NCBI GenBank assembly: GCA_963835575.1
Contig: CAWIGG010000004.1
Location: 928,001-992,000 of the forward strand
Length of the DNA stretch: 64,000 nucleotides
Direction of reading: 5' to 3'
Source of the DNA: an uncultured Spirochaetota bacterium
GTDB lineage: Bacteria > Spirochaetota > Brevinematia > Brevinematales > JAOACQ01
The notes under the pieces are model-generated. The model was not told the DNA's origin. It searched no databases and saw only the letters and a list, made by a program, of their open reading frames with translations. Made by a program: the position numbers and the translations under genes. This document shows positions 1-64,000 of this stretch, one piece after another (the first letter of the stretch is position 1; each line of letters starts with the position of its first letter).

Positions 1-32
1 CGCGCGAGGCTTTCGACTTTTTTAATGTCCAT
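1..32 (-). CDS. 5' end of next pterin-operon gene, probably GTP cyclohydrolase I (runs off window)
   Basis: ATG at 32 overlaps the folK end, preceded by GAGGAGG; reads MDIKKVESLAR; identity inferred from operon context only. Confidence 0.4.
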   Translation of the reverse strand, partial: MDIKKVESLA

Positions 33-543
33 TGCTTAAAATCCTCCTCAGTTTCTTTGTATATCCCAATAAAGGTTTCATATCGTTCTCTTTTAAATTT
101 TCAGCGATCTGGCCGATGGTTAATCTCCATTCTGGAAACGACATTTCATTATCCAGTTCAAAGAGCGGTATCGCCAGAAAGGGCCTTTTCAGGATATGGG
201 GATCGGGGATGTCCAGGTCCTTGTCATGGACGGAAAGCCGGCCAAAGACAAGAATATCCAGGTCTATGGGTCGTGATGCGGATTTATCCCCGGTCCTTTT
301 CCGGCCCAGTTTTTCCTCGATCATCCTCAGGATCAGAAGTTTAAGGTCGGTGGGGGAGTAATGCGTTTCAATCTTCACAACTCCGTTATAATATAAGAGC
401 TGATCCGGCCTGTCAACCGGTTCAGTCTTATAAAAGGTCGAAATCCCGGTGATATTGACATCTTTAGAAAGCAGATCCAGGGCTTCGATGATGTTTTTTT
501 CCGGTTCAATATTGGAGCCCATGCCGATATAAGCGGTTTCCAT
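22..543 (-). CDS. folK: 2-amino-4-hydroxy-6-hydroxymethyldihydropteridine diphosphokinase
   Basis: AYIGMGSN, YKTEP, YYNGVV, RPIDLDI and IPDP..KRPF motifs of HPPK; start moved to METAYIG. Confidence 0.93.
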   Translation of the reverse strand: METAYIGMGSNIEPEKNIIEALDLLSKDVNITGISTFYKTEPVDRPDQLLYYNGVVKIETHYSPTDLKLLILRMIEEKLGRKRTGDKSASRPIDLDILVFGRLSVHDKDLDIPDPHILKRPFLAIPLFELDNEMSFPEWRLTIGQIAENLKENDMKPLLGYTKKLRRILSNGH

Positions 544-544
544 T

Positions 545-901
545 TTATTTTTCCTTTTCCCTGTAAATTTCAACGCCGACGCTTCTGGCGAAGCGGAGCG
601 CGGAAGGCTTTTCCACAAGGACCTGTACTGCCTTCACGCCGCTGAATTCCAGGCAGATTTCCGAGATTTTTTCCGCCAGGGCTTCAATGAGAAAAAACTG
701 TGAAGATTCTACAGTGCTGAAAACCTGTTTTTTAATGGCGCGGTAATCCACCGTGTCCTCAAAACGGTCTGTCCCGCAGGCTTTTTTCAGATCGGCGGAC
801 AGAGTGATATTAATAATGACATCCTGTTTTTCCCGCCTTTCCTCCTCGTTAATCCCGATGATGCAGCGGGCCAGCAGGTCTTTAATATGAATTTTATCCA
901 T
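545..901 (-). CDS. folB: dihydroneopterin aldolase (FolB/FolX family)
   Basis: IGINEEER..Q, TVDY, LIEALAE, VEKP..LRFA; adjacent to folK. Confidence 0.88.
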   Translation of the reverse strand: MDKIHIKDLLARCIIGINEEERREKQDVIINITLSADLKKACGTDRFEDTVDYRAIKKQVFSTVESSQFFLIEALAEKISEICLEFSGVKAVQVLVEKPSALRFARSVGVEIYREKEK

Positions 902-956
902 AATGACTCCTCCGATCCTGTTTTATCTATCCGGGGATTTCTAGCTTACAGGTTGG

Positions 957-1054
957 AACCACAGATTACACCGATTTTACAGATATTTCTCTAATAAGTC
1001 TGGATTTCTATTTCCAAAACTTATAATCTGTGTTTTCTGTGAAATCTGTGGTTC
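957..1054. repeat. inverted array of degenerate ~9-mer repeats (CACAGATT... / ...AATCTGTG)
   Basis: accacagattacaccgattttacagat ... aatctgtgttttctgtgaaatctgtggtt. Confidence 0.7.
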
Positions 1055-1105
1055 AGTTTCCTTGTTCCATACCTGTTAAACTATTTATTCTATCAAAATG
1101 TTTTT

Positions 1106-1843
1106 TTAACCTGCCGTTAAGTGCCATCCCCCGTCGACAAAGATGATTTCCCCGGTGATAAATTCGCTCTTTATTAAAAATAAAACAGTTTCCGTTATGT
1201 CCCGGACGCTGCCATGGCGCTTTAATGGGACAGCTTCGCTTAAACCATTAAGGTATTTTTCGTCTTTACCGGCCGGCGGAAGGATCAGACCAGGGGCTAT
1301 GCCGTTGACGCGGATACCGGGGGCGAATTCAAGCGCCGTCAATTTTGTGAATGATTCCAGCATTTTTTTGCCGAATAGATAAGACACATGCTTTTTATTG
1401 AAGCCCTTGATGCGGCTGTCCAGCAGGTTGATTATCACGCCATTTTTTACCTTGAGAGCGAATTCGCGGCTGAGGTAAAAAGGCGCCCAGGCGTTAATCC
1501 GGATATTTTTGATCAGGCCTTCCCATTTTAAATCCATGACAGTATCTGTAGGAAACAGGGAAGCGCTGTTGATGAGGATGTCTAATGAGCCGATCTTTTC
1601 AATTGAGGCGGATATCAAATTTTTATAATCTTTTTCATTTTCAAAATCAGCTTTTATCAAAGAGCATTTCACTCCTTTTTTTTCAAGTTCCAGCCGCAGG
1701 CTTTCCGCCTCGCCGGCCGAATCTTTATAGTGAATGACGATATCCGCTCCTTCAGAAGCCAGCGCGAGCGCAATTTCCCGCCCAATCCTTCTGGCCCCGC
1801 CTGTAATCAGCGCAGTTTTACCCCCTAAAAAGCCTTTCCCCAT
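1106..1843 (-). CDS. SDR oxidoreductase, pteridine reductase/FolM-like
   Basis: TGGARRIG, INSAS, YxxxK (YLFGK), RVNGIAPG, VDGG; pterin operon context. Confidence 0.85.
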   Translation of the reverse strand: MGKGFLGGKTALITGGARRIGREIALALASEGADIVIHYKDSAGEAESLRLELEKKGVKCSLIKADFENEKDYKNLISASIEKIGSLDILINSASLFPTDTVMDLKWEGLIKNIRINAWAPFYLSREFALKVKNGVIINLLDSRIKGFNKKHVSYLFGKKMLESFTKLTALEFAPGIRVNGIAPGLILPPAGKDEKYLNGLSEAVPLKRHGSVRDITETVLFLIKSEFITGEIIFVDGGWHLTAG

Positions 1844-1845
1844 AT

Positions 1846-2163
1846 TTACCTCAATAAATCGATCTTTGCCGCCAGAATGAAGTCATTCATGGACAAGCCG
1901 CCGATCTTATGCGTCGATAAATTCAGCCTCACTTTATTGTAAGAAATAGCGATGTCGGGATGATGGTCTTCGGCATGCGCTAAATCGGCAACTTTATTGA
2001 CAAACTGCATGGCCTCTTCAAAATCTTTATATATAAATTCCCGAGTTAGAAGGGACGTTTTGAAAATCCAATCCGGTATTTCTTTCAACATCTGCTGTAT
2101 AGTTTTAAGATCAAGCGGCAGGATGTTTTTATCGATACGCGTGCATTTGAGACTGCTGAGCAT
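1846..2163 (-). CDS. pterin-4-alpha-carbinolamine dehydratase
   Basis: AEDHHPDI, LSTHKIGGLSMNDFILAAKID. Confidence 0.92.
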   Translation of the reverse strand: MLSSLKCTRIDKNILPLDLKTIQQMLKEIPDWIFKTSLLTREFIYKDFEEAMQFVNKVADLAHAEDHHPDIAISYNKVRLNLSTHKIGGLSMNDFILAAKIDLLR

Positions 2164-2171
2164 AAAGCCTC

Positions 2172-3380
2172 CTAATAGGCGATCGCGTTTTTCAATTCTT
2201 CCGGCTTAATTTTTGTCTGCTTTCGTATTAAATCCCTCGCGGCCGGTATTTTATCCCAGACATTGCAGAGCAAAACGCCTCTGACAATATCGTCTTTCAA
2301 ATAATAAATAATGCCGGTGTCGTATTCTTTTTTCCAGACATCGATAGTATTAAGCTGCGGGTTGATATCGCCGGCCGCCTCGTAGCCGAACTCAAAAAGA
2401 TCCGAGAAAAAGTATGGTATAATATCGAATTTTGTGTAAGCGCCGGCCATGTTGTTGCCCGCTGTTTTACCCTGAGCCATGGAATTATCCCAATGCTCGA
2501 TCCTTAAACGCTCGCCCAGGGCTATTGAAATAAAATTTGTATTATCGCCGGCCGAATAAATGTCCGGGTTGGAAGTCTGCAGGTATTCGTTTACCATGAT
2601 CCCGTTGCCGGTGTTTAATCCGGATTTCTGGGCCAGATCCATCGCCGGCATGATGCCGATGCCCGCGATGATGATGTCTGATATTATTTCTTTTCCATTT
2701 TTTGTTTTTGTTAAGATACTGCGGCCTTTCTTTTCGAAAGAAACCGGAATGTCCTGATTGAGAATTGTTATTCCGCGCTTAATATAATGTTTCTGCATCG
2801 TTGTGCCCAGGCCCTCGGGGAATATCCTCTGCACCATATAATCTTCCGGAAAGATCATGGTTACATCCACTTTATTGATATTAAGGGACGCGGCCAGCTC
2901 GGAACCGATAAAGCCCCCGCCGATGATAACGGCTTTTCTGCCTTCCTCTGCCATGGCGCGGATGTTTTTATAATCGTTCATGGTCCTGAAATAACAGATT
3001 TCATCAAGGCGGCTGTCCGGGATATCCATTTTACGCGGTATCCCGCCTGTGGCAAGGAGAAGTTTTGTATAGGAAATATTTTCCCCATTATCAATAACAA
3101 GTTCTTTTTCCTTTATATCTAGATTGATTACGGTTGTTCCCAGGGCCAGATCGACATGATTGCCTTTATAGAAAGAATCATCATGAAGAAATATCTCTGA
3201 TAGTTTCTTTTTACCCAGCCAGAGCTTCTTGGATAAAGGAGGCCTGTCATACGGCATGTTCTTTTCAGAACCGATGAGTAAAATTGTGCCGTTTTTATCC
3301 ACTTCTCTAATGCCGTCAATGGCCGATACTCCCGCCAACCCGCTTCCCACAATCACATATTGATATTTATTTCCAGTCAT
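2172..3380 (-). CDS. FAD-dependent pyridine nucleotide oxidoreductase (ferredoxin reductase-like)
   Basis: GSGLAG, PYDRPPLSK, LLLATG, IGGGFIGSE, AGD, RIEHW, PYFFSD. Confidence 0.9.
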   Translation of the reverse strand: MTGNKYQYVIVGSGLAGVSAIDGIREVDKNGTILLIGSEKNMPYDRPPLSKKLWLGKKKLSEIFLHDDSFYKGNHVDLALGTTVINLDIKEKELVIDNGENISYTKLLLATGGIPRKMDIPDSRLDEICYFRTMNDYKNIRAMAEEGRKAVIIGGGFIGSELAASLNINKVDVTMIFPEDYMVQRIFPEGLGTTMQKHYIKRGITILNQDIPVSFEKKGRSILTKTKNGKEIISDIIIAGIGIMPAMDLAQKSGLNTGNGIMVNEYLQTSNPDIYSAGDNTNFISIALGERLRIEHWDNSMAQGKTAGNNMAGAYTKFDIIPYFFSDLFEFGYEAAGDINPQLNTIDVWKKEYDTGIIYYLKDDIVRGVLLCNVWDKIPAARDLIRKQTKIKPEELKNAIAY

Positions 3381-3633
3381 ATCAGCCTCCTATTTCATTT
3401 ATATATCTTTTTAATAATTTAAACATTATTTCTCAATTCGAAAAGACATATTTTTAAATTTATTTCCCAATAGACCATTATTAATTATGAATGGTAAACA
3501 ATATGAATGAAAAATTGACTTTATGTTGGTTGCTTTTTATCATTTTTACCTAAAAATTTGATGATTTGTTCTTTATTATCATTAAAAAGCAGCTGCACAA
3601 GGTTGGGTTTTTAGAACCGCTTTAAAAATATTA

Positions 3634-5153
3634 GTAACTATCCAGCCACTAAAAAATAGTCACATGAAATATTTGCATTGAGCATGAAACCATGCTATTC
3701 TATAGCATGAATGAAGATAGAAGAGAAAAAGACTGTGCGGCCTGCTTAAAACGATTTGAAGGCATCATTGCTGATTTACAAAACCAGATAAAGGAGCAGG
3801 GTTTAATCATTCAAAGACAAGCGGAAAAGATTAAGAAATTGGAAGAACAGCTTAATAAGGACAGCCATAACAGCAATAAACCGCCGTCTTCCGATAATCC
3901 ATTCCAAAATACAGTAAAGAATTTACGGAAAAAGAGCGGTAAAAAACAAGGCGGCCAGTTTGGACATAAGGGAAATACTCTGAAGAAAGTAGAAAGCCCT
4001 GATAAGATCATAGAACATCAGGTTGAAAAATGTTCCTGTTGTGGAATTGATTTAAGTTCCGAATCAGTTAAGCGGACGGAAAGAAGGCAGGTGTTCGATA
4101 TACCTCCGATAAAAGTGGAAGTTACCGAACATCGCTCGGAAGTAAAAGATTGTCCGCATTGCGGTGCGAGAGTAACGGCGGAGTTTCCGGAAGGCATAAC
4201 CAATAAGGCACAGTATGGAAAAAACATTAAAGCGCATCTGGTCTATATGAAAACATATGGGTTGATACCCTATGAAAGGCTTTCGGAATACGCCGAATGT
4301 TTATTGGGAGTGCCGCTCAGCAAGGCAACGATTGAAGGATTTATCCGGGAGACCTACAATAAATTAGAAGAGTATGAACAGAAAGTCATAGAACTGATAC
4401 TAAAAGAAGTGGTTCTTCACTGTGATGAAACCGGTATTCGGATAAAAGGGTTATTAAAATGGCTCCATGTTGCCTCGAATGAACGTTTTACCTATTATTT
4501 TTCTCATGACAAACGCGGCACAGAGGCGATGCGTGCGATGGACATTCTCACAAGATTTACCGGTATTATTATCCACGATGGATGGAAAAGTTATCTGGAA
4601 TTCTTATGCCGTCATGGATTGTGTAATGTACACCATTTGAGAGAGCTAATCTGGATACATGAGGAAATGGGTCAGGAATGGGCTAAGGAGATGGGTAATC
4701 TTCTTATAAGGATTAAGAATGATAAAGAGGCAAGTTTTCCAATACCGGCGGAAAGGATTATAGAATATGATACGGAATATGACCGGATCATCGCGAAAGG
4801 ATTTGCTGTAAATCCAACGCCTGAAAAGCCGGAAGGACTTGTTAAACGCGGCAGAAAAAAGCGGGGCAAGGTTTTATGCCTATTAGACCGATTAAGAAAA
4901 TATAAAGAATCTGTCCTTTTATTTATGCGGGAAAAAGATGTTCCATTCAGCAACAATTTGGCGGAACGGGATATCAGAATGATAAAAGTCCAGCAGAAAA
5001 TATCAGGTACATTCAGAAGCTGGAATGGAGCGGCTGCCTTTTGCAGAATCAGGGGTTATATATCTACAGTAAAAAAGATGGGCGTCAGTGTTTATCAAGC
5101 CCTTATTGACGCGTTGAACGGCTCCGCTATTAAATATGCGGCTGGATAGTTAC
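3634..5153 (+). mobile_element. IS66-family insertion sequence (single-ORF, ISBst12-like), 1520 bp
   Basis: 14-bp terminal IR GTAACTATCCAGCC / GGCTGGATAGTTAC; 8-bp direct repeat AAATATTA at 3626-3633 and 5154-5161. Confidence 0.95.
3692..5149 (+). CDS. IS66-family transposase
   Basis: NSNKPPSSD, GGQFGHKG, Zn finger, LHCDETG, HDGW, CNVHHLREL, NNLAERDIR..K. Confidence 0.95.
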   Translation: MLFYSMNEDRREKDCAACLKRFEGIIADLQNQIKEQGLIIQRQAEKIKKLEEQLNKDSHNSNKPPSSDNPFQNTVKNLRKKSGKKQGGQFGHKGNTLKKVESPDKIIEHQVEKCSCCGIDLSSESVKRTERRQVFDIPPIKVEVTEHRSEVKDCPHCGARVTAEFPEGITNKAQYGKNIKAHLVYMKTYGLIPYERLSEYAECLLGVPLSKATIEGFIRETYNKLEEYEQKVIELILKEVVLHCDETGIRIKGLLKWLHVASNERFTYYFSHDKRGTEAMRAMDILTRFTGIIIHDGWKSYLEFLCRHGLCNVHHLRELIWIHEEMGQEWAKEMGNLLIRIKNDKEASFPIPAERIIEYDTEYDRIIAKGFAVNPTPEKPEGLVKRGRKKRGKVLCLLDRLRKYKESVLLFMREKDVPFSNNLAERDIRMIKVQQKISGTFRSWNGAAAFCRIRGYISTVKKMGVSVYQALIDALNGSAIKYAAG

Positions 5154-5449
5154 AAATATTATTTAATAAAATTTCATTTTTTTTTAAACTTTATGGTATT
5201 ATATATAGTGGGAAATTGGTTCCGGGGCCGGGTTTAATTCGCCATAAATGAGCAATGTTAAGGTTCTTAATATCAGAAATATATATTTGATGGGAAATTC
5301 GTATCAGCAGCAATTTGTTGTTATTTATCAAGACTTTACGCTCATCAGCTTGTTTAATTAAAAATATCAGGGGAAAGTAAAAAAGTGATTTTGAGGCTGT
5401 ATAATGCATTAATTATGCAGTTGATTATAAAATATTTATGGTGGTATTT

Positions 5450-6493
5450 ATGATAGGTAAAAGATCTATTCATTCATTTTCTTTATTATGCCTGATTATA
5501 TCGGCAGTCAGCTTTTCTTCCTGTGATATTATGGCGAGAACGTTCGGGGACACCGATTTGAGCGGAAATTTAAAGAACCAGCCAAATGCCGATGTCTATG
5601 CGGCCGGTTATTTTGTTAATCCTAACTATCCTAGGGCCTGTTATTGGAAGAACGGTGTTGTAACACAGTTGGAGTCCCTAATGTCCTGTGTGGAATGTTT
5701 ATATATTTCCGGTTCCGATATGTACTGCGGGGGATGGATCAATGACGATAATACACTGCCTAAAGCCTGTATCTGGAAAAACGGCGGCAGGATTTTCACG
5801 GCTGACACCAATTCCGGTATAAGCGCGCTGACTGTCTCAGGGACTAATGTCTATGCCGGAGGAAGTTATAATGATATAGCCTGCATCTGGGTAAATGGGG
5901 TCAGGACAAATTTATATGACACACTATCTTGTGTTTATGCTTTAATTGTGTCAGGCACGGATGTTTACGCGGGCGGCTATTACACCAATGGCGTCATTCC
6001 TTATACGCCTATAGCCTGCATCTGGACAAACGGCGTCTGTATAACTCTGACCAATCTTTATTCTGAAGTGAAGGCGCTGGCGCTGTCCGGCCCGGATATC
6101 TATGCCGGCGGGTATTATACTAATTCTGAAGGGACTTTCATTTCAAAAGCCTGTGTCTGGAAAAACGGGGTCATGACCGGGCTGACGAATATTGATTCCT
6201 GTGTTAACGCTTTGATAATATCGGGATCGGATGTGTATGCCGGAGGATACTGCAGGAGCGGATTAATACAAAAAACCGCCAGCTATTGGAAAAACGGAGC
6301 ATATCAAATGGTGATGAATTCAGATTCGCAGTTATTTGCACTTGAAGTATCGGGTTCGTCAGTCTATGCCGGCGGTTATTATAGCGATACAAATATTCCG
6401 GCTACTATAGCTTGTTATTGGAAAAACAGCAGTGTAACAAGCCTTGAACATATTTCTTCATGTGTTAACGCAATAGCGGTAATACCCCGTTAA
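5450..6493 (+). CDS. lipoprotein with ~7 DVYAGGY...A.C.WKNG repeats (probable beta-propeller)
   Basis: hydrophobic signal ending FSS-C; tandem ~45-aa repeats SGxDVYAGGY / ACxWKNG. Confidence 0.75.
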   Translation: MIGKRSIHSFSLLCLIISAVSFSSCDIMARTFGDTDLSGNLKNQPNADVYAAGYFVNPNYPRACYWKNGVVTQLESLMSCVECLYISGSDMYCGGWINDDNTLPKACIWKNGGRIFTADTNSGISALTVSGTNVYAGGSYNDIACIWVNGVRTNLYDTLSCVYALIVSGTDVYAGGYYTNGVIPYTPIACIWTNGVCITLTNLYSEVKALALSGPDIYAGGYYTNSEGTFISKACVWKNGVMTGLTNIDSCVNALIISGSDVYAGGYCRSGLIQKTASYWKNGAYQMVMNSDSQLFALEVSGSSVYAGGYYSDTNIPATIACYWKNSSVTSLEHISSCVNAIAVIPR

Positions 6494-6678
6494 AAGAATG
6501 ACATGGCTTATTCTCATTTCAAACAATTCATAATATAAAGATTTTTCTTCAATAAATCAACATGAATATTCCCTTTATATTCACATTAAATCATTATTAA
6601 ATCTTCAAATCGGTCTTAATAACATCAAATCAGTCATAAGTATGAAGTTGAACTTAATTATTAAAAGCTTGTTATTTA

Positions 6679-8446
6679 TGGCCCTACTGCAAAAACAATC
6701 CTACCGATTCATGTACAAAAGTTGCATAACTCGTTATAATATATGCACATGAATCAGAGAGAGGTCAAAATGTTCAAGCTGAATCAGAGACATATAGAAC
6801 AGGATTTATATCCGGTAAGATATGAAATGAACCAGGAAATGAGAGAAAGTTTAAATGAAAGCTGGGCCGGGCTTTTTTACCAGAAAGTTTTCTCAAAAAT
6901 AAATGAGCGGAAGTTTGCTCCACTATATGACCCAAAACTTGGTAGGAGTAATTTCCCGGTCAACATATTAGCCGGGCTGGAAATCATGAAAGAGCTATTC
7001 TCTCTGACCGATGAACAGTTGTTTGAGCGGTATCGATATGATTTATCGTTTCGATACGCGCTGGGATTGGAAGACATCAACGCGCAGCAGATGTCGATCA
7101 GGACGTTATACTATTTTCGTGCCGCTGTGGCGGAGAATCAGGACGGGCTTTTTGACGTTATATTTGATGAGTTTCGGGATCTTTTAATTGGAGAGGTCGG
7201 GATCAAAACCGGACTGCAGAGGACAGATTCTGTAATGATTGGGGCCAATATCAAGCGGCTGAATCGGGTTATGCTGTTTCATAAAGTGTTGTCCAATATG
7301 GCGGAAGATGTTTCCAATGCTGGATTTTCCTTAAGTGAAAGATGTAAGGATTTTCTAAAACAAAATGAGGACGGATTCAGTTATCGACTGAAAAAGGAGA
7401 ATTACGAATCGAAAACGGTGGAAATTGGCGAGGAAATATTCGGGCTGATTACAGAGAACGTGTTTCACAATAAAGTCAGGAAACAAAAGAGTTTCCGGCA
7501 GGCAATGAGACTTTTGCGGGAACAATGCCGGATAGAAAAAGAAGGCAAGGTGACGCTGAAGCTGCCGCGGGAAATCAAAGCCTCATCGATGCAGTCGCCG
7601 GTGGACGAAGACGCGACCTACCGGGAGAAGCGGGGAAAACAGTATGTCGGGTATAAGGTGAACGCGGTTGAAACCTGTGACCCTCAAAATCCGATGCAGG
7701 TGATTACCAGCATAGAAACCGCATCAAATAATGCTGACGATGGGGATTTATTCCGCAGGCAACTATCTAATTTAAAAAAGGAAACGAATATTGAAACAGC
7801 GATAAGCGATGGCGGTTATAATTCTGAAGACCTTCGGAATGAGAGCGGCGAAGACGTTCAACTGGTAATGAGCGCGATACGCGGCGTCGATCTGGAAGGG
7901 ATAAAAAACAAAGCGAAACTTTCTGAGTATACAGACCCAAAAACCGGCAAATATGGGATGTGTCCGGCGGGAGAAATCCCGAATAGCATTATTGAAAATG
8001 AAGATGGTTCCGTGGTATTGAATTTTGATGTAAAAAAATGTGCCGCCTGCGATAAGAAAGAAAATTGTCTGGCCTGTGTCGGCAAGAAGCAAAGTCGGCT
8101 GGTAATAGACGCCAAAAGGGAATGGATGGATGAATTTTTGGAATTGATATGTATGGATGCAGGAAAATTTCTGATGGGACTACGCCCTGCCGTAGAAGGA
8201 TTGATGAGTTTATTGAAACCAAAGTATTTGAGCGGCAGGATTTTGTTCCGTGGTCTGGTAAAAGTCAAAACCCGCATGCTTTTAAGGGGAATCGGGATTA
8301 ATTTCAAGAGATATCGGGGCTATTTGGCTGATAAATCGAAGGCTGCCGCCGACATGGCCTTTGATTTCTTAATCTTTTTCCTTGTGCGGTTGAAAATTTG
8401 CCGGAATATCCCCTATGCTTGTGTTTGAATTTTTTCAGCAGGGCCA
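6679..8446 (+). mobile_element. DDE insertion sequence (IS1182/IS5-related), copy 1, 1768 bp
   Basis: imperfect IR TGGCCCTACTGCAAAAA / TTTTTCAGCAGGGCCA; TTTA on both flanks; second copy at 46071-47838. Confidence 0.93.
6770..8428 (+). CDS. transposase
   Basis: GRSNFP..L.G..IMKE N-domain, RTDS, D.DATYR.K, GYK, SDGGY, CxxC..C, R.AVEG; fills the IR-bounded element. Confidence 0.9.
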   Translation: MFKLNQRHIEQDLYPVRYEMNQEMRESLNESWAGLFYQKVFSKINERKFAPLYDPKLGRSNFPVNILAGLEIMKELFSLTDEQLFERYRYDLSFRYALGLEDINAQQMSIRTLYYFRAAVAENQDGLFDVIFDEFRDLLIGEVGIKTGLQRTDSVMIGANIKRLNRVMLFHKVLSNMAEDVSNAGFSLSERCKDFLKQNEDGFSYRLKKENYESKTVEIGEEIFGLITENVFHNKVRKQKSFRQAMRLLREQCRIEKEGKVTLKLPREIKASSMQSPVDEDATYREKRGKQYVGYKVNAVETCDPQNPMQVITSIETASNNADDGDLFRRQLSNLKKETNIETAISDGGYNSEDLRNESGEDVQLVMSAIRGVDLEGIKNKAKLSEYTDPKTGKYGMCPAGEIPNSIIENEDGSVVLNFDVKKCAACDKKENCLACVGKKQSRLVIDAKREWMDEFLELICMDAGKFLMGLRPAVEGLMSLLKPKYLSGRILFRGLVKVKTRMLLRGIGINFKRYRGYLADKSKAAADMAFDFLIFFLVRLKICRNIPYACV

Positions 8447-8544
8447 TTTATCAATCGATTGCGAAATCATTAAAGATTCATTGTTATTTGATTTTTAAAG
8501 AGATTATTTTTAATATTAATGTTTCCGGTAAATGGAGAAGATTA

Positions 8545-9021
8545 ATGAGAAAAATTAGAAACCCTTTTATTCAGATTAAAGGATATAACTGTTTTGCCTG
8601 CGCTCCGCATAATGAACATGGCCTTCGTATGGAATTTTATGAGGACGGCGATGAAGTGGCCGCGGTCTGGGAGCCGCGGGCTCATTTTCAGGGATACGGC
8701 AATATTCTGCATGGCGGTATTCAGGCAAGCCTTATGGATGAGCTGGCCGCATGGTATGTTTATGTCAAATTAAATACTGCGGGCGTCACTTCACAGATGG
8801 AAGTCAAATTTAAAAAGCCGGTATACACGAATGCCGGCCCGGTCAAAATCAGGGCAGTTTTAAAGGAAATGAATAAAAAAATCGCTATTATTTCAGCGGC
8901 AATTTCAGACCAATCGGGGACGGTCTGTTCGGAGGCGCTTGTTTCTTACTTTACTTTTCCCGAGGAGATAGCAAAAAAAAGGCTTTATTATCCCGGGCGG
9001 GACGCTTTTTTTGAAAAATAA
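8545..9021 (+). CDS. PaaI/hot-dog family thioesterase
   Basis: CFAC...N..GL, QGYGNILHGGIQASLMDE; start moved to MRKIRNPF. Confidence 0.88.
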   Translation: MRKIRNPFIQIKGYNCFACAPHNEHGLRMEFYEDGDEVAAVWEPRAHFQGYGNILHGGIQASLMDELAAWYVYVKLNTAGVTSQMEVKFKKPVYTNAGPVKIRAVLKEMNKKIAIISAAISDQSGTVCSEALVSYFTFPEEIAKKRLYYPGRDAFFEK

Positions 9022-9037
9022 AATGACGGAGGTTTTT

Positions 9038-9337
9038 ATGGCCGAGCATCCTCTCAGTGCCATGATGAGAATTGACCCGAAATTTATGGACAATTTAAAA
9101 AACATGGAAGAGCTGGTTTATAATGACGGGGCCCTGCCCAGGAAGATCAAACTGCTTATAGCCATGGCTTTTGACGCGGCGCATGGCGCGGATATGGGCG
9201 TCAAATCGCTCTCAATCGCCGCCCAGAAAGCGGGAGCTACTAAAGAGGAAATCGCCGAGGTGTTGAGAGTGACATTTCTTCTTACAGGCGTAGGGAGCCT
9301 CTATACAGCTTCCCAGGGGCTGAAGGATTTGCCTTAA
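9038..9337 (+). CDS. carboxymuconolactone decarboxylase family protein
   Basis: GALPRKIKLLIA, A.KAGATKEEIAE; GGAGG RBS before 9038. Confidence 0.85.
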   Translation: MAEHPLSAMMRIDPKFMDNLKNMEELVYNDGALPRKIKLLIAMAFDAAHGADMGVKSLSIAAQKAGATKEEIAEVLRVTFLLTGVGSLYTASQGLKDLP

Positions 9338-9559
9338 TAAGGCAGCCTCTTTTAGTTAATAATGAATTAATTACTTTTTTTGTCAACTGATGCTATAATA
9401 ATACCGGTAATTGAACAGGCATATTGTTTAATAAATTTCTTGTATTGTGCGGTTTATCTCTTTTACGGATCATTATCCTGCCGGGGATTGCGGGGTTTTC
9501 TTCCTGGAATAGGCAAAATAGCGCATGATAGTTAATAACATCAGATTACCGATAATAAT

Positions 9560-10231
9560 ATGAGCGGGACTATTATGGATATATTTGCTGTCATTATAGA
9601 TTTTTTCTCCAATCTTGAAACGGAAATGGACTTTCTTATTTTTAATCATGGAATTCTGACTTACTTTCTATTATTCCTTGTTATATTCTGCCTGACTGCC
9701 TTTATATTCGCGACTTTTATTCCGGGAGATTCAATCCTGTTTGCCACCGGCGCTCTGGTTTCAGGCGGTTCCCTGGATTGGTATATTTTGATTCCTGTTT
9801 TAATAGCGGCGGCTTTTCTGGGAAACACCTGCAATTACTGGATCGGATATTTTATCGAGGAAAGGGCCTTTCACAGCAGTAAATCAAAAATCTTTAATAA
9901 AGGAAATTTATTGAAAGCGCATCGATTTTATGAGAAATACGGCAGGTTAACTATTATTATTTCTCAATTTGTTCCCTTTGTGAGATCTTTCGCGCCTTTT
10001 GTCGCGGGTATTGCCAGGATGAATTTTAAGGACTTTTTGTTTAACAATTTAATCGGCGGGATTTTATGGGTCTCTACATTCTGCGTTGCCGGAATATTAT
10101 TGGGTAATATCCCGTTTTTAAGAGAAAACTCCCTTTTCTTTATTTCAATTTTATTTGTGTTCTCTCTTATTTTATTCCCGGTCATTGTCCTTATCCTGAG
10201 GAAATTAAAGAAATCCGCAAAATCCGGATAA
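9560..10231 (+). CDS. DedA family membrane protein
   Basis: FIPGDSILFATG, LGN..NY.IG, FYEKYG, FVPFVRSFAPFVAG. Confidence 0.9.
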   Translation: MSGTIMDIFAVIIDFFSNLETEMDFLIFNHGILTYFLLFLVIFCLTAFIFATFIPGDSILFATGALVSGGSLDWYILIPVLIAAAFLGNTCNYWIGYFIEERAFHSSKSKIFNKGNLLKAHRFYEKYGRLTIIISQFVPFVRSFAPFVAGIARMNFKDFLFNNLIGGILWVSTFCVAGILLGNIPFLRENSLFFISILFVFSLILFPVIVLILRKLKKSAKSG

Positions 10232-10393
10232 AAATTGGAAGATTGATTTTTCTTTACCATCATAACTAATCCAATAGATCAAATCATAAAACATTTATCC
10301 TGGTTGTTTTTGGAACCGCCATCAATTAAACGGAAATCGTATCTTATAATCATTAATTTGAATATCAGGATAATGATTGATATCCTTCAAATC

Positions 10394-10422
10394 TTGACAT
10401 AATCCCTCAGTCAGGATAATCT
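10394..10422 (+). promoter_or_regulatory. sigma70-type promoter
   Basis: TTGACA-17 bp-TAATCT about 40 bp upstream of the 10464 start. Confidence 0.55.
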
Positions 10423-10463
10423 ACAATCAAATTGATAACACATTCGGGAATAAGGGGTTAACA

Positions 10464-11591
10464 ATGAAGAAAAATAAGGATGTCAGGCGTTATCTTGGAT
10501 ATCTTCGTTCGGAAGAGGATGCTGTCATACTTTACGGCCGGCTTGCTGAAGCGGAACAGAACCCCGATCTGAAAGCGATTTATGTCAAGCTGGCTGAAAA
10601 TGAAAAAAAACATGCGAAAGTCTGGGCGGATAAACTTACTAACGCAGGAGCAAAAGCGCCGAAATTCAAGCCCGGTTTCAAAACAAGGATTTTCGGATGG
10701 CTGGCCTCAAAAATGGGCCCCGCTTTTATTCTCCCGGTTCTTGCCGGGATCGAAAAGAAAACCGCCTCGGGATATAACGGCCAGCTGGATGCCGAAGCCG
10801 TCAATATGCCGGCCGACGAGAGATCGCATGCGCGGATTTTCAGCTATCTTGCGCAGACCTCAAACGGCGTTAAGGGCAGCGATCTTGCGCGGTTCGAAGG
10901 CGGCCACCGCGCCGGCGGAGGCAACGCCCTCCGGGCGGCCGTGCTGGGCGCGAACGACGGGCTTGTTTCGGTTTTCTGCCTGGTGATGGGCGTCGCGGGG
11001 GCCGGAGTAAAAGCGCAGAATATTCTTGTAACAGGCCTGGCAGGTCTTCTGGCAGGCGCTCTTTCAATGGCGCTGGGCGAATGGCTTTCCGTACAGAGTT
11101 CCCGGGAGCTGTATAAGCATCAGCTGAATATTGAACAGGATGAACTTAATGAATCCCCGGAAGAGGAAAAAGAGGAATTGGCGCTGATTTACCAGGCCAA
11201 AGGAATAAAAGCAAAAGAGGCGAAAAAACTTGCCGAACGTTTGATTTCCGAACCGGGAACGGCGCTGGACACACTGGCCAGGGAGGAGCTCGGTATTGAC
11301 TCTAAAGAGCTCGGCGGTTCCGCATGGGTAGCGGCCATCACTTCTTTCATACTTTTTTCTATCGGCGCGGCCATACCTGTCGTACCATATATTTTTTTTA
11401 CGGGCAGGGACGGCATCATTATGAGCGCGGTATTCAGCGCGGCGGGTTTATTCATTATAGGCGCTTTTATAACTCTTATGACAGGCAAGAATCCATGGCT
11501 CTCCGGTCTGCGTCAGGTCTTGTTCGGCCTGGCAACGGCGGCGGTGACCTATGTTGTAGGATGGATTATCGGTGTTAATTTATTGAGGTAA
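10464..11591 (+). CDS. VIT1/CCC1 family Fe/Mn transporter with N-terminal rubrerythrin/ferritin-like domain
   Basis: N-terminal E..A..Y..LA...E..H; LRAAVLGANDGLVS, AGALSMALGE.LSV. Confidence 0.9.
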   Translation: MKKNKDVRRYLGYLRSEEDAVILYGRLAEAEQNPDLKAIYVKLAENEKKHAKVWADKLTNAGAKAPKFKPGFKTRIFGWLASKMGPAFILPVLAGIEKKTASGYNGQLDAEAVNMPADERSHARIFSYLAQTSNGVKGSDLARFEGGHRAGGGNALRAAVLGANDGLVSVFCLVMGVAGAGVKAQNILVTGLAGLLAGALSMALGEWLSVQSSRELYKHQLNIEQDELNESPEEEKEELALIYQAKGIKAKEAKKLAERLISEPGTALDTLAREELGIDSKELGGSAWVAAITSFILFSIGAAIPVVPYIFFTGRDGIIMSAVFSAAGLFIIGAFITLMTGKNPWLSGLRQVLFGLATAAVTYVVGWIIGVNLLR

Positions 11592-11620
11592 ATCTGCTGT
11601 TAGCGAAATATTGAAGTTAT

Positions 11621-12139
11621 TTATATGGCAGGAAGCCTGGATTTGAAGCCGGAATAAAGCTCTTCATAACTATTAAATTTTATTGACATTCGGCCCGCAA
11701 TGTTTTCATTTTTGTATTTCTTTTTGATGGAAGCCCTGATCCGGATAAGATTTTTTATATCATCAAGCAAGCTTATATCTGACATCTTTATATAGATCCA
11801 CTTTCCTTCGATTATATATGTGGTTTCCCGGATTGTCTTGATAATTTGACCGTTCTTGATTATTAATAAAGCCTCTTTTACCTGCTCTGCATTAAGTATT
11901 ATCTGCGCGGTAAATGCATTATCTGAAGGATAGAGCGCGATGAGCGATTTTCCGGATTTATTAAAGCGGAGCGCCCAGCCGAAATTTTTCCCGTAGAACT
12001 TGTATTCCCCTTTTATTTTATAGGTTGAATCGATATAATTGATTAACTCATCCCAGGCAGGTTTTATTCCTGAAAGGGCTGTGGAAATTTCTTGATAATC
12101 CGGTTTTACTTTCCGGTCAGTAAATAATCCCTTTGGCAT
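11621..12139 (-). CDS. DUF3788-like protein
   Basis: YGKNFGWALRF.KSGKSL..LYP, EGKW pattern. Confidence 0.7.
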   Translation of the reverse strand: MPKGLFTDRKVKPDYQEISTALSGIKPAWDELINYIDSTYKIKGEYKFYGKNFGWALRFNKSGKSLIALYPSDNAFTAQIILNAEQVKEALLIIKNGQIIKTIRETTYIIEGKWIYIKMSDISLLDDIKNLIRIRASIKKKYKNENIAGRMSIKFNSYEELYSGFKSRLPAI

Positions 12140-12174
12140 CTTATTATCCTGCTTGAATTGATTTTATATATTAT

Positions 12175-12338
12175 GGGCAGTTCTAAAAACTCATATTTTT
12201 AGAACTGCCGACATTGTTTTGATTCATGCAACTGCTAAGTTTGCTTTGCAAACTCCACGCAGTAGCGTCATTTACATTAACCAAAAAGTTTTTATAACCG
12301 GGGCAGTTCCTAAAAACTTAAGGTTTTTGGAACTGCCC
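12175..12338. mobile_element. composite MITE-like element (two GGGCAGTT...AACTGCC palindromic units around a hairpin core)
   Basis: TTAT directly on both flanks; homologous to 62207-62409. Confidence 0.75.
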
Positions 12339-12439
12339 TTATATCACTTGTGTCCAAATAAGAATTAATAAAAAAAGGGATTAGTAATTTGTAAGCTTTA
12401 AAACTTTTCAAAAAGCTTTATGTATAGACCCCAATTTCT

Positions 12440-12532
12440 CACGGATTGACACGGAAGAAGCGGATTATCGCGGATTAGAAAGAATTAATTACTTTATGAT
12501 CAATACAATCCGCGTAAATCCGCATCAGATTA
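12440..12532. repeat. inverted ~9-mer repeat array (CGCGGATT / AATCCGCG)
   Basis: cacggattgacacggaagaagcggattatcgcggatt ... aatccgcgtaaatccgc. Confidence 0.7.
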
Positions 12533-12804
12533 TTAAATACCGCACTTTTTTTATTATTATAAACAATACTTGTATGCGCGCCTCTCCCGGCAAAAGCGGC
12601 GGAATGCGCCGCGGATTCCCGTTCAGAGCCTTCTGCTTTTATAGAACTGCCGGAAGAGGAAGCGCTGGTAATTGAACTGCTCATGTTAGTGTTATTGATA
12701 TCGTCCTTGAAAGTCCGGTCCAGAATATCACAGCCTGAAAACCAGATAACCCCTGCTGCAAGAAAAGTTATTAAAAAATAGAAAGAGATAATTTTCACTG
12801 ACAT
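12475..12804 (-). pseudogene. truncated lipoprotein (signal, Ser-rich linker, start of one Kelch-like repeat)
   Basis: GGAGG RBS; FSG-C lipobox; AAFAGRGAHTSIVYNNK then the frame runs into the 9-mer repeat array and stops. Confidence 0.6.
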
Positions 12805-13200
12805 GGCGGCCTCCTGGAATTTTCAAATTGCTTAAGCTTTACTTATAATACGTTTTAAAGAACTGTATTTTGTTAAAATTCAATAATTATTTTTCAATCT
12901 TTTTTCTTGAAATCCGTTTCATGTGTCATTATGATATTAAATAAGCTAAAGGCGGTTCCGATATATTTAAAAAAATGTTTATATAAAGTATTCCATGGTA
13001 TAATATTAATTAAAGTATAAAAAAGAAATGAATGATGCCAATAATCGAAATGAAAAAAAGACTTGATCCGGTATCGGGAAAGAACAAATCCCGGATAGAT
13101 TAAAAATAGCAGGGTGGTTTTTGGGGACGCCCTTAATTTATTTTTTAAACGTATGATGAACTGTATTCAACAATTATTATTAACGGAGCGAGGCTGGCCC

Positions 13201-14556
13201 ATGCGTTTCAATTACCGCTTTGTTTTATTAATAGCGGCATTTTTTATCCTGTTTGCTTCCGAGTTGCGGCCTTATAATATATCCGCGAAAAACACCCTTG
13301 TCGCGGGCTTTATCAACCGGGGTGATGAGAGCGATGATAACATTAATCCAATTATTACAAAGTCGCTTATTACTTTTCTTGCCAAGCTTCCCGGGGTGGA
13401 GATTACGTCCTATCCGGATTTAGAAAGGATTTCGTTAAGCAACGGTTTCTGGAAATCCGGGAAAATCAATATTGACGCCGCTTTGCAGATGGCGCAGAAC
13501 CTGAATGCCGATCATTTGATCGTCGGCGATTATAAAGTCAACGGCATAACAAAAAGGATTCAGATCAATCTCTTCGCTTATGATGTTATTACAGGAAAAT
13601 TGCTGCTCAAGCGGACTATAACAGGCTCGACCGGCCTGGAACTCTTTGACGCGATTGATACGATCAAAAAAAATATCAGCGGCCTTCTTTTCGGCAAGGA
13701 TTTATCTTTTGGAAAAATAAGCCTGGAAATCAACGGTACTTCCAGATCATATAAAGTTTATGCCGGCGGTAAATTTATTAGTGAAGTATCAAACCGGAAC
13801 GGTTTTGAAGACCAGTTTATAGCCGGTGAAGAGATGGAAATTTCACTCCGCCTGGCGGAATCCGGCAAAGAGGTTTTAAGGGAATCATTTGTTTTGAATA
13901 AGAATGAAAAGAAAAGCATCATTTATCAGCCCTCCGGCAGCATCATTGTCAAATCAATGGCAGATCAGTCTCTTATTTATCTTGACAATAAGGAGATCGG
14001 GAAAATTAACCGGGATGAAAGCATAACAATCCCCGGCGTGACGGCGGATACCGATCATATTGTCGGTTTAAAAAAAGAAAGCCGGATCGAAGATGTAAAA
14101 AAAGTAAACATTCCTGAAGGAGAAACAGAGATAGTGATAATCGGGGCGAAAAAAGCGGATATCATTTCCTACAAAAACACGCTTCCGCTTATGGATCTGG
14201 CTATCCCCGGCTTTGCGCAGTATCAGGCCGGAGACGGATGGATGGGAACGCTTTTTCTAACGCTGGGTATTGGAGGGGCCGGTCTGACCTTGTTTTCCGA
14301 AATTGCGTACGGGAAAAGCTATTCCAAGTATCAAATTGCGGAAGGCGATATAAAAGCGCTTTATTACAGCGATTCGCAATTCTGGCAGGTTTTAAGCATT
14401 ACCGGCATCTGTTTATGGGCCGGTTCCGCTGTTGTATCAGTATTTCATGCGTATACACAGCCCGGTTTTGGTTTACAGAAAAATGATGAAAATTACTACT
14501 GGGCCTGCGCTTTAATAGACGGCGGAATGGAATTGAGGATCGCCGGGCGGTTTTAA
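13201..14556 (+). CDS. exported hypothetical protein (TolB-N/CsgG-like alpha/beta N-domain, beta-rich middle, C-terminal hydrophobic helices)
   Basis: signal peptide; AQNLNADHLIVGDY...I...YDV.TG; IPGFAQY..G motif followed by TM helices. Confidence 0.55.
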   Translation: MRFNYRFVLLIAAFFILFASELRPYNISAKNTLVAGFINRGDESDDNINPIITKSLITFLAKLPGVEITSYPDLERISLSNGFWKSGKINIDAALQMAQNLNADHLIVGDYKVNGITKRIQINLFAYDVITGKLLLKRTITGSTGLELFDAIDTIKKNISGLLFGKDLSFGKISLEINGTSRSYKVYAGGKFISEVSNRNGFEDQFIAGEEMEISLRLAESGKEVLRESFVLNKNEKKSIIYQPSGSIIVKSMADQSLIYLDNKEIGKINRDESITIPGVTADTDHIVGLKKESRIEDVKKVNIPEGETEIVIIGAKKADIISYKNTLPLMDLAIPGFAQYQAGDGWMGTLFLTLGIGGAGLTLFSEIAYGKSYSKYQIAEGDIKALYYSDSQFWQVLSITGICLWAGSAVVSVFHAYTQPGFGLQKNDENYYWACALIDGGMELRIAGRF

Positions 14557-14607
14557 TAAATCGATTTATTACCGGCCGGGGTTTTTAAATAAAAATATGG
14601 ATTTATC

Positions 14608-15192
14608 ATGTCTTTAAAAACTATATCTGACGAAGAAATAGTGGCCCGCCTCTGTGATTTATCCACTGCTGAAGAGACATATAGTCCGGTTGAACAGCAG
14701 TATATGGAAGAACTCTATAGCAGGTATTATAAACAGGCTTATAATCTGTCCCGTTATTATGGGTTGAAACATAATGACGCGGAAGACGCGGTTCAGGAAG
14801 TGTTTGTAAAATTATTCACTTCTACAAAAACATTTCACGGCGGCAAAAAATTCAAACCCTGGTTTTTTAAAATGGTGCTTAATAAAACGAGGGATAAGTT
14901 CCGTTATCTTAATAGATTGGCTTATAGAGACATTGAGACAATGACCGACCTTGCTGATGATAAAAAAAATATTTTTGAAAACTTTCAAATTAGGGAGGGT
15001 CTCAATCGTATTATTAATAGGATCCCTGAGAAGTTCAGGAATATTCTGGTCCTTGATGCGTTCGGCAGGCTGGATTATAAAGAAATAGCAAAAATGGAAG
15101 GGATCAGTTCGAGAGAGGTTTATTACAGGCTTGATCGCGCTTATGATTTGCTGAAAAAAGAGGCGGAGGGAGATTATGAGTCCCTTACTTAA
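14608..15192 (+). CDS. ECF RNA polymerase sigma factor
   Basis: DAEDAVQEVF, FKPWFF, region 4 YKEIA...S...V..RL.RA. Confidence 0.92.
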   Translation: MSLKTISDEEIVARLCDLSTAEETYSPVEQQYMEELYSRYYKQAYNLSRYYGLKHNDAEDAVQEVFVKLFTSTKTFHGGKKFKPWFFKMVLNKTRDKFRYLNRLAYRDIETMTDLADDKKNIFENFQIREGLNRIINRIPEKFRNILVLDAFGRLDYKEIAKMEGISSREVYYRLDRAYDLLKKEAEGDYESLT

Positions 15193-17503
15193 GAAAGAGA
15201 AAATAATAATTAACGGCGATGTGAAAAGTTTTATTCAAAAGCATGAATACAGCGAAAATCTCGCCGATTTCAGGGCTTTTTTTAATAAAAACAAAGAAAA
15301 ATTAATTAAACCGAAACGAATGACGCTTTTGGATATTTTTAATAATAAAGCATTAAAATGGGTTTTGAGTTCAGCATTGATTGTCATGATAGCCGGAAGC
15401 GGGGCATTTTACTTTTTCGGATTTCTTCCGCTTCAGCAATTGCAGAAAGGAAAGGCTTTTGTTGTGACTATAATGAATGGAAATGTCATGCTGCAGAAAA
15501 AGGGAAATGCGGCCTGGTCAAAAATAAAATTAATGGAATCGATTGCGGACGGGGACAGGCTGAAATCCGATAAGGGCGGTTCCTGCGAACTGCAGATGAT
15601 TAATAAAGGCGTTTACCGCCTGGACAAAGAGGCTGAAGTTTCCGTGTCTATTGCCCGGAATGAAAAAGGGGCGATGGATATAAAATTTTTCCTCAGCCGC
15701 GGCAGGATTCTGCTGAATCCTCGTCCGTTATTAAAGGACGAATCGTTCGGGGTAGAGACTTCAACCTTATCGGCCGGCGTTAAAGGGACTAAATTCAGCG
15801 TGGAAATAGACTCGAACAGCGATAATCTGATCAAAGTCAGCGAAGGCAGCGTTTTAGTAAAGACTGTTTTATCTTCGATCGGCAAAGCGGAAGAAAAAGG
15901 TATGCTGGATAAAATGGCGGGAGATATTCTGCAGAATAAACTGGCCGGACCTTTTATTGTTGCCTCAAACGAATCCATGACGCTTAAAAAGCAAACCGGG
16001 GATATTCTTGAAGCGGCCGTAAATAAAGTAATAGAAAAAGAATATCAAAAATATAAGCGTCCTATTGATGCTCAAACACTCAACTCGCAGGACCGTACAT
16101 TGAATAACGGGAGGAGCGGGGCGGATAACATCGTTGATTCGATTGAAAAGAATTATCTGCAGACCTTAAAAGCGGCAAATATTCTTAAAAAACAAAATTA
16201 TTCAGAATCTATAATTGAAAAGGTAAAGCTTTCTCCCGCTGATTTGAATGAATTCAATCAATTGGAAGTTTCCGGCACAATAAAAAATGCCTTTGATATG
16301 GCTGAAATTTCCATAGGATCAGAACCGGCGGAGGCGGATGTCTATATCGATAATCTTTATGCGGGACGTACGCCTTTTGAAAAAATATTGGAAAAAGGCG
16401 GTAAAATATCCCTCAGGATTTCAAAGGATGGTTTTTCTGATTATATTGAATCAAAATTTCTTGTGTCTGGTAAATTGGCTGTCCATCCAATGCTGCAAAA
16501 ACTTATCAATTTAAAATCCGGCGAGCTTGTCTGGAACAGGGAGATGTCATTGGACAACCCGGAAAAGGGAGCGTATCTTTATCAGGGGAAAATAATCATT
16601 CCCGACGGCAGTCAATTAAAGATAGCTTCAATAGAAGGAGAACTATTAAGTACAACAAAAGTTGTGGACTCGAAGTATGTTATAACTAAGCCGGCTGTTG
16701 ACAGCGGTATTATCTATCTCGGCTCGGATTACGGCGGGCTTTACGCATACTCAGTATCAGGAGAGCTGGTCTGGAAGAATTTATCAGCCGGTAAAGCAAT
16801 GTATAACGCCTCTCCTGTTTCTCAAAATGGAATGATCGCGCTTCCGACTTTTGACAAAGGAATTCAGATCTTTAATCAAAAAGGCAGACTTTTGGATACT
16901 ATTCTAATTAAAAATGGCGAAGCGGTTTATTCCACGCCTGTTATAATAAAAAACGGTAATGTATTGATATATGGGACTGAAACTGGAAATGTCAGCGCCT
17001 ATGATATTAAAAATAAAAAAAACATCTGGAGTAAAAGCGTCTTTAATGACCGTATTGTATATCCCATCGCTGGTAATGATCAGGCTATATATGTCCTTTC
17101 CAGGGAAGAAGGGAAAATTATTTCTTTAAACCCTTCTGACGGGACAGTTTTATGGATGGAGCAGTTTGATTCCGTCAAAAAAACAGCCCTGCAGCCGTTA
17201 TTCTCAAAGGACCGGCTGATCCTTTTCAGCAATAGCGAAAATGGAAACAGTATACTGATACTGGATGGTAAAACCGGGAAGCTTGACCGTAAATTTGATT
17301 TTAAAGACAGGATTGCTTTCCCTTATCTTGCCGAAGATCATCTTTTCATTGGAACGGAGAGAGGGCGGATATATGATTATAATCTGGCGACCATGAATAA
17401 AGACTGGGCGGTTGAAAATAATAATCCTGTTTCCCTGATAGCGGCGGACGGCAGGGGAGTTTACGTTTTATCCCGGGGCGGCATGATTAAAATAGCCAGA
17501 TAA
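15176..17503 (+). CDS. putative anti-sigma factor: TM + FecR + PEGA + PQQ-like beta-propeller
   Basis: overlaps the sigma stop; one TM; T..AGVKGTKF.V (FecR); SEP..A.VYID...GRTP (PEGA); repeated G...W blades. Confidence 0.8.
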   Translation: MSPLLKKEKIIINGDVKSFIQKHEYSENLADFRAFFNKNKEKLIKPKRMTLLDIFNNKALKWVLSSALIVMIAGSGAFYFFGFLPLQQLQKGKAFVVTIMNGNVMLQKKGNAAWSKIKLMESIADGDRLKSDKGGSCELQMINKGVYRLDKEAEVSVSIARNEKGAMDIKFFLSRGRILLNPRPLLKDESFGVETSTLSAGVKGTKFSVEIDSNSDNLIKVSEGSVLVKTVLSSIGKAEEKGMLDKMAGDILQNKLAGPFIVASNESMTLKKQTGDILEAAVNKVIEKEYQKYKRPIDAQTLNSQDRTLNNGRSGADNIVDSIEKNYLQTLKAANILKKQNYSESIIEKVKLSPADLNEFNQLEVSGTIKNAFDMAEISIGSEPAEADVYIDNLYAGRTPFEKILEKGGKISLRISKDGFSDYIESKFLVSGKLAVHPMLQKLINLKSGELVWNREMSLDNPEKGAYLYQGKIIIPDGSQLKIASIEGELLSTTKVVDSKYVITKPAVDSGIIYLGSDYGGLYAYSVSGELVWKNLSAGKAMYNASPVSQNGMIALPTFDKGIQIFNQKGRLLDTILIKNGEAVYSTPVIIKNGNVLIYGTETGNVSAYDIKNKKNIWSKSVFNDRIVYPIAGNDQAIYVLSREEGKIISLNPSDGTVLWMEQFDSVKKTALQPLFSKDRLILFSNSENGNSILILDGKTGKLDRKFDFKDRIAFPYLAEDHLFIGTERGRIYDYNLATMNKDWAVENNNPVSLIAADGRGVYVLSRGGMIKIAR

Positions 17504-17593
17504 TGATTTATTGTTCTTATGATTAATGAAAACAGGCGCATTATTTTTGACTAAGAATCATTCTTTAAAATAATAAATATTGAGGTAAGATTT

Positions 17594-19375
17594 ATGAAAA
17601 TGAAACTAATTCCGGCAGTTGTACTTTTAGCGGTATTTTCAACAGGTTGTTCAACATCTCCCGGCGGAGGCAATAACGGCGGCGGAAATTCCGTCAGCAG
17701 CCAGCAGGGTAGTTCTTCCAGCTTTAACGGGTCGATAGTATATGTGTCGACAAACGGAAGCGATACCAATTCGGGGGAAATATCCGGCCCCCTGCGGTCG
17801 ATCCAGAAAGCGGTTAATACGGCGGCTGTTTCCGGAGTTAATTCGGTCTATGTCGGGAGCGGTTTATATACTCCAGGGAACGGCCTGAATAATGGCCCGG
17901 CCGGCGGCGTGATGATCACCAACGGCAGTATTCAGTTTTTGGGAGGATGGGATGAGACCTTTGCCGTCCGCAGCGGAAAAAGCGAGCTGGACGGAAACGG
18001 CCAGCTTTATCATGTCATCGACATTTCGAACGCCGCAGGAATTGTTCTTGACGGATTTGTCGTCAGGAAGGGAAATGCGTCGGGAACCATGCCGGATGAC
18101 AGGGGCGGCGGTATATTAATAGGCTGGTCGTCCAATTGCGTTGTTACGAACTGCGTCATCAGCAATAATTACGCTTCGTCGGGCGGAGGAATGAGCCTCT
18201 TCTACTGTAATCACATAACTATCGACAGCGTCTTCAGCGGAAATGTCTCAACCGGCGGCGGCGCTTTATATGCCAACGCGGCTTTCTTTGTCAACTTAAG
18301 CGGACTGGTCTCGGGAAACATTTCCTCAAACAATGGAGGCGGATTATTCATCAGCTATTCGTCCAACTTTATTGCGACAAACATTATTATCAGTAATAAC
18401 ACTGCTTCCAATAACGGCGGCGGCGTTTACAGCTATGACAATGATCATATCACGTATAGCTGCCCCATTGTTAAAAATTCGGCCTTAACCGGGGGCGGTA
18501 TTTACACCTTCATAGACCATTATGGGATGTTCGCCGGACTGATCCATGATAATACATGCTCTATTGACGGCGGGGGTTTATGCTTAATAGGCGGCATCAG
18601 CAATACCATTGTCAGTCTGATCAGTAATAATTATTCGACAAATGACGGCGGCGGAGTATATCTCGGCAATAATTTTTATTGTACAATCAGCGGAAATATA
18701 TATCAAAACTCGGCCCAGTTTAGCGGCGGAGGCCTCTACATTTCCGGGGGAGCAAAAAATATCTTTAACGGAATGATCAACGGGAACAGCGCCCTGGATA
18801 GAGGAGGCGGAGTTTATCTGAACAGTTCTACAAGCAATTTATTAAGCGGCGTCATTTGTAATAATTCCGCTGATGTCGAAGGCGGCGGTTTATACATAGA
18901 ATATGGTTACAGTAATACTATAAGCGGATCAGTCAACTCCAATACCTCAATAACCGGCGGCGGTATCTCATTATTGGCATGCAGCAGCAATAATTTATCA
19001 GGAAGCATTTGCTCCAATACCGCCGATTTCGGCGCCGGGATCAGCATGCAGTCCTGTGCCCTGAATGTATTTTCAAATATTAATATGATCTGTAACGCCA
19101 GTAATGTCATTCAAATGAGGGCCAGCAACGGGCCCAATACCTTTTTCGGCTGTACGATCGGGGGAAGAGGTAATGGATACGCGTTTTATGAGGCCGATGC
19201 GAATACAATAAACCATTCGATCTTAAGCAATATATTCCTGACCAACACGCTCAGCTATCTTTACCATGATTATAATAACGGCGATATCAATCTGAACGAG
19301 ATCGGCCTTTTGAATATGCTGACCAATAAACATGGCGCAACCAATGTCGGCGGCAACATCGCTGAAACTCAATAA
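17594..19375 (+). CDS. lipoprotein with right-handed beta-helix (N.A..GGG repeats)
   Basis: FSTG-C lipobox; YVS.NGSD.N.G...P..SIQ.A N-cap; more than 10 NxAxxGGG repeats. Confidence 0.82.
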   Translation: MKMKLIPAVVLLAVFSTGCSTSPGGGNNGGGNSVSSQQGSSSSFNGSIVYVSTNGSDTNSGEISGPLRSIQKAVNTAAVSGVNSVYVGSGLYTPGNGLNNGPAGGVMITNGSIQFLGGWDETFAVRSGKSELDGNGQLYHVIDISNAAGIVLDGFVVRKGNASGTMPDDRGGGILIGWSSNCVVTNCVISNNYASSGGGMSLFYCNHITIDSVFSGNVSTGGGALYANAAFFVNLSGLVSGNISSNNGGGLFISYSSNFIATNIIISNNTASNNGGGVYSYDNDHITYSCPIVKNSALTGGGIYTFIDHYGMFAGLIHDNTCSIDGGGLCLIGGISNTIVSLISNNYSTNDGGGVYLGNNFYCTISGNIYQNSAQFSGGGLYISGGAKNIFNGMINGNSALDRGGGVYLNSSTSNLLSGVICNNSADVEGGGLYIEYGYSNTISGSVNSNTSITGGGISLLACSSNNLSGSICSNTADFGAGISMQSCALNVFSNINMICNASNVIQMRASNGPNTFFGCTIGGRGNGYAFYEADANTINHSILSNIFLTNTLSYLYHDYNNGDINLNEIGLLNMLTNKHGATNVGGNIAETQ

Positions 19376-19402
19376 TTTTTACCATCAGTACTTTGATGAG
19401 AT

Positions 19403-19430
19403 AAAAGCGTGCGATTAAAATCGCACGCTT
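19403..19430. terminator. hairpin between convergent genes
   Basis: AAGCGTGCGATT-aa-AATCGCACGCTT. Confidence 0.65.
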
Positions 19431-19541
19431 CATCAAAAGGCAATATCTTATTAAGATAATATTGGGCGGTTAATCATAAAATCCTGATAATATATCAAAC
19501 AAAAAAAAGAAGTATTGTTTTCTGCCGGCCTTTTTATAAAC

Positions 19542-20000
19542 TTATTTCAATTCCTTTTGTTCCAGCCGGGTGGTCCTGGGATAAAAGCCGAATTTCTCAT
19601 AAAACGGGAGAACGCTTTCGTGGCCGTAACTGACTGCGAGTCCGACTGTTGATGCTTTTTTGTTTTTGAGCCATTGGAGGCTGTTCTTTATCAATTTCTC
19701 TCCAATTTTTTTTCTCCGGTACTGCTCTTCAATACAAATGGATTCGATCTCTCCTGTTTTATCACCGCTGATAGTTGTTATACAGAATCCGATGATAGTG
19801 TTATCGTCAGTAATGACAGCTTCGATAAAGATATCATCTTCATTCATGTTTAAGAACTTTTCGATCCGTTTTTCAAAAGTAAATTTGATATAGCTGTCTT
19901 TAAAATATATGGAATCCCGATAATGGATCTGATTGAGTTTCTCCCAGAGAGGCTTGATCAATTCAATCCGGCTTATTTTTATTCTTTCAAATTTAATCAT
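19542..20000 (-). CDS. GNAT family N-acetyltransferase
   Basis: GEIESICI...YRRKKIG..L, FYEKFGF. Confidence 0.88.
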   Translation of the reverse strand: MIKFERIKISRIELIKPLWEKLNQIHYRDSIYFKDSYIKFTFEKRIEKFLNMNEDDIFIEAVITDDNTIIGFCITTISGDKTGEIESICIEEQYRRKKIGEKLIKNSLQWLKNKKASTVGLAVSYGHESVLPFYEKFGFYPRTTRLEQKELK

Positions 20001-20231
20001 ATTTTCCCTCAATATTTTTAATATCCGGGATAATTTTAATTTCAAAACCTTCTTTCCGCCAATAATTTCTTAAATTCATTTAATCATTTTCCAAGGTCCT
20101 GTTTCTCATATTGAAAATATGAATTTAAGGCAATTTCCATTAATCATTAATTTATTGTTCAATAAAACAAAAATATTTATAATAGTATTGAATGAAAATG
20201 ATATCGCAAGTTTGAGTGAGGAGCTGTTATT

Positions 20232-20618
20232 ATGCTGAACCCGATGATCATTACCGGGATGGCGGTTGTGACCTGCGCGCTGGCGCTCTATTCAATAGCC
20301 GTGTATTATGAGTTTAAAACCCATACGGTTTCCAAAAAAGTTCTTTTCTTTTTCACAGCGGGCGTGATGCTGGATATCACTTCCACTACATTTATGATCA
20401 TCGGGTCCCGCCGTATTCCGATAACGCCGCATGGCATCCTGGGATATACGGCCTTGACCGTGATGCTGATCGATGTATTCCTCTTGTGGCGTTTGAGGCT
20501 TCAAAAAGGCGCCGGAGAGAAATTACCGGAAATGCTGCACCGGTATTCCGCGTCGGCTTACAGCTGGTGGGTACTGGCCTATATAGCGGGCGGATTACTG
20601 GTGATGCTGGTGAGATAA
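20232..20618 (+). CDS. small 4-TM membrane protein (HsmA/TIGR03987-like)
   Basis: AL.LYSIA, FF..G..LD..ST..M, HG.LGY.AL..M. Confidence 0.65.
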   Translation: MLNPMIITGMAVVTCALALYSIAVYYEFKTHTVSKKVLFFFTAGVMLDITSTTFMIIGSRRIPITPHGILGYTALTVMLIDVFLLWRLRLQKGAGEKLPEMLHRYSASAYSWWVLAYIAGGLLVMLVR

Positions 20619-20632
20619 CAGGACGGTACTGT

Positions 20633-21055
20633 ATGAAAAAATGGGAACATTTTCCCCATATGGCCGATGCCGGTATAAGGGGCTTCGGCGGCAGCGTCTC
20701 CGAAGCCTTTGAGATGGGGGCGGTTGCCTTGACAGCTGTCATAACCGGTCCGGAAACGGTTAATGACGCCATGTCTGTTGAAATAAAATGCGAAGCCCCG
20801 GATTATGAATTTCTTTTTTATGAATGGATCAATGCCCTCATTTATGAAATGGAAGTACGGAACATGATATTCTGCCGGTATGAGGTTTCCATCCGGTCCC
20901 TTCATAATATGCGGCTCAAGGCGGCGGCTTTTGGAGAAGCGCTCGATCAAAAAAAGCACCGGCCGGCTGTGATATTGAAAGGCGCTACAATGACGGAATT
21001 GAGAGTCGAGAAGAGGAACAAAGTCTGGATCGCGCAGTGCGTTGTGGATGTTTGA
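20633..21055 (+). CDS. archease
   Basis: WEHFPHMAD.G, LKGAT, C-terminal VVDV; directly upstream of rtcB. Confidence 0.92.
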   Translation: MKKWEHFPHMADAGIRGFGGSVSEAFEMGAVALTAVITGPETVNDAMSVEIKCEAPDYEFLFYEWINALIYEMEVRNMIFCRYEVSIRSLHNMRLKAAAFGEALDQKKHRPAVILKGATMTELRVEKRNKVWIAQCVVDV

Positions 21056-21095
21056 GCTAAAAGCTGGAAGCGTGAATAATTTTGGGGATAAAATT

Positions 21096-22529
21096 ATGGA
21101 ATTAAAGAAGCTGGAAAAGATAAGCGATTATGAATGGATGATAAAACCCTTCGGTAATATGCGGGTCCCGGCGGTGATTTTTGCGTCGGACAGACTCATA
21201 GAACAGATGGATGCAAAAGTCTATGAACAGATCACCAATGTGGCCGGGCTTACCGGTATCGTCAGGGCGGCTTATGCCATGCCCGACGCGCACTGGGGTT
21301 ACGGCTTTCCAATCGGCGGCGTCGCGGCGTTTGATCCTGAGGAAGGCGGCATAGTTTCCGCCGGGGGCGTGGGATATGACATCGCCTGCGGGGTCCGGAT
21401 GCTCCGGATGGGCGGGATGAAGCATTCCGGCCTGGAAAAGATCAAGGAAAAACTGGCAGACGCGCTCTTTAAAGGGATACCGGCCGGTGTCGGCAGTGAA
21501 AGCGGCATCAGCCTGGATCATAAAGAAATGAATAAAATGCTGACTCACGGCGCGCGCTGGGCGGTGGAAAACGGCTACGGTTTTGAAAAAGATCTGGAAA
21601 GAACGGAAGAGCAAGGAGAGATGCCGGGCGCTCTGCCGGAGGAGGTGTCTGAAAAAGCCAAGGAAAGGCAGAAGGTCGAGGTAGGGACGCTCGGCTCCGG
21701 CAATCACTACCTGGAAGTGCAGGAAATAATGGAAGTTTATGACAGTAAAATCCTGAGCGGCTTCGGGCTCGAACCGGGCGACATCGTGATCAGCATCCAC
21801 TGCGGCTCGCGCGGCCTGGGCCACCAGATCGGTACCGAATTCCTGAGGGATATGGCGCTGAAGGCCGGCGATTACGGCTTGAAACTGCCGGACAGGGAGC
21901 TGGCATGTGCTCCAATCAATTCTGACCTCGGCAGGTCCTACATCGGCGCTATGCGGGCGGGGATAAACTGCGCTCTTGCCAACCGGCAGGTCCTGACGCA
22001 TTTTACAAGGGAAGTCATAAGCGGCATCATTCCGGGAATAAGTCTGGATTTGATTTATGATGTGTCGCATAATACATGCAAGGAAGAAACGCATGAAATC
22101 AAGGGCAAAAAAAGGAAGCTGTTTGTTCATCGCAAAGGGGCGACAAGGGCTTTCGGCCCCGGCTATGAGGAACTTCCGGAGGATCTCAGGGAATACGGCC
22201 AGCCGGTCTTGATCGGCGGAAGCATGGGCACGGCTTCCTACTTATTGGCCGGCACAGCGGAGAGCGAGGGCCATGCCTTCAGCTCTTCATGCCATGGCGC
22301 GGGCCGCGCCATGAGCCGGCACCAGGCGCTGAAGAACTGGCGGGGCTCGGAGATTGTCGACAAGCTGGCGAAAAAAGGTATTTTAATAAGAAGCAATTCT
22401 TTCCGCGGTATTGCAGAGGAAGCGCCGCTGGCTTACAAGGACGTGAACCGCGTGGTCGAGGATGCCGACCGGGCGGGCCTGTCGAAAAAAGCGGCGAAGC
22501 TTGCGCCGCTGATCTGTGTGAAAGGGTAA
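21096..22529 (+). CDS. rtcB: RNA 2',3'-cyclic phosphate/5'-OH ligase RtcB
   Basis: MPDAHWGYGFPIGG, GYDIACG, GTLGSGNHYLE, HCGSRG, HRKGATRA, SSCHGAGR, EEAP.AYK. Confidence 0.96.
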   Translation: MELKKLEKISDYEWMIKPFGNMRVPAVIFASDRLIEQMDAKVYEQITNVAGLTGIVRAAYAMPDAHWGYGFPIGGVAAFDPEEGGIVSAGGVGYDIACGVRMLRMGGMKHSGLEKIKEKLADALFKGIPAGVGSESGISLDHKEMNKMLTHGARWAVENGYGFEKDLERTEEQGEMPGALPEEVSEKAKERQKVEVGTLGSGNHYLEVQEIMEVYDSKILSGFGLEPGDIVISIHCGSRGLGHQIGTEFLRDMALKAGDYGLKLPDRELACAPINSDLGRSYIGAMRAGINCALANRQVLTHFTREVISGIIPGISLDLIYDVSHNTCKEETHEIKGKKRKLFVHRKGATRAFGPGYEELPEDLREYGQPVLIGGSMGTASYLLAGTAESEGHAFSSSCHGAGRAMSRHQALKNWRGSEIVDKLAKKGILIRSNSFRGIAEEAPLAYKDVNRVVEDADRAGLSKKAAKLAPLICVKG

Positions 22530-22559
22530 GCTTTTATGTAATATCCGATGCTTCTGCAA

Positions 22560-22658
22560 CAGACTGTGTGAAAAGTCGGTGTTTTGCATCGTAATTCTAT
22601 ATTTTTCGTTCCGTAACTTCAATAAATACGTGGCGAAAAATAGTTTTCACACAGTCTG
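22560..22658. mobile_element. 99-bp MITE with IS1182-like ends
   Basis: perfect 15-bp IR CAGACTGTGTGAAAA / TTTTCACACAGTCTG; CAA on both flanks. Confidence 0.75.
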
Positions 22659-22680
22659 CAAGCTCAGCACAAGTTTTGCA

Positions 22681-22905
22681 CACGGATAACGCGGATTAAA
22701 TGGATTCTCACGGATTATTCAAATATATGATTTTAAAGGAAGATGTGATGACGGGAAGACAAGGAAATACTATAAAATAGGAATGAATGCAAATAATGTT
22801 TTTTCTCCGTGATTTTCTGTGAAATCTTCCCATTTTTAAGCACAAAAGAACCATTTTTAATAAACAAATCCGCGCGAATCCGCAAAACCCGTGAAAATCG
22901 TGTGC
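22681..22905. repeat. inverted ~9-mer repeat arrays
   Basis: cacggataacgcggattaaatggattctcacggatt ... atccgcgcgaatccgcaaaacccgtg. Confidence 0.7.
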
Positions 22906-23036
22906 TATTGAGGTCGTCCTAAACAAGGGATCGTTTGGTTTAGTTTTTAATATTTCTCATTCCGCGAATCAATAAAATTGATTATTCAAACTCTTTTCTT
23001 TAAAATATTCCAGATTCTGTGTGTCGGATTAATAAA

Positions 23037-24143
23037 ATGAAACTCTTCATTAATTTTATAAAAAAAGAAAGCGTTTTCTGTGTTTTCTTCGGGCTTTTAA
23101 TTGTGCTCAGTATTATTTTCCCTTCTTCAATTCCTCAATTTCCCGGTTTTATCGATTGGAATACCATGATAACGCTGACAGGCCTTATTATTATTACAAA
23201 TGGACTGAAAGAGAGCGGGTATTTTGATAAAATTGCAGAAAAAATGCTTGTTCGTATCCATTCCGAGAGGGCCATAGCTTTATTCTTAATTTTTCTCTCA
23301 GCCCTTTTCTCCGCTTTTCTCACGAATGATATCGCGCTTTTCATTATCGTTCCGTTGACAGTAAGCCTGTTAAAAGAGCTGAAGAATGACCTTAAGAGGC
23401 TCGTGATATTTGAAGCTCTCGCCGTGAACGCCGGGTCAACCCTGACGCCGATCGGAAATCCCCAGAATCTCTATCTCTGGCATATATGGGGTATAAGTTT
23501 TCATGAATTCATCCTGAAAATGATGCCCTTGGCGCTTCTTCTTATTATCCTGCTTATTATTTTCACTATTCTGAACTTCAAAAATGAAAAGCTTGTCATT
23601 GAAGAGTATGAATTGGTTCAGAAGAATAAAACCCTGTTTATCATTTCATTTCTTTTGATGGGCGTTTTTATTATTTTTCTTGAACTGAGAATGGAAACGA
23701 TTCCTTTTATTTTGATCGTTTTGACTTATCTGATCTTTTTCCGAAAAACGCTTTTAAAAATAGATTTCTTTTTGCTGATCCTGTTTATGGTCATGTTTAT
23801 CGATTTTACTGTCCTTTCCCAGGTATCTATTATCAGGGGTTGGTTTCAAGCCTTGCCGCTGGGCAAAAGGGGAATGCTTTTTCTCATATCGGCGTTTTTG
23901 TCCCAGGCTGCCAGCAATGTGCCCGCGGCGATCTTTTTATCGAAATTCTCGAATAATTACCAGGCGATAGCGTATGGAGTGCATATAGGCGGGCAGGGAA
24001 TACTGATCGGCTCCCTGGCGAATCTCATCGCCTTAAGGCTTTTGAAGGACAAAAAGGCGTATTTTGAATTCCATAAATATTCAGTGCCTTTTTTCCTGAT
24101 CAGTCTGATTTTCGGATTTTTATTATTTTTTATTCAAAAGTAA
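23037..24143 (+). CDS. YbiR-like anion transporter (ArsB/NhaD/SLC13 superfamily)
   Basis: LTNDIALF, NAGS.LTPIGNPQNL, SNVPA, GSLANLIA; multiple TMs. Confidence 0.88.
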   Translation: MKLFINFIKKESVFCVFFGLLIVLSIIFPSSIPQFPGFIDWNTMITLTGLIIITNGLKESGYFDKIAEKMLVRIHSERAIALFLIFLSALFSAFLTNDIALFIIVPLTVSLLKELKNDLKRLVIFEALAVNAGSTLTPIGNPQNLYLWHIWGISFHEFILKMMPLALLLIILLIIFTILNFKNEKLVIEEYELVQKNKTLFIISFLLMGVFIIFLELRMETIPFILIVLTYLIFFRKTLLKIDFFLLILFMVMFIDFTVLSQVSIIRGWFQALPLGKRGMLFLISAFLSQAASNVPAAIFLSKFSNNYQAIAYGVHIGGQGILIGSLANLIALRLLKDKKAYFEFHKYSVPFFLISLIFGFLLFFIQK

Positions 24144-24221
24144 TCCGGCCGTAACCGCCATTCCTGCGGAGAGGCGGTATAAAGTTTTTGATAGGATTTC
24201 AAATCTTGCCGCTTATGAATA

Positions 24222-24611
24222 TTATCCGGCGAAATACTTTTTCATCGGCTCGAAATAGTAGTCGATCCAGCCCTGCTTATATTCATCGCTCTGGCCGGCG
24301 GGTATGTTTTTATGCGACAGGGTGAGCTTTGTGCCGGCTTTGGTTTCCTCAAGCGTAAGCTCAAGGATCGAGTCCGGGCTTTCAGGGGGGAATTCTGTCG
24401 TTCTCCACTTTTGAACAATTTTTTTGCCCGGAACCAGTTCGACTGTCGTCCCGGAAATATAGCCGTCCCAGGCCTTAAATTTACCGGTGACTTTAGGATC
24501 GATTTTGGCCGGGGATACGGTTATCTCACTATGAGTTTTACTGTCAAGCCATGCGGAATAGATCTTTTCCGGCTTAACCGGAAATACTTCGCTGATTTTA
24601 AACGATTCCAT
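24222..24611 (-). CDS. SRPBCC/AHSA1 domain protein
   Basis: IY.AWLDS..H, F.AWDGYI.G, IVQ.WR, GW..YY..P; start moved to MESFKISE because the longer ORF reads through a repeat. Confidence 0.88.
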   Translation of the reverse strand: MESFKISEVFPVKPEKIYSAWLDSKTHSEITVSPAKIDPKVTGKFKAWDGYISGTTVELVPGKKIVQKWRTTEFPPESPDSILELTLEETKAGTKLTLSHKNIPAGQSDEYKQGWIDYYFEPMKKYFAG

Positions 24612-24684
24612 AAAAGGCTCCTTGATTGGAAATATTCCGCAAAAACACAGAAAAATAATAATGTGAAGAGCCGGATAAAAAAGG

Positions 24685-24830
24685 CGTCTTTGCGAGCACC
24701 CTGCTTTCTCCTTAGCCGCTGACTTTAACGCGAAGCAATCTGTCTGCAAATAAAGTAATCTTCCTGGTTCGACAGATTGCTTCGGGCTATGGCTTTTGGC
24801 TATGTTGATATCTATTCCCTCGCAATGACG
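24685..24830. repeat. REP-like palindromic element
   Basis: nested IRs CGTCTTTGCGAG...CGAAGCAATCTGTC / GACAGATTGCTTCG...CTCGCAATGACG. Confidence 0.75.
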
Positions 24831-24877
24831 GCTTGCTATCCGCGTTCTTCCGTGCCATTCCATGGCTAACCTGATAT

Positions 24878-25882
24878 TTATGTCAAAGACACCAGCTTTT
24901 CATAAGTTGAGATGATCCTGTCCATCATTTCGTTTGTCTTATTGTTTATGACTTTTTTATCCGGATTGGCTTCAAACCATGCCAGCGTCCTCCTGATGCC
25001 TTCGGAAAATGGAATGACCGCTTTAAATTCCGGGACAAAGGATTTTATCTTGGAATTATCGAAAATCGCGCTTTCGGCTTTATCGCCCAGGAGTGTCCCC
25101 GTCATTGTATTGTCCAGCTTGCAGATAAAATCCGAAGGGATATGAACGATATCCGCCTTTTTGCCGAGGGCGTCCGCCAGGATCGTATAGATCTGGTCCC
25201 AGGTCAGTATTTCATCGGAAGTGATATGAAAGGAATGGCCTATCGCATGAATATTGCCGAGAAGGCCGGCGAAGCCTTTCGCGAAATCTTCCGAATGGGT
25301 CACGGTCCAGAGCGATTTACCGTCGCCATGGACTATGATTTTCCGGCCTTTGAGTATTCTGTCGGCGGTCGTGAATTCATTAAACCCGCCGATGGCTATG
25401 GGGATGACGGTTTCGTATGTCAGCGAAGGCCGTACAATCGTTACGGGAAAATTGATTTCCCTGTAGGCCAGATTGAGGAGGTATTCGCATTTTATTTTAT
25501 TTTTCGAATAATCCCAGTACGGGTTTCTGAGCGGCGTCGATTCGGTAATGACCGGATGGGACAGCGGCTTCTGGTAAACGGAAGCCGAGCTGATGAATAT
25601 ATACTGCCTCGTTTTTTCCTGGAAAAGGGAAATGTCCCTCTCGATATCTTTTTCAGTATAGGCGATCCAGTCCACAACAGCGTCCCAGTCGTTTTTCAAT
25701 AGTTCGGGAGGCAGACTTTTCGGGCTCGATATATCGCCTATGATCGTTTTTACTCCGTCGATTTTCATCTTCCGCGTTCCGCGGTTTAAATGATAGAGCT
25801 GTATGCCGCGGGCGGCGCAGAGGCGGCTGACCGCCGAGCTGATATTTCCGGTGCCGCCGATGAATAATACTTTCATTTTCAC
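24878..25882 (-). CDS. NAD-dependent epimerase/dehydratase family protein
   Basis: FIGGTGNIS, FISSASVYQKP, YSKNK, TIVRPS.TY. Confidence 0.9.
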   Translation of the reverse strand: MKMKVLFIGGTGNISSAVSRLCAARGIQLYHLNRGTRKMKIDGVKTIIGDISSPKSLPPELLKNDWDAVVDWIAYTEKDIERDISLFQEKTRQYIFISSASVYQKPLSHPVITESTPLRNPYWDYSKNKIKCEYLLNLAYREINFPVTIVRPSLTYETVIPIAIGGFNEFTTADRILKGRKIIVHGDGKSLWTVTHSEDFAKGFAGLLGNIHAIGHSFHITSDEILTWDQIYTILADALGKKADIVHIPSDFICKLDNTMTGTLLGDKAESAIFDNSKIKSFVPEFKAVIPFSEGIRRTLAWFEANPDKKVINNKTNEMMDRIISTYEKLVSLT

Positions 25883-25921
25883 TCTCCGGTTTTTATTTTC
25901 ATGAGACCAATCAATTCTGTA

Positions 25922-26419
25922 TTATTTTTTATCTACTTTTCCTTCAATAATTTTCTTGAATTCCTGAATTTCACCTTCATTATTAAAATATCTCAGGGGA
26001 ATTAAAACGGCGTAGTATGTGCCCATGGACAATATGATAAAATCATGGTAATACCGGACGCTTTTGATTTCAGTCCACAGGATCATGTGCTCCCCTTTTT
26101 CGCTTTTTGTGTTGATGCCTTCATCCTTTGCCTCATATTCCTGGTCCAGATTGAGCGTCTCGTCCGCCTCGAACATCGGTTTGATCCTGATATAGTAGGA
26201 AGCGAAAAGGAAGAGCGTGATGACAAGGCTCGCGGCTATGGCGACGGCGAGATTGGCGGCCAGCGGGTTAATACCGAACCTGCCGGCCAGAGACGATCCG
26301 AATTTGAACATGAAGCTTCCGGCGAAAAGCACGGCAAAAATCAACACATATCGTGTTCTGGCGTAAAGCAGATGGTAGCGCCTGTATTCCTCCAGGGTAA
26401 GCTTTCCTTTGAAAATCAT
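25922..26419 (-). CDS. YcxB-like membrane protein
   Basis: two TMs then W.EI......IP.RYF C-domain. Confidence 0.7.
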   Translation of the reverse strand: MIFKGKLTLEEYRRYHLLYARTRYVLIFAVLFAGSFMFKFGSSLAGRFGINPLAANLAVAIAASLVITLFLFASYYIRIKPMFEADETLNLDQEYEAKDEGINTKSEKGEHMILWTEIKSVRYYHDFIILSMGTYYAVLIPLRYFNNEGEIQEFKKIIEGKVDKK

Positions 26420-26447
26420 TTCTCATTTACCTCTTTTTTTAATTTGT

Positions 26448-27620
26448 CTAATGAGTAAAGAGCCTGATGCCGGTATGGAACATCACCATGCCGTATTCAC
26501 CGGCGGCTTTGACGCAGTCTTCGTCGCGGATGGAGCCGCCCGGCTGTGCTATATACTTTACATTACTTCTATAAGCCCTGTCAATATTATCCCTGAATGG
26601 AAAGAATGCGTCTGAAGAAAGGCATACGCCGTCAAACTGTTTTATAAAATTTTCTTTTTCTAGAGGATTGATAAGTTCCGGCTTTTTTGTGAGGCTGGCA
26701 GTCATGATCGTCTTTTCATTTTCCGAGAGCTCATCCCAGAGCAGGACCTGATCGACCAGATTGGCCTTTTCGGGTTTTTTGAGATTTTCCTTAAACGCCA
26801 GATCGAGGACTTTCGGATGCTGCTGGAGGAACCATTTGTCCGCCTTGGAACAGGCGAGCCTCACGCAGTGGACCCTGGACTGCTGTCCGGCGCCGGCCCC
26901 GATAACCTGCCCGTCATAGGCTATGCAGACGGAATTGGATTGAGTGTATTTCAGTGCGATAGTCGCGACAATGAGCGTCTGGAGTATATCCCGGCTGAGG
27001 TCCTTATTTTTCGTAACGATATTTTTAAAGAAGTTTTGATCGATTTTAACCGTATTTCTATTCTGCTGAAGTTTAAAACCGAAAAGCTCCCTGGTTTCAA
27101 TCTCAGGGCCGTCATAACCGGGGTCCATTTCCAGTATGAGGTAGCCGCCGTTCTTTTTTGTTTTCAATATTTTCAGCGTCTCAGGATCATATCCGGGCGC
27201 TATGATCAAATCAGACACCTCGGTTTTCAGGATTTCCGCCAATACTGCGTCGGCTTTCCCGCTCACGGCGGCCGCGTCGCCGAAGGCGCACATCCTGTCG
27301 CCGCCCCTTGCCCGCACATAAGCCGTCGAGACAGGTGATAAATCCGCTGTATCTATAAACTGGGATTTTCTATAAGTTTCTGTCAAAGGTTTCGCTATGG
27401 CCGCGCCTGCCGGGCTTGTGTGCTTAAATGAAGCCGCGCTTTCAATGCCCGTCGCGTCTTTTAGTTCTTTGACAAGCTGCCATGCCGATAAAGCGTCCAG
27501 GATATTGATATAGCTCGGCTTGCCGTTCAAAACTTTTAAAGGCATTTCCCTGCCGCCAAACAGTACTTTCGCGTTTTTCTGATGCGGATTACAGCCGTAC
27601 TTCAGTTCTAAAATAGACAT
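26448..27620 (-). CDS. purH: AICAR formyltransferase (short PurH lacking the IMP cyclohydrolase domain)
   Basis: begins at LKYGCNPHQ; FKHTSPAG, KYTQSNS, GQQSR, SDAFFPF, QPGGS.RD, R.FTH. Confidence 0.9.
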   Translation of the reverse strand: MSILELKYGCNPHQKNAKVLFGGREMPLKVLNGKPSYINILDALSAWQLVKELKDATGIESAASFKHTSPAGAAIAKPLTETYRKSQFIDTADLSPVSTAYVRARGGDRMCAFGDAAAVSGKADAVLAEILKTEVSDLIIAPGYDPETLKILKTKKNGGYLILEMDPGYDGPEIETRELFGFKLQQNRNTVKIDQNFFKNIVTKNKDLSRDILQTLIVATIALKYTQSNSVCIAYDGQVIGAGAGQQSRVHCVRLACSKADKWFLQQHPKVLDLAFKENLKKPEKANLVDQVLLWDELSENEKTIMTASLTKKPELINPLEKENFIKQFDGVCLSSDAFFPFRDNIDRAYRSNVKYIAQPGGSIRDEDCVKAAGEYGMVMFHTGIRLFTH

Positions 27621-27645
27621 AAATCCCCTCTTTTAAATTATTTTC

Positions 27646-28434
27646 TTAACCGATCCGCAGACAGCGCATGCTGAGCGAGCTGAACACTTCCTCATAAGTA
27701 AATGTGATTTCTTCATCATGTTCAGTCAGGGCCAGGCTGTACAATAAGGGCGCATAATGGTCGACCGTCGGGACAGACATCTGCGCCGCATGGCCCGCCT
27801 TTTCATAATGAATAAGGCTGTTGAAGTCCCTCTTATTGATTTTATCCGCAACCCATGCGTCAAATTCAACGGCCCAGTCATAAGGCGACAGGTCTTCTTT
27901 CGTATAAATCATACGGAGATTATGGACGATATTCCCGCTGCCTATGATCAGGACTTCTTTATTCCGGAGCGGCTTGAGCCTTCCGGCAAGGTCATAGTGG
28001 TACTGCATGGGTTTGTAAAAATCGATGCTGAGCTGAAAGCATGGAATATCCGCTTTCGGGAAGAGGTGCCTGAGTATGCTCCATGCGCCATGGTCCAGGC
28101 CCCATTCGTTATCTTCCTTAACCTGAGGAAGCAGTTTCAGGACTTCGCCGGCGTAACCGGGCGCGCCGGGCGCGGGATATATAACCTGATAAAGTTCATC
28201 CGGGAAGCCGTAAAAATCATAGATTGTTTCCGGCTTCTTATTCATACTGACATATGTGTTATCAGTCAGCCAGTGCGCGGATATGACAAGTACGGCTGAC
28301 GGCTTTTGTTTTAATTCCCGGCTCATTATCTCCAGGCTTTTTGTAAAAGGGTTTGCCTCAATCGCGTTCATCGGGCTGCCATGGCCGATAAAGAACACGG
28401 GCATCGGTTTGGAGCTTTGAATTTTTAACGGCAT
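27646..28434 (-). CDS. ygiD: 4,5-DOPA extradiol dioxygenase
   Basis: GHGSPMN, ISAHW, YDFYGFP, GLDHGAW, GSGNIVHNL, PT.DHY.PL. Confidence 0.92.
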   Translation of the reverse strand: MPLKIQSSKPMPVFFIGHGSPMNAIEANPFTKSLEIMSRELKQKPSAVLVISAHWLTDNTYVSMNKKPETIYDFYGFPDELYQVIYPAPGAPGYAGEVLKLLPQVKEDNEWGLDHGAWSILRHLFPKADIPCFQLSIDFYKPMQYHYDLAGRLKPLRNKEVLIIGSGNIVHNLRMIYTKEDLSPYDWAVEFDAWVADKINKRDFNSLIHYEKAGHAAQMSVPTVDHYAPLLYSLALTEHDEEITFTYEEVFSSLSMRCLRIG

Positions 28435-28671
28435 AAAAACCCCGGCTCGGTACTCTTTTCCGAATTACTGCTAATTACTGATACTGATAATAAAAATTAT
28501 AATCAAATGCATGTAAAAACTCAAAAAAATCGGAAAAATCAAAAAAAGCGCCGGCCCTTTTACCGGCCCAAAGCGCATGGCTTCCCTTTGAGTTAGTTAT
28601 AAAGCTATGCGTTAGATTGACAAAACCGGTCAATTTCATAATAATCTATATTATTATAAAAGGGGAATAAT

Positions 28672-30447
28672 ATGCTCGGGAAGATCAGCGTCCTGTTACT
28701 GATAATATTCGGCGCTTTAAAATGGGCCTATTCCGATAATATAACGCTCTGCTACCACCAGTTCGATCAATCACTCCGGAACATCTATTCGGTTTTACCG
28801 GATGTTTTTGAATGGCATGTAAACTATCTCCGGGAAAATAAGATCGATATTATCACATTGGACGATATGATTAAAGATTATGCGGAGACTCAAGCGGTCG
28901 GCACCAATGTCCTGATCACCATTGATGACGGCTGGACCAACAACTTGAATATAATGTCTTTTATTCAAAAAGAAAATGTCCCGGTCACAATTTTTTTGAT
29001 CGCGAATGGAAACAATGTCAGCAATGAATATTTTTCGGCTGCAGATATTGAGAAACTCAAAACCATTCCTGAAATAAGCTTCGGCTGTCATAGCTTCAGC
29101 CATATACCGCTGGTCCGTAAAAGTGATGCGGTTCTGCAGAAAGAAGTGGTTGAATCCCGGTCCATTCTGGAAAAGATGCTGGGAAGAAAAGTCGATACCT
29201 TCGCCTATCCTTACGGCGCTTTTGACGCCAGGACGCAAAAACTGGCGGCTGAAACTTATAATCTTTCATTCGGCATAGTAGACGGGCCTAATACGATCAA
29301 TCGGACCAGGTCCGATATCCGGAGGGATGTCATCTACCGGACGACAACTTTCGGCGAATTTATCGATCTTTTGGACAATATCCGCGGCAGACAGGCGGAC
29401 AAAGGGTATCATGTGGTGAATCTGGGCGCCGGGTCCGAAAAGATCCGTTATTTTAATTATGTTAAAGTACGCCTTTATGAGTTTCCCGTCAAAAAGAGCA
29501 AAAAAACCTTTCTTATCATTCCCGGGACTGCTATCGGCCCGGCCTGGTTTTATAAAACAATCGACAGCCTCACAAATTCGGGAATTCAGACCTGCGTCAT
29601 GGTCCCCAGAAACAATAATATACCATTCTGGAGACCGGACCGGGAAATGAGTGTGATCACCAACTGGACGCTGGATGTTTTTCAGAAGGACTTGAAAAGT
29701 ACGCTGGATTACCTGAATAAAGATGACCGGGATATTGTGGTTTTAACCTGGAACGATGGTTTTGACATCCTGGTCTCTACCCTTCTCCGCTATAAGGACA
29801 GCGGCTCGAAAATCAAGGGCATATTCGGCATCAATCCTTCCCTGCGTGAAGCCCCGGATATTAAAGACTTTTTCGGCAAACGGCTGGAAGATTACAACCG
29901 GAAGGTTTCGACCGGAGATTTTACAAATGAATCGCTCCATTTCTTTCTCACTGTCAAAACACTGTCGGATATGGCGATCCTGAAGCCGGACCGGATCAGT
30001 CCTTTTTCTTTTCACATGGGTTACGGTATAAAATCAAATTATGATCTGCTCAAGGCATTCATTGATGATCAGTCTGACCCGGACCTGTCGCTGGACAATC
30101 TCGATGAGGATTATACCATGAAGGAATTCCACAACGCTTTTTTTAAACCGCTGCCGGTATTCAGCATGGTCATTCCGGTGTCGCTGGAACGGGATATCAG
30201 CGAAATCTGGACCAATCGGTTTACATGGCAGGAAAAGCAGATTACCGGAAAGGAAAACCTGAAAATCCCCGTGTTTTATATCTATTCAACCGGCCATCAA
30301 ACCGCTTTTGCCCGGCTGACCAATACATTCAACGGTCTGGAACTGGAAGGAGACATTTATTACGAAGGGTTATCCACCGTGGAAATGCTTTTATCTTCCT
30401 TCGTTTCCGATGATGTTACAAATAAACTCATGAAATGGTTGAAATAG
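28672..30447 (+). CDS. exported polysaccharide deacetylase (CE4) fused to an alpha/beta-hydrolase-like C-domain
   Basis: signal peptide; LCYH, ITIDDG, HSFSH, FAYPYG; C-terminal half fold assignment tentative. Confidence 0.75.
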   Translation: MLGKISVLLLIIFGALKWAYSDNITLCYHQFDQSLRNIYSVLPDVFEWHVNYLRENKIDIITLDDMIKDYAETQAVGTNVLITIDDGWTNNLNIMSFIQKENVPVTIFLIANGNNVSNEYFSAADIEKLKTIPEISFGCHSFSHIPLVRKSDAVLQKEVVESRSILEKMLGRKVDTFAYPYGAFDARTQKLAAETYNLSFGIVDGPNTINRTRSDIRRDVIYRTTTFGEFIDLLDNIRGRQADKGYHVVNLGAGSEKIRYFNYVKVRLYEFPVKKSKKTFLIIPGTAIGPAWFYKTIDSLTNSGIQTCVMVPRNNNIPFWRPDREMSVITNWTLDVFQKDLKSTLDYLNKDDRDIVVLTWNDGFDILVSTLLRYKDSGSKIKGIFGINPSLREAPDIKDFFGKRLEDYNRKVSTGDFTNESLHFFLTVKTLSDMAILKPDRISPFSFHMGYGIKSNYDLLKAFIDDQSDPDLSLDNLDEDYTMKEFHNAFFKPLPVFSMVIPVSLERDISEIWTNRFTWQEKQITGKENLKIPVFYIYSTGHQTAFARLTNTFNGLELEGDIYYEGLSTVEMLLSSFVSDDVTNKLMKWLK

Positions 30448-30451
30448 CAGT

Positions 30452-31636
30452 ATGGCTGCAAAGAGTCGGATTAAGACAAAACCCAATCCTCCCGGCGCGA
30501 AAGATGATAAAGGCATAATAATTGAAAAACCATCCGGGCAGAATCCCGAAAGACTTGCTTCTCTGGACGCCCTCAGAGGTTTTGTTATGTTCTGGATCAT
30601 CGGAGGAGACGATATATTAAATAACATCGCGCTTATTATCCATAACAGGGTTTTCAGCAATATTACGGTCTATTTCACACAGCATGTAAAGTGGGAAGGG
30701 TTCCACTTTTACGATCTGATTTTTCCTCTGTTCCTGTTTCTATCCGGGGTCAGTATCGCTTTTTCAATTAAAAACCGCCTCGATAAAGGCATGGAGAAAA
30801 AAATCCTGCTGTTAAAGATCATAAAAAGAACTCTCATACTATTTGCTCTTGGGTTGATATTCTACGGAGCCCTGCAGTTCAAAGGATTTGAGCATGTCCG
30901 TATTTTCGGGGTCCTACAGCGGATAGCGCTCGGTTATTGTTTCGCCGCTTTAATCGTGCTTTACACAAATATGAGGGTGCAGATTACTGTGTCCGTCATT
31001 ATTTTACTCATCTATTGGGCCCTTCTGAAGCTTATTCCCGTGCCCGGCTTCCCGCCCGGGACGCTGACTATCAATGGAAATTTAGTCGGATATATCGACC
31101 GGTCTTTATTCCTGCCCGGCCAGCTCCTCTGGCGCACATTTGATCCCGAAGGCCTTTTGTCGACGCTGCCGGCAATTTCCACGGCTCTCCTGGGAGTGTT
31201 CACGGGCTATTGGCTCAAATCGGGGCAGAAAGAAATTATTAAAACAGCGGGTTTATTCGGCAGCGGGGCCGTTTTATTGATAACCGGCTCTATCTGGGGT
31301 ATTTTCTTTCCGGTCGTAAAAAACCTCTGGACCAGCTCTTTTGTCCTTGTGGCAGGCGGGTGGAGCCTTTTATACCTGGGCTTGTTTTATCTTCTGATCG
31401 ATGTGTTGAAGCTGAAAAAATGGGCGTTTATTTTTATCATTATAGGGGTCAACTCAATAACCATTTATGTCGGTCAGGAAATTATTAGTTTTTACGGTAT
31501 TACCGGATATTTTGTCAATGGGATTCTGAAATGGATACCCTTTCAACGCGGATTGATATTGGCATGCTGTATTTTAACCGTAAAATTATTATTTCTGGCA
31601 TTCTTAAAAAGGCATAAAATCTATTTGAGAGTATAG
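30452..31636 (+). CDS. HGSNAT/NagX-like membrane acyltransferase (DUF5009 family)
   Basis: RLASLDALRG, DLIFPLFLF..G, GVLQRI, DPEGLLST, KNLWTSSF, GVNSI. Confidence 0.88.
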   Translation: MAAKSRIKTKPNPPGAKDDKGIIIEKPSGQNPERLASLDALRGFVMFWIIGGDDILNNIALIIHNRVFSNITVYFTQHVKWEGFHFYDLIFPLFLFLSGVSIAFSIKNRLDKGMEKKILLLKIIKRTLILFALGLIFYGALQFKGFEHVRIFGVLQRIALGYCFAALIVLYTNMRVQITVSVIILLIYWALLKLIPVPGFPPGTLTINGNLVGYIDRSLFLPGQLLWRTFDPEGLLSTLPAISTALLGVFTGYWLKSGQKEIIKTAGLFGSGAVLLITGSIWGIFFPVVKNLWTSSFVLVAGGWSLLYLGLFYLLIDVLKLKKWAFIFIIIGVNSITIYVGQEIISFYGITGYFVNGILKWIPFQRGLILACCILTVKLLFLAFLKRHKIYLRV

Positions 31637-31736
31637 GAAAATAATCAGACAATAATATTTTCATAGACTAAAATTCTTTTTATGGTTTGTCCTCCAGCCG
31701 GTGATTCTTATTCAGGCCTTACTGAAAAACGCCGGC

Positions 31737-31796
31737 CTATCCCTGAAAAACGTCCGTCTTATCCCTGCCGATGAAAAGATCGTCGCTACCGCATTT
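31737..31796 (-). pseudogene. displaced duplicate of the last 20 codons of the 35425-39171 gene
   Basis: encodes KCGSDDLFIGRDKTDVFQG* versus KCGSDELFIGRDKTAVFQG*; 49/60 nt identical to 35425-35484. Confidence 0.9.
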
Positions 31797-31820
31797 TAAC
31801 CTATTTACATTTTAATATTT

Positions 31821-32288
31821 TTATTTTGCTTTTAAATATATTTTTGTGGATGTAAAAGCACGTGCATCCATGTTCCCATTAAAGTTGATTGTATGGCTTG
31901 GTGTTTTTGTTCCTTTCTCATTAATGAGTTCATAACCACTCGTTAAAGCATGTTCAATCATTGCTTTTTCAACTAAATTAATGCACTTTTCTGCTTGCTG
32001 GCCACTTTTACATATTATTTCTCCAAAAATAAATAACCTTTCGCCGCTTAGTGCATCCCTTATAGCATTCATCATTCTAAGAGAATTTAGATGATTTTTT
32101 AACCTTGATCCTACATCTTTGCTTTTACCGATATAGATTGGAATAACCTTTTCTCCGTACCTTCTGCAAAACATATAAACACCTGTTTTCTTAATAAACA
32201 TCTCCATATTAGGTATTATATATACCAGCTTATCTTTAGTCCCATCCTCCATTGTTATTGAGTTATGCCATTTAATATCAATATCCAT
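31821..32288 (-). CDS. GIY-YIG nuclease family protein
   Basis: GVYMF...PIYIGKS....RL..H, later E and N (LINEKG). Confidence 0.75.
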   Translation of the reverse strand: MDIDIKWHNSITMEDGTKDKLVYIIPNMEMFIKKTGVYMFCRRYGEKVIPIYIGKSKDVGSRLKNHLNSLRMMNAIRDALSGERLFIFGEIICKSGQQAEKCINLVEKAMIEHALTSGYELINEKGTKTPSHTINFNGNMDARAFTSTKIYLKAK

Positions 32289-32375
32289 GTGATGTCTCCT
32301 TTAGTAAATTGAACATTCTCGTTATTATTGAGAATTAGACCAAAAACATTTACCATCAATAAGTAAAATGTTCTT

Positions 32376-34124
32376 TTAGAATCTTATTCCTAAAAGCCCG
32401 CCGTCATCTTTTGCGTCAGTTAAAGTCTTCCTCACATACTTATCAAGGTCAAACCCTTTGCTAAAGTCTTTTACAGGCATTGTGTCCGAATTCATGGTGC
32501 AGATGTACTGGAATTTTAGCCTTTCTGATTCTTTTGCTGCCAATTCAAGAGCCAAAGCTTTTTGCCGCTCATCTACATCCGCAAAGATTATGCTGTCATG
32601 AATAAGAAGCCTGGGAGAAATATTTTTTTCTGCCCAGATTTGCGCAAGCACGAGATCGTAACAGAATATCTTCATGTTACCGATACCATAACTTCCAGAG
32701 CGCTCAATAATGACTCCAAACTTAAAACCCGTCTTTGAAACATCTATTGAGAGCGTACCCGGCGCTTCATAGAGTGCTTTCGAGTTAGCATTGAAAAGAA
32801 GGATTGCTTTTTCCTTCTGAACTTTCCTTTCTGACAAATCTATACTTGCATGCTGTTGAAGAAGCTCCATCTCGACCGTTACAGCACTTTTCCCTTGTTC
32901 AAATATTTTCAGATTTTTTATCTTTATATCCAAGTCCTTCAATTCAGAAACGGTTTTCTGATGATTATTCTGCAATTGAGTATATTCCTCAAGGGCACCA
33001 TGCTCTTGCAGAACAAGCAGCAGTTCCACTTTCTTTGAGGACAGCTCCTGCTTTAGCTGCTCTCTCCCTGCTATTTTACTTTTTATATTCTCTATCTCTA
33101 TCTTCAAAAAATCTTTTCTGTTAGCAACAACCTGTTTGTGAAAAGATAAAACATCGTCCAACCTCTTAGTCACAAGGTCTGGCAAAGTTAATCCCGCTTC
33201 TTCATAAACCTTAGTTACAGATTCTGGTCTTGCGTCAACTTCTTCCTTTAGGCTTGCTTCATAGTACTCAAGAAGCCTCTTGTCACTTATGTTCTCATTA
33301 ATCAGCTCATGGATCCTTCTGGTCAAATCGTTTGCATCCGTCTCAATCTTGTTATATTGCGGATGCACCCTGAAGCTTTTTAATTGTTCGCCTTCCTGCT
33401 TCGCCTGCTCTTCACTCCTAACCTTTAATGCCTCGAGCTCTCCAAGAGTTCCCATGAAGCTTGCAAGAATCCCTGTCTGCGCTTCCTGCTTAATCTGGGC
33501 AAGAATTTTCACTCTGTCCTTCAGGACTTGCCATTTCGAAGAAAACTCCCAGCCGAGACCAAGAAGGTATGCGTTGTTCACTTGAATATCCCACTCGTGC
33601 TGATTCTTGTATTGCTGGAATGGGTTAAGAAATGCCCCGCTTTGGCCGTTGCGCCTGACCAAGTAAGAAATCATGCTCCTAAAAGTGGGGACGTACTTCA
33701 TATCGCCAAAGGAAGGTTTAAGGTCGAACATCAGAACTCCAAGTACTCTGATCCAGTCGTTTCTCGACAATACTTTTGCGCCTGTTTCTTTATCTGTGTC
33801 TGGAGTAATTGGCCATCCAGAGCAATCTCCCTCAATAACTATTTTGTTTTGTTCAGAAATGTTTCTGGTCACAGAGTGTCTTTTTCCTGCTATGTCAAGG
33901 TCTATAGTAAATGACCAACCCTCCATCTCTTTTTTGCTGAGAGTATCACCTTTATTTGCTCCGAAGCAGAAATGGATAATTTCAATAAGAGTTGACTTCC
34001 CAAGTCCATTTCTGGAATCTTTCTTTGTGGACTCTTTCGTTCTTTCAGCAAGAATTACGTTAAATCCTGACTTAAACTCAATATTCTTGAACGATGACTT
34101 GTTGCTCTTTATTGAATAAATCAT
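32376..34124 (-). CDS. lmuB: SMC-like ABC ATPase of Lamassu/ABC-three-component system (DUF2326-type)
   Basis: Walker A DSRNGLGKST, coiled coil, GSYG signature, Walker B LLIHDS, DVDERQ. Confidence 0.85.
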   Translation of the reverse strand: MIYSIKSNKSSFKNIEFKSGFNVILAERTKESTKKDSRNGLGKSTLIEIIHFCFGANKGDTLSKKEMEGWSFTIDLDIAGKRHSVTRNISEQNKIVIEGDCSGWPITPDTDKETGAKVLSRNDWIRVLGVLMFDLKPSFGDMKYVPTFRSMISYLVRRNGQSGAFLNPFQQYKNQHEWDIQVNNAYLLGLGWEFSSKWQVLKDRVKILAQIKQEAQTGILASFMGTLGELEALKVRSEEQAKQEGEQLKSFRVHPQYNKIETDANDLTRRIHELINENISDKRLLEYYEASLKEEVDARPESVTKVYEEAGLTLPDLVTKRLDDVLSFHKQVVANRKDFLKIEIENIKSKIAGREQLKQELSSKKVELLLVLQEHGALEEYTQLQNNHQKTVSELKDLDIKIKNLKIFEQGKSAVTVEMELLQQHASIDLSERKVQKEKAILLFNANSKALYEAPGTLSIDVSKTGFKFGVIIERSGSYGIGNMKIFCYDLVLAQIWAEKNISPRLLIHDSIIFADVDERQKALALELAAKESERLKFQYICTMNSDTMPVKDFSKGFDLDKYVRKTLTDAKDDGGLLGIRF

Positions 34125-34348
34125 TTCGATGCCCTCCGCAGAAGGCCGTCTTGGAACTCGACTGCACCCATAATGAATAATAAATCGAGACCGAGTGTAA
34201 ATCTTTCAAAAGTCTTTACCTCTGGAAGTATATTGACGGTATTCCATAATGCAGTGACTGTATGGTTGTTATCTATGTATTTAAGAAGCACTGCGCCTAC
34301 GCTAATCAAAGAATTCGTTAATCTTATGTGCTTTGTTGGAAGGATCAT
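34121..34348 (-). CDS. lmuC: ABC-three-component middle component (LmuC-like)
   Basis: 75 aa, MILPTKHI...SL...GA..L...F...LD.LF..G; ATGA overlaps with both neighbours. Confidence 0.8.
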   Translation of the reverse strand: MILPTKHIRLTNSLISVGAVLLKYIDNNHTVTALWNTVNILPEVKTFERFTLGLDLLFIMGAVEFQDGLLRRASK

Positions 34349-35094
34349 TTTTCGAACACCTCACACTTCTCAAAAAGATAAACTAGGACAGCAAGTCCAG
34401 CTGCCTTCTGTTTGAAATTGTTACTCCCACCAGACGAAAAATCAAGCAATGCCATAAACAAATTATCACCCTCAAGCTCTTCAGCGTTTTTAAGCTGCTC
34501 ATATTTCATAACGAAGCCTTGCTTTAAGCGCTCTCCAAAATCAATGTCAGGAGATTTTCCAATATAGTCCCCGACCTGATTTGCCTGAATTGATCCCATA
34601 TTTATTAATGCCTCAATGCTTCCTGATAAGTTATTCTTTTTAATTTTATCCTTTGGAGGTATAACAGTAAAATCATCGCTAGGCATAGATTGACCAGAAA
34701 TCAAATATTTTGTGACAACATTCAACTCAGCAAAGGTAACATTCACAACCTCGGCCTTTGTACATTCCCTAATCCAATCCTCATGTTCCTTTTTAATCTG
34801 AAAAAGCATTACATCAGTATATGTATTTGGTTGATTGTCTATCTTTGTATGGCAATTAGGACATAACAATAAGAGGTTTGGGTAGCTATTTCTTTCAGTA
34901 TCACTCATGTTTGTATCGTAGCGGGCTGAGCCAGGGTTTTCTCCTTTTATGTGTGCAATCACTCCTATGATTGCGGCATTGTCAAAGTCATTACCAGGTT
35001 CAATAAGCTCCCGTCTACAATCAGGCAAAGCGCACCTGTTGCCACTTTTTATGCAAACAATCTTCTGCTGTTTCGGGGGAATATTCCCACTCAT
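34345..35094 (-). CDS. lmuA: HNH endonuclease effector with ABC-3C C-terminal domain (LmuA-like)
   Basis: SGNRCA.PDC, IAHI.G....ARY, NLLLLCPNCH..ID; ends YLFEKCEVFEK. Confidence 0.85.
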   Translation of the reverse strand: MSGNIPPKQQKIVCIKSGNRCALPDCRRELIEPGNDFDNAAIIGVIAHIKGENPGSARYDTNMSDTERNSYPNLLLLCPNCHTKIDNQPNTYTDVMLFQIKKEHEDWIRECTKAEVVNVTFAELNVVTKYLISGQSMPSDDFTVIPPKDKIKKNNLSGSIEALINMGSIQANQVGDYIGKSPDIDFGERLKQGFVMKYEQLKNAEELEGDNLFMALLDFSSGGSNNFKQKAAGLAVLVYLFEKCEVFEK

Positions 35095-35424
35095 TGCCTC
35101 ACACCAACCTCTATCCTTCTAGACAATAAACGGGGTAAAAACAGCTTCATAATTTACATTCTCCTTTCTACTAAAGACTGATAGGAGTTTTATAATTCCA
35201 GCTAAATGAATTGTAGTATAAAGAGATAAAAATCGCAAAAAAACACCGATCTTTTTGAAAATTAAGTCATGTTCGTACTTTTTAATAATAAATATATTTA
35301 GAAATCTCATGAATGTTAAACTAATTCTATTTTTCTTCGTGCCTTCCCGCCTTGTTAATTATTTCTTTTCAAATGAGGTAAGCTTTCGTCGGATGAACTT
35401 TTTTATTGATAAAAATCAAATAAT

Positions 35425-38400
35425 TTATCCCTGAAAGACGGCTGTTTTGTCCCTTCCGATAAAAAGCTCATCGCTGCCGCATTTCGGGCATTTATTATCG
35501 ATAAACAATTCTGATTTTTCAGAGCGGAAATCGCAGTTTGTACAGACCGTGTTTTTAGCCTGGTAAAGGGCCTTATCCGCCATGTCGATAAGCAGTACCT
35601 TGATCCCTTTTTTTATTCCTTCAATTTTTTCCCAATCCGCGCTCTTTATGTCCTGTATTTCAAAAATCTCCCTTAAACCGTTTATTTTGAGGTTTTCGCA
35701 GATAGCGGCCTCATTGTTGATGAGAGAAGAAACGCCGAAGCTGGAGGTGACATTTAACAGCTTATCGTTCAGATTAACGGATGTGCTTTTAATGTTGACG
35801 CGCAGTTTTTCCGCGACAATGGCCGCGTCATTCAGGGTCGCTTCGGGCAGGACGATGAGGAACTCCTCGCCGCCGTAACGCCCGGCTTTATCGTAGCTTC
35901 TGAGGGATTCTTTGATGATTTTACCGATCTGGGCCAGCAAAACATCGCCGGCCGGATGCCCATGCGTATCGTTAAAATTCTTGAAGTGATCGATATCCAT
36001 GAAAATAAGGGAAAGGTTTCGGAATGTCCGGAGCATGACGCGGTCATTCAGGAATTTCAGGATGGTATGCTTGTTGGCCAGGCCGGTCAGCTCATCTGTT
36101 GAAGCCTGCTGAAGCAGGAGTTTGTATTCCATGTACTTCCGTATATGCATATCAATATTGACGACCAATTCCCGCTCATCGACTGGTTTGTTCAGGTAGG
36201 CCAGGGCGCCTTTCTGCTTCCGCTCCAGCATGAGCGTCTTGTCTGTCATTGCGGTCAGGAACAGGATGGGGGTTTTCTTAAAGTCAGGATTGGATAAGAG
36301 CTGGTCGTGCAGTTCGTCGCCGCGCATTTTCGGCATATTATAATCGCTGATGATCAGATCAGGGCGGTATTGATATATTGCCTCAATACCGCTTTTTCCG
36401 TTCCCGGCCATGATGAAATTTTTATACCCGGCTTTGATCAGGTATTCCTTAACAATGTCCCTGATATAAAAATTATCATCTACAATAAGGATAACCCCTT
36501 TCTGCGGTTCAAATTCATTGTCTTTGTTCAAATCCGGAAAATCAGTGACTATTTCATCCTTCTGGCCGGAATCAATCAGATCGGAAGTGATGATGCTGTG
36601 GAATTCCTTCCGCTTGCCGGACTCGGAATTTTTAATATCAGCCGCGTCTTCGAGTATTTCCAGGTCCTTGAATATGTCTTTTCCCTTTTTCAGTTCAAGG
36701 ATAAAACGGGAGCCTTTATCAGGCCCGTCCGATTCGGCCCGGACCGTTCCCCTGAGATAACCTGTCAATTCCTTGACGAAAGCCAGGCCGATGCCTGTTC
36801 CTTTAAACCTTCCGTTGGCGCCGTTTTCAAGCTGTTCAAACCGGCCGAAAATGACATCGAGCTTATCCCGGGGAATACCGATCCCATTATCAGTAATGGA
36901 GAGCTCAATAGATGATTCTTTATCCTGGAGAGATATGGTAATTATACCGCTGCCGGGGTCGACAAACTTCAATGCGTTTGAAATAATATTATTAAGAATT
37001 TCCTCCAGTTTATCCACATCCGTATAGAAATCATTGATCTCATAGGAAGGAAGCCGGCAGTGGAACTGGATTTGAGTGGACATCGTCGCCGACAGATAAA
37101 AATCCGTTATATGTTCGATATAAGACCGGAGCATCAGCTTCTGAACATTCAGCTTGACGCCCTGCGCGTCCATTTTAGCCAGGTCCAGAAGCCGGTCTAT
37201 CGACATTTTTAATTTTAACGAAGCGTTATAGATGATGCTGTATCTTCGGATTATATTTTTAAAATCCTGGGTATTATCATACCGCAGGCCCAGGTCGGCA
37301 GTGTTCAGAATGATCATAAGCGGAGAACGGAAGTCATGCGTGATATTGGCTATAAAATCATTTTTTAGCCGGTCCAGCTGTGAAAGCTTTTGATTTGAGT
37401 CCTCAAGAGCGGCGGTCTTTTCCTGGATTATTTCCATATTCTTCATAATCTCTTTCTGCGCCGATTTCAGGCTCAGATTCGCTTTCTTCAAATTATCCAG
37501 CACCAGGGCCCCATGAATAGCGCTCGAAAGTTCGATGGAAAGAGTGTTATATAATCTTTCATCGACAGGCCCGGGTTCAAAGATGATATAACCTATCAGT
37601 TCCTGATGAATATGGATAAAATAAACCAGGAATGTATGGCTTTCTTTATCATAAAGCAGGCTTTCCAGCTGGTTTTTAGCGTCTTTTGAAATAGACCTGC
37701 TTTTTGGTTCCGCCCTTTTCCCATTGATTAATGAAAAAACAAGACGTTCTTTTGCTAATGTATCTTTTCCGTCCGGGAATAAAAAGATATGGCAATTCGG
37801 AACATTGATCCTTTTCAGGCTGGATTCAAACACATCCAGCAGTTTGTTAATATTAAACGTTATGACAATATTCTGGCCGATTTCCTGCATGACATGAGAA
37901 CTGCCCCGCCTCAGGACATCGCTGAAGCCTAAAACAGCCTCTATATGCTCTTGAATGACTATCTGAGACTTCAGCCATATATTCTCAGCCTGTTCACTCT
38001 GTCCCTTCAGGCATGGCGTGATAAAAGAACGGAATGTCAGAATATCCTGCTGTAAGTTGTAAAGCTCTTCAACGGTGATACCATGAGCAAAAATATTGCT
38101 TTCAAGCGTTTTTAAAAATCTGGTTTCGCTTTTATTTTTAATATCAGACTGAAAGCCGGAAAGAATTTTATCGAAATCCAGGATCTTGAGAGTGAGATTG
38201 CTTGCTTTAAAATCCTGCTTCAATTTTGCGCTTTCGATATTTCCGGCGGCGGTTTTTCTGTTTTCAAGAATATCAATTTTGACCCGGTCAAGCCTGCTGG
38301 AATCACAGCCGCAGGACCTTCTGATGCGTATCTCTCCCTGGACCGGAATAAGAAGGGGGGCTTTTTCACCGCCGATCATCTTCAATATAGTCAGACAGCC

Positions 38401-39171
38401 CACATATGCCTGCTGATAATACGGATAATAAACGGAAGTAAAAGAAGGATTGGAATACCGCCCTCTATCGCCGTCCTCCCAGCTGGTCAGCGCGATATCA
38501 TCAGGGACCCTGAGGTTCCTTGCCTTCAGTTCGTCCAGGATCAGCAGAGATTCGTATGTATACATGGACATGATCGCGTCTACTTCGATTTTTCTTTTAT
38601 CAAAAAGGATTGCCGCGATTTTTTTGGCCCGTTTAACGAAGAACCAGTCAACAGGCTTGTCCAGGTCCTCGTTTGTTAAAACCAGTTCCTTTTTAAAGAG
38701 CCCATGCTCTTTCATATATGCTTCATAGTCCTGATACCTGTTGTCCGGAATGATCGGTTTGACAAAGACTATGTTTTTATAATGATGCTTTTGTGTAAGG
38801 TGTTCAAGCAGTTCTTTTACATGTTCTCCGCCCTTCATATGAATGGAAGTGATGTTTTCCACTTCCCTGCCGATACTGACCAACGGCAGGGGCATCAGGT
38901 CTTTGAGAAGGCCCAGAAATTTTTTTGGGTTTTCCGCTATATCGCCCGACCAGCCCAGAAAAAGAAGACCGTCGGGCCTGACTTTCTTGATCATGGCGGT
39001 CATCAGTTCCAGGGGATAAGGATAGCGGTTCGCGTTGATATAAGTTTCAATCGTAAAACGGACAAGATTAAAATCATTTTCTTCGGCCGCTTTCATAGCG
39101 CCGGCGAGCATCTGGCTTTGATAATCATCGACAGACGTATCGCCGATGAAAGCAATCGTTTTTTTTCTCAT
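35425..39171 (-). CDS. soluble hybrid sensor: LacI-type ligand-binding + HisKA/HATPase + REC + GGDEF
   Basis: VPDDIAL...P.FTSV, IRRSCGC; ITHDFRSP, NIISNALKF, GTGIGL; LIVDD, DYNMP, KP; DELTGL, DIDHFK, RYGGEEF. Confidence 0.9.
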   Translation of the reverse strand: MRKKTIAFIGDTSVDDYQSQMLAGAMKAAEENDFNLVRFTIETYINANRYPYPLELMTAMIKKVRPDGLLFLGWSGDIAENPKKFLGLLKDLMPLPLVSIGREVENITSIHMKGGEHVKELLEHLTQKHHYKNIVFVKPIIPDNRYQDYEAYMKEHGLFKKELVLTNEDLDKPVDWFFVKRAKKIAAILFDKRKIEVDAIMSMYTYESLLILDELKARNLRVPDDIALTSWEDGDRGRYSNPSFTSVYYPYYQQAYVGCLTILKMIGGEKAPLLIPVQGEIRIRRSCGCDSSRLDRVKIDILENRKTAAGNIESAKLKQDFKASNLTLKILDFDKILSGFQSDIKNKSETRFLKTLESNIFAHGITVEELYNLQQDILTFRSFITPCLKGQSEQAENIWLKSQIVIQEHIEAVLGFSDVLRRGSSHVMQEIGQNIVITFNINKLLDVFESSLKRINVPNCHIFLFPDGKDTLAKERLVFSLINGKRAEPKSRSISKDAKNQLESLLYDKESHTFLVYFIHIHQELIGYIIFEPGPVDERLYNTLSIELSSAIHGALVLDNLKKANLSLKSAQKEIMKNMEIIQEKTAALEDSNQKLSQLDRLKNDFIANITHDFRSPLMIILNTADLGLRYDNTQDFKNIIRRYSIIYNASLKLKMSIDRLLDLAKMDAQGVKLNVQKLMLRSYIEHITDFYLSATMSTQIQFHCRLPSYEINDFYTDVDKLEEILNNIISNALKFVDPGSGIITISLQDKESSIELSITDNGIGIPRDKLDVIFGRFEQLENGANGRFKGTGIGLAFVKELTGYLRGTVRAESDGPDKGSRFILELKKGKDIFKDLEILEDAADIKNSESGKRKEFHSIITSDLIDSGQKDEIVTDFPDLNKDNEFEPQKGVILIVDDNFYIRDIVKEYLIKAGYKNFIMAGNGKSGIEAIYQYRPDLIISDYNMPKMRGDELHDQLLSNPDFKKTPILFLTAMTDKTLMLERKQKGALAYLNKPVDERELVVNIDMHIRKYMEYKLLLQQASTDELTGLANKHTILKFLNDRVMLRTFRNLSLIFMDIDHFKNFNDTHGHPAGDVLLAQIGKIIKESLRSYDKAGRYGGEEFLIVLPEATLNDAAIVAEKLRVNIKSTSVNLNDKLLNVTSSFGVSSLINNEAAICENLKINGLREIFEIQDIKSADWEKIEGIKKGIKVLLIDMADKALYQAKNTVCTNCDFRSEKSELFIDNKCPKCGSDELFIGRDKTAVFQG

Positions 39172-39457
39172 AAGAACACCTTCGGTTCAAAAATTGATAT
39201 CAACTTAAAAAAAGCTTTGAAATACAGCCCTGAAAATCCCCGCTTTATTATCATATATTATATCTCTTTTAAAATTATCTCAAGCTTAATTTTTAAATAT
39301 TATTTATGAATGCCTGATAATTGCCAATTCCGGATGACGGGATAATCTGGCTGTGTAATACTCAAAATAAGAAACAATCCAGGGTGTTTAACTTCACTCA
39401 AAATTGATGATAAAACCCGTTTAGACCGGCAAAAAACAGATATGAGTGAGGCCATTC

Positions 39458-39486
39458 TTGACAGGCCGTTCCCGGCGCCCTAAAAT
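39458..39486 (+). promoter_or_regulatory. sigma70-type promoter of mtaB
   Basis: TTGACA-17 bp-TAAAAT. Confidence 0.65.
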
Positions 39487-39521
39487 AATCAGTTTTATAA
39501 AAGAGAAGAGGTGAATGCTCT

Positions 39522-40778
39522 TTGAAAATATTTATCGAGACCGTCGGCTGCAAGCTCAACCAGTTTGAGTCGCAGGCGCTGGCTGAAAGTTTTGAAGGAA
39601 AGGACTTCCTGATCGCCGGAACGCTGGAAGAAGCTGATTTTGTTGTCGTAAATACATGCTCGGTCACAAACCGCGCGGATATAAAATCAAGGCAGGTGAT
39701 GAAGCGGGCGAAAAAGCTCGGTAAGAAAGTTGTCGCGACCGGGTGCTATGCCACGATGGACTATCTTGAGATAAAAAACGGCGATTACGCCGATATCATC
39801 GTGAAAAACAACGCGAAGTTTTCCATACCGGAGATCATCGAAGGCAGGATCCGGCTGGAAGAAGAGCTTTCGGAATTGAAAACCGCCGGTGAATTCCCCA
39901 TTGTCAGACAGTTTGAAAGGACGCGCGCTTTTGTTAAAATTCAGGACGGCTGCGATAAATTCTGCGCATACTGCAGGATCCCCCATGCCCGGGGCAGAAG
40001 CCGCAGCCTGGCGCCGGAAGCGGTCGTGAAATTTGTCGGAAGCCTTGTCGAAAGCGGATACAAAGAGGTGGTCCTGACGGGCATTAACATAAGCGATTAC
40101 CGTTCCGGGCCCGAACGCCTGTATGATCTTCTGATTAAAGTGCTTGAAATTCCCGGGGATTTCCGTTTGCGGCTTTCCTCGCTTCAGCCGGATGAATTTG
40201 ATGTCAGGATCCTTGAACTTCTTGATACCGGAAAGCTGGCGAACCATTTTCATCTTTCACTCCAGAGCGGAAGCAAAGGCGTGCTGAAGCGGATGAAAAG
40301 GGATTATACCCCGGAATTATTTTTAAGCATCACCGGTCAAATCAGGCAGTATGATGAAAGCTGCGGCCTGACCACCGATATCATCGCGGGCTTTCCGGAA
40401 GAGACAGAGGAAGAATTTGAAGAGACGGTCCGCCTGATAAAAGAAGCGGAATTCAGCCGGGCGCATATCTTTCCATATTCATCCAGGCCGCATACTGCCG
40501 CCGCTGTCTTTAAAGACCTGCCCGCTGATATTAAAAAAGAGCGGGTGAGGGCCCTGGAGGAAGAAGTATACAGGAGCGCCGCAGGTTTTATTGATAGGTC
40601 AGTTCTTGGAAGGGATTTCCATGTTCTTCTGGAAACACATGATAATGAAAAATGGACGGGCTATACTTCAAATTACATCAAAGTCCATACGCGATGTAAC
40701 GGACAGGAAAATACTTTCATAGATTTTACACCTTCTCAGATTGTCCGGAACGGATCTGTTCCGGAGCTGATAGACTGA
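39522..40778 (+). CDS. mtaB: tRNA t6A37 methylthiotransferase
   Basis: GCKLNQFES, NTCSVT..A, TGCYA, KIQDGCDKFCAYC.IP.ARG. Confidence 0.9.
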   Translation: MKIFIETVGCKLNQFESQALAESFEGKDFLIAGTLEEADFVVVNTCSVTNRADIKSRQVMKRAKKLGKKVVATGCYATMDYLEIKNGDYADIIVKNNAKFSIPEIIEGRIRLEEELSELKTAGEFPIVRQFERTRAFVKIQDGCDKFCAYCRIPHARGRSRSLAPEAVVKFVGSLVESGYKEVVLTGINISDYRSGPERLYDLLIKVLEIPGDFRLRLSSLQPDEFDVRILELLDTGKLANHFHLSLQSGSKGVLKRMKRDYTPELFLSITGQIRQYDESCGLTTDIIAGFPEETEEEFEETVRLIKEAEFSRAHIFPYSSRPHTAAAVFKDLPADIKKERVRALEEEVYRSAAGFIDRSVLGRDFHVLLETHDNEKWTGYTSNYIKVHTRCNGQENTFIDFTPSQIVRNGSVPELID

Positions 40779-40798
40779 CTCCGGCAAAACGTCATTCC

Positions 40799-40827
40799 TT
40801 GAATTTTATACTGTATAAACTTATAAT
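40799..40827 (+). promoter_or_regulatory. sigma70-type promoter
   Basis: TTGAAT-17 bp-TATAAT upstream of 40873. Confidence 0.55.
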
Positions 40828-40872
40828 ATTGATGTCAAAAAAACGTTTTTTTATAAAAAAGGGGGAGAGCAC

Positions 40873-41742
40873 ATGGATATTATCGCGACGATTAACGGCG
40901 AGGATATAACGGCGGAAATGCTGGATAATGCCGTGGGACGCTATATTGTCCAGCTTGAGGAAGATGAAGAAGCGGAATTTAAACCGACTAAAGAGAATTT
41001 GAAATATATTAAAACAGAAGTGCTGAATTTTTTAATTGAGAGGATCCTCCTTTTAAAAAGAGTGGAAATTGAAGGAATTGATGTTTCAAGGGACGCTATT
41101 CTGCAGAATATCCAGATCATCAGGAAGAATTTTGCTTCCGCCGAGGAATGGAATAACAATTTACTGGCTTTAAAGATCAGCGAGGACAATCTGTTTAATG
41201 AAATAAAGAAAGATATGATGATAGAAAAATTCCTGGATAATAATCTCGTCAATAAAGTTCAATTCGGAGAGAAAGAACTCCTAGACTACTATCAGGAAAA
41301 TGAAACAACCATGAAGGAGCCGGACCTTTTTACCTTTTATGAGGTATACGCCAATAATGCCGGGGAAGTCAAGAATGTTTACACTCTTCTGCAGAACAAT
41401 ACGGATGTCAGCGCGATGAAAGACGGGATAAAAAGCATAGGGCTTGAACTGCATAATCATACCGACATTCCCAGCTATCAGCTCCCCGAGGAAGTGTATA
41501 ATGTTCTTGCGGACCTGGAACCGGGGAAGATCGCTTCCATGCAGGCTTCGGACGCGGGAATGCTTGTCTATAAGATGATCAATAAAACGCCGGGAAAGAA
41601 GCTCGTGTTTGATGAAATCAAGGAAAAACTCGCCGATTATCTGATCAAGGCGTCAAAGCAGGAATTGATGGAGCATTTTGTCAGCGAGGAAATGGAGAAG
41701 GCGAAAATTGAATATAAGAACATGTCTTATCTGGAAAAATAA
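40873..41742 (+). CDS. SurA/parvulin-like chaperone (no signal peptide)
   Basis: IATINGEDIT, L..LIER.LLL, degenerate rotamase region, FDEIKEKL. Confidence 0.7.
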   Translation: MDIIATINGEDITAEMLDNAVGRYIVQLEEDEEAEFKPTKENLKYIKTEVLNFLIERILLLKRVEIEGIDVSRDAILQNIQIIRKNFASAEEWNNNLLALKISEDNLFNEIKKDMMIEKFLDNNLVNKVQFGEKELLDYYQENETTMKEPDLFTFYEVYANNAGEVKNVYTLLQNNTDVSAMKDGIKSIGLELHNHTDIPSYQLPEEVYNVLADLEPGKIASMQASDAGMLVYKMINKTPGKKLVFDEIKEKLADYLIKASKQELMEHFVSEEMEKAKIEYKNMSYLEK

Positions 41743-41763
41743 GAGATTCTTGAAAATCTTATC

Positions 41764-42117
41764 ATGAAAGCTCTTGATTTTATCGTTATTATCCTTGTTT
41801 TATTTGCCGGCTTAAGCGGGATAATTTACAGTCTGAATGGAAGCGGCGGTGATTTTATCCGGATCACATGCCCTGACGGGGAATACCGCTATTCTTTATC
41901 AAAGGACAGGGTTGTCCGTTTAAAGGGAGCGGCGGGCTTTCTCACGGCCGAGATAAAAAACGGCAGGGTCCGTGTCAGCGAATCGTCCTGCCCCTTTCAA
42001 GTATGCCGGGGCCGCGGCTGGATTTATCTGTCCGGCGACAGCATTGTCTGCGTTCCCAACCGCATCACGATAAAAATAACCGGGACCAGGCAGGATTTCG
42101 ATGCAATTACTGAATGA
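41764..42117 (+). CDS. NusG domain II-containing protein
   Basis: N-terminal TM; VSESSCP..VC...GWI...G..IVCVPN. Confidence 0.88.
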   Translation: MKALDFIVIILVLFAGLSGIIYSLNGSGGDFIRITCPDGEYRYSLSKDRVVRLKGAAGFLTAEIKNGRVRVSESSCPFQVCRGRGWIYLSGDSIVCVPNRITIKITGTRQDFDAITE

Positions 42118-42646
42118 CATCCGGAATTATTATAAGCTGACGCTTGAAAGAAAAATCTATCTCATCGCTTTTCTTGCCGCCCTGTCGGGCATCTTTTCCG
42201 TCCTGGACGCGATGATCCCGAAGCCCATCCCTTTTGTCAAAATAGGCATTGCCAATATTGTCAGCCTCATCCTTGTCCGGGAAGACAAACTTCTTCTGGC
42301 CCTGAATGTGGCGGTTTTAAGGACAATTGTTTCATCCCTCTTTATCGGGACTTTCCTTTCCTATACGTTTCTCCTCAGCTTTACCGGGGCGGTTGTGTCC
42401 CTTCTATTTATGTGGCTGTTTTTCAAAATTTTCGGGAAAAATCTGTCCGAAGTCGGGCTTTCGGTGATCGGGGCCTTTTTTAACACAGCGGCGCAGGGGC
42501 TTCTGGTCTTTCTCTTCTGGAGCTACGACAGAGGAACGCTATTTCTTGTCTCCATTCTGATCCTGGCAAGCCTTGTGAACGGCATTATCATCGGCTTTCT
42601 GGCGAAAATGTTTTATAAAGAGGCGGAGAAAATTCCCACTGAATAA
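42101..42646 (+). CDS. Gx transporter / heptaprenyl diphosphate synthase component I family
   Basis: P.PIPFVKIGIAN, LS..GA, SVIGA..N..Q; usual partner of NusG-II genes. Confidence 0.85.
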   Translation: MQLLNDIRNYYKLTLERKIYLIAFLAALSGIFSVLDAMIPKPIPFVKIGIANIVSLILVREDKLLLALNVAVLRTIVSSLFIGTFLSYTFLLSFTGAVVSLLFMWLFFKIFGKNLSEVGLSVIGAFFNTAAQGLLVFLFWSYDRGTLFLVSILILASLVNGIIIGFLAKMFYKEAEKIPTE

Positions 42647-42647
42647 C

Positions 42648-42990
42648 TTCACCACCACAAAGAGCACTAAGAAACACCAACTGGAGTTATACCTTTCTTT
42701 ATTGTTTAATTTAATATTTTGATCAGTATTTCTTTGTTCTAATATCCGATTGTTCACGCGGATTAACGCGGATTAGGTGGATTTCATAGGATTTAGTTTT
42801 ACTCAAAGCCGCCTTTACACTTTTGCCCGGCGCATCATCTTATGCAGATGATTAGTAATTGGGATTGATTGTGGGCTGTGCCCGGTAGACAAGGAATTTT
42901 AATATAGAATTCTTGAATAATTTATAAAAGCTGTTTTGCAGAACCCAATTGAGCAGGATGGGCAGGATTTGGAAGGATAAACAGGATTAT
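42648..42990. repeat. cluster of degenerate ~9-mer repeats
   Basis: cacaaagagcactaagaaacac; cacgcggattaacgcggatt; caggatgggcaggatttggaaggataaacaggatt. Confidence 0.6.
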
Positions 42991-43005
42991 GGATATTTAA
43001 ATTGT

Positions 43006-43035
43006 TTGCATACGATGGGGTGAAAGGAGTATAAT
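43006..43035 (+). promoter_or_regulatory. sigma70-type promoter facing the cassette (Pc-like)
   Basis: TTGCAT-18 bp-TATAAT, 40 bp before the GTT core site. Confidence 0.55.
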
Positions 43036-43119
43036 GTTTAGGAAGTAAATTGATATTAGTAGCGTATATTAATAGTTCTACGCCATGCCACACGAATTAT
43101 AATAAAAAGGAGTAAATTT

Positions 43120-43911
43120 ATGAATAAGCAAATATTGCCAATTCTTATAGCTTATTATTCATTTTTATTTGGTTCATCAATAACAATATTTAAAGATTAT
43201 ATTCAAAAGCATGTTTTTACATTTTTTATTGTTGTTTCAATACTTTGTATAATACCTTTGTTCGTTTTTATTCTTATTAAATTATCTGCTTCATTCGCAA
43301 AATTATTTAGAATTTTATTATTTTACTCTCTTAAAATAAATACATTTTCAATAATAGGTATCTCTGTATTATTATTCTTTTGTGTTTTAATGACAATTAA
43401 TTATTTGAATAAATATTTAAATATTGATCTTATTAATTTTAATATCATTATTCTTAATATCATTTTTATTTTATATTTTATATTTTTTATAAATAAAAAA
43501 ATAAGATTTTTTGAACCTAAAGGACTTCTAATTCAAGAATTTGGTCATATTGAAATATATCTATATCATAAAGGAAAATTACGACACATACCAGATCCAC
43601 CAACTTTACAACTGCTTGGTTATTCAATAAAAGATGTAAATGTAATACCTCATCAAGAATATATTAAATATAAACTTGATTCACCTTTAGAAAGTATTTA
43701 CTCAGTAAAATTTGTTACAATAAATGGAAGACCTGAAATATACATGATAATAAATGGAGAAAAAAGACATATACCAGATGTTGTTACTTTTGATTGGATT
43801 AAAAATGTACGTTCTGAAAAAAGAATTGACAATACATTAGAACCGATTTTAGAAGATAGATTAAATCAATGGAAAACTGGCAAACCATTAAAAAGTTTAA
43901 TCCAGGATTAA
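43120..43911 (+). CDS. hypothetical 4-TM membrane protein with duplicated C-terminal domain
   Basis: AAGGAG RBS; extremely AT-rich; repeats IYLYHKGKLRHIPD / IYMIINGEKRHIPD. Confidence 0.8.
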   Translation: MNKQILPILIAYYSFLFGSSITIFKDYIQKHVFTFFIVVSILCIIPLFVFILIKLSASFAKLFRILLFYSLKINTFSIIGISVLLFFCVLMTINYLNKYLNIDLINFNIIILNIIFILYFIFFINKKIRFFEPKGLLIQEFGHIEIYLYHKGKLRHIPDPPTLQLLGYSIKDVNVIPHQEYIKYKLDSPLESIYSVKFVTINGRPEIYMIINGEKRHIPDVVTFDWIKNVRSEKRIDNTLEPILEDRLNQWKTGKPLKSLIQD

Positions 43912-43939
43912 TATAGGTGTCGCACGGCGTAGAACACGG

Positions 43940-45617
43940 GAGTCTGTCGCAAAAGCTGCCGAATGAATCAGCAATGTCCTATTGAAAATGGCTTTTTTAA
44001 AATTTTATAACTTTCTCGGGTAATATGATCATTCAGTCCGGATTTTAACTGTATCTCCTGCCCCTAATCCTACAATTTAATCCCCAAAGCCGCCATTTTC
44101 CTGAAATTGTACGCAATGCAGACCATATGCCAGATAGTGTTTACACTATCCAGACCGCGGTAGTAAAACCTTCCGAAGTTGAAGTATTCTTTTATCGTCC
44201 CGAAAATGTGCTCGATCAGGCAGGCACGCTCATTGTAAGTTCTTTTACCTTCAATACTCCTAAGCTTTTCCTTCATCTTGCGCCTTAATTCAACCGTTTC
44301 AAAATATTCATACTTTACATTAAACCGTTTGTTTTTTAATGCTTCCAGCTTACCGGCGCAATTTGAAAGCAGCTTGCACTTCCTGCACAACTCGCGCTTT
44401 GGATAGAAACGGTAATTCTTGACTCCCCGATCATTATAAGCTCTTTCCGCGCACATAATCTGGCCTCCGGGGCATTTGATTTTCCTGATATTACCGTCAA
44501 TTATTAATTCACAGTCTTTGGATGTTATTTTATCCTTGTTCTTTCTCTTTTTCGGACTTCCGTCTTCTTCTTTTCCTTCGGGGATATAAAGGTCGATCTT
44601 TTTATCTTCACCGTATTGGATATTATCCGATGTGAAATATCCGGCGTCCAGCGTGAACTTTGTGTCTTCCTTCGGCTCTTCCTGGTGATCCATTACTTCC
44701 TCTATCATCGGGACAGCAAGGTTACGGTCGCTTGCGCAGTCTGATACCATCGCGCCCGTGAGAAATTCATTTTTACTGTCAACGGCGGCCTGGCAATTAT
44801 ACCCGGGGCCGATTGATCCGTTATTCATTTTCATTAACCTGGCGTCTTTGTCTGTCAGGTTTACGCTTTCCGTTTCGTCTAAATTCCTGTCCTCAACTGT
44901 TTTCAGAAATTTATCTATCCCGGATTTCTGCTGTTCAAACTTCTTGAGTTTATTTGCCATCCTTTTGGAATATTTATCATCGGTATTGCTGTTCACCGTT
45001 TCCTGGAGGATTTTTAAGATCTTTTCCTCGATTTTATCCTTTTTATCCCGGAATTCCTTCGCATTCCCCGTGAAATTCCTGTTGGCCGATGCCTTTATCT
45101 TTGTACCGTCTATAGCTTCCAGTTCATAACTGATAAAACCCGATTTCGCCAGAATGTATACCATTTTCCCGAAAATACTAACGATCTCATCCAGGTATTT
45201 ATTGATAAATCTACAGATATTACTGTGGTCAACGGTGGTATTTCCCGCGAGATAAATCGTGTTCAGGTCGTTTTTCATCCTTTTTTCTATTTTACGTGAA
45301 GTGTAAATACCGGACGCGAAGCTGTAAAAAAGGACTTTCAGCATCATTGTAGGGTTGACCGCTTTTGCTCCCGTTGTTTGATTCCGCAGTTTAACGGCAA
45401 ATTCAGCGGGGGAAATATAGCTCTCAACATAATCGTCAATGACTTTGACCAGCGGATTGTTTTCCCTGATTTTGTCGGGATCGACGGTCAGCCAGTAGAT
45501 TTGATCGCGAATATATTTTTTGAATTTCCCCAGCATTTGACACCTCTTAAATATGGTTTTATTATATTCTATCGTAAGTTATGAAAAATGTACATGAAGA
45601 GCTTTTGCGACAGACTC
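43940..45617 (-). mobile_element. IS1182-family insertion sequence, 1678 bp
   Basis: perfect 18-bp IR GAGTCTGTCGCAAAAGCT / AGCTTTTGCGACAGACTC; ACGG duplicated at 43936-43939 and 45618-45621. Confidence 0.95.
44070..45536 (-). CDS. IS1182-family transposase
   Basis: P.MMLK.L.Y....G..SR.IE, IDGTKIKA.A, TD.DARLM, YN.Q, DAGY, IEHIFGTIK. Confidence 0.95.
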   Translation of the reverse strand: MLGKFKKYIRDQIYWLTVDPDKIRENNPLVKVIDDYVESYISPAEFAVKLRNQTTGAKAVNPTMMLKVLFYSFASGIYTSRKIEKRMKNDLNTIYLAGNTTVDHSNICRFINKYLDEIVSIFGKMVYILAKSGFISYELEAIDGTKIKASANRNFTGNAKEFRDKKDKIEEKILKILQETVNSNTDDKYSKRMANKLKKFEQQKSGIDKFLKTVEDRNLDETESVNLTDKDARLMKMNNGSIGPGYNCQAAVDSKNEFLTGAMVSDCASDRNLAVPMIEEVMDHQEEPKEDTKFTLDAGYFTSDNIQYGEDKKIDLYIPEGKEEDGSPKKRKNKDKITSKDCELIIDGNIRKIKCPGGQIMCAERAYNDRGVKNYRFYPKRELCRKCKLLSNCAGKLEALKNKRFNVKYEYFETVELRRKMKEKLRSIEGKRTYNERACLIEHIFGTIKEYFNFGRFYYRGLDSVNTIWHMVCIAYNFRKMAALGIKL

Positions 45618-45890
45618 ACGGCGTTTGCGCTGCGGTGCGTGCTCGTAAACTGCGCGCGCTCCTCGTTGTTATGATAAAAGCAACGAAAAAGAAACTTGAT
45701 GGTTCGCCCTTAAGGTTTAAATAAATAGTTTTGAACAATGATGATATTCACCTGACATCGAGCCGGTCCTGAAATCACTAAAATCCGCTTACAATTGGGT
45801 TTAAAAAAACAGCTTTAATTTAATTTTCAAAAATGATGTCTTTTGTATTTCAGGCGTAGCCCACATCCTTTTCAATTTCCGTGCCCTGGA

Positions 45891-46043
45891 GTTTACCCTG
45901 AGCGAGCGCAACGAGTCGAAGGGTGCAATTCTGTGGCTATACCCCTTTTAGTTCCCCTTCGTGTCTTCCCTTCCTGTTAAATTTCCCCAGTTGGTGCTTC
46001 TTTGTGCTCCCTTCGATACGCCCTATCGGGTTACTCAGGAACC
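45891..46043. repeat. REP-like inverted pair
   Basis: CCTGAG...TCGAAGGG / CCCTTCGA...CTCAGG. Confidence 0.6.
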
Positions 46044-46070
46044 GGCGCGGGGTGAAAATCTGCCTATTAA

Positions 46071-47838
46071 TGGCCCTACTGCAAAAACAATCCTACCGAT
46101 TCATGTACAAAAGTTGCATAACTCGTTATAATATATGCACATGAATCAGAGAGAGGTCAAAATGTTCAAGCTGAATCAGAGACATATAGAACAGGATTTA
46201 TATCCGGTAAGATATGAAATGAACCAGGAAATGAGAGAAAGTTTAAATGAAAGCTGGGCCGGGCTTTTTTACCAGAAAGTTTTCTCAAAAATAAATGAGC
46301 GGAAGTTTGCTCCACTATATGACCCAAAACTTGGTAGGAGTAATTTCCCGGTCAACATATTAGCCGGGCTGGAAATCATGAAAGAGCTATTCTCTCTGAC
46401 CGATGAACAGTTGTTTGAGCGGTATCGATATGATTTATCGTTTCGATACGCGCTGGGATTGGAAGACATCAACGCGCAGCAGATGTCGATCAGGACGTTA
46501 TACTATTTTCGTGCCGCTGTGGCGGAGAATCAGGACGGGCTTTTTGACGTTATATTTGATGAGTTTCGGGATCTTTTAATTGGAGAGGTCGGGATCAAAA
46601 CCGGACTGCAGAGGACAGATTCTGTAATGATTGGGGCCAATATCAAGCGGCTGAATCGGGTTATGCTGTTTCATAAAGTGTTGTCCAATATGGCGGAAGA
46701 TGTTTCCAATGCTGGATTTTCCTTAAGTGAAAGATGTAAGGATTTTCTAAAACAAAATGAGGACGGATTCAGTTATCGACTGAAAAAGGAGAATTACGAA
46801 TCGAAAACGGTGGAAATTGGCGAGGAAATATTCGGGCTGATTACAGAGAACGTGTTTCACAATAAAGTCAGGAAACAAAAGAGTTTCCGGCAGGCAATGA
46901 GACTTTTGCGGGAACAATGCCGGATAGAAAAAGAAGGCAAGGTGACGCTGAAGCTGCCGCGGGAAATCAAAGCCTCATCGATGCAGTCGCCGGTGGACGA
47001 AGACGCGACCTACCGGGAGAAGCGGGGAAAACAGTATGTCGGGTATAAGGTGAACGCGGTTGAAACCTGTGACCCTCAAAATCCGATGCAGGTGATTACC
47101 AGCATAGAAACCGCATCAAATAATGCTGACGATGGGGATTTATTCCGCAGGCAACTATCTAATTTAAAAAAGGAAACGAATATTGAAACAGCGATAAGCG
47201 ATGGCGGTTATAATTCTGAAGACCTTCGGAATGAGAGCGGCGAAGACGTTCAACTGGTAATGAGCGCGATACGCGGCGTCGATCTGGAAGGGATAAAAAA
47301 CAAAGCGAAACTTTCTGAGTATACAGACCCAAAAACCGGCAAATATGGGATGTGTCCGGCGGGAGAAATCCCGAATAGCATTATTGAAAATGAAGATGGT
47401 TCCGTGGTATTGAATTTTGATGTAAAAAAATGTGCCGCCTGCGATAAGAAAGAAAATTGTCTGGCCTGTGTCGGCAAGAAGCAAAGTCGGCTGGTAATAG
47501 ACGCCAAAAGGGAATGGATGGATGAATTTTTGGAATTGATATGTATGGATGCAGGAAAATTTCTGATGGGACTACGCCCTGCCGTAGAAGGATTGATGAG
47601 TTTATTGAAACCAAAGTATTTGAGCGGCAGGATTTTGTTCCGTGGTCTGGTAAAAGTCAAAACCCGCATGCTTTTAAGGGGAATCGGGATTAATTTCAAG
47701 AGATATCGGGGCTATTTGGCTGATAAATCGAAGGCTGCCGCCGACATGGCCTTTGATTTCTTAATCTTTTTCCTTGTGCGGTTGAAAATTTGCCGGAATA
47801 TCCCCTATGCTTGTGTTTGAATTTTTTCAGCAGGGCCA
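46071..47838 (+). mobile_element. DDE insertion sequence, copy 2 (same as 6679-8446)
   Basis: same ends, length and translated protein; TTAA on both flanks. Confidence 0.93.
46162..47820 (+). CDS. transposase (identical protein to copy 1)
   Basis: ORF track translations are identical. Confidence 0.9.
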   Translation: MFKLNQRHIEQDLYPVRYEMNQEMRESLNESWAGLFYQKVFSKINERKFAPLYDPKLGRSNFPVNILAGLEIMKELFSLTDEQLFERYRYDLSFRYALGLEDINAQQMSIRTLYYFRAAVAENQDGLFDVIFDEFRDLLIGEVGIKTGLQRTDSVMIGANIKRLNRVMLFHKVLSNMAEDVSNAGFSLSERCKDFLKQNEDGFSYRLKKENYESKTVEIGEEIFGLITENVFHNKVRKQKSFRQAMRLLREQCRIEKEGKVTLKLPREIKASSMQSPVDEDATYREKRGKQYVGYKVNAVETCDPQNPMQVITSIETASNNADDGDLFRRQLSNLKKETNIETAISDGGYNSEDLRNESGEDVQLVMSAIRGVDLEGIKNKAKLSEYTDPKTGKYGMCPAGEIPNSIIENEDGSVVLNFDVKKCAACDKKENCLACVGKKQSRLVIDAKREWMDEFLELICMDAGKFLMGLRPAVEGLMSLLKPKYLSGRILFRGLVKVKTRMLLRGIGINFKRYRGYLADKSKAAADMAFDFLIFFLVRLKICRNIPYACV

Positions 47839-47875
47839 TTAATAAGCTCTTATAAAAAATTTGTTCAATTTTAGT

Positions 47876-50287
47876 TTAACCCATGATAACTTCAACAGAA
47901 TGGGTTTTACCATCCTCAAAGGAAGGAATGATGTTTCCATTGATTTCCTTTCCGTCAACCTTGACCGAAGAAACGCCTTTATTCTTATGATCCGGATTTT
48001 TTATATTGATCTGGTAGACGGCGTCTTTATACTTCCGCGCGATTTTAAAACCGTTCCATTTTTTAGGGATGCATGGATCGATTTCAAGCCCGTCATAGCG
48101 TGGTTTTAATCCCAGGATATATTTCGTCGCCGATTGGTACATCCATGATGAAGTCCCGGAAAGCCAGCTGTTGCGGGCAAGGCCGAACTGGGGGTGCTCG
48201 TCGCCGAGGATGTTCTGGGCATAAACATAAGGCTCGCATTCATATTCTTCTATTATATCATTCTTGGCGGCGGGATTGATCTGGTTGTAGTATTCAAAAG
48301 CCCGGTCGCCATGGCCGAGAATGGTTTCGGCGATAATGACCCAGGGATTGGTATGAAGGAAAATTCCGCCGTTTTCTTTCGCCCCGGGCGGATAGGTGGT
48401 GATGCCGCCCTTTGTGCGGTCATAGCCGTTAAAACCGGGCGTGCTGAGCTTGATGCCTTTGGAGGTATTCAGCATTTTATTGAGCGATTCCAGGGCCTTC
48501 TCAGCTCTTTCAGGCGTGGCCATACCGGATATCACAGGCCAGGACTGCGCGTTGATGTAGATCTTGCCATGCTTATTCTTATGAGAGCCCAGAGGAGTGC
48601 CGTCGGAGTCAAAGTAGCGGACATACCATTCCCCGTCCCAGCAGTATTTATTGAATGTTTCCTTCAGGGTCTCGTATTCCTGTTTATATTTTAAAGCCGA
48701 ATCTTTATCTCCCAGATACTCGCAGAGCTCAACCATTTCAAGCAGGTCTTTTCCGTAAAGATGCGTATTAAAGAGCGATTCCGCGCCCGTCGGCAGGTTC
48801 ACGCAGTCGTTCCAGTCGGCGTAGCCCAGGTGCGGCAGGCAGTGCTTGCCGGTATCGCTTTTTGTAAATTCGAGCGAACGCTTCATATGGTCCATTACAG
48901 TACCGCTTTCAAGGGGTTTGCCGTTTTTATCCTTTTCATAATAGGGGATGATTTCGCTGAGAAAATCCATGTCCCCCGTTTCCTTAAGGTAAGCCGTGAC
49001 CGATAAAACGATCCAGAGGTGATCATCGCCGTAATACTGCGGCCTGTCCGGCCAATCGACGGTCTCGCCCGCCGAGCCGTCCATGGTCAGCGGATTGAAG
49101 CCATGCATGGCGTTGCCGGCTTTCTTCTGGACCATCATCAGCTTTTTAAGCAGTTCCTTTCCTTCTTCCGGCATCCTGTCGAAAACGGCCATAACATCCT
49201 GTGAGCTGTCCCGGAAGCCCAGGCCCCTTGTGCCCAGCCCAAGCTGATAATAGGAAAGGTAGCGGGACCAGTTTTTTGTAATGAAACACTGCCTGGGATT
49301 ATGCACGTTCAGCATGCTGTTCATATTGGGATCCGGCGTTTCCACTTCAAGTTTGGACAGGTAGACTTTCCAGAACTCCGAAAGCTCATCCAGAGCCGCC
49401 TGGACGTTCTCGGTCTTTCTGTATTTTTCTATTCCAGGCTGGGCTTTCTGCAGGCTTTCATCCTGGCCCAGCTGTGTAATGAATTCTTTTGTTTCGCCCG
49501 GCTTAAGGACGCCCAGTTTATGGAGAAGGGCGCCGATGTTATCGCCCCTGTGCGCCTCATAATTATCCAGGTCCTCATTCTGCAGTGAAAGCGGATTGGC
49601 CCATGTCCCGTATTCGTTATCTCCAAGGAAGCGCTTCCTGTCGGACTCAAATGAAGAAACGGGATAATTTGATGTAAAGAAATTGATATGGGTTTCACGC
49701 CGGAGAAAAGCGTACTGGATAAGGGTCAGAAGGCCGTTTTTCTCGTGCTGGCAGCGTGACTGCATAGTCTGCGGCACCCAGTCCCCGTTATTGAACTGCT
49801 TGACGGCGTCAAAGTGCGTATATTCGACCACGCTGACGGCGTCAATATTGCACTCTTTGTCTGAGACATTTGTAATTTTTATATGGCGTATCTCCCGGCA
49901 GTCATTAATGGGGACAAAGATGGTGCAGTCTGTCCGGATCCCGTAGAATTCGGAAACGATCCTTGTATAGCCCAGGCCGACATGGCATTCATATTTATCA
50001 TATTTATCCAGAGTAGGGACAAAAAAAGGCGAAAATAACTTATAAGAACCGTTCAGCTTGAACCGGAGGTAAAGGGTCTCGCCTTTGAATTCAGATGACG
50101 GCAGCTGCTGTATATATTTGACAATCCTGTTCAGGGAAGGATCTTCCTTGCACAGCAGGGCTCCGCCCGTATGGTCGACAAAACCTCCGAAGGCAAGAGT
50201 GCCGATGTAATTTATCCATTTAACCGGCGTTTTCGGATTTGTGATCACATATTCCTTGTTTTTATCGTCAAAGTAACCGAAATTCAT
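47876..50287 (-). CDS. GH94 glycoside phosphorylase (cellobiose/chitobiose phosphorylase-like)
   Basis: FGYFDD..KEYVIT.P.TP..WINY, GFRDS.QD, DD.LW, ADWNDC, KENGGIF.H, SWLSGT. Confidence 0.92.
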   Translation of the reverse strand: MNFGYFDDKNKEYVITNPKTPVKWINYIGTLAFGGFVDHTGGALLCKEDPSLNRIVKYIQQLPSSEFKGETLYLRFKLNGSYKLFSPFFVPTLDKYDKYECHVGLGYTRIVSEFYGIRTDCTIFVPINDCREIRHIKITNVSDKECNIDAVSVVEYTHFDAVKQFNNGDWVPQTMQSRCQHEKNGLLTLIQYAFLRRETHINFFTSNYPVSSFESDRKRFLGDNEYGTWANPLSLQNEDLDNYEAHRGDNIGALLHKLGVLKPGETKEFITQLGQDESLQKAQPGIEKYRKTENVQAALDELSEFWKVYLSKLEVETPDPNMNSMLNVHNPRQCFITKNWSRYLSYYQLGLGTRGLGFRDSSQDVMAVFDRMPEEGKELLKKLMMVQKKAGNAMHGFNPLTMDGSAGETVDWPDRPQYYGDDHLWIVLSVTAYLKETGDMDFLSEIIPYYEKDKNGKPLESGTVMDHMKRSLEFTKSDTGKHCLPHLGYADWNDCVNLPTGAESLFNTHLYGKDLLEMVELCEYLGDKDSALKYKQEYETLKETFNKYCWDGEWYVRYFDSDGTPLGSHKNKHGKIYINAQSWPVISGMATPERAEKALESLNKMLNTSKGIKLSTPGFNGYDRTKGGITTYPPGAKENGGIFLHTNPWVIIAETILGHGDRAFEYYNQINPAAKNDIIEEYECEPYVYAQNILGDEHPQFGLARNSWLSGTSSWMYQSATKYILGLKPRYDGLEIDPCIPKKWNGFKIARKYKDAVYQINIKNPDHKNKGVSSVKVDGKEINGNIIPSFEDGKTHSVEVIMG

Positions 50288-50548
50288 GATTAGAACCTCC
50301 AGATTCCGATATAATTTAAAAGAGCGCATATTTTATATAATAATTGAAGATAAGTCAAAAGTTAAAAAAAAGGAAATTTTTTTGAAAAAATTCTTAAATC
50401 AGTTGTTTTTAATGAATTAATTGATGAATCCATCGATTAATGTGATAAAATGGCGGAATTAAAAGCAAAAAAAAATTCCTAAAAGCTTGAATATTAAAGG
50501 AATATTTCAGATAATATAGGGAGAGAAATAGGGGTAAAGAACAGGTTT

Positions 50549-52417
50549 ATGGGAATTTTAAAGGAAAAAAAGGAAAAACTCGGCATTAATACGCTGGATT
50601 ATGAAAATCAGAAAAAGCTCTATGATGATTTTATAGGCGCAGGCGGACAGGTTGTTGAATTAAAGGCAGGTCCTCAAAGAAAATTAAACGACCAGCTGGA
50701 AAAATGGATCCAGCTCAAGGAAGAAGAGCAGAAAAAACGTCTGTTGGAGGAACAGAGAAAAACTGAAGAGGAGCTGATGCGGCAGAAAGCCCTTGCGGAG
50801 CAGGAAAAGCTTCAGAAGCTTCTGGCTCAGCAGGCCGAAAGAGTAGAGAAAAAGGAAGAAATTATTATAGATAAGGCCCCGCCTAAAATAGTAAAAATTA
50901 AAGAACCGAACCCGACGCAGGATTTTTTCAGCCGGCTCGCGGCAAAAATTGTCTGTATGCTTTACGGGGTTATTCATTTTTTCGGCAATAATTTTAACCG
51001 CACATTCCTGGACATGACCCTTTTTGACCTCAAGAACGGTCTGATTGAATGCCAGCAGATCCTTGTCTCACTTCTCCATCAGGACAAGGCTTTTTCCATT
51101 GAAGAGAGAAGATTATTAAAGGAAAGCGGTTATCCTTTTTATTATGAATTGATTTACCGTTTTTATATGATATTTGAGGAAGAGATCTTCAACCTGATCA
51201 GGGAATTAAGGACTGCGGAAAATCCCCTTCAGAAGGGCAAGTATGTTTTTGTCAAACTTTTCAAAAAGATCCTTGTCCTCAGCCGCTACCATCCTTCCCT
51301 CTTCAATGCCTTTGAAAGGGCCCTGTCCATTGAAAAAAAACTCAGGCATCTCGCGGATAATGTAGTAGACTTAAATCTGAGAAAACTCTATCACTGTTAT
51401 CATTTTTTATTCTATAAATATTATTCGAAAATTCTGAACCTTGTGGATTTTTATTATAAAGATGAGCTTTTTATAGGCAGGAAAATGTCCTACAGCGAAT
51501 TTGTCGGCATTACAGAAGTGGATAATCTGGGCTATTATACAAAACTCTGGGAGGAGGAGGAAGCCAGGGAAAAGCAGAAGAAAGAACAGAAGGAAAAGAT
51601 AAAAGTCCAGGAGAAGGAAGAAGAAAAGACCGGGGAAAAAGAAGAAAAGGACGTGGAAATAGAGGAAGAAATGAAAAACCTGACCGATGAGGTCGCGATG
51701 GGCATCGGTTTGATCAGGGATAAGGTGAATTTTCAGGACATCATTCAATACTACGAAGAAATAAAAGACCCGCGGATGAGCCTTCCGGTTCAGGACAAGG
51801 CATTTCTCACCGGCACACTTCTGGAGTTTTTTGACAAGGAATTTTCCTTCCTTTTTATCGCTTCCAATGTTCAGTTTAATATTTTCTTCGACAGGGGCCA
51901 GAGGAAAGATATCAAAAGCGCTTTAAAGGACCTCTATTTTCATATTGATGATGTTTATAAGCGGCTTTATGAATATGTCAGGGTATTAAGCGGGATGGAA
52001 AAAGTAAAAGACGATTCGTTTATTCATTCCAAGGAAAAGTTTTCCAAACTTCAGCAGCTAAGCTTTCAGCGCAGTATGATATCCCGGGCTGTCCGGACGC
52101 AGACGCAGAACATCATCGGCGATTTCCAGAAAAACCTTCAGATTGTACTCGAGGATTATAAGAAAGAAAAGCATTATATCCAGAACCCTGATGAAATATT
52201 GAATTTTGACACGAGAGTGGCGGGCAAGAAAGTTTATCATAAGGAAACTGTTGTTGAAATATTCAAGAAAGCTTATGCTTTTTCTTCGGCTATATATTTC
52301 CTGCTCCATGACGGGGAGCTCGGCGGGGCTTATGTGACCCTCAAGAACCCCGTTTATTTACGCGGTATTGTCCCTCCGCCTGAGGAAGGCGGGTCTGACG
52401 ACCTGGAGGAAATGTAG
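50549..52417 (+). CDS. hypothetical helical/coiled-coil protein
   Basis: long ORF with RBS; two E/K-rich coiled-coil stretches; no motif recognised. Confidence 0.7.
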   Translation: MGILKEKKEKLGINTLDYENQKKLYDDFIGAGGQVVELKAGPQRKLNDQLEKWIQLKEEEQKKRLLEEQRKTEEELMRQKALAEQEKLQKLLAQQAERVEKKEEIIIDKAPPKIVKIKEPNPTQDFFSRLAAKIVCMLYGVIHFFGNNFNRTFLDMTLFDLKNGLIECQQILVSLLHQDKAFSIEERRLLKESGYPFYYELIYRFYMIFEEEIFNLIRELRTAENPLQKGKYVFVKLFKKILVLSRYHPSLFNAFERALSIEKKLRHLADNVVDLNLRKLYHCYHFLFYKYYSKILNLVDFYYKDELFIGRKMSYSEFVGITEVDNLGYYTKLWEEEEAREKQKKEQKEKIKVQEKEEEKTGEKEEKDVEIEEEMKNLTDEVAMGIGLIRDKVNFQDIIQYYEEIKDPRMSLPVQDKAFLTGTLLEFFDKEFSFLFIASNVQFNIFFDRGQRKDIKSALKDLYFHIDDVYKRLYEYVRVLSGMEKVKDDSFIHSKEKFSKLQQLSFQRSMISRAVRTQTQNIIGDFQKNLQIVLEDYKKEKHYIQNPDEILNFDTRVAGKKVYHKETVVEIFKKAYAFSSAIYFLLHDGELGGAYVTLKNPVYLRGIVPPPEEGGSDDLEEM

Positions 52418-52534
52418 AGTTTCCCGCTTTGAAAAAACCCGGCCGAGGGCTGATTAATTATAAATCTTTCCGGATATTTTATATTTCAAAGAGCAAAATC
52501 ATCTGCTTTAAGAGATGCTTAAAAGGCATATTTT

Positions 52535-55500
52535 ATGGTTTTCCGTATTATAAAAAAAATACAAGCGCAGACAGGCAGGAATAATTTCCTTTATCTTCTG
52601 GCATTACTGGGCGCTTTCTCTGCTTTCAATTGTGTTTTATTTCTTTTAATTTATTTTTTGCCTTTCTTTTTAATCCTTATTATCATTCTTTTTTTCGGGC
52701 TCCTGTTTTTTATTATAAGCAGAGCCCGGCGTGATAAAAAAAACCGCCGGGATTTGATGAAAGAACTGGAAAAAGAAATCTTCGGTAAAAGGACGCTTAT
52801 TATCGATTCGCTCTTTGAATTTGAAGAAAAGAAAATTGAAACGGGGACCACACTTGAATTATCGCGGGACCTTGAGAAAAATCCCGCATTCGGCAATTTT
52901 ATTCAAAAAAAGAAAAAAGAGCTGGCATGGAAAAGCCTCTTATATCTGATAATAATTTTAATTTCTGCCGGCGCGGTCTTTTTTATGTTCAGGCCGGTTT
53001 TTTTAAAAGGAAAGGAAATAACCCGGTTTATTTCGGATACGGCATCCCCCGGGCTGCCGGATTTTTACAGCGAGGGAAAAGAATTCGGCATTGACTTATC
53101 GCCGCTTTACCGGGCATATGACCATGTTAAATTGATTATTGATGAGAATGAGATAGAAGGAGAAAAAGGCGTATTTAAAATACATGAGGAATTTACAGGA
53201 AGGGGATCTTTTTCTCTTGTAATAAAAATTGAAAAGTTCGGCCTTGTTAAAACAATAATAAAAAAATCGCTCTACGCGGTATCCCGCCTGTTTCCACAGA
53301 AGGCCGCGGTGACGGTGATATATCCGGCCGGCTCAGGATTAAGCGCGGAAGAATACGCCGGCCTTCAGGACCTTGAGGTCTGGCAGGGGGCCGAAATAAA
53401 AATCAGCGGGGAAATGACAAAAGAACTGAGCGGCATTATTTTTTCCAATGGAATGGAAAGAGATCTTAAAATATCCGGCCGGAATTTCTCCTTCCGTTTT
53501 AAGCCGCTCCGGACCCGTTCTTATCATCTGGAGCTGAAATCCATAGACGGCGATAGCTTTGAGTTTCCGGATTTTACCATAAAAATCGTCCCGAATTCGC
53601 CGCCGGTCCTCAGGCTTTTATTCCCGCTGTCGGATATTGTCCTCAGTTATTACCCATGGAAAGTCCTTTCCATTATTGAAGGGGAAGATGATCAGGGTAT
53701 AAAGGAAATAACTGTTGAAATAATCATTACGAACAGGGATATCAATCTGTCGAAATATTCAAAAAAGATTATCAGCCGCCATCCTCAATCCGGCGGAAAA
53801 TATATCAAACAGAATTTTCCGTTTGACAGCGCTTCACTTGAGCTTCTTCCCAATGACGCGGCAAGCATAAAGTTCACTGCCTCGGATGTTTTCGGATCGA
53901 AATCCATGCCGGTCGGTTTCAATATCATTTCCCCGGATTTAATGGATTTAAAAAAGCGGTGGGACAATGAGGAAAAAAATATAGTTGATATGGTTGGAAA
54001 GATATCGAATCTTTATGAGAGTATGCAGAAGGATATAAATGAAAAAAACACTTCCCGGCTTGATCAAAAAGCCGGAGAAATAGAAAGCGGAGTTCAGAAA
54101 TTAAATGATTCGCTAACCCGTCTGGATAATTCCTCATTTACGAGCGAGGCAAAGGAAATGCAGGAAACCCTTAAGGAACTGCGGGATATTACCGGGCAGC
54201 TGGCGAAAAATTCCGAAGAGCTTAAAAAATGGGCTGATTTTATGCAAAATAAAGATGTGCAATATGAAAATAAGGATATCGGAAAATTGGGAATTAAGGA
54301 ATATCTCAAGCAGATTTCATCGCTGATGAAAAACCTCGAATATTACCAGAAGTACCGCGGCCTCCTGACGCAATTTCAGCTCGCGAAAAACACTTACGAG
54401 GCCTTGAAAAAAAGAGAAGAGAAGGAAAGCTTCAATGAATCCCTCAAATCCTACCGGAAAGAATTGACTGATCTGGGGAAAATGGGGAATGATACAACAG
54501 CCGCTTTAACCAGCCGTCTTGTTGAGGAATCAAAAAAATGGGATAAGAAAGAAGACCGCTCGTATGTTCAGTCCGACGCTTTGATGAAACAGCTGGAAAA
54601 CGAGATCAGGAATCAGATTACAGATGCCGGCAAAGAGCGGATCAGGGAAAAAATGGACCGCCTGCAGAAAGCGCTTCAGGAAATTTATATCACCGTGATT
54701 TTTATTGAAAGATCAAAAAAGCTGGATATGGGAACGAGCGGCAGTCCGGATATTGACCGGGTCAATACGGAAGTGGAAATAGTCACTTCCATCAATAATT
54801 CGGCGAAATACTTAAAAAGAGAACTGGACGGTATACTTGAGGGACTGGTCATTAAACCGGCTTCAATTTCCAATAAAAACGGCAATGATCCGGGAGAAGA
54901 GATGGTAAAGGAAATGGAGAATATTCAGGATGATATTTCCTCAATCCAGACATTTCTCAGGGATTATAAGATTGAAAATGTGAAATATATTCTGAACGAT
55001 CTTGAGAACGGCTATACATCGTTATTTCTTTCCCTGCTGAGGCTTAATTCCGCGCTGAACGGCGCCATGGAGAAAAAGCAGAACGGCGAAGCTCCTGATG
55101 CAATGATGACGCTGGAGATGGGGGACCTTCTGAAAATGCAGGCAATGGTCAGCGAAGGGCTGAAACAGCTCTCGGAACGGCTGGAAAGGGAAGGCAAACT
55201 TTCTTCCGAGGCGAAGCAGATGATGGACGAGCTCGGCCGGCTGCAGTCGGAAATCCTGAAAAACCTTCAAAAGCTTTTAAAGGAAGGACAGGGAGGCGCC
55301 TATTCCGGCGGGAATGACATGGCAAAGGATATGGAAGATATTATAAAAAACCTTCAAAGTTATTCCATTAAAAACGAAACCCTTGAAAAGAGCAAAAAAC
55401 TTGAGGAAAAGATGCTCTCCAATCAGAAATCTCTGCAGAACAAAGGAATAAGTCAGGAAAGAAAAGCGGAGACGGCAAAGACTTACACAGTCGTTCCCCC

Positions 55501-55615
55501 GGCGACAAACGCGGTCGAAACGCCGGAAAAGATCGACCTTGACAGCCTGCCGGATAAAAATATCAGCGACTATTACAAAAAGCTTCTGGAAAAGTATCAT
55601 AAAACAGCGCAGTAA
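52535..55615 (+). CDS. large membrane-anchored protein, DUF4175-like (TMs, Ig-like domains, coiled-coil tail)
   Basis: three N-terminal TMs, PP....P, DD.GI motif, helical tail ending Y..L...Y. Confidence 0.6.
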   Translation: MVFRIIKKIQAQTGRNNFLYLLALLGAFSAFNCVLFLLIYFLPFFLILIIILFFGLLFFIISRARRDKKNRRDLMKELEKEIFGKRTLIIDSLFEFEEKKIETGTTLELSRDLEKNPAFGNFIQKKKKELAWKSLLYLIIILISAGAVFFMFRPVFLKGKEITRFISDTASPGLPDFYSEGKEFGIDLSPLYRAYDHVKLIIDENEIEGEKGVFKIHEEFTGRGSFSLVIKIEKFGLVKTIIKKSLYAVSRLFPQKAAVTVIYPAGSGLSAEEYAGLQDLEVWQGAEIKISGEMTKELSGIIFSNGMERDLKISGRNFSFRFKPLRTRSYHLELKSIDGDSFEFPDFTIKIVPNSPPVLRLLFPLSDIVLSYYPWKVLSIIEGEDDQGIKEITVEIIITNRDINLSKYSKKIISRHPQSGGKYIKQNFPFDSASLELLPNDAASIKFTASDVFGSKSMPVGFNIISPDLMDLKKRWDNEEKNIVDMVGKISNLYESMQKDINEKNTSRLDQKAGEIESGVQKLNDSLTRLDNSSFTSEAKEMQETLKELRDITGQLAKNSEELKKWADFMQNKDVQYENKDIGKLGIKEYLKQISSLMKNLEYYQKYRGLLTQFQLAKNTYEALKKREEKESFNESLKSYRKELTDLGKMGNDTTAALTSRLVEESKKWDKKEDRSYVQSDALMKQLENEIRNQITDAGKERIREKMDRLQKALQEIYITVIFIERSKKLDMGTSGSPDIDRVNTEVEIVTSINNSAKYLKRELDGILEGLVIKPASISNKNGNDPGEEMVKEMENIQDDISSIQTFLRDYKIENVKYILNDLENGYTSLFLSLLRLNSALNGAMEKKQNGEAPDAMMTLEMGDLLKMQAMVSEGLKQLSERLEREGKLSSEAKQMMDELGRLQSEILKNLQKLLKEGQGGAYSGGNDMAKDMEDIIKNLQSYSIKNETLEKSKKLEEKMLSNQKSLQNKGISQERKAETAKTYTVVPPATNAVETPEKIDLDSLPDKNISDYYKKLLEKYHKTAQ

Positions 55616-55616
55616 C

Positions 55617-55690
55617 CAGCTATTAGCTGCTGGCTGTAAGCGGTTAGCAGTTTAACAGCCGGAAGCTAATAGCTAAAAGCTAACGGCTAG
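55617..55690. repeat. inverted 7-mer (TAGC/GCTA) tandem repeat array
   Basis: agctattagctgctggctgtaagcggttagc...gctaatagctaaaagctaacggcta; related inverted copy at 60424-60483. Confidence 0.75.
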
Positions 55691-55701
55691 AATCTATTTT
55701 C

Positions 55702-55730
55702 TTGCCATACAAGCCGCGGAAAGCTAAAAT
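55702..55730 (+). promoter_or_regulatory. sigma70-type promoter
   Basis: TTGCCA-17 bp-TAAAAT upstream of 55763. Confidence 0.55.
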
Positions 55731-55762
55731 AAGATAACTCTTTAAATTTATAGGAAGGCACA

Positions 55763-56833
55763 ATGCCTGAAAATGGGAATTTAATCAGGGCCGGACTGGC
55801 CGGCTGCGGCGCCATTTCCCATGCTCATGCGAAGGCCGCGGGAAAGACCGGCGCTTTTAAAATCGTTTCATGCTGCGACGTGATAGAAAGTAAAGCGGCT
55901 GACTTCGCGAAGAAGTATAAATGCGCTTCATATTATACGGATTTAAAAACGATGCTGGAAAAAGAGAAACTGGACGCGGTCATCCTCTGCACCTGGCCTT
56001 CGCAGCACCTTGAGCAGATCGAAACCTGCCTTGGGCTGGGAATGAAAAACATACTCTGCGAAAAATCCCTGGCCATGACCGGAAAAGAAGCGTTATCCAT
56101 CTGGACAAGGATAAAAGAAGAAAAGGCTTTTTTAATGGAAGCCTGCATGAACCGTCACCATCCCGCGGTCCTTAAATTAAAAAGCATTGTTTCTTCCGGC
56201 AGAATCGGACCTGTCGACAGCGTCAGGGCGGTTTTCAGCAACTTTGAGCCCGGAGGGACTGATGGCGGAGACTGGCCCGCCCGAAACGGCGGGGGCGACT
56301 GGAGGTTGAAGAAAGAAGCCGGAGGCGGCATTCCTTACGACTGGATGAGCTATACAGTGAACGCATGCAATTATTTCAGCGGCGGATTGCCGGTGGAAGT
56401 ATATGCCTCCGGCAGCGTCAACAGAAAATACGGCGTGATTGACCGGGTATACGCGATGATTAAATATGATAACGGCTCTGTAGGATTTATTGAAAACAGC
56501 AAATACGCGCATTTCAGCGAGGAACTGCAGATCGCCTGCGCGAAAGGAAGATTGACCCTCCCCATAGCATGGGGTATTCTCGGATCTGTCAGGATCACTT
56601 TACAGAAGCGGATAAAAGAGGGATGGCCGTACATTGTAAAGAATAAATACAGGATCGGGAAAAACAATTCTTATGTTTTACAGTTGAGGAATTTTGCCGG
56701 GGTGATCAGGGGCCTTGAAAAGCCGGTGATGCCGCTGGACCAGTCTGTCGTCAATATCTATACGATTGAAGTCATTGTATCAAGCGTTCTGGAAAACAAG
56801 AGTGTTGAACTGAAAATCCCGCTATTGAGTTAA
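55763..56833 (+). CDS. Gfo/Idh/MocA family oxidoreductase
   Basis: GLAGCGAI...H, LDAV..CT....H, ILCEKSLA, GGG..YD. Confidence 0.9.
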   Translation: MPENGNLIRAGLAGCGAISHAHAKAAGKTGAFKIVSCCDVIESKAADFAKKYKCASYYTDLKTMLEKEKLDAVILCTWPSQHLEQIETCLGLGMKNILCEKSLAMTGKEALSIWTRIKEEKAFLMEACMNRHHPAVLKLKSIVSSGRIGPVDSVRAVFSNFEPGGTDGGDWPARNGGGDWRLKKEAGGGIPYDWMSYTVNACNYFSGGLPVEVYASGSVNRKYGVIDRVYAMIKYDNGSVGFIENSKYAHFSEELQIACAKGRLTLPIAWGILGSVRITLQKRIKEGWPYIVKNKYRIGKNNSYVLQLRNFAGVIRGLEKPVMPLDQSVVNIYTIEVIVSSVLENKSVELKIPLLS

Positions 56834-56869
56834 GACAGTTCCAAAAATGTGAGTTTTTTAGAACTGCCT
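56833..56869. repeat. single degenerate GGCAGTT-type palindromic unit
   Basis: agacagttccaaaaa...tttttagaactgcct. Confidence 0.65.
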
Positions 56870-56930
56870 TTAATACGGCGCTGTTGGTAATTTATAATGG
56901 ACCGATATTAGATATGTAAAGGTAATAAAA

Positions 56931-58790
56931 ATGCTGAAACGTATCAGGAAGCTGTTCAACAAATTATTGACAGGGAGAAAATTGGGTTATGATGATCTGG
57001 AATTAAACGCCCGGATAACGTTATTATATATCGTCTTTGCGGTAAGTCTTGCCGTATTGATACCCTACGCTGTTTATTCTTTGGTCAAGGGCTTTTTTAT
57101 TCTGGGCTATGTTGAACTGGCGACGGCAGCCGTCCTGATAATAAACTTTATTATATTAACAATAACAAAAAAATATCTCCTGTTCAGCCGGCTTGGTATT
57201 TTTATTATGGAAGCTCTTTTTCTGTATATTTTCATTACCGGCGGTATTTCCCAGATAGGGTACCAGTGGGTTTACACCTTTCCTCTTTTTGTCCTTTTTC
57301 TTCTGGGACCGGTTGAAGGTACTCTGGTTGTTTTATCCTTTTTACTATTGATCATCATTTATTTTATCATCGGTTTTCCTTCATCTTCATTGGAATATGG
57401 AATCTATTTTAAGGTCAATTTTATCGGTTCATTCCTTGCCGTTTATATCATCTCGAATTTTTTTGAATATCTCCGCGCGAAGACCTACAGGAAAATGCTG
57501 GATAAAAATGTTGAGCTTCAATACTCGGAACAGCGTCAGCGCGACATCACATTCAGCAGTTCCGACATTATATGGGAAGTCGATAAAAACATGAAATACA
57601 CTTTTGCCAGCGGCCGGACGCTGGATATCCTGGGTTATCATCCCGGGGAGCTTCTGGGCAAGACGCCTTTCGACCTGTGCGGCGGAGCTGAGGCGAGGAA
57701 GCTGAGGAACGTCTTTAAAAAAGCGACAACCGGGAGGAGCCGCGTGACAGAGCTTGCGCACTGGTGCCTTCATAAAAACGGTATGCCGGTATTCCTTCTG
57801 ACAAACGCCATTCAGATCATGGGAACCAGAAATAATATTACCGGTTACCGCGGGGTGGATAAGGACATAACCGAATGGAAGCAGACCGAGGAAGCCCTCC
57901 GGGAATCGGAATTTAATTTAAGAATGATCATCGACGCCGCGCCGTTCGGCGCGTTTGTCATTGAAGAGATGCCCGACGGGAGGCTGTTGATAGCCAATTT
58001 CAATAACGCGGCCGGGGTTTTGTTCCGGAAAGACATGAAGAAATTCAAAGACAGGGATATCGGGGAAATATTCCCGGGATTGAAGGAAACAAAATTTCTT
58101 GTTCAGATCCGGGAGCTTATCCGCAGGGGAAAAACCCTTTTAATAGATGATTTTCTCTATGAGGAAAACAGGGAAAAAAGGATTTTTGAGATCCATGGCT
58201 TGAAGATCGGCACGAATACCGCCGTATTTTTCTTTATAGATAACACGGAAAGGATTTTACGGGAAGAAACCATCCGGTTTCAGGCCGAACATGACAATTT
58301 GACCGGCCTGGCGAACCGGGTAGTTTTTATGAAGCGGATGCGGCTTAATCTGCATGAGGCGCGTTCTAAAAAGAATTTACTGGCCGTGCTCTATCTTGAC
58401 CTGGATGAGTTCAAGCAGGTTAATGATAATTACGGCCATGGCGCCGGCGATGAACTGCTCAAACTGGCCGCGGCAAGATTAAAAACAGGCTTGAGGGACA
58501 GCGACCTGGTCGGCCGCCTGGGCGGGGACGAGTTCGCGATAATTCTTCCGCTTATTAAAGACAAAAAATCCGTCAGGCAGATCGCTGAAAAAATACTGCA
58601 GGAATTTAATCACCCGTTCCATATTGACAGGCATAATATTCAGATCAGCACCAGCATCGGAATCAGTGTATATCCCGCCGACGGGAACGATCCGGAGGAA
58701 CTGCTCCAGAAATCCGATAAGGCCCTCTATCAGGCAAAATCCCTGGGGAAAAACATGTTTATTTTTTATGCGAAGGACATGGAGAAATAA
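56931..58790 (+). CDS. membrane-bound PAS/PAC diguanylate cyclase
   Basis: N-terminal TMs, PAS with SDIIWEVD, HDNLTGLANR, DLDEFK.VND..GH..GD, RLGGDEF. Confidence 0.92.
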   Translation: MLKRIRKLFNKLLTGRKLGYDDLELNARITLLYIVFAVSLAVLIPYAVYSLVKGFFILGYVELATAAVLIINFIILTITKKYLLFSRLGIFIMEALFLYIFITGGISQIGYQWVYTFPLFVLFLLGPVEGTLVVLSFLLLIIIYFIIGFPSSSLEYGIYFKVNFIGSFLAVYIISNFFEYLRAKTYRKMLDKNVELQYSEQRQRDITFSSSDIIWEVDKNMKYTFASGRTLDILGYHPGELLGKTPFDLCGGAEARKLRNVFKKATTGRSRVTELAHWCLHKNGMPVFLLTNAIQIMGTRNNITGYRGVDKDITEWKQTEEALRESEFNLRMIIDAAPFGAFVIEEMPDGRLLIANFNNAAGVLFRKDMKKFKDRDIGEIFPGLKETKFLVQIRELIRRGKTLLIDDFLYEENREKRIFEIHGLKIGTNTAVFFFIDNTERILREETIRFQAEHDNLTGLANRVVFMKRMRLNLHEARSKKNLLAVLYLDLDEFKQVNDNYGHGAGDELLKLAAARLKTGLRDSDLVGRLGGDEFAIILPLIKDKKSVRQIAEKILQEFNHPFHIDRHNIQISTSIGISVYPADGNDPEELLQKSDKALYQAKSLGKNMFIFYAKDMEK

Positions 58791-58900
58791 AAAATTGAAA
58801 TACCGGGCGATTCATGTCATACTGACGGCTAAAGGAAATGGATTATTTGTCGAAAGTTTTATTAATGTTATTCAGCGATGAACGAAGGTCATTAAAATAA

Positions 58901-58960
58901 GGGCAGTTCCAAAACCTATGTTGGAAATATCTGATTGATTTTGAGTTTTTGGAACTGCCC
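58901..58960. mobile_element. 60-bp MITE-like unit
   Basis: IR GGGCAGTTCCAAAA / TTTTGGAACTGCCC; ATAA on both flanks; near-identical to 62350-62409. Confidence 0.8.
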
Positions 58961-58984
58961 ATAATTAAAAAATTGAGTGGTTTT

Positions 58985-60061
58985 ATGAACAATCTGAATC
59001 AGGGAAACATCCTTCAAAAAGTCTATCTTTTTAAAAAAGACGGCATTGTCCAGCTGGAGGACAAAACCTTCCAGGGATTGGGCTATGAATTGATCAAAGG
59101 CCATGTGAAAGGCTTTTTTATTGAAAGCCACCATATGCTGGAGTCAAGAACACGGAGCGAAGTGATCGATTTGAACCAGCTGGTGATGTATAACGCACTC
59201 TATCTTAAGGTCAACCAGCAGCTTAAAAGCCTTCTCAGCGTGGACAATTACAATGTGTTCAAGGAAAATTACGGCAAGTTCGATATCAGGGACTTTGACA
59301 ATAAAAGGAAGGAATTTCTGGAAAACATCACCCAGCAGGTCATAGTGGCCGAGCTCTTTTCCCTTACCATCCGGGATATCTCCGATAATGAGCGCGCGCA
59401 GAAGGAGCGGAAGATCCAGGGGTTTGTCGACCAGATCTTCAGCCATATGGACAGCAGGGTCTTTGAGATCATCTATATGCAGGATGAAAGTTATCATATG
59501 GAATGGATCTCCTCGATCAGCGCCATTATTTCCAAATACTATTACCTTTCCGAGATCATTGAGGGAATGGGCATACCGCTTTTTGAGGTCATAGAAAACG
59601 CCCAGAAGGAAAACCAGAAGATCATTCTGAAAGAGATGTTCCCCGGCGAAGATGAAACGGCGCTGATCGGCCGGCTTGCGGACATTGAAACAAGAAACTC
59701 GGTTATCAATAAACTGGCCGAAAAAAATATTTTTATCCGCTGTGCCTGGTTTATTGACGAAAACTGGAGTTTTAACGGAAACGAAGCCACGGTCGTAAGG
59801 ATCGCCGTCACAAACAGGGGCCAGATGGACGATGAAATGAAGGAAAATGTCCGCAAAAAGACAAGCCTGTCCGTTGAGGACAAATCGCTGGATTATTTCT
59901 TCAGCAACTATTCAGAAAGAAGCCTTTCGGCCGGCATCGGCCTTCCGATGGTCAGTTTCCTTGTGGACGAATTCAAGCAGAAAGGCATAGAAGTCAAGTT
60001 TTCCCTGTCAAACGCCACCCAGAGGGACCATATTATCGCGGAAATGAGATTTGTGATATAA
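58985..60061 (+). CDS. hypothetical protein with possible GHKL/HATPase-like C-terminal domain
   Basis: EVIENA.K.N, V.N.G and SAGIGL motifs; the ORF-track start at 58949 lies inside the MITE. Confidence 0.55.
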   Translation: MNNLNQGNILQKVYLFKKDGIVQLEDKTFQGLGYELIKGHVKGFFIESHHMLESRTRSEVIDLNQLVMYNALYLKVNQQLKSLLSVDNYNVFKENYGKFDIRDFDNKRKEFLENITQQVIVAELFSLTIRDISDNERAQKERKIQGFVDQIFSHMDSRVFEIIYMQDESYHMEWISSISAIISKYYYLSEIIEGMGIPLFEVIENAQKENQKIILKEMFPGEDETALIGRLADIETRNSVINKLAEKNIFIRCAWFIDENWSFNGNEATVVRIAVTNRGQMDDEMKENVRKKTSLSVEDKSLDYFFSNYSERSLSAGIGLPMVSFLVDEFKQKGIEVKFSLSNATQRDHIIAEMRFVI

Positions 60062-60067
60062 TGCGTT

Positions 60068-60409
60068 GTTCACTTTTCTTTTGGCACGTCCCAAAAGAAA
60101 AGTGAACCGATCCCTCACCAGATGTACATATAATTTTCTACCTCGCGATGACTTTCGTGCACATCTGGTGAGGGACGAGGCCATTTTCATACGAAGCTGT
60201 CGGATCGTATGGATGTGTGTTATCCGGCATTTAGAATTTCATCCCTTGTAGTAATAGCCTCCTTATATCGCTGTCCATAGCTTTATGCGTCGGTTTTGAC
60301 ATCCGTGTCAAAAGTATGTGCCTCTCTTCTATTATTATAATAACGGATAATACAACTTGATATTGAGTTATTTGATTTTCCGATTATGGTTAAGAGGAAA
60401 ATGGCCTCG
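60068..60409. repeat. multi-hairpin intergenic element
   Basis: perfect stems of 17, 15, 13 and 8 bp (see findings). Confidence 0.65.
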
Positions 60410-60423
60410 GGAACGGGGTACAA

Positions 60424-60483
60424 TTAGCTTTTAGCTTCTGGCTGTCAGCTGGCTAACCGCTAACAGCCAATGGCTAACTGCTA
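60424..60483. repeat. inverted 7-mer (TAGC/GCTA) tandem repeat array
   Basis: ttagcttttagcttctggctgtcagc...gctaaccgctaacagccaatggctaactgcta. Confidence 0.75.
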
Positions 60484-61200
60484 TTTCTTTGCATTCGTTA
60501 CTGAAGATATATTCGTACCTTCCGACTTTACTGAATTCGTTTCCGGCCAATTATAAAGGAAATTTATTTTACTGATGCACAGGTCGTTATATTTACTGCC
60601 TTTATATACTGATTTGATTTTAAAAACTATTGTATATTTACTAATGTCTTCAACATATTTATCAAACCTATTTTCCTTATGTTCTTTATCTAAATCAGTC
60701 TTGAAATAAAATGAATTATTCAAGTTATAATCATCCTTCAATTGTATATTGTTTGATTCAATAAGAAACAAACCCAATATAACTTCGCCTATGTCTTGTC
60801 TAACATCATAAATGATTTTATACAAATATAAGTCAATATCCTTCACTCGATTATTTAAATCATATAATTGTTTATTCCTATGAAATCCATTAATTATTTT
60901 TATACCTTTAACCCATTTTTCATTAGAAAAAGGATCAGGACGGTCAAACATAATCATTATTTCTTCACCAACACCGCCATTCTTCCTTGTAGCCCAGGGT
61001 AAATCCGTTTGATCATTTATAAGGTTTTTATCATAAAAAATAATATCGTTCTCCACTAATTCTGAAGTTGAAGTAATATAAATTTTACTGCCCGATTTAA
61101 GAAATAAATCTTTAACCCGTTTTTCATTAAAATATATTTTATCTTTACCAAATGCCCATGCATTCATTAGAATAAACAGGATAATTATAATCCGCTTCAT
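60481..61200 (-). CDS. secreted protein with discoidin-like (NADase-type glycan-binding-like) domain
   Basis: signal peptide; W.....GG.GE.I, I.NGF....LY..NNRVK, I.SVYKG.KY.D.CIS; AT-rich. Confidence 0.7.
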   Translation of the reverse strand: MKRIIIILFILMNAWAFGKDKIYFNEKRVKDLFLKSGSKIYITSTSELVENDIIFYDKNLINDQTDLPWATRKNGGVGEEIMIMFDRPDPFSNEKWVKGIKIINGFHRNKQLYDLNNRVKDIDLYLYKIIYDVRQDIGEVILGLFLIESNNIQLKDDYNLNNSFYFKTDLDKEHKENRFDKYVEDISKYTIVFKIKSVYKGSKYNDLCISKINFLYNWPETNSVKSEGTNISSVTNAKK

Positions 61201-61278
61201 ATATTTAACCTCTTTCTAAATAAATTAGTAAACAATACATCCCCATAATATTACCTCAAAATTTTCCCATACGCAAAT

Positions 61279-61304
61279 CAGGGACGCTGAAAGAAGCGTC
61301 CCTG
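61279..61304. terminator. GC-rich hairpin, probable terminator
   Basis: CAGGGACGCT-gaaaga-AGCGTCCCTG. Confidence 0.6.
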
Positions 61305-61376
61305 TATTTATATTAAAAACTATAAACTTCGAATTCTTCCCGCATTCCTGTTTATGAGCTATTAAACTAAATAATT

Positions 61377-61416
61377 AATCCGCGCAAATCCGCCCCATCC
61401 GCGTTATCCGCGTGAA
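61377..61416. repeat. ~9-mer repeat array
   Basis: atccgcgcaaatccgccccatccgcgttatccgcgtg; reverse complement resembles 42753-42792. Confidence 0.7.
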
Positions 61417-61499
61417 AAATCGGATATTACAATAAAGTATCAATTATATAAATCCTTATATCAAAACAAAAGAGCCGTTAATCCTCTTCTAGCCAGCCC

Positions 61500-62144
61500 C
61501 TATTTGCCCGCTTGTTCCGCCAGATTGATCTTTTTATAAACATATTTGATGTATTCCAGATTAATGTCCTTCGCCACTGTTATTTTGATAGTCTCTTTCG
61601 ATTTCCCGACCGGGATATCATCAGCGCTGTAATCACGCCAGTTTAAAGGATAGACCAGGTCTTTCCCGTCGCAGATCGTCAGATAATTTCCTTCTATGAT
61701 CCGCCTGAAGGAGAAATGCTCATTGAGACTGTTCTTATTCTCGATCAGCAGATCAATATTATAGGTTTTCGTGTTTTTATTGATAGAAGATATGCTTCCG
61801 GCAACGCTGACATCCATTTTTTCAAGCTGATCGACAAATTGATTGTCCCAGTTCTTCACCAGCTCGTCCTTTGTCAGGATCAGGCCTTTAGAAACGATTT
61901 TTGCCGAGACTTTCAATATGCTGTCGGAAATCGGTTCCCAGTTGGCAATAATTAAAATCACATTGAGCCCGATTAATATTATAATCCCGAAAACGAGGGA
62001 TGAAAGAGTGATGATGACTTTATTCACGTTGATTTTGTTCTTCTGTACCAGGTCAATGATCAATTTAATGACAATAGCCGCGATAATAACAAAGATGACT
62101 ACTATAAGAAGGGAAATGATGATAATTCCGATTATACTGAGCAT
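61500..62144 (-). CDS. hypothetical membrane protein (2 TM + soluble beta domain)
   Basis: GAGGAGG RBS before MLSIIG; two hydrophobic helices. Confidence 0.7.
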   Translation of the reverse strand: MLSIIGIIIISLLIVVIFVIIAAIVIKLIIDLVQKNKINVNKVIITLSSLVFGIIILIGLNVILIIANWEPISDSILKVSAKIVSKGLILTKDELVKNWDNQFVDQLEKMDVSVAGSISSINKNTKTYNIDLLIENKNSLNEHFSFRRIIEGNYLTICDGKDLVYPLNWRDYSADDIPVGKSKETIKITVAKDINLEYIKYVYKKINLAEQAGK

Positions 62145-62206
62145 AAATCCTCCTCTAAACAATGCTTTATAGATTTTATCATTAATTGAAGGAATAAATC
62201 AAATAA

Positions 62207-62409
62207 GGGCAGTTCTAAAAACTCAAATATTTAGAACTGCCGCTATTGTATGAGTTCATGCTACCGCTCGAGTTCGCTGTCTGAAAAGAAAGCCGACCAG
62301 CGAACTCTATACGGCAGCGCCATTTGCATTCACAAGGAATTTTTAACCGGGGCAGTTCCAAAACCTGTTGTGGAAATATCTGATAAATTTTTAGTTTTTG
62401 GAACTGCCC
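62207..62409. mobile_element. composite MITE-like element (homolog of 12175-12338)
   Basis: two palindromic units plus hairpin core; ATAA on both flanks. Confidence 0.78.
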
Positions 62410-62455
62410 ATAACAGATATTTTGAGAATTGATCTGCGGCAGGAAATATCCCGGA

Positions 62456-63805
62456 CTATTTTCTCATGGCGTTAACCGCATAAGCCCGGTCGAAATATTG
62501 ATCAAGCTCTTCTTTTTTTAAGGAAGTATTTTCTATAATAATCTTCTTATATTCTTCCATTGTGCCGGGATTTCGGGAATTGAGGATTTCATAAATTTCT
62601 TTGATCTTGTGATATCCCAGTACGGGTACCAGCGTGTTAAGAAGGACATGCGAGCGGAGCATGTTTTCCTCGATCCTCTCATGGTCCAGCTCCATCAGCG
62701 GGAAGAATTTTTCAAGAAGCGCGGAGATGGCCTTATTGAGACAGGAATGGATCTCGATAAATGATTCCAGGATAAAAGGCAGGTAAGCGTTCAATTGAAG
62801 CTGGCCGTTCTGAGCGTAGGAAGCGATCTTGCCGGCCTCATGCTGTACGGAAATAGATAAGCCGCGGGCCAGTTCCAGTATGACGGGATTGGTCTTGGCG
62901 GCCATGATCGTGGAGCCGTATTGAAGGACGGGATGCCTGATCTCGCCGATAAACGATGAAGTATAGAGCAGGAGGTCGCCCGTCATTTTGAAGATGTTCA
63001 AAGCGCAGAGGCTGTAGCCGTTCGCGAGCTCCGCCCATTTGTCCTGGTTGGCGATTTCATCCGTCAGGTTCTGGCTTCTTGCCAGCGGAAGGCCTGTGAT
63101 CTGGCGGAGGTATTTTTCGGTAAAATAAATATATTCCTGCGGTGCGGAAAAGCATGTGCCGAGCGCCGTGCCGCCCAGCGCGGTTGTCCTGATGCGCTCC
63201 TTGAGCTTGTGGAGCCGCCACCTGTCGCGCTCGACGCCCCCCGCCCATGAGGCAAATACCTGCCCGAGCGTTATGGGAAGCGCGTCCTGCATTTCGGTCC
63301 TTCCGGTCATCATGATACTGCCGGTCTCATTTTCTTTTTTGATCAAAGATTCCTGAAGTTTGATGACGGATTCTTCAGTTTCCAGAAGGTCCCGGTACAG
63401 CATGACCGTCACCGCGGTCGGGAATGTATCGTTTGTCGATTGATAGCGGTTGATATCGTCTATCGGGTCAATGTGAATCTTCTTTTTATCTTTTTTGTAT
63501 GACAATTCTGAAGCCCTGCCGGCAATGACTTCGTTGATGTTCATATTGATACTGGTCCCGGCGCCTCCCTGTTTGAGAGAGAGGGGAAAATGAGAATCAA
63601 GCTTTCCTTCGACGACTTCATCCGCCGCTTCCAGGACGCATCCGTAAACGGACGGCCCGAATACTTTGCCGTTTTCCTGCATGGCCATGATACAGCTCTT
63701 CTTGACCTCGCCGTACGCGCGGATCAGTTCCCGGGGGAGATTTCCCCGGCCGAAGTTTTGTATTGCTTTTTCCGTTTCACTGCCGTAATACTTTTTTTCA
63801 GGCAT
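62456..63805 (-). CDS. aspA: aspartate ammonia-lyase / fumarase class II family
   Basis: QGGAGTS.NMN.NEV, QSTND.FPTA, GRT.MQDA.P.TLGQ, GSTIMAAKTNP, GQLQLN. Confidence 0.85.
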   Translation of the reverse strand: MPEKKYYGSETEKAIQNFGRGNLPRELIRAYGEVKKSCIMAMQENGKVFGPSVYGCVLEAADEVVEGKLDSHFPLSLKQGGAGTSINMNINEVIAGRASELSYKKDKKKIHIDPIDDINRYQSTNDTFPTAVTVMLYRDLLETEESVIKLQESLIKKENETGSIMMTGRTEMQDALPITLGQVFASWAGGVERDRWRLHKLKERIRTTALGGTALGTCFSAPQEYIYFTEKYLRQITGLPLARSQNLTDEIANQDKWAELANGYSLCALNIFKMTGDLLLYTSSFIGEIRHPVLQYGSTIMAAKTNPVILELARGLSISVQHEAGKIASYAQNGQLQLNAYLPFILESFIEIHSCLNKAISALLEKFFPLMELDHERIEENMLRSHVLLNTLVPVLGYHKIKEIYEILNSRNPGTMEEYKKIIIENTSLKKEELDQYFDRAYAVNAMRK

Positions 63806-64000
63806 TGACAGCCTCCTTTAAGCGTCTTAATGAATCCCCTCTTCCTTTTATAATAGTCTTTCCTGCGGAGCGGGCGCGAACTTCAAGACAGCCGATGCAC
63901 TGCAGGCCGTCCTCTTCGATGCAGATCTTGCCCGGATAGAGAGTGTAATAACGGCGGTAGGGCAGAGGCGTGATATTGGGCATGATGATATTGGCGCCGG
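63798..64000 (-). CDS. hydE: C-terminus of [FeFe]-hydrogenase maturase HydE (radical SAM), partial
   Basis: GANIIMPNITP..YR..Y.LYPGK.C; overlaps the aspA start. Confidence 0.75.
   Translation of the reverse strand, partial: GANIIMPNITPLPYRRYYTLYPGKICIEEDGLQCIGCLEVRARSAGKTIIKGRGDSLRRLKEAVNA

Follow-up and report, generated by a model that had tools for sequence, protein, structure and literature searches.

How does a block of predicted defence genes come to lie between two copies of the same gene end, each of which reads as the C-terminus of one and the same signalling protein? The question is raised by a window of 64,000 nt (the whole stretch of DNA analysed) from an uncultured Spirochaetota bacterium, in which an islet of 3,628 nt (~3.6 kb) separates the end of an intact hybrid signalling gene from an orphan tail (Table 1). 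A sequence-only reading had taken the islet for an element that has lost its integrase or is mobilised in trans, and the 3' end of the gene for an unrecognised integration site or defence hotspot. On balance, the islet is probably a homology-anchored capture of a relative's allele and its neighbours, with an illegitimate joint at the other end.

Two alleles of one gene end

The intact gene encodes a periplasmic-binding-like sensor followed by HisKA/HATPase, receiver and GGDEF domains (Pfam), the GGDEF domain carrying a 30-aa CxxC..CxxC insert, and its family is expanded within the genome. By pairwise alignment, the working and orphan tails are direct repeats identical at 49 of 60 nt, and no longer direct repeat is listed for 29-41 kb; on the minus strand the orphan tail reads KCGSDDLFIGRDKTDVFQG and the working tail KCGSDELFIGRDKTAVFQG, each ending in a stop. 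The first 8 bases of the repeat are identical, and the likeness ends sharply 5' of AAATGCGG, at the K of CPKC. Mismatches concentrate at codon position 3 (10 of 11; P=1.3e-4 for at least that many by chance), with nine of the differing codons synonymous and two non-synonymous. The tails are thus two diverged, once-functional coding alleles that were brought together, and their divergence preceded the event; on the repeat and its coding content and on divergence as functional sequence, the sequence-only reading was right. Far more distant are the corresponding tails in the two further zinc-ribbon paralogues of the genome (26-27/60) and in a congener's orthologue (33-37/60). Within the working tail lies the GR[DN] strand, near-invariant in GGDEF domains (G221 and R222 in a 70-row alignment), and the tail would supply the last conserved GGDEF strand and keep the gene whole. 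Metagenomes scanned with the GGDEF region yielded generic GGDEF proteins only (33-48%), and a literature search found no paper joining GGDEF, zinc ribbon, insertion and spirochete.

Table 1. Features of the islet and its surroundings in the window.
Feature	Position	Strand	Basis or remark
Four host-composition genes: PurH-like, LigB-like, polysaccharide deacetylase, NagX-like	26448..31636		not in the congener's interval
Orphan tail, 5'-truncated second allele of the gene end	31737..31796	-	repeat alignment and third-position bias
Stand-alone GIY-YIG protein, 155 aa	31821..32288	-	GC 0.32
ABC/SMC-like ATPase, CTD10 + DUF2326, 582 aa (short LmuB-like)	32376..34124	-	PDC-M68B, E 1e-193
ABC-3C middle component MC6 (LmuC-like)	34121..34348	-	E 4e-15
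HNH nuclease + CTD10 effector (LmuA-like)	34345..35094	-	PADLOC PDC-M68A, E 8e-84
Intergenic stretch of repeats present elsewhere in the genome	35176..35398		
Working 3' tail (19 codons + stop)	35425..35484	-	repeat and GGDEF alignments
AAATGCG, 7 nt	35478..35484	-	start of orphan tail and end of C5 gene piece
Intact hybrid signalling gene	35425..39171	-	Pfam, alignment and syntenic orthologue

Between the tails, in the order HNH nuclease with CTD10, MC6, DUF2326 ABC ATPase and GIY-YIG gene, lies what domain matches predict to be an anti-phage HNH-type ABC-3C (Lamassu-like) system accompanied by a GIY-YIG gene. The arrangement that marks ABC-3C systems, an effector with a CTD, a middle component and an ABC ATPase in one operon, is present, although the CTD10 match on the effector falls below the cut-off. 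Like the short Lamassu systems with an HNH effector, HNH being an effector of the short type (PMC12663957), the islet has, in this order, an effector, a small middle gene and an ATPase of about 600 aa, whose Walker B (LLIHDS at residue 506) fits the hhhhD[S] type. Unlike theirs, its ATPase gives no match to the Walker A pattern Gx4GK[S/T], reading SRNGLGKST without the first glycine, and PADLOC LmuB models match it weakly; the system is therefore called Lamassu-like. No paper linking Lamassu with DUF2326 was found in a literature search. The earlier statement that only defence genes lie between the repeats stands for the ABC-3C trio; for the GIY-YIG gene it comes down to weak PADLOC matches (E 3e-5). 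With no match in plasmids and no copy adjoining any of 57 related systems, a homing role for the GIY-YIG protein at the joint is unsupported.

A domain search of the cargo found no recombinase gene, and inspection of the joint by eye showed no integron-type or IS-type ends. The first ~250 nt past the intact stop resemble the genome's other intergenic repeats and thus are not foreign-looking. Composition adds modest support only (GC 0.377 vs 0.442; tetranucleotide distance at the 91.5th percentile of 400 random pieces), and most islet proteins form singleton clusters in a set with one genome per species.

The interval is variable among relatives: the islet cargo was not found in the 40 searched (ATPase in 0/40), and the nearest comparison genome, a congener of another species (G004), carries a syntenic orthologue of the signalling gene, 61-62% identical, that directly adjoins the orthologue of 25922-26419 with neither cargo nor second tail. 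In that genome 9.0 kb is missing, more than the islet itself, and the four host-composition genes were likely gained earlier here or lost there. This is the comparison that the sequence-only reading had proposed, and a full tandem paralogue at 31737, which would have told against it, is not present. Across 42 further genomes of the class, a search turned up no piece of the tail except within full-length genes.

The same layout at unrelated genes

A survey of 3,293 ORFs for a gene's own 3' piece separated from it by cargo, with 4 rows dropped as dispersed repeats before counting, returned 10 genes with the piece downstream on the same strand, none upstream and none inverted. In the same survey 5' pieces were found upstream in 5 cases and downstream in 5, with no mirror excess; one-sided capture could also leave 5' pieces. 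Three of the 10 genes were set aside as doubtful: a multi-copy element (C2:221537), a gene with an out-of-frame mismatch pattern of 5/28/7 (C2:1340492) and a member of a large paralogue family (C2:190155). The other seven hold up; apart from the signalling gene they encode an ArsP permease, an ABC ATPase, an SH3 protein, a hydrolase, an OmpA protein and an NAD-binding protein, and most of the cargo at these loci is non-defence (TauE, DnaB-like, oxidoreductases, PilZ, PIN and others). Joints lie 126, 166 and 186 nt ahead of the gene end at the ABC ATPase and 110, 110 and 83 nt ahead of it at the hydrolase; no clear common target motif emerged among the survey joints, the best pair of flanks reaching the 95th percentile of shuffles and not exceeding it. 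The hydrolase adjoins a conserved neighbour in 4/4 congeners, as compared to a gap of 17 kb in this genome. Ahead of the hydrolase gene, no thioesterase tail remnant was found despite 6 kb gained there, so not every gain leaves a scar. The same scar at six other unrelated genes makes capture of a relative's DNA likelier than a dedicated mobile element and, with mostly non-defence cargo and variable joints, lends no support to the earlier view of the 3' end of the signalling gene as a site dedicated to integration or as a hotspot for defence genes.

A parallel exists outside the genome. An alignment-based contig scan, run where a single HNH protein query gave none, collected 57 related defence loci, with the ATPase in 55, the middle gene in 56 and a tyrosine-recombinase match at 4. 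One of the 57, a Nostoc locus (L205), repeats the layout of gene, cargo and tail, and the sequence past its orphan tail matches the one that other genomes have after the intact stop. None of the 37 ORFs of the Nostoc cargo matches the tyrosine-recombinase profile. The Nostoc joints fall at about 183, 121-114, 88, 85, 82-76 and 63 nt, and three of the four ORF-bearing joint classes lie within ~6 nt and could share one core.

A second breakpoint in the signalling gene keeps a site-specific element alive as an explanation. On contig C5 (57239-57491), a decayed 253-nt piece of the gene ends on AAATGCG, so that its breakpoint and that of the orphan tail overlap on 7 nt; by rough reckoning such a coincidence has a chance of ~1% if breakpoints are random, and it favours a preferred site. 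Seven nucleotides is the usual overlap size of tyrosine recombinases. It is thus conceivable, if on the whole unlikely, that an element crossed over at AAATGCG and brought a replacement tail, its integrase since lost or acting in trans: the repeat begins with identical bases, 22 tyrosine-recombinase matches over the cut-off exist in the genome to act in trans, and the Nostoc joints cluster. Against this, the islet carries no recombinase, the nearest tyrosine recombinase lies ~85 kb away, and no resolvase-family recombinase is matched in this 94% complete genome, findings that also weigh on the earlier idea of an element that lost its integrase. Further, no replacement tail accompanies the C5 junction, whose flank falls outside the best matches to that of the window, a C2 paralogue that shares the 17-mer across the site reads intact to its stop, and six further genes are scarred without a common site. 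All 11 tail-region matches in other genomes lie inside ORFs >1,000 aa, and viral contigs hold no match to the tail pattern; a single 13-residue match in a viral contig proved to be an unrelated zinc-ribbon protein. Less probable again, and at best doubtful, is that the CPKC hairpin is a preferred joining site used at least twice in this lineage via a trans-acting recombinase or nuclease. The scars of this genome and of Nostoc would then represent an undescribed integrase-free capture route, one that adds any cargo, defence systems among it, behind the final 60-220 nt of ordinary genes and gives each of them a working allele.

The C5 piece also invites a history in two steps, in which an insertion with a 7-nt repeat split an old allele at AAATGCG, its left junction moved to C5, and a relative's allele with the defence genes later repaired the gene. 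The piece and the orphan tail are equidistant from the working gene (82% and 83% identical) and meet in register, their mismatch rates outside third positions do not differ significantly (21/167 vs 1/40; Fisher P=0.08), and the C5 cargo includes a DnaB-like gene. Such a history is improbable nonetheless: three events would be required, neither inverted ends nor shared arms were seen at the two junctions, and the C5 piece, with two frameshifts and a stop, sits in a stack of ABC-gene remnants. Most improbable is that the orphan tail is the deletion remnant of a tandem paralogue and that the defence genes arrived separately, for although the family is expanded and paralogues too diverge at third positions, the syntenic congener has a single copy, no further second-copy piece lies nearby, the tail has not decayed, and deletions would not be expected to leave a one-sided excess of 3' pieces at unrelated single-copy genes.

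A possible route of capture

Under the preferred reading, capture of a relative's allele, DNA of a close relative would enter the cell with that relative's version of the signalling gene and the genes that follow it; one of its ends would recombine homologously, and the other would be joined, illegitimately, within the resident gene. The working tail would be the incoming donor allele and the orphan the displaced resident end. Two routes can be envisaged, one by homology-facilitated illegitimate recombination (HFIR), which pairs a homologous anchor at one end with a microhomology joint at the other, here with the joint within the gene, the other by circularisation of the fragment followed by a single crossover. 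Variable, motif-less joints, as HFIR would leave, are found at the sister loci and not at the signalling gene itself. For DNA uptake the genome has ComEC and DprA domains and one pilin-type motif, with no clear ComEA. Captures may be retained because the gene stays whole, its tail providing the last conserved GGDEF strand, and later recombination between the two flanking tails could delete or swap the cargo. By likeness to short Lamassu, the predicted action of the defence system is to detect the ends of foreign DNA and then set its HNH nuclease free.

In Escherichia coli, the integrative elements prophage e14 and phage 21 sit in icd and bring a replacement 3' end for it. The islet resembles them in its working replacement tail, its displaced old tail (which of the two is old being a matter of interpretation) and its synonymous divergence, and differs in having no integrase, no attP-like arms and no fixed site shown. 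Closer in several respects are the insertions with long target duplication described for restriction-modification genes, which are <20 kb, have no mobility gene and are flanked by direct repeats >30 bp that often extend over a stop codon and keep the target gene intact; most are from naturally competent species (Furuta et al. 2010, PMC2853133). The islet shares the size, a 60-nt repeat and the lack of mobility genes; as ABC-3C and GIY-YIG genes rather than restriction and modification genes make up its cargo, it works like such an insertion and is not assigned as a member. Its repeats, moreover, are two alleles, 83% identical with a synonymous bias, as compared to 44/46 to 417/423 and 384/412 in examples from that paper. 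Those authors present no proven mechanism and suggest that breakage of DNA by the cargo may be involved, something that the permease or oxidoreductase cargo at the sister loci cannot supply. A two-allele repeat, together with the same scar around permeases and oxidoreductases, argues for the homologous gene of the donor as the source of the repeat, with no need of a cargo nuclease.

Similarly, in T6SS effector/immunity and rhs arrays, where HFIR has been proposed for the displacement of 3' ends (Kirchberger et al. 2017, PMC5361080), a new module behind a conserved anchor pushes the old 3' end downstream, and repeated events stack orphan ends as they do at the ABC and hydrolase genes here. In those arrays the swapped tip is a toxin, whereas here an ordinary gene has an equivalent allele for its tail, and what is new is the block behind it; HFIR itself is reported to be rare and usually to delete resident DNA. 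Circularisation with a single crossover has a precedent in E. coli, where partial duplications of 109-950 bp of a homologous locus flank foreign DNA without an integrase (Amarir-Bouhram et al. 2011, PMC3240628), but that was a laboratory substrate bearing a cloned target piece, and the mere 60 nt that would be shared here, at 83%, make a poor substrate for a single crossover. About half of transfer hotspots are reported to be without mobile elements (PMC5635113).

On present evidence, the window site is one example and not a new att site. The signature of capture, a gene's own 3' end lying downstream with a synonymous bias, lets such captures be counted, and the Nostoc locus is a tractable test case.

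Two alleles of one gene end

The islet at the signalling gene is a real feature, flanked by two tails that are identical at 49 of 60 nt and encode the same 19-residue C-terminus of the 1,248-aa protein. Ten of the 11 mismatches fall at third codon positions (P=1.3e-4), and the differing codons comprise nine synonymous and two non-synonymous changes; the third-position bias bears out the sequence-only reading that both copies diverged as functional coding sequence. Because a copy free of selection would change at every codon position, divergence of the tails preceded their juxtaposition. Similarity starts sharply at AAATGCGG, the K of CPKC, the motif of the zinc-ribbon insert at which the sequence-only reading had placed the crossover. 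Two residues of the tail, G221 and R222 in the numbering of the domain alignment, are near-invariant across 70 GGDEF sequences and lie on a strand that in the alignment stands behind the 30-aa cysteine insert; loss of the tail would likely break the GGDEF domain.

The insert, zinc-ribbon-like with the pattern CxxC..CxxC, lies within the GGDEF domain, where ALY.AK precedes and GR[DN] follows it, and an additional stretch of ~45 aa is N-terminal to it. It is intact in 8 of 70 aligned GGDEF rows, only from the source genome, its congener G004 and genome G013, and a literature search yielded no description of such an insert in a GGDEF domain. Both zinc-ribbon paralogues of the gene are broken, through decay or assembly error.

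Coordinates of the features discussed (window positions unless a locus or contig is named)
Feature	Position	Details
Signalling gene	35425..39171	minus strand; sensor/kinase/receiver/GGDEF
Working tail	35425..35484	minus strand
Orphan tail	31737..31796	minus strand
Zinc-ribbon-like insert	35455-35544	
Acyltransferase	30452-31636	
Intergenic-repeat-like stretch	35176-35398	
AT-rich stretch	43120-45536	
Zinc-ribbon paralogue L030	C2:219461-221477	broken by frameshifts or stops
Zinc-ribbon paralogue L031	C3:8118-11515	broken by frameshifts or stops
ABC ATPase gene with remnants	L029:1-9530 (C5:56020-66530)	
ArsP case	L114:3979-5829 (C5:280978-282828)	
Thioesterase-hydrolase locus L116	C2:1930585-1955037	
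Nostoc sp. C117 locus	L205:6675-13402	phosphoketolase/transketolase-like gene, related ABC-3C system, RHH-PIN pair, 85-nt orphan tail

The interval and its cargo

Among relatives, a syntenic orthologue of the signalling gene was found in G004 only (61-62%), where it directly adjoins the orthologue of 25922-26419 and both cargo and second tail are absent; the orthologue comparison proposed earlier thus reveals a variable interval. Here the source genome is 9.0 kb longer than G004, 3.6 kb of this being islet. A search of 4 congeners for the acyltransferase met none, and a scan of 43 genomes of the class met tail pieces outside full-length genes in the source genome alone.

Domain searches identified, between the tails, an HNH+CTD10 effector, an MC6 protein, a 582-aa DUF2326 ATPase and a lone GIY-YIG gene, and PADLOC PDC-M68A/B match the effector/ATPase system. 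In gene order, in size, in Walker B (LLIHDS) and in having an HNH effector, the system resembles short Lamassu (PMC12663957), but the Walker A pattern of the islet ATPase lacks the first glycine, and for that reason the system is named Lamassu-like ABC-3C. A search of 40 relatives gave no match to the ATPase; near homologues of the effector are scattered across bacteria and archaea, and GC is 0.377 in the islet versus 0.442 in the signalling gene. About 250 nt after the intact stop resemble the source genome's own intergenic repeats, a likeness that would fit a closely related donor. Words of this stretch recur at several genome sites, and two of the copies lie close to the gene remnants on contig C5. 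Elsewhere in the window, a very AT-rich stretch (GC 0.20-0.30 at 43000-43999) holds a 263-aa gene without Pfam family, adjoining a DDE transposase.

Gene-end pieces in the source genome and in Nostoc

All 3,293 ORFs of at least 120 aa were surveyed for diverged pieces at most 20 kb away, outside ORFs and with at least one ORF between. With four rows removed beforehand as dispersed repeats, same-strand 3' pieces lay downstream of 10 genes (three doubtful), with none upstream or inverted; 5' pieces divided 5 vs 5 between the sides, plus 1 inverted. The seven firm 3' cases, the signalling gene included, concern genes of unrelated function, with TauE, DnaB-like, oxidoreductase, PilZ, PIN and similar cargo, and behind two of the surveyed genes stand stacked remnants starting at differing positions. 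No common motif emerged among the targets, the best flank pair falling just at the 95th percentile of shuffles. With this scar (gene, cargo, then a piece of the gene's own 3' end) at unrelated genes and without a shared motif, the notion of the signalling-gene 3' end as a dedicated integration site or defence hotspot is not supported, although a second break on C5, taken up below, favours a preferred site.

The cleanest sister case runs ArsP permease, TauE gene, orphan tail, MFS gene; its tail of 92 nt has 13 of 13 mismatches at third codon positions. On C5, an ABC ATPase gene has three remnants of its own 3' end behind it, of which the first is fused to a 253-nt piece of the signalling (kinase) gene; next come DnaB-like, transposase, oxidoreductase and other cargo. 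At L116, the locus of the hydrolase case, thioesterase, hydrolase and next operon are contiguous in 4 of 4 congeners, which thus show the arrangement without an insert, and gaps of 6 kb and 17 kb separate them in the source genome.

Among 57 loci with related ABC-3C systems, many of them short, a custom profile matched tyrosine recombinases in four, and one, L205, has the gene-cargo-tail layout. Of 127 Nostoc genomes, 47 match the end of the gene a second time, a few of these matches being contig-break pieces. Across L205 and 20 regions (19 picked for strong second matches, one control), joints lie ~183, 121-114, 88, 85, 82-76 and 63 nt before the gene end, and the tyrosine-recombinase profile matched none of 37 cargo ORFs. 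Bases behind the orphan tail in loci L205 and L212 match the flank that L219 and L218 have beyond their intact stop codon, which shows the orphan tail to be the old gene end at these Nostoc loci. In 39 further Nostoc genomes second matches lie within ~0.7 kb of the gene, except two on other contigs, and no large island was seen in these draft assemblies, which may break at islands. Some Nostoc alleles carry a 12-nt palindrome with three joint classes directly 5' of it; the 88, 85 and 82 classes could share one core.

Origin of the islet

We lean, with some reserve, towards homology-anchored capture of a relative's DNA. Such DNA, bearing its own allele and downstream genes, would have recombined into the signalling gene, and its far end would have joined illegitimately within the resident copy, leaving the resident gene's last 60 nt behind as the orphan tail. 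Against capture counts the decayed 253-nt signalling-gene piece on C5, which stops at AAATGCG, the same 7 nt that open the orphan tail, a coincidence with a rough chance of ~1%; it could reflect a site used by a recombinase or a hot spot for joining, or the two pieces could be halves of a single old allele. On the same side stand the Nostoc 88, 85 and 82 joint classes with their possible shared core, and a natural competence of the source organism that is no more than suggested. This shared break favours a site-specific element with absent integrase, an explanation that nevertheless seems unlikely, since the C5 piece has neither replacement tail nor arm common to the window, no resolvase-family gene was found in the source genome, and the nearest of its 23 tyrosine-recombinase matches is ~85 kb from the islet. 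A two-step history, with which the decay of C5 piece and orphan tail, not significantly different (P=0.08), agrees, is more doubtful still. That the orphan tail is the remnant of a deleted paralogue is the least probable account, given the syntenic G004 orthologue without a second tail.

Insertion with long target duplication (PMC2853133) works like capture at the islet; the islet, however, falls outside its restriction-modification criterion, and its repeats are near-identical where those of the islet are allelic. The way 3' ends are displaced at T6SS and rhs arrays (PMC5361080) is also alike. In E. coli, circularised fragments have been shown to yield partial duplications (PMC3240628), and hotspots commonly lack mobile elements (PMC5635113). 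A literature search, with most subscription papers outside its scope, found no genome-wide account of the scar at ordinary genes, and it is this genome-wide pattern that is worth more than the signalling-gene site alone.

Follow-up and report, generated by a model that had tools for sequence, protein, structure and literature searches.

The textbook integron has one attI site and one Pc promoter, so that only its first cassettes are expressed. Off-site insertion of cassettes at GWT, with expression from resident promoters, was described by Loot et al. (bioRxiv 10.1101/2022.09.11.507474), and secondary-site integration and loss of intI have been proposed as origins of CALINs (Cury et al. 2016, PMC4889954). 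In Treponema phagedenis, attC sites occur without intI (Wu et al. 2013, PMC3607928). The IntI insertion has been called essential for integron function (Smyshlyaev et al. 2021, PMC8138268).

Here we analyse a locus in a 64,000-nt stretch of DNA (the window) from the genome of an uncultured Spirochaetota bacterium. The genome measures 4.39 Mb, is 94% complete and is called G000; its contigs are called C1 to C7, and the window lies on C4; G005 to G008 are other genomes, and L039 and L040 are fetched loci. An earlier note had read the locus as a solitary integron-like gene cassette with a dedicated promoter and no integrase, and all of the features that it named were found in place when the window sequence was re-checked. 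From sequence comparisons, we propose that the locus is probably a satellite platform of a non-canonical integron that was served in trans and is now locked by damage to its attC site.

Results

Layout of the window locus

The following features were assigned, numbered from the first letter of the window.

42662 to 42684, plus strand: outer word-repeat arm of the left bracket, 23 nt, 91% complementary to its inverted partner at 45987 to 46009
42732 to 43005, plus strand: dispersed repeat module that runs into the promoter, with TAATATCCGATT, CACGGAT words, GGGCTRYGCCC and CAGGAT words
43006 to 43035, plus strand: putative cassette promoter TTGCAT-18-TATAAT, one of seven related copies
43063 to 43077, plus strand: attI-like core, with L box CGTATAT, 5-nt spacer TAATA and crossover G/TT at 43075/43076
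43075 to 43103, plus strand: 5′ end of the cassette, R′ box GTTCTACG and tail, 23/29 complementary to 43907 to 43935
43120 to 43911, plus strand: cassette ORF, 263 aa, 22% GC, with the RBS AAGGAG at 43107 to 43112
43907 to 43935, plus strand: 3′ end of the cassette and attC inverse core R″ (GTAGAAC, 43929 to 43935)
43940 to 45617, minus strand: IS1182-family element, transposase at 44070 to 45536, sitting right after the AAC of R″
45618 to 45665, plus strand: left arm of attC, ending after 48 nt; the L′ and R′ arms are missing
45792 to 45865, minus strand: right bracket, where local alignment finds part of the repeat module in inverted and degenerate form
45987 to 46009, minus strand: outer word-repeat arm of the right bracket, inverted partner of 42662 to 42684

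The module copy of the right bracket reached a local alignment score of 62, as compared with a mean of 24 and a maximum of 39 in 300 shuffles. An Rfam search of positions 42600 to 46200 gave nothing at E 1. Two DNA sequencing runs contained short pieces of the upstream genes and of both IS elements, and the cassette was neither covered nor bridged by them. The second of these elements is a different DDE insertion sequence (46065 to 47846) at the edge of the same island as the cassette; its 561-aa transposase falls below the IS1182 cut-off, and the genome has 12 near-identical copies. REP-like stem-loop remnants occur in the right flank (45880 to 46045), with several matches elsewhere in the genome. 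A second TATAAT (43098 to 43103), for which there is no good −35 box, lies in the leader of the cassette and could be an alternative start.

Cassette ends and attC

The 13/14 complementarity between 43075–43088 and 43922–43935 reported in the earlier note was confirmed and extends to 23/29. Like an integron cassette, the window gene has a GTT core at one end and a complementary AAC inverse core at the other, and the left arm of its attC is identical at 48/48 positions to that of a complete attC at C3:4191 and is also identical to C6:425784. On this evidence the window ORF is a real gene cassette, and the 48/48 identity of the attC arm to array copies implies a recent one. Searches with profile HMMs of the two attC arms, used in place of a covariance model, gave 48 left-arm and 46 right-arm matches in the genome, a few of them weak, in long arrays and at dispersed loci, so that the cassette reading did not fail for want of a similar attC family in the lineage. 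A genome-wide paired-end cassette scan was noisy and was used solely for confirming pairs.

The core GTTCTAC does deviate from GTTRRRY as the earlier note had pointed out, but this is no oddity here: only 17 of the 45 cassette cores counted in the genome conform. GTTGTAC was the commonest (12 of 45), and GTTCTAC itself was absent from those counted.

The right arm of attC was suspected to be missing, and our searches agree. The expected 13-mer, with up to three mismatches, was unmatched in 45666 to 47900, and no right-arm profile match lay nearby. With the IS inserted and the right arm gone, the window has no complete attC in which R and L boxes could fold; the remnant folds at −13.6 kcal/mol, compared with −48.1 and −35.9 kcal/mol for the complete sites. 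The junction at 45665 reads CTCG/TT, and one idea is that it could be a right G/TT junction, leaving an empty site. What would be its right half makes a poor R box and is not repeated at other array ends.

IS1182 insertion

The IS at 43940 to 45617 (1678 bp) has the characteristics of the IS1182 family: a transposase over the cut-off (NF033551, 308 bits against 270), terminal inverted repeats and a short target duplication, here the 4-bp ACGG at 43936 to 43939 and 45618 to 45621. Six of the eight insertion sites of this IS lie directly after the AAC of an intact attC and the other two after a variant AAC; other IS1182-like elements likewise insert after attC AAC. The last attC was broken in the dispersed G000 loci inspected, and a complete attC almost always had a further cassette start behind it (C2:996885 is an unclear exception). 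We infer that cassettes may persist at dispersed sites only if their exit is destroyed.

Cassette cargo

The cassette ORF has 13 homologues at 28–39% identity and 33 representatives at E 1e-30. It belongs to no Pfam or NCBIfam family, and 13 family members searched against Pfam gave nothing below E 0.07. No relative was confirmed among 560 candidates in genome contigs, and a protein atlas search gave no usable match. Prediction (model pLDDT 76.5) gives four membrane helices together with a small α/β domain, which is present as two repeats. In fold, the model weakly resembles EccB repeats (E 3.6e-4, TM 0.26), and its match to an endolysin cell-wall-binding domain was not significant (E 0.36). 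Our low-confidence guess from the model is that the cargo could be a membrane-anchored envelope-binding protein.

The earlier note had held that homologues never found in cassette arrays would count against its reading. Cassette ends were present at two of three fetched homologue loci (L039 and L040), and those of the third, L038, were unclear. The L039 homologue lies directly behind an attC and an integrase of the type found in G000 (47% identical). The integrase frame at L039:3795–4958 passes through an attC-like hairpin without a stop and ends beside a cassette start.

Large proteins (P0015, P0042, P0052 and others) contain as many as eight copies of the C-terminal repeat of the ORF, which has 1420 representatives at E 0.001. 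Two further likenesses span two genera: closely similar 203-aa ORFs in L106 (from G006) and at C2:1630577–1631188 of G000, and a toxin-antitoxin-like cassette start in L106 and at C3:3534 of G000.

Integrases and arrays of the genome

As the earlier note had stated, the site has no integrase. With tblastn at E 10 nothing was found within 6 kb, and the locus is not a complete integron. In the same search, 11 of 13 dispersed first-cassette junctions, that of the window among them, were free of integrase-like matches over 6 kb; of the other two, one has a 31%-identical Xer-type gene and the other a match at E 8.5.

Two kinds of tyrosine recombinase head cassette arrays in G000 and are oriented towards them, one on C2 and the other in three copies on C1, C6 and C7, of which the C1 copy carries a stop. 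The C1/C6/C7 element looks mobile from its ORF list, in which we read a relaxase and ParA. The array-heading recombinases score 212–214 bits with TIGR02249 (cut-off 265) and 238 and 216 bits with NF040815 (cut-off 220); no canonical IntI over the TIGR02249 cut-off was found in the 94%-complete genome. Where IntI4 has 69 residues between two blocks, the C2 integrase has 27, and about 42 residues of the IntI insertion are missing; it aligns to XerA without that gap. The IntI that the earlier note had supposed to lie elsewhere has candidates in this genome, but they are XerA-like enzymes without the IntI-specific insertion and not canonical IntI. The attC hairpins of the arrays are long (about 150–240 bp), and on the proposed reading an enzyme without the IntI insertion would have to recombine hairpin attC sites. 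Within the cassette array at C6:409300–411300 lies a reverse-transcriptase ORF, the flanks of which presumably resemble a group II intron.

The attI-like core and dispersed junctions

The upstream junction at the window reads CGTATAT-TAATA-GTT and has the L box, spacer and G/TT of a simple attI site. Compared with the integrase-adjacent attI on C6, GCGTATATAAAGA/GTT, the window junction GCGTATATTAATA/GTT agrees at 14/16 positions. C6 and C7 have different first cassettes behind identical upstream DNA, which fixes the crossover at AAAGA/GTT. When inverted, the R box of the cassettes appears to come close to the L box CGTATAT, which would be expected of a simple site. Within two mismatches, nine genomic sites ending in GTT were found, including two attI copies and the window.

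Nine first-cassette junctions have the common pattern C-D-Y-W-TAT-N4-A/GTT. In leave-one-out ranking, eight of the nine were in the top 10–43 of 120,722 GTT sites and the ninth was at 211. The 13 nt before the window GTT, left out of training, ranked 43 of 120,722 and fell in the top 0.09% among GTT sites of equal AT content. The core motif (31 matches) recovered two cassette junctions that had not been used in building it, C2:1660085 and C6:144153. The motif is common, as 344 genomic sites score at least 9 bits before a G.

The genome has 13 integrase-free first-cassette junctions, one of which is the window, and the description of the cassette site as solitary did not hold in kind. This count includes C2:1631225, in which the core is partly deleted, and leaves out C5:366225 (4.6 bits, a low score) and the core-like sites C4:599179 and C4:357102, at which no cassette end was seen. 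Arrays and dispersed loci have cassettes and cores in common. The same core also follows the integrase in G006, G008 and G005, and a poorer one in G007.

Upstream palindromes accompany most true attI sites, the C2 true attI being without the distal pair. No accessory palindromes were supported upstream of the window core (p 0.12 and 0.47), and beyond the core the window had no similarity to true attI (p 0.88 and 0.89). The distal pair is kept in only 2 of 14 dispersed G000 candidates, C2:2028353 and C6:171585.

Cassettes that lack an ORF, about 430 and 295 bp long, are present in many copies (C6:424454–425622, C7:1977–4636 and C2:2031347–2034106). An ORF-less cassette of 395 bp is the first cassette at the C2 attI and also at the integrase-free site C2:2028353.

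Putative promoter family and repeat module

The promoter-like pair was confirmed, with TTGCAT at 43006–43011, a spacer of 18 nt, TATAAT at 43030–43035 and 39 nt to the GTT at 43075. It does precede the cassette, but it is not dedicated in the sense of being unique, as seven copies lie on a dispersed repeat module. Support for this putative promoter comes from its conservation across copies and not from its match to consensus: the −35 box has 3/6 consensus positions, and a generic promoter scanner does not list it. The copies end in TTGC-N19/20-TATAAT and are those at the window, C5:158987, C2:1250505, C4:370748, C2:1631280 and C2:480397 and a split copy at C2:1658630/1660034. Five of the seven are followed by an intact core and a cassette start 22–39 bp downstream; in a sixth a cassette is present and the core is partly deleted, and C2:480397 has no cassette start. 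The spacers of six copies were more alike than shuffles (6 of 2000), whereas the stretch from the −10 box to the L box was not significantly alike among them (363 of 2000). Promoter and core as one copied unit was rejected on this result, and their spread as a unit is not proven. The core motif with GTT followed within 60 nt at 4 of 12 module-linked TTG-N20/21-TATAAT sites, as compared with 3 of 545 other promoter-like sites, one of the three being the IS256-split module copy.

The 5′ part of the repeat module has 83 profile matches in the genome and was not found in 11 family genomes. The module lies upstream of 10 of the 13 dispersed junctions, in one case only when an inserted IS is allowed for, and a cassette lies behind 10 of the 83 module copies; four of these ten links are circular, as they served to train the profile of the module, and another three came from scans of the DNA behind modules. 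Among independently found junctions, three of six were module-linked, compared with 15 of 235 low-GC ORFs that have a module upstream. Some AT-rich genes that lie within module brackets have no cassette ends. None of 34 other genomes of the order had the strict promoter-plus-core pattern.

Several other module copies were observed. One on the minus strand at about 61437 in the window precedes an AT-rich 239-aa ORF and has no cassette start. At C2:1658630–1660085, an IS with a 416-aa transposase, which we take to be IS256-like, has interrupted a sister promoter and contributes a perfect TTGACA located 17 nt upstream of the original TATAAT, giving a hybrid promoter before a cassette. A second promoter type, TTGACA...TAAGAT, is found on two copies, C4:599179 and C6:171585, each followed by a core; at the former no cassette end can be seen, and the site may be empty or eroded.

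The option of the earlier note in which an attI-like/Pc landing pad relies on an integrase from elsewhere is supported. A chance secondary site of the attG/SALIN type is an unlikely alternative, in which an integrase picks a core-like chromosomal sequence and there is no heritable landing pad; AT-rich, repeat-bracketed intergenic islands would tolerate insertions, and selection would keep those behind a promoter. The 344 high-scoring core-like sites, the non-homologous and variable promoter-core intervals (22–39 bp), the lack of accessory sites at the window and the position of C6:144153 directly after a housekeeping gene, without a module, are all compatible with chance, as is the finding that resident promoters express up to 10% of off-site insertions (Loot et al., 10.1101/2022.09.11.507474). 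Against chance stand the intact core within 39 bp of five of seven copies of one promoter, compared with two chance-like cases among 544 other promoter-like sites, and the two or three cassettes that several satellites carry. The consensus also extends over about 15 bp and is not the 3-bp GWT of attG (10.1101/2022.09.11.507474).

Relative genomes

A core-plus-cassette-start pattern had nine matches in G000 and ten in G006, with none for the control in either, and one or two matches in eight other genomes of 35, several of them by chance. G006 has 11 copies of a TTGACA-18-TATAAT promoter that is unrelated to the G000 promoter, at least eight of which are followed by a core and cassette start 92–382 bp downstream (eight of the ten listed). 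Its one integrase match above 50% identity is interrupted by stops, and the G006 promoter had no match upstream of the G006 integrase. Two G006 satellites keep the last 27–30 integrase codons between promoter and attI, and several keep a full attI. Read from their sequences, the G006 satellites are copies of the full platform; as such they support the satellite concept, yet keep alive the possibility that the window is a trimmed integron.

According to this latter explanation, which we consider rather improbable for the window, a fragment with the attI core, the first cassette and half of the attC either lost its integrase and accessory sites or was moved into the brackets. The integrase codons and full attI sites of the G006 satellites agree with it, as do the distal palindrome pairs retained at C2:2028353 and C6:171585, and capture of a fragment would explain the broken terminal attC of the dispersed G000 loci inspected. 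At the window, however, there is no integrase remnant nearby. In three relatives the genes upstream of the window locus are conserved and are followed by different genes, and no integrase was recognised in the ORF lists after the orthologous upstream gene in any of the three, the downstream gene differing in each. The G000 promoter was found upstream of neither the C2 nor the C6 integrase, for which reason we rejected it as an integrase's own promoter left after a deletion. Moreover, the 48/48 attC arm marks a recent cassette, whereas the core would need erosion. The decayed integron that the earlier note had offered as its other option is a lesser possibility: decay is seen in G006, but the window locus has no integrase remnant within 6 kb and no accessory attI palindromes.

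That the GC-rich ends are brackets of some other word-repeat gene capture, with an incidental GTT/AAC match, is very improbable and largely refuted. In its favour, GxxExxY genes and AT-rich genes that have no cassette ends also lie between word-repeat brackets, but the 48/48 identity to attC of integrase-headed arrays, the cassettes and cores common to arrays and dispersed loci, and the ORF homologue behind an integrase argue against it.

Discussion

The satellite-platform reading would account for the locus in several steps. The genome holds cassette arrays with long attC sites behind insertion-less XerA-like recombinases, which can be read directly from its contigs. An insertion-less enzyme made elsewhere would have recombined a circular cassette into the 15-bp attI-like core at 43063–43077, and with this core 39 bp behind a σ70-type promoter from the repeat module, the promoterless gene would be transcribed. 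As the promoter-then-core layout recurs, the genome would have several small expression slots. An attC-seeking IS1182 would then have inserted behind the inverse core, and deletion would have removed the right arm, presumably in that order. The cassette could no longer fold its attC and would be fixed in place, and the core in front of it may still accept new cassettes.

A broader model is possible, although we put it forward tentatively and with some doubt. In this distributed integron, an insertion-less recombinase would fill many minimal platforms, each a promoter and a 15-bp core, spread by the repeat module, and useful cassettes would be locked by attC-seeking IS1182 elements and arm deletions. 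The window locus would be a finished product of such capture, expression and locking, and G006 an independent version derived from full attI copies. If this is true, many promoter-bearing sites served in trans would allow many captured genes to be expressed at once, and part of the orphan cassettes (CALIN, SALIN) would be platforms and not debris. The aligned junctions give a 15-bp target definition for an uncharacterised recombinase without the domain thought necessary for attC recombination.

Literature searches for repeated promoter-plus-attI heads without an integrase and served by an insertion-less enzyme, covering main texts and few subscription journals, gave CALIN, SALIN and attG and no such system. 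The window locus resembles SALIN/attG in being a lone cassette far from an integrase, probably inserted in trans at G/TT and putatively expressible from a resident promoter; it has a single attC, incomplete, without an integrase and a GTT crossover at 43075 that fits GWT. In the parts of Loot et al. considered here, attG has the consensus GWT and is described as unlike attI, whereas the window target is a copy of the 15-bp attI core, L box included. Also unlike SALIN/attG, the window type recurs behind one promoter family, its attC is incomplete, and the enzyme is without the IntI insertion.

CALINs (PMC4889954) are likewise cassettes without a neighbouring integrase. They are defined by at least two attC sites; the window has one broken attC, and other dispersed loci in the genome carry two or three. 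In that work attI and Pc were searched only as exact class 1–3 sequences, and repeated promoter-plus-core heads are not described in the sections drawn on here. The Treponema integrons (PMC3607928) share an integrase transcribed towards attI and the array, but are reported there with one attI per integron, whereas the present genome has 13 cores at dispersed positions, its attC sites are longer and its enzyme is without the insertion. The enzymes recall archaeal XerA / NF040815 recombinases and the 'integron-like' subgroup of Smyshlyaev et al. (PMC8138268), but insertion-less members here head cassette arrays. A second mobile element at a fixed place in attC recalls the IS1111-attC group and group IIC-attC introns (PMC11187229, PMC3001079), but unlike these, the attC-targeting element here is a DDE IS1182 with a 4-bp duplication. 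IS1182 at attC was not found among the titles and abstract openings of the literature on IS1182, attC and integrons. To these known systems, the window locus would add a core-only version of the platform and a testable target consensus.
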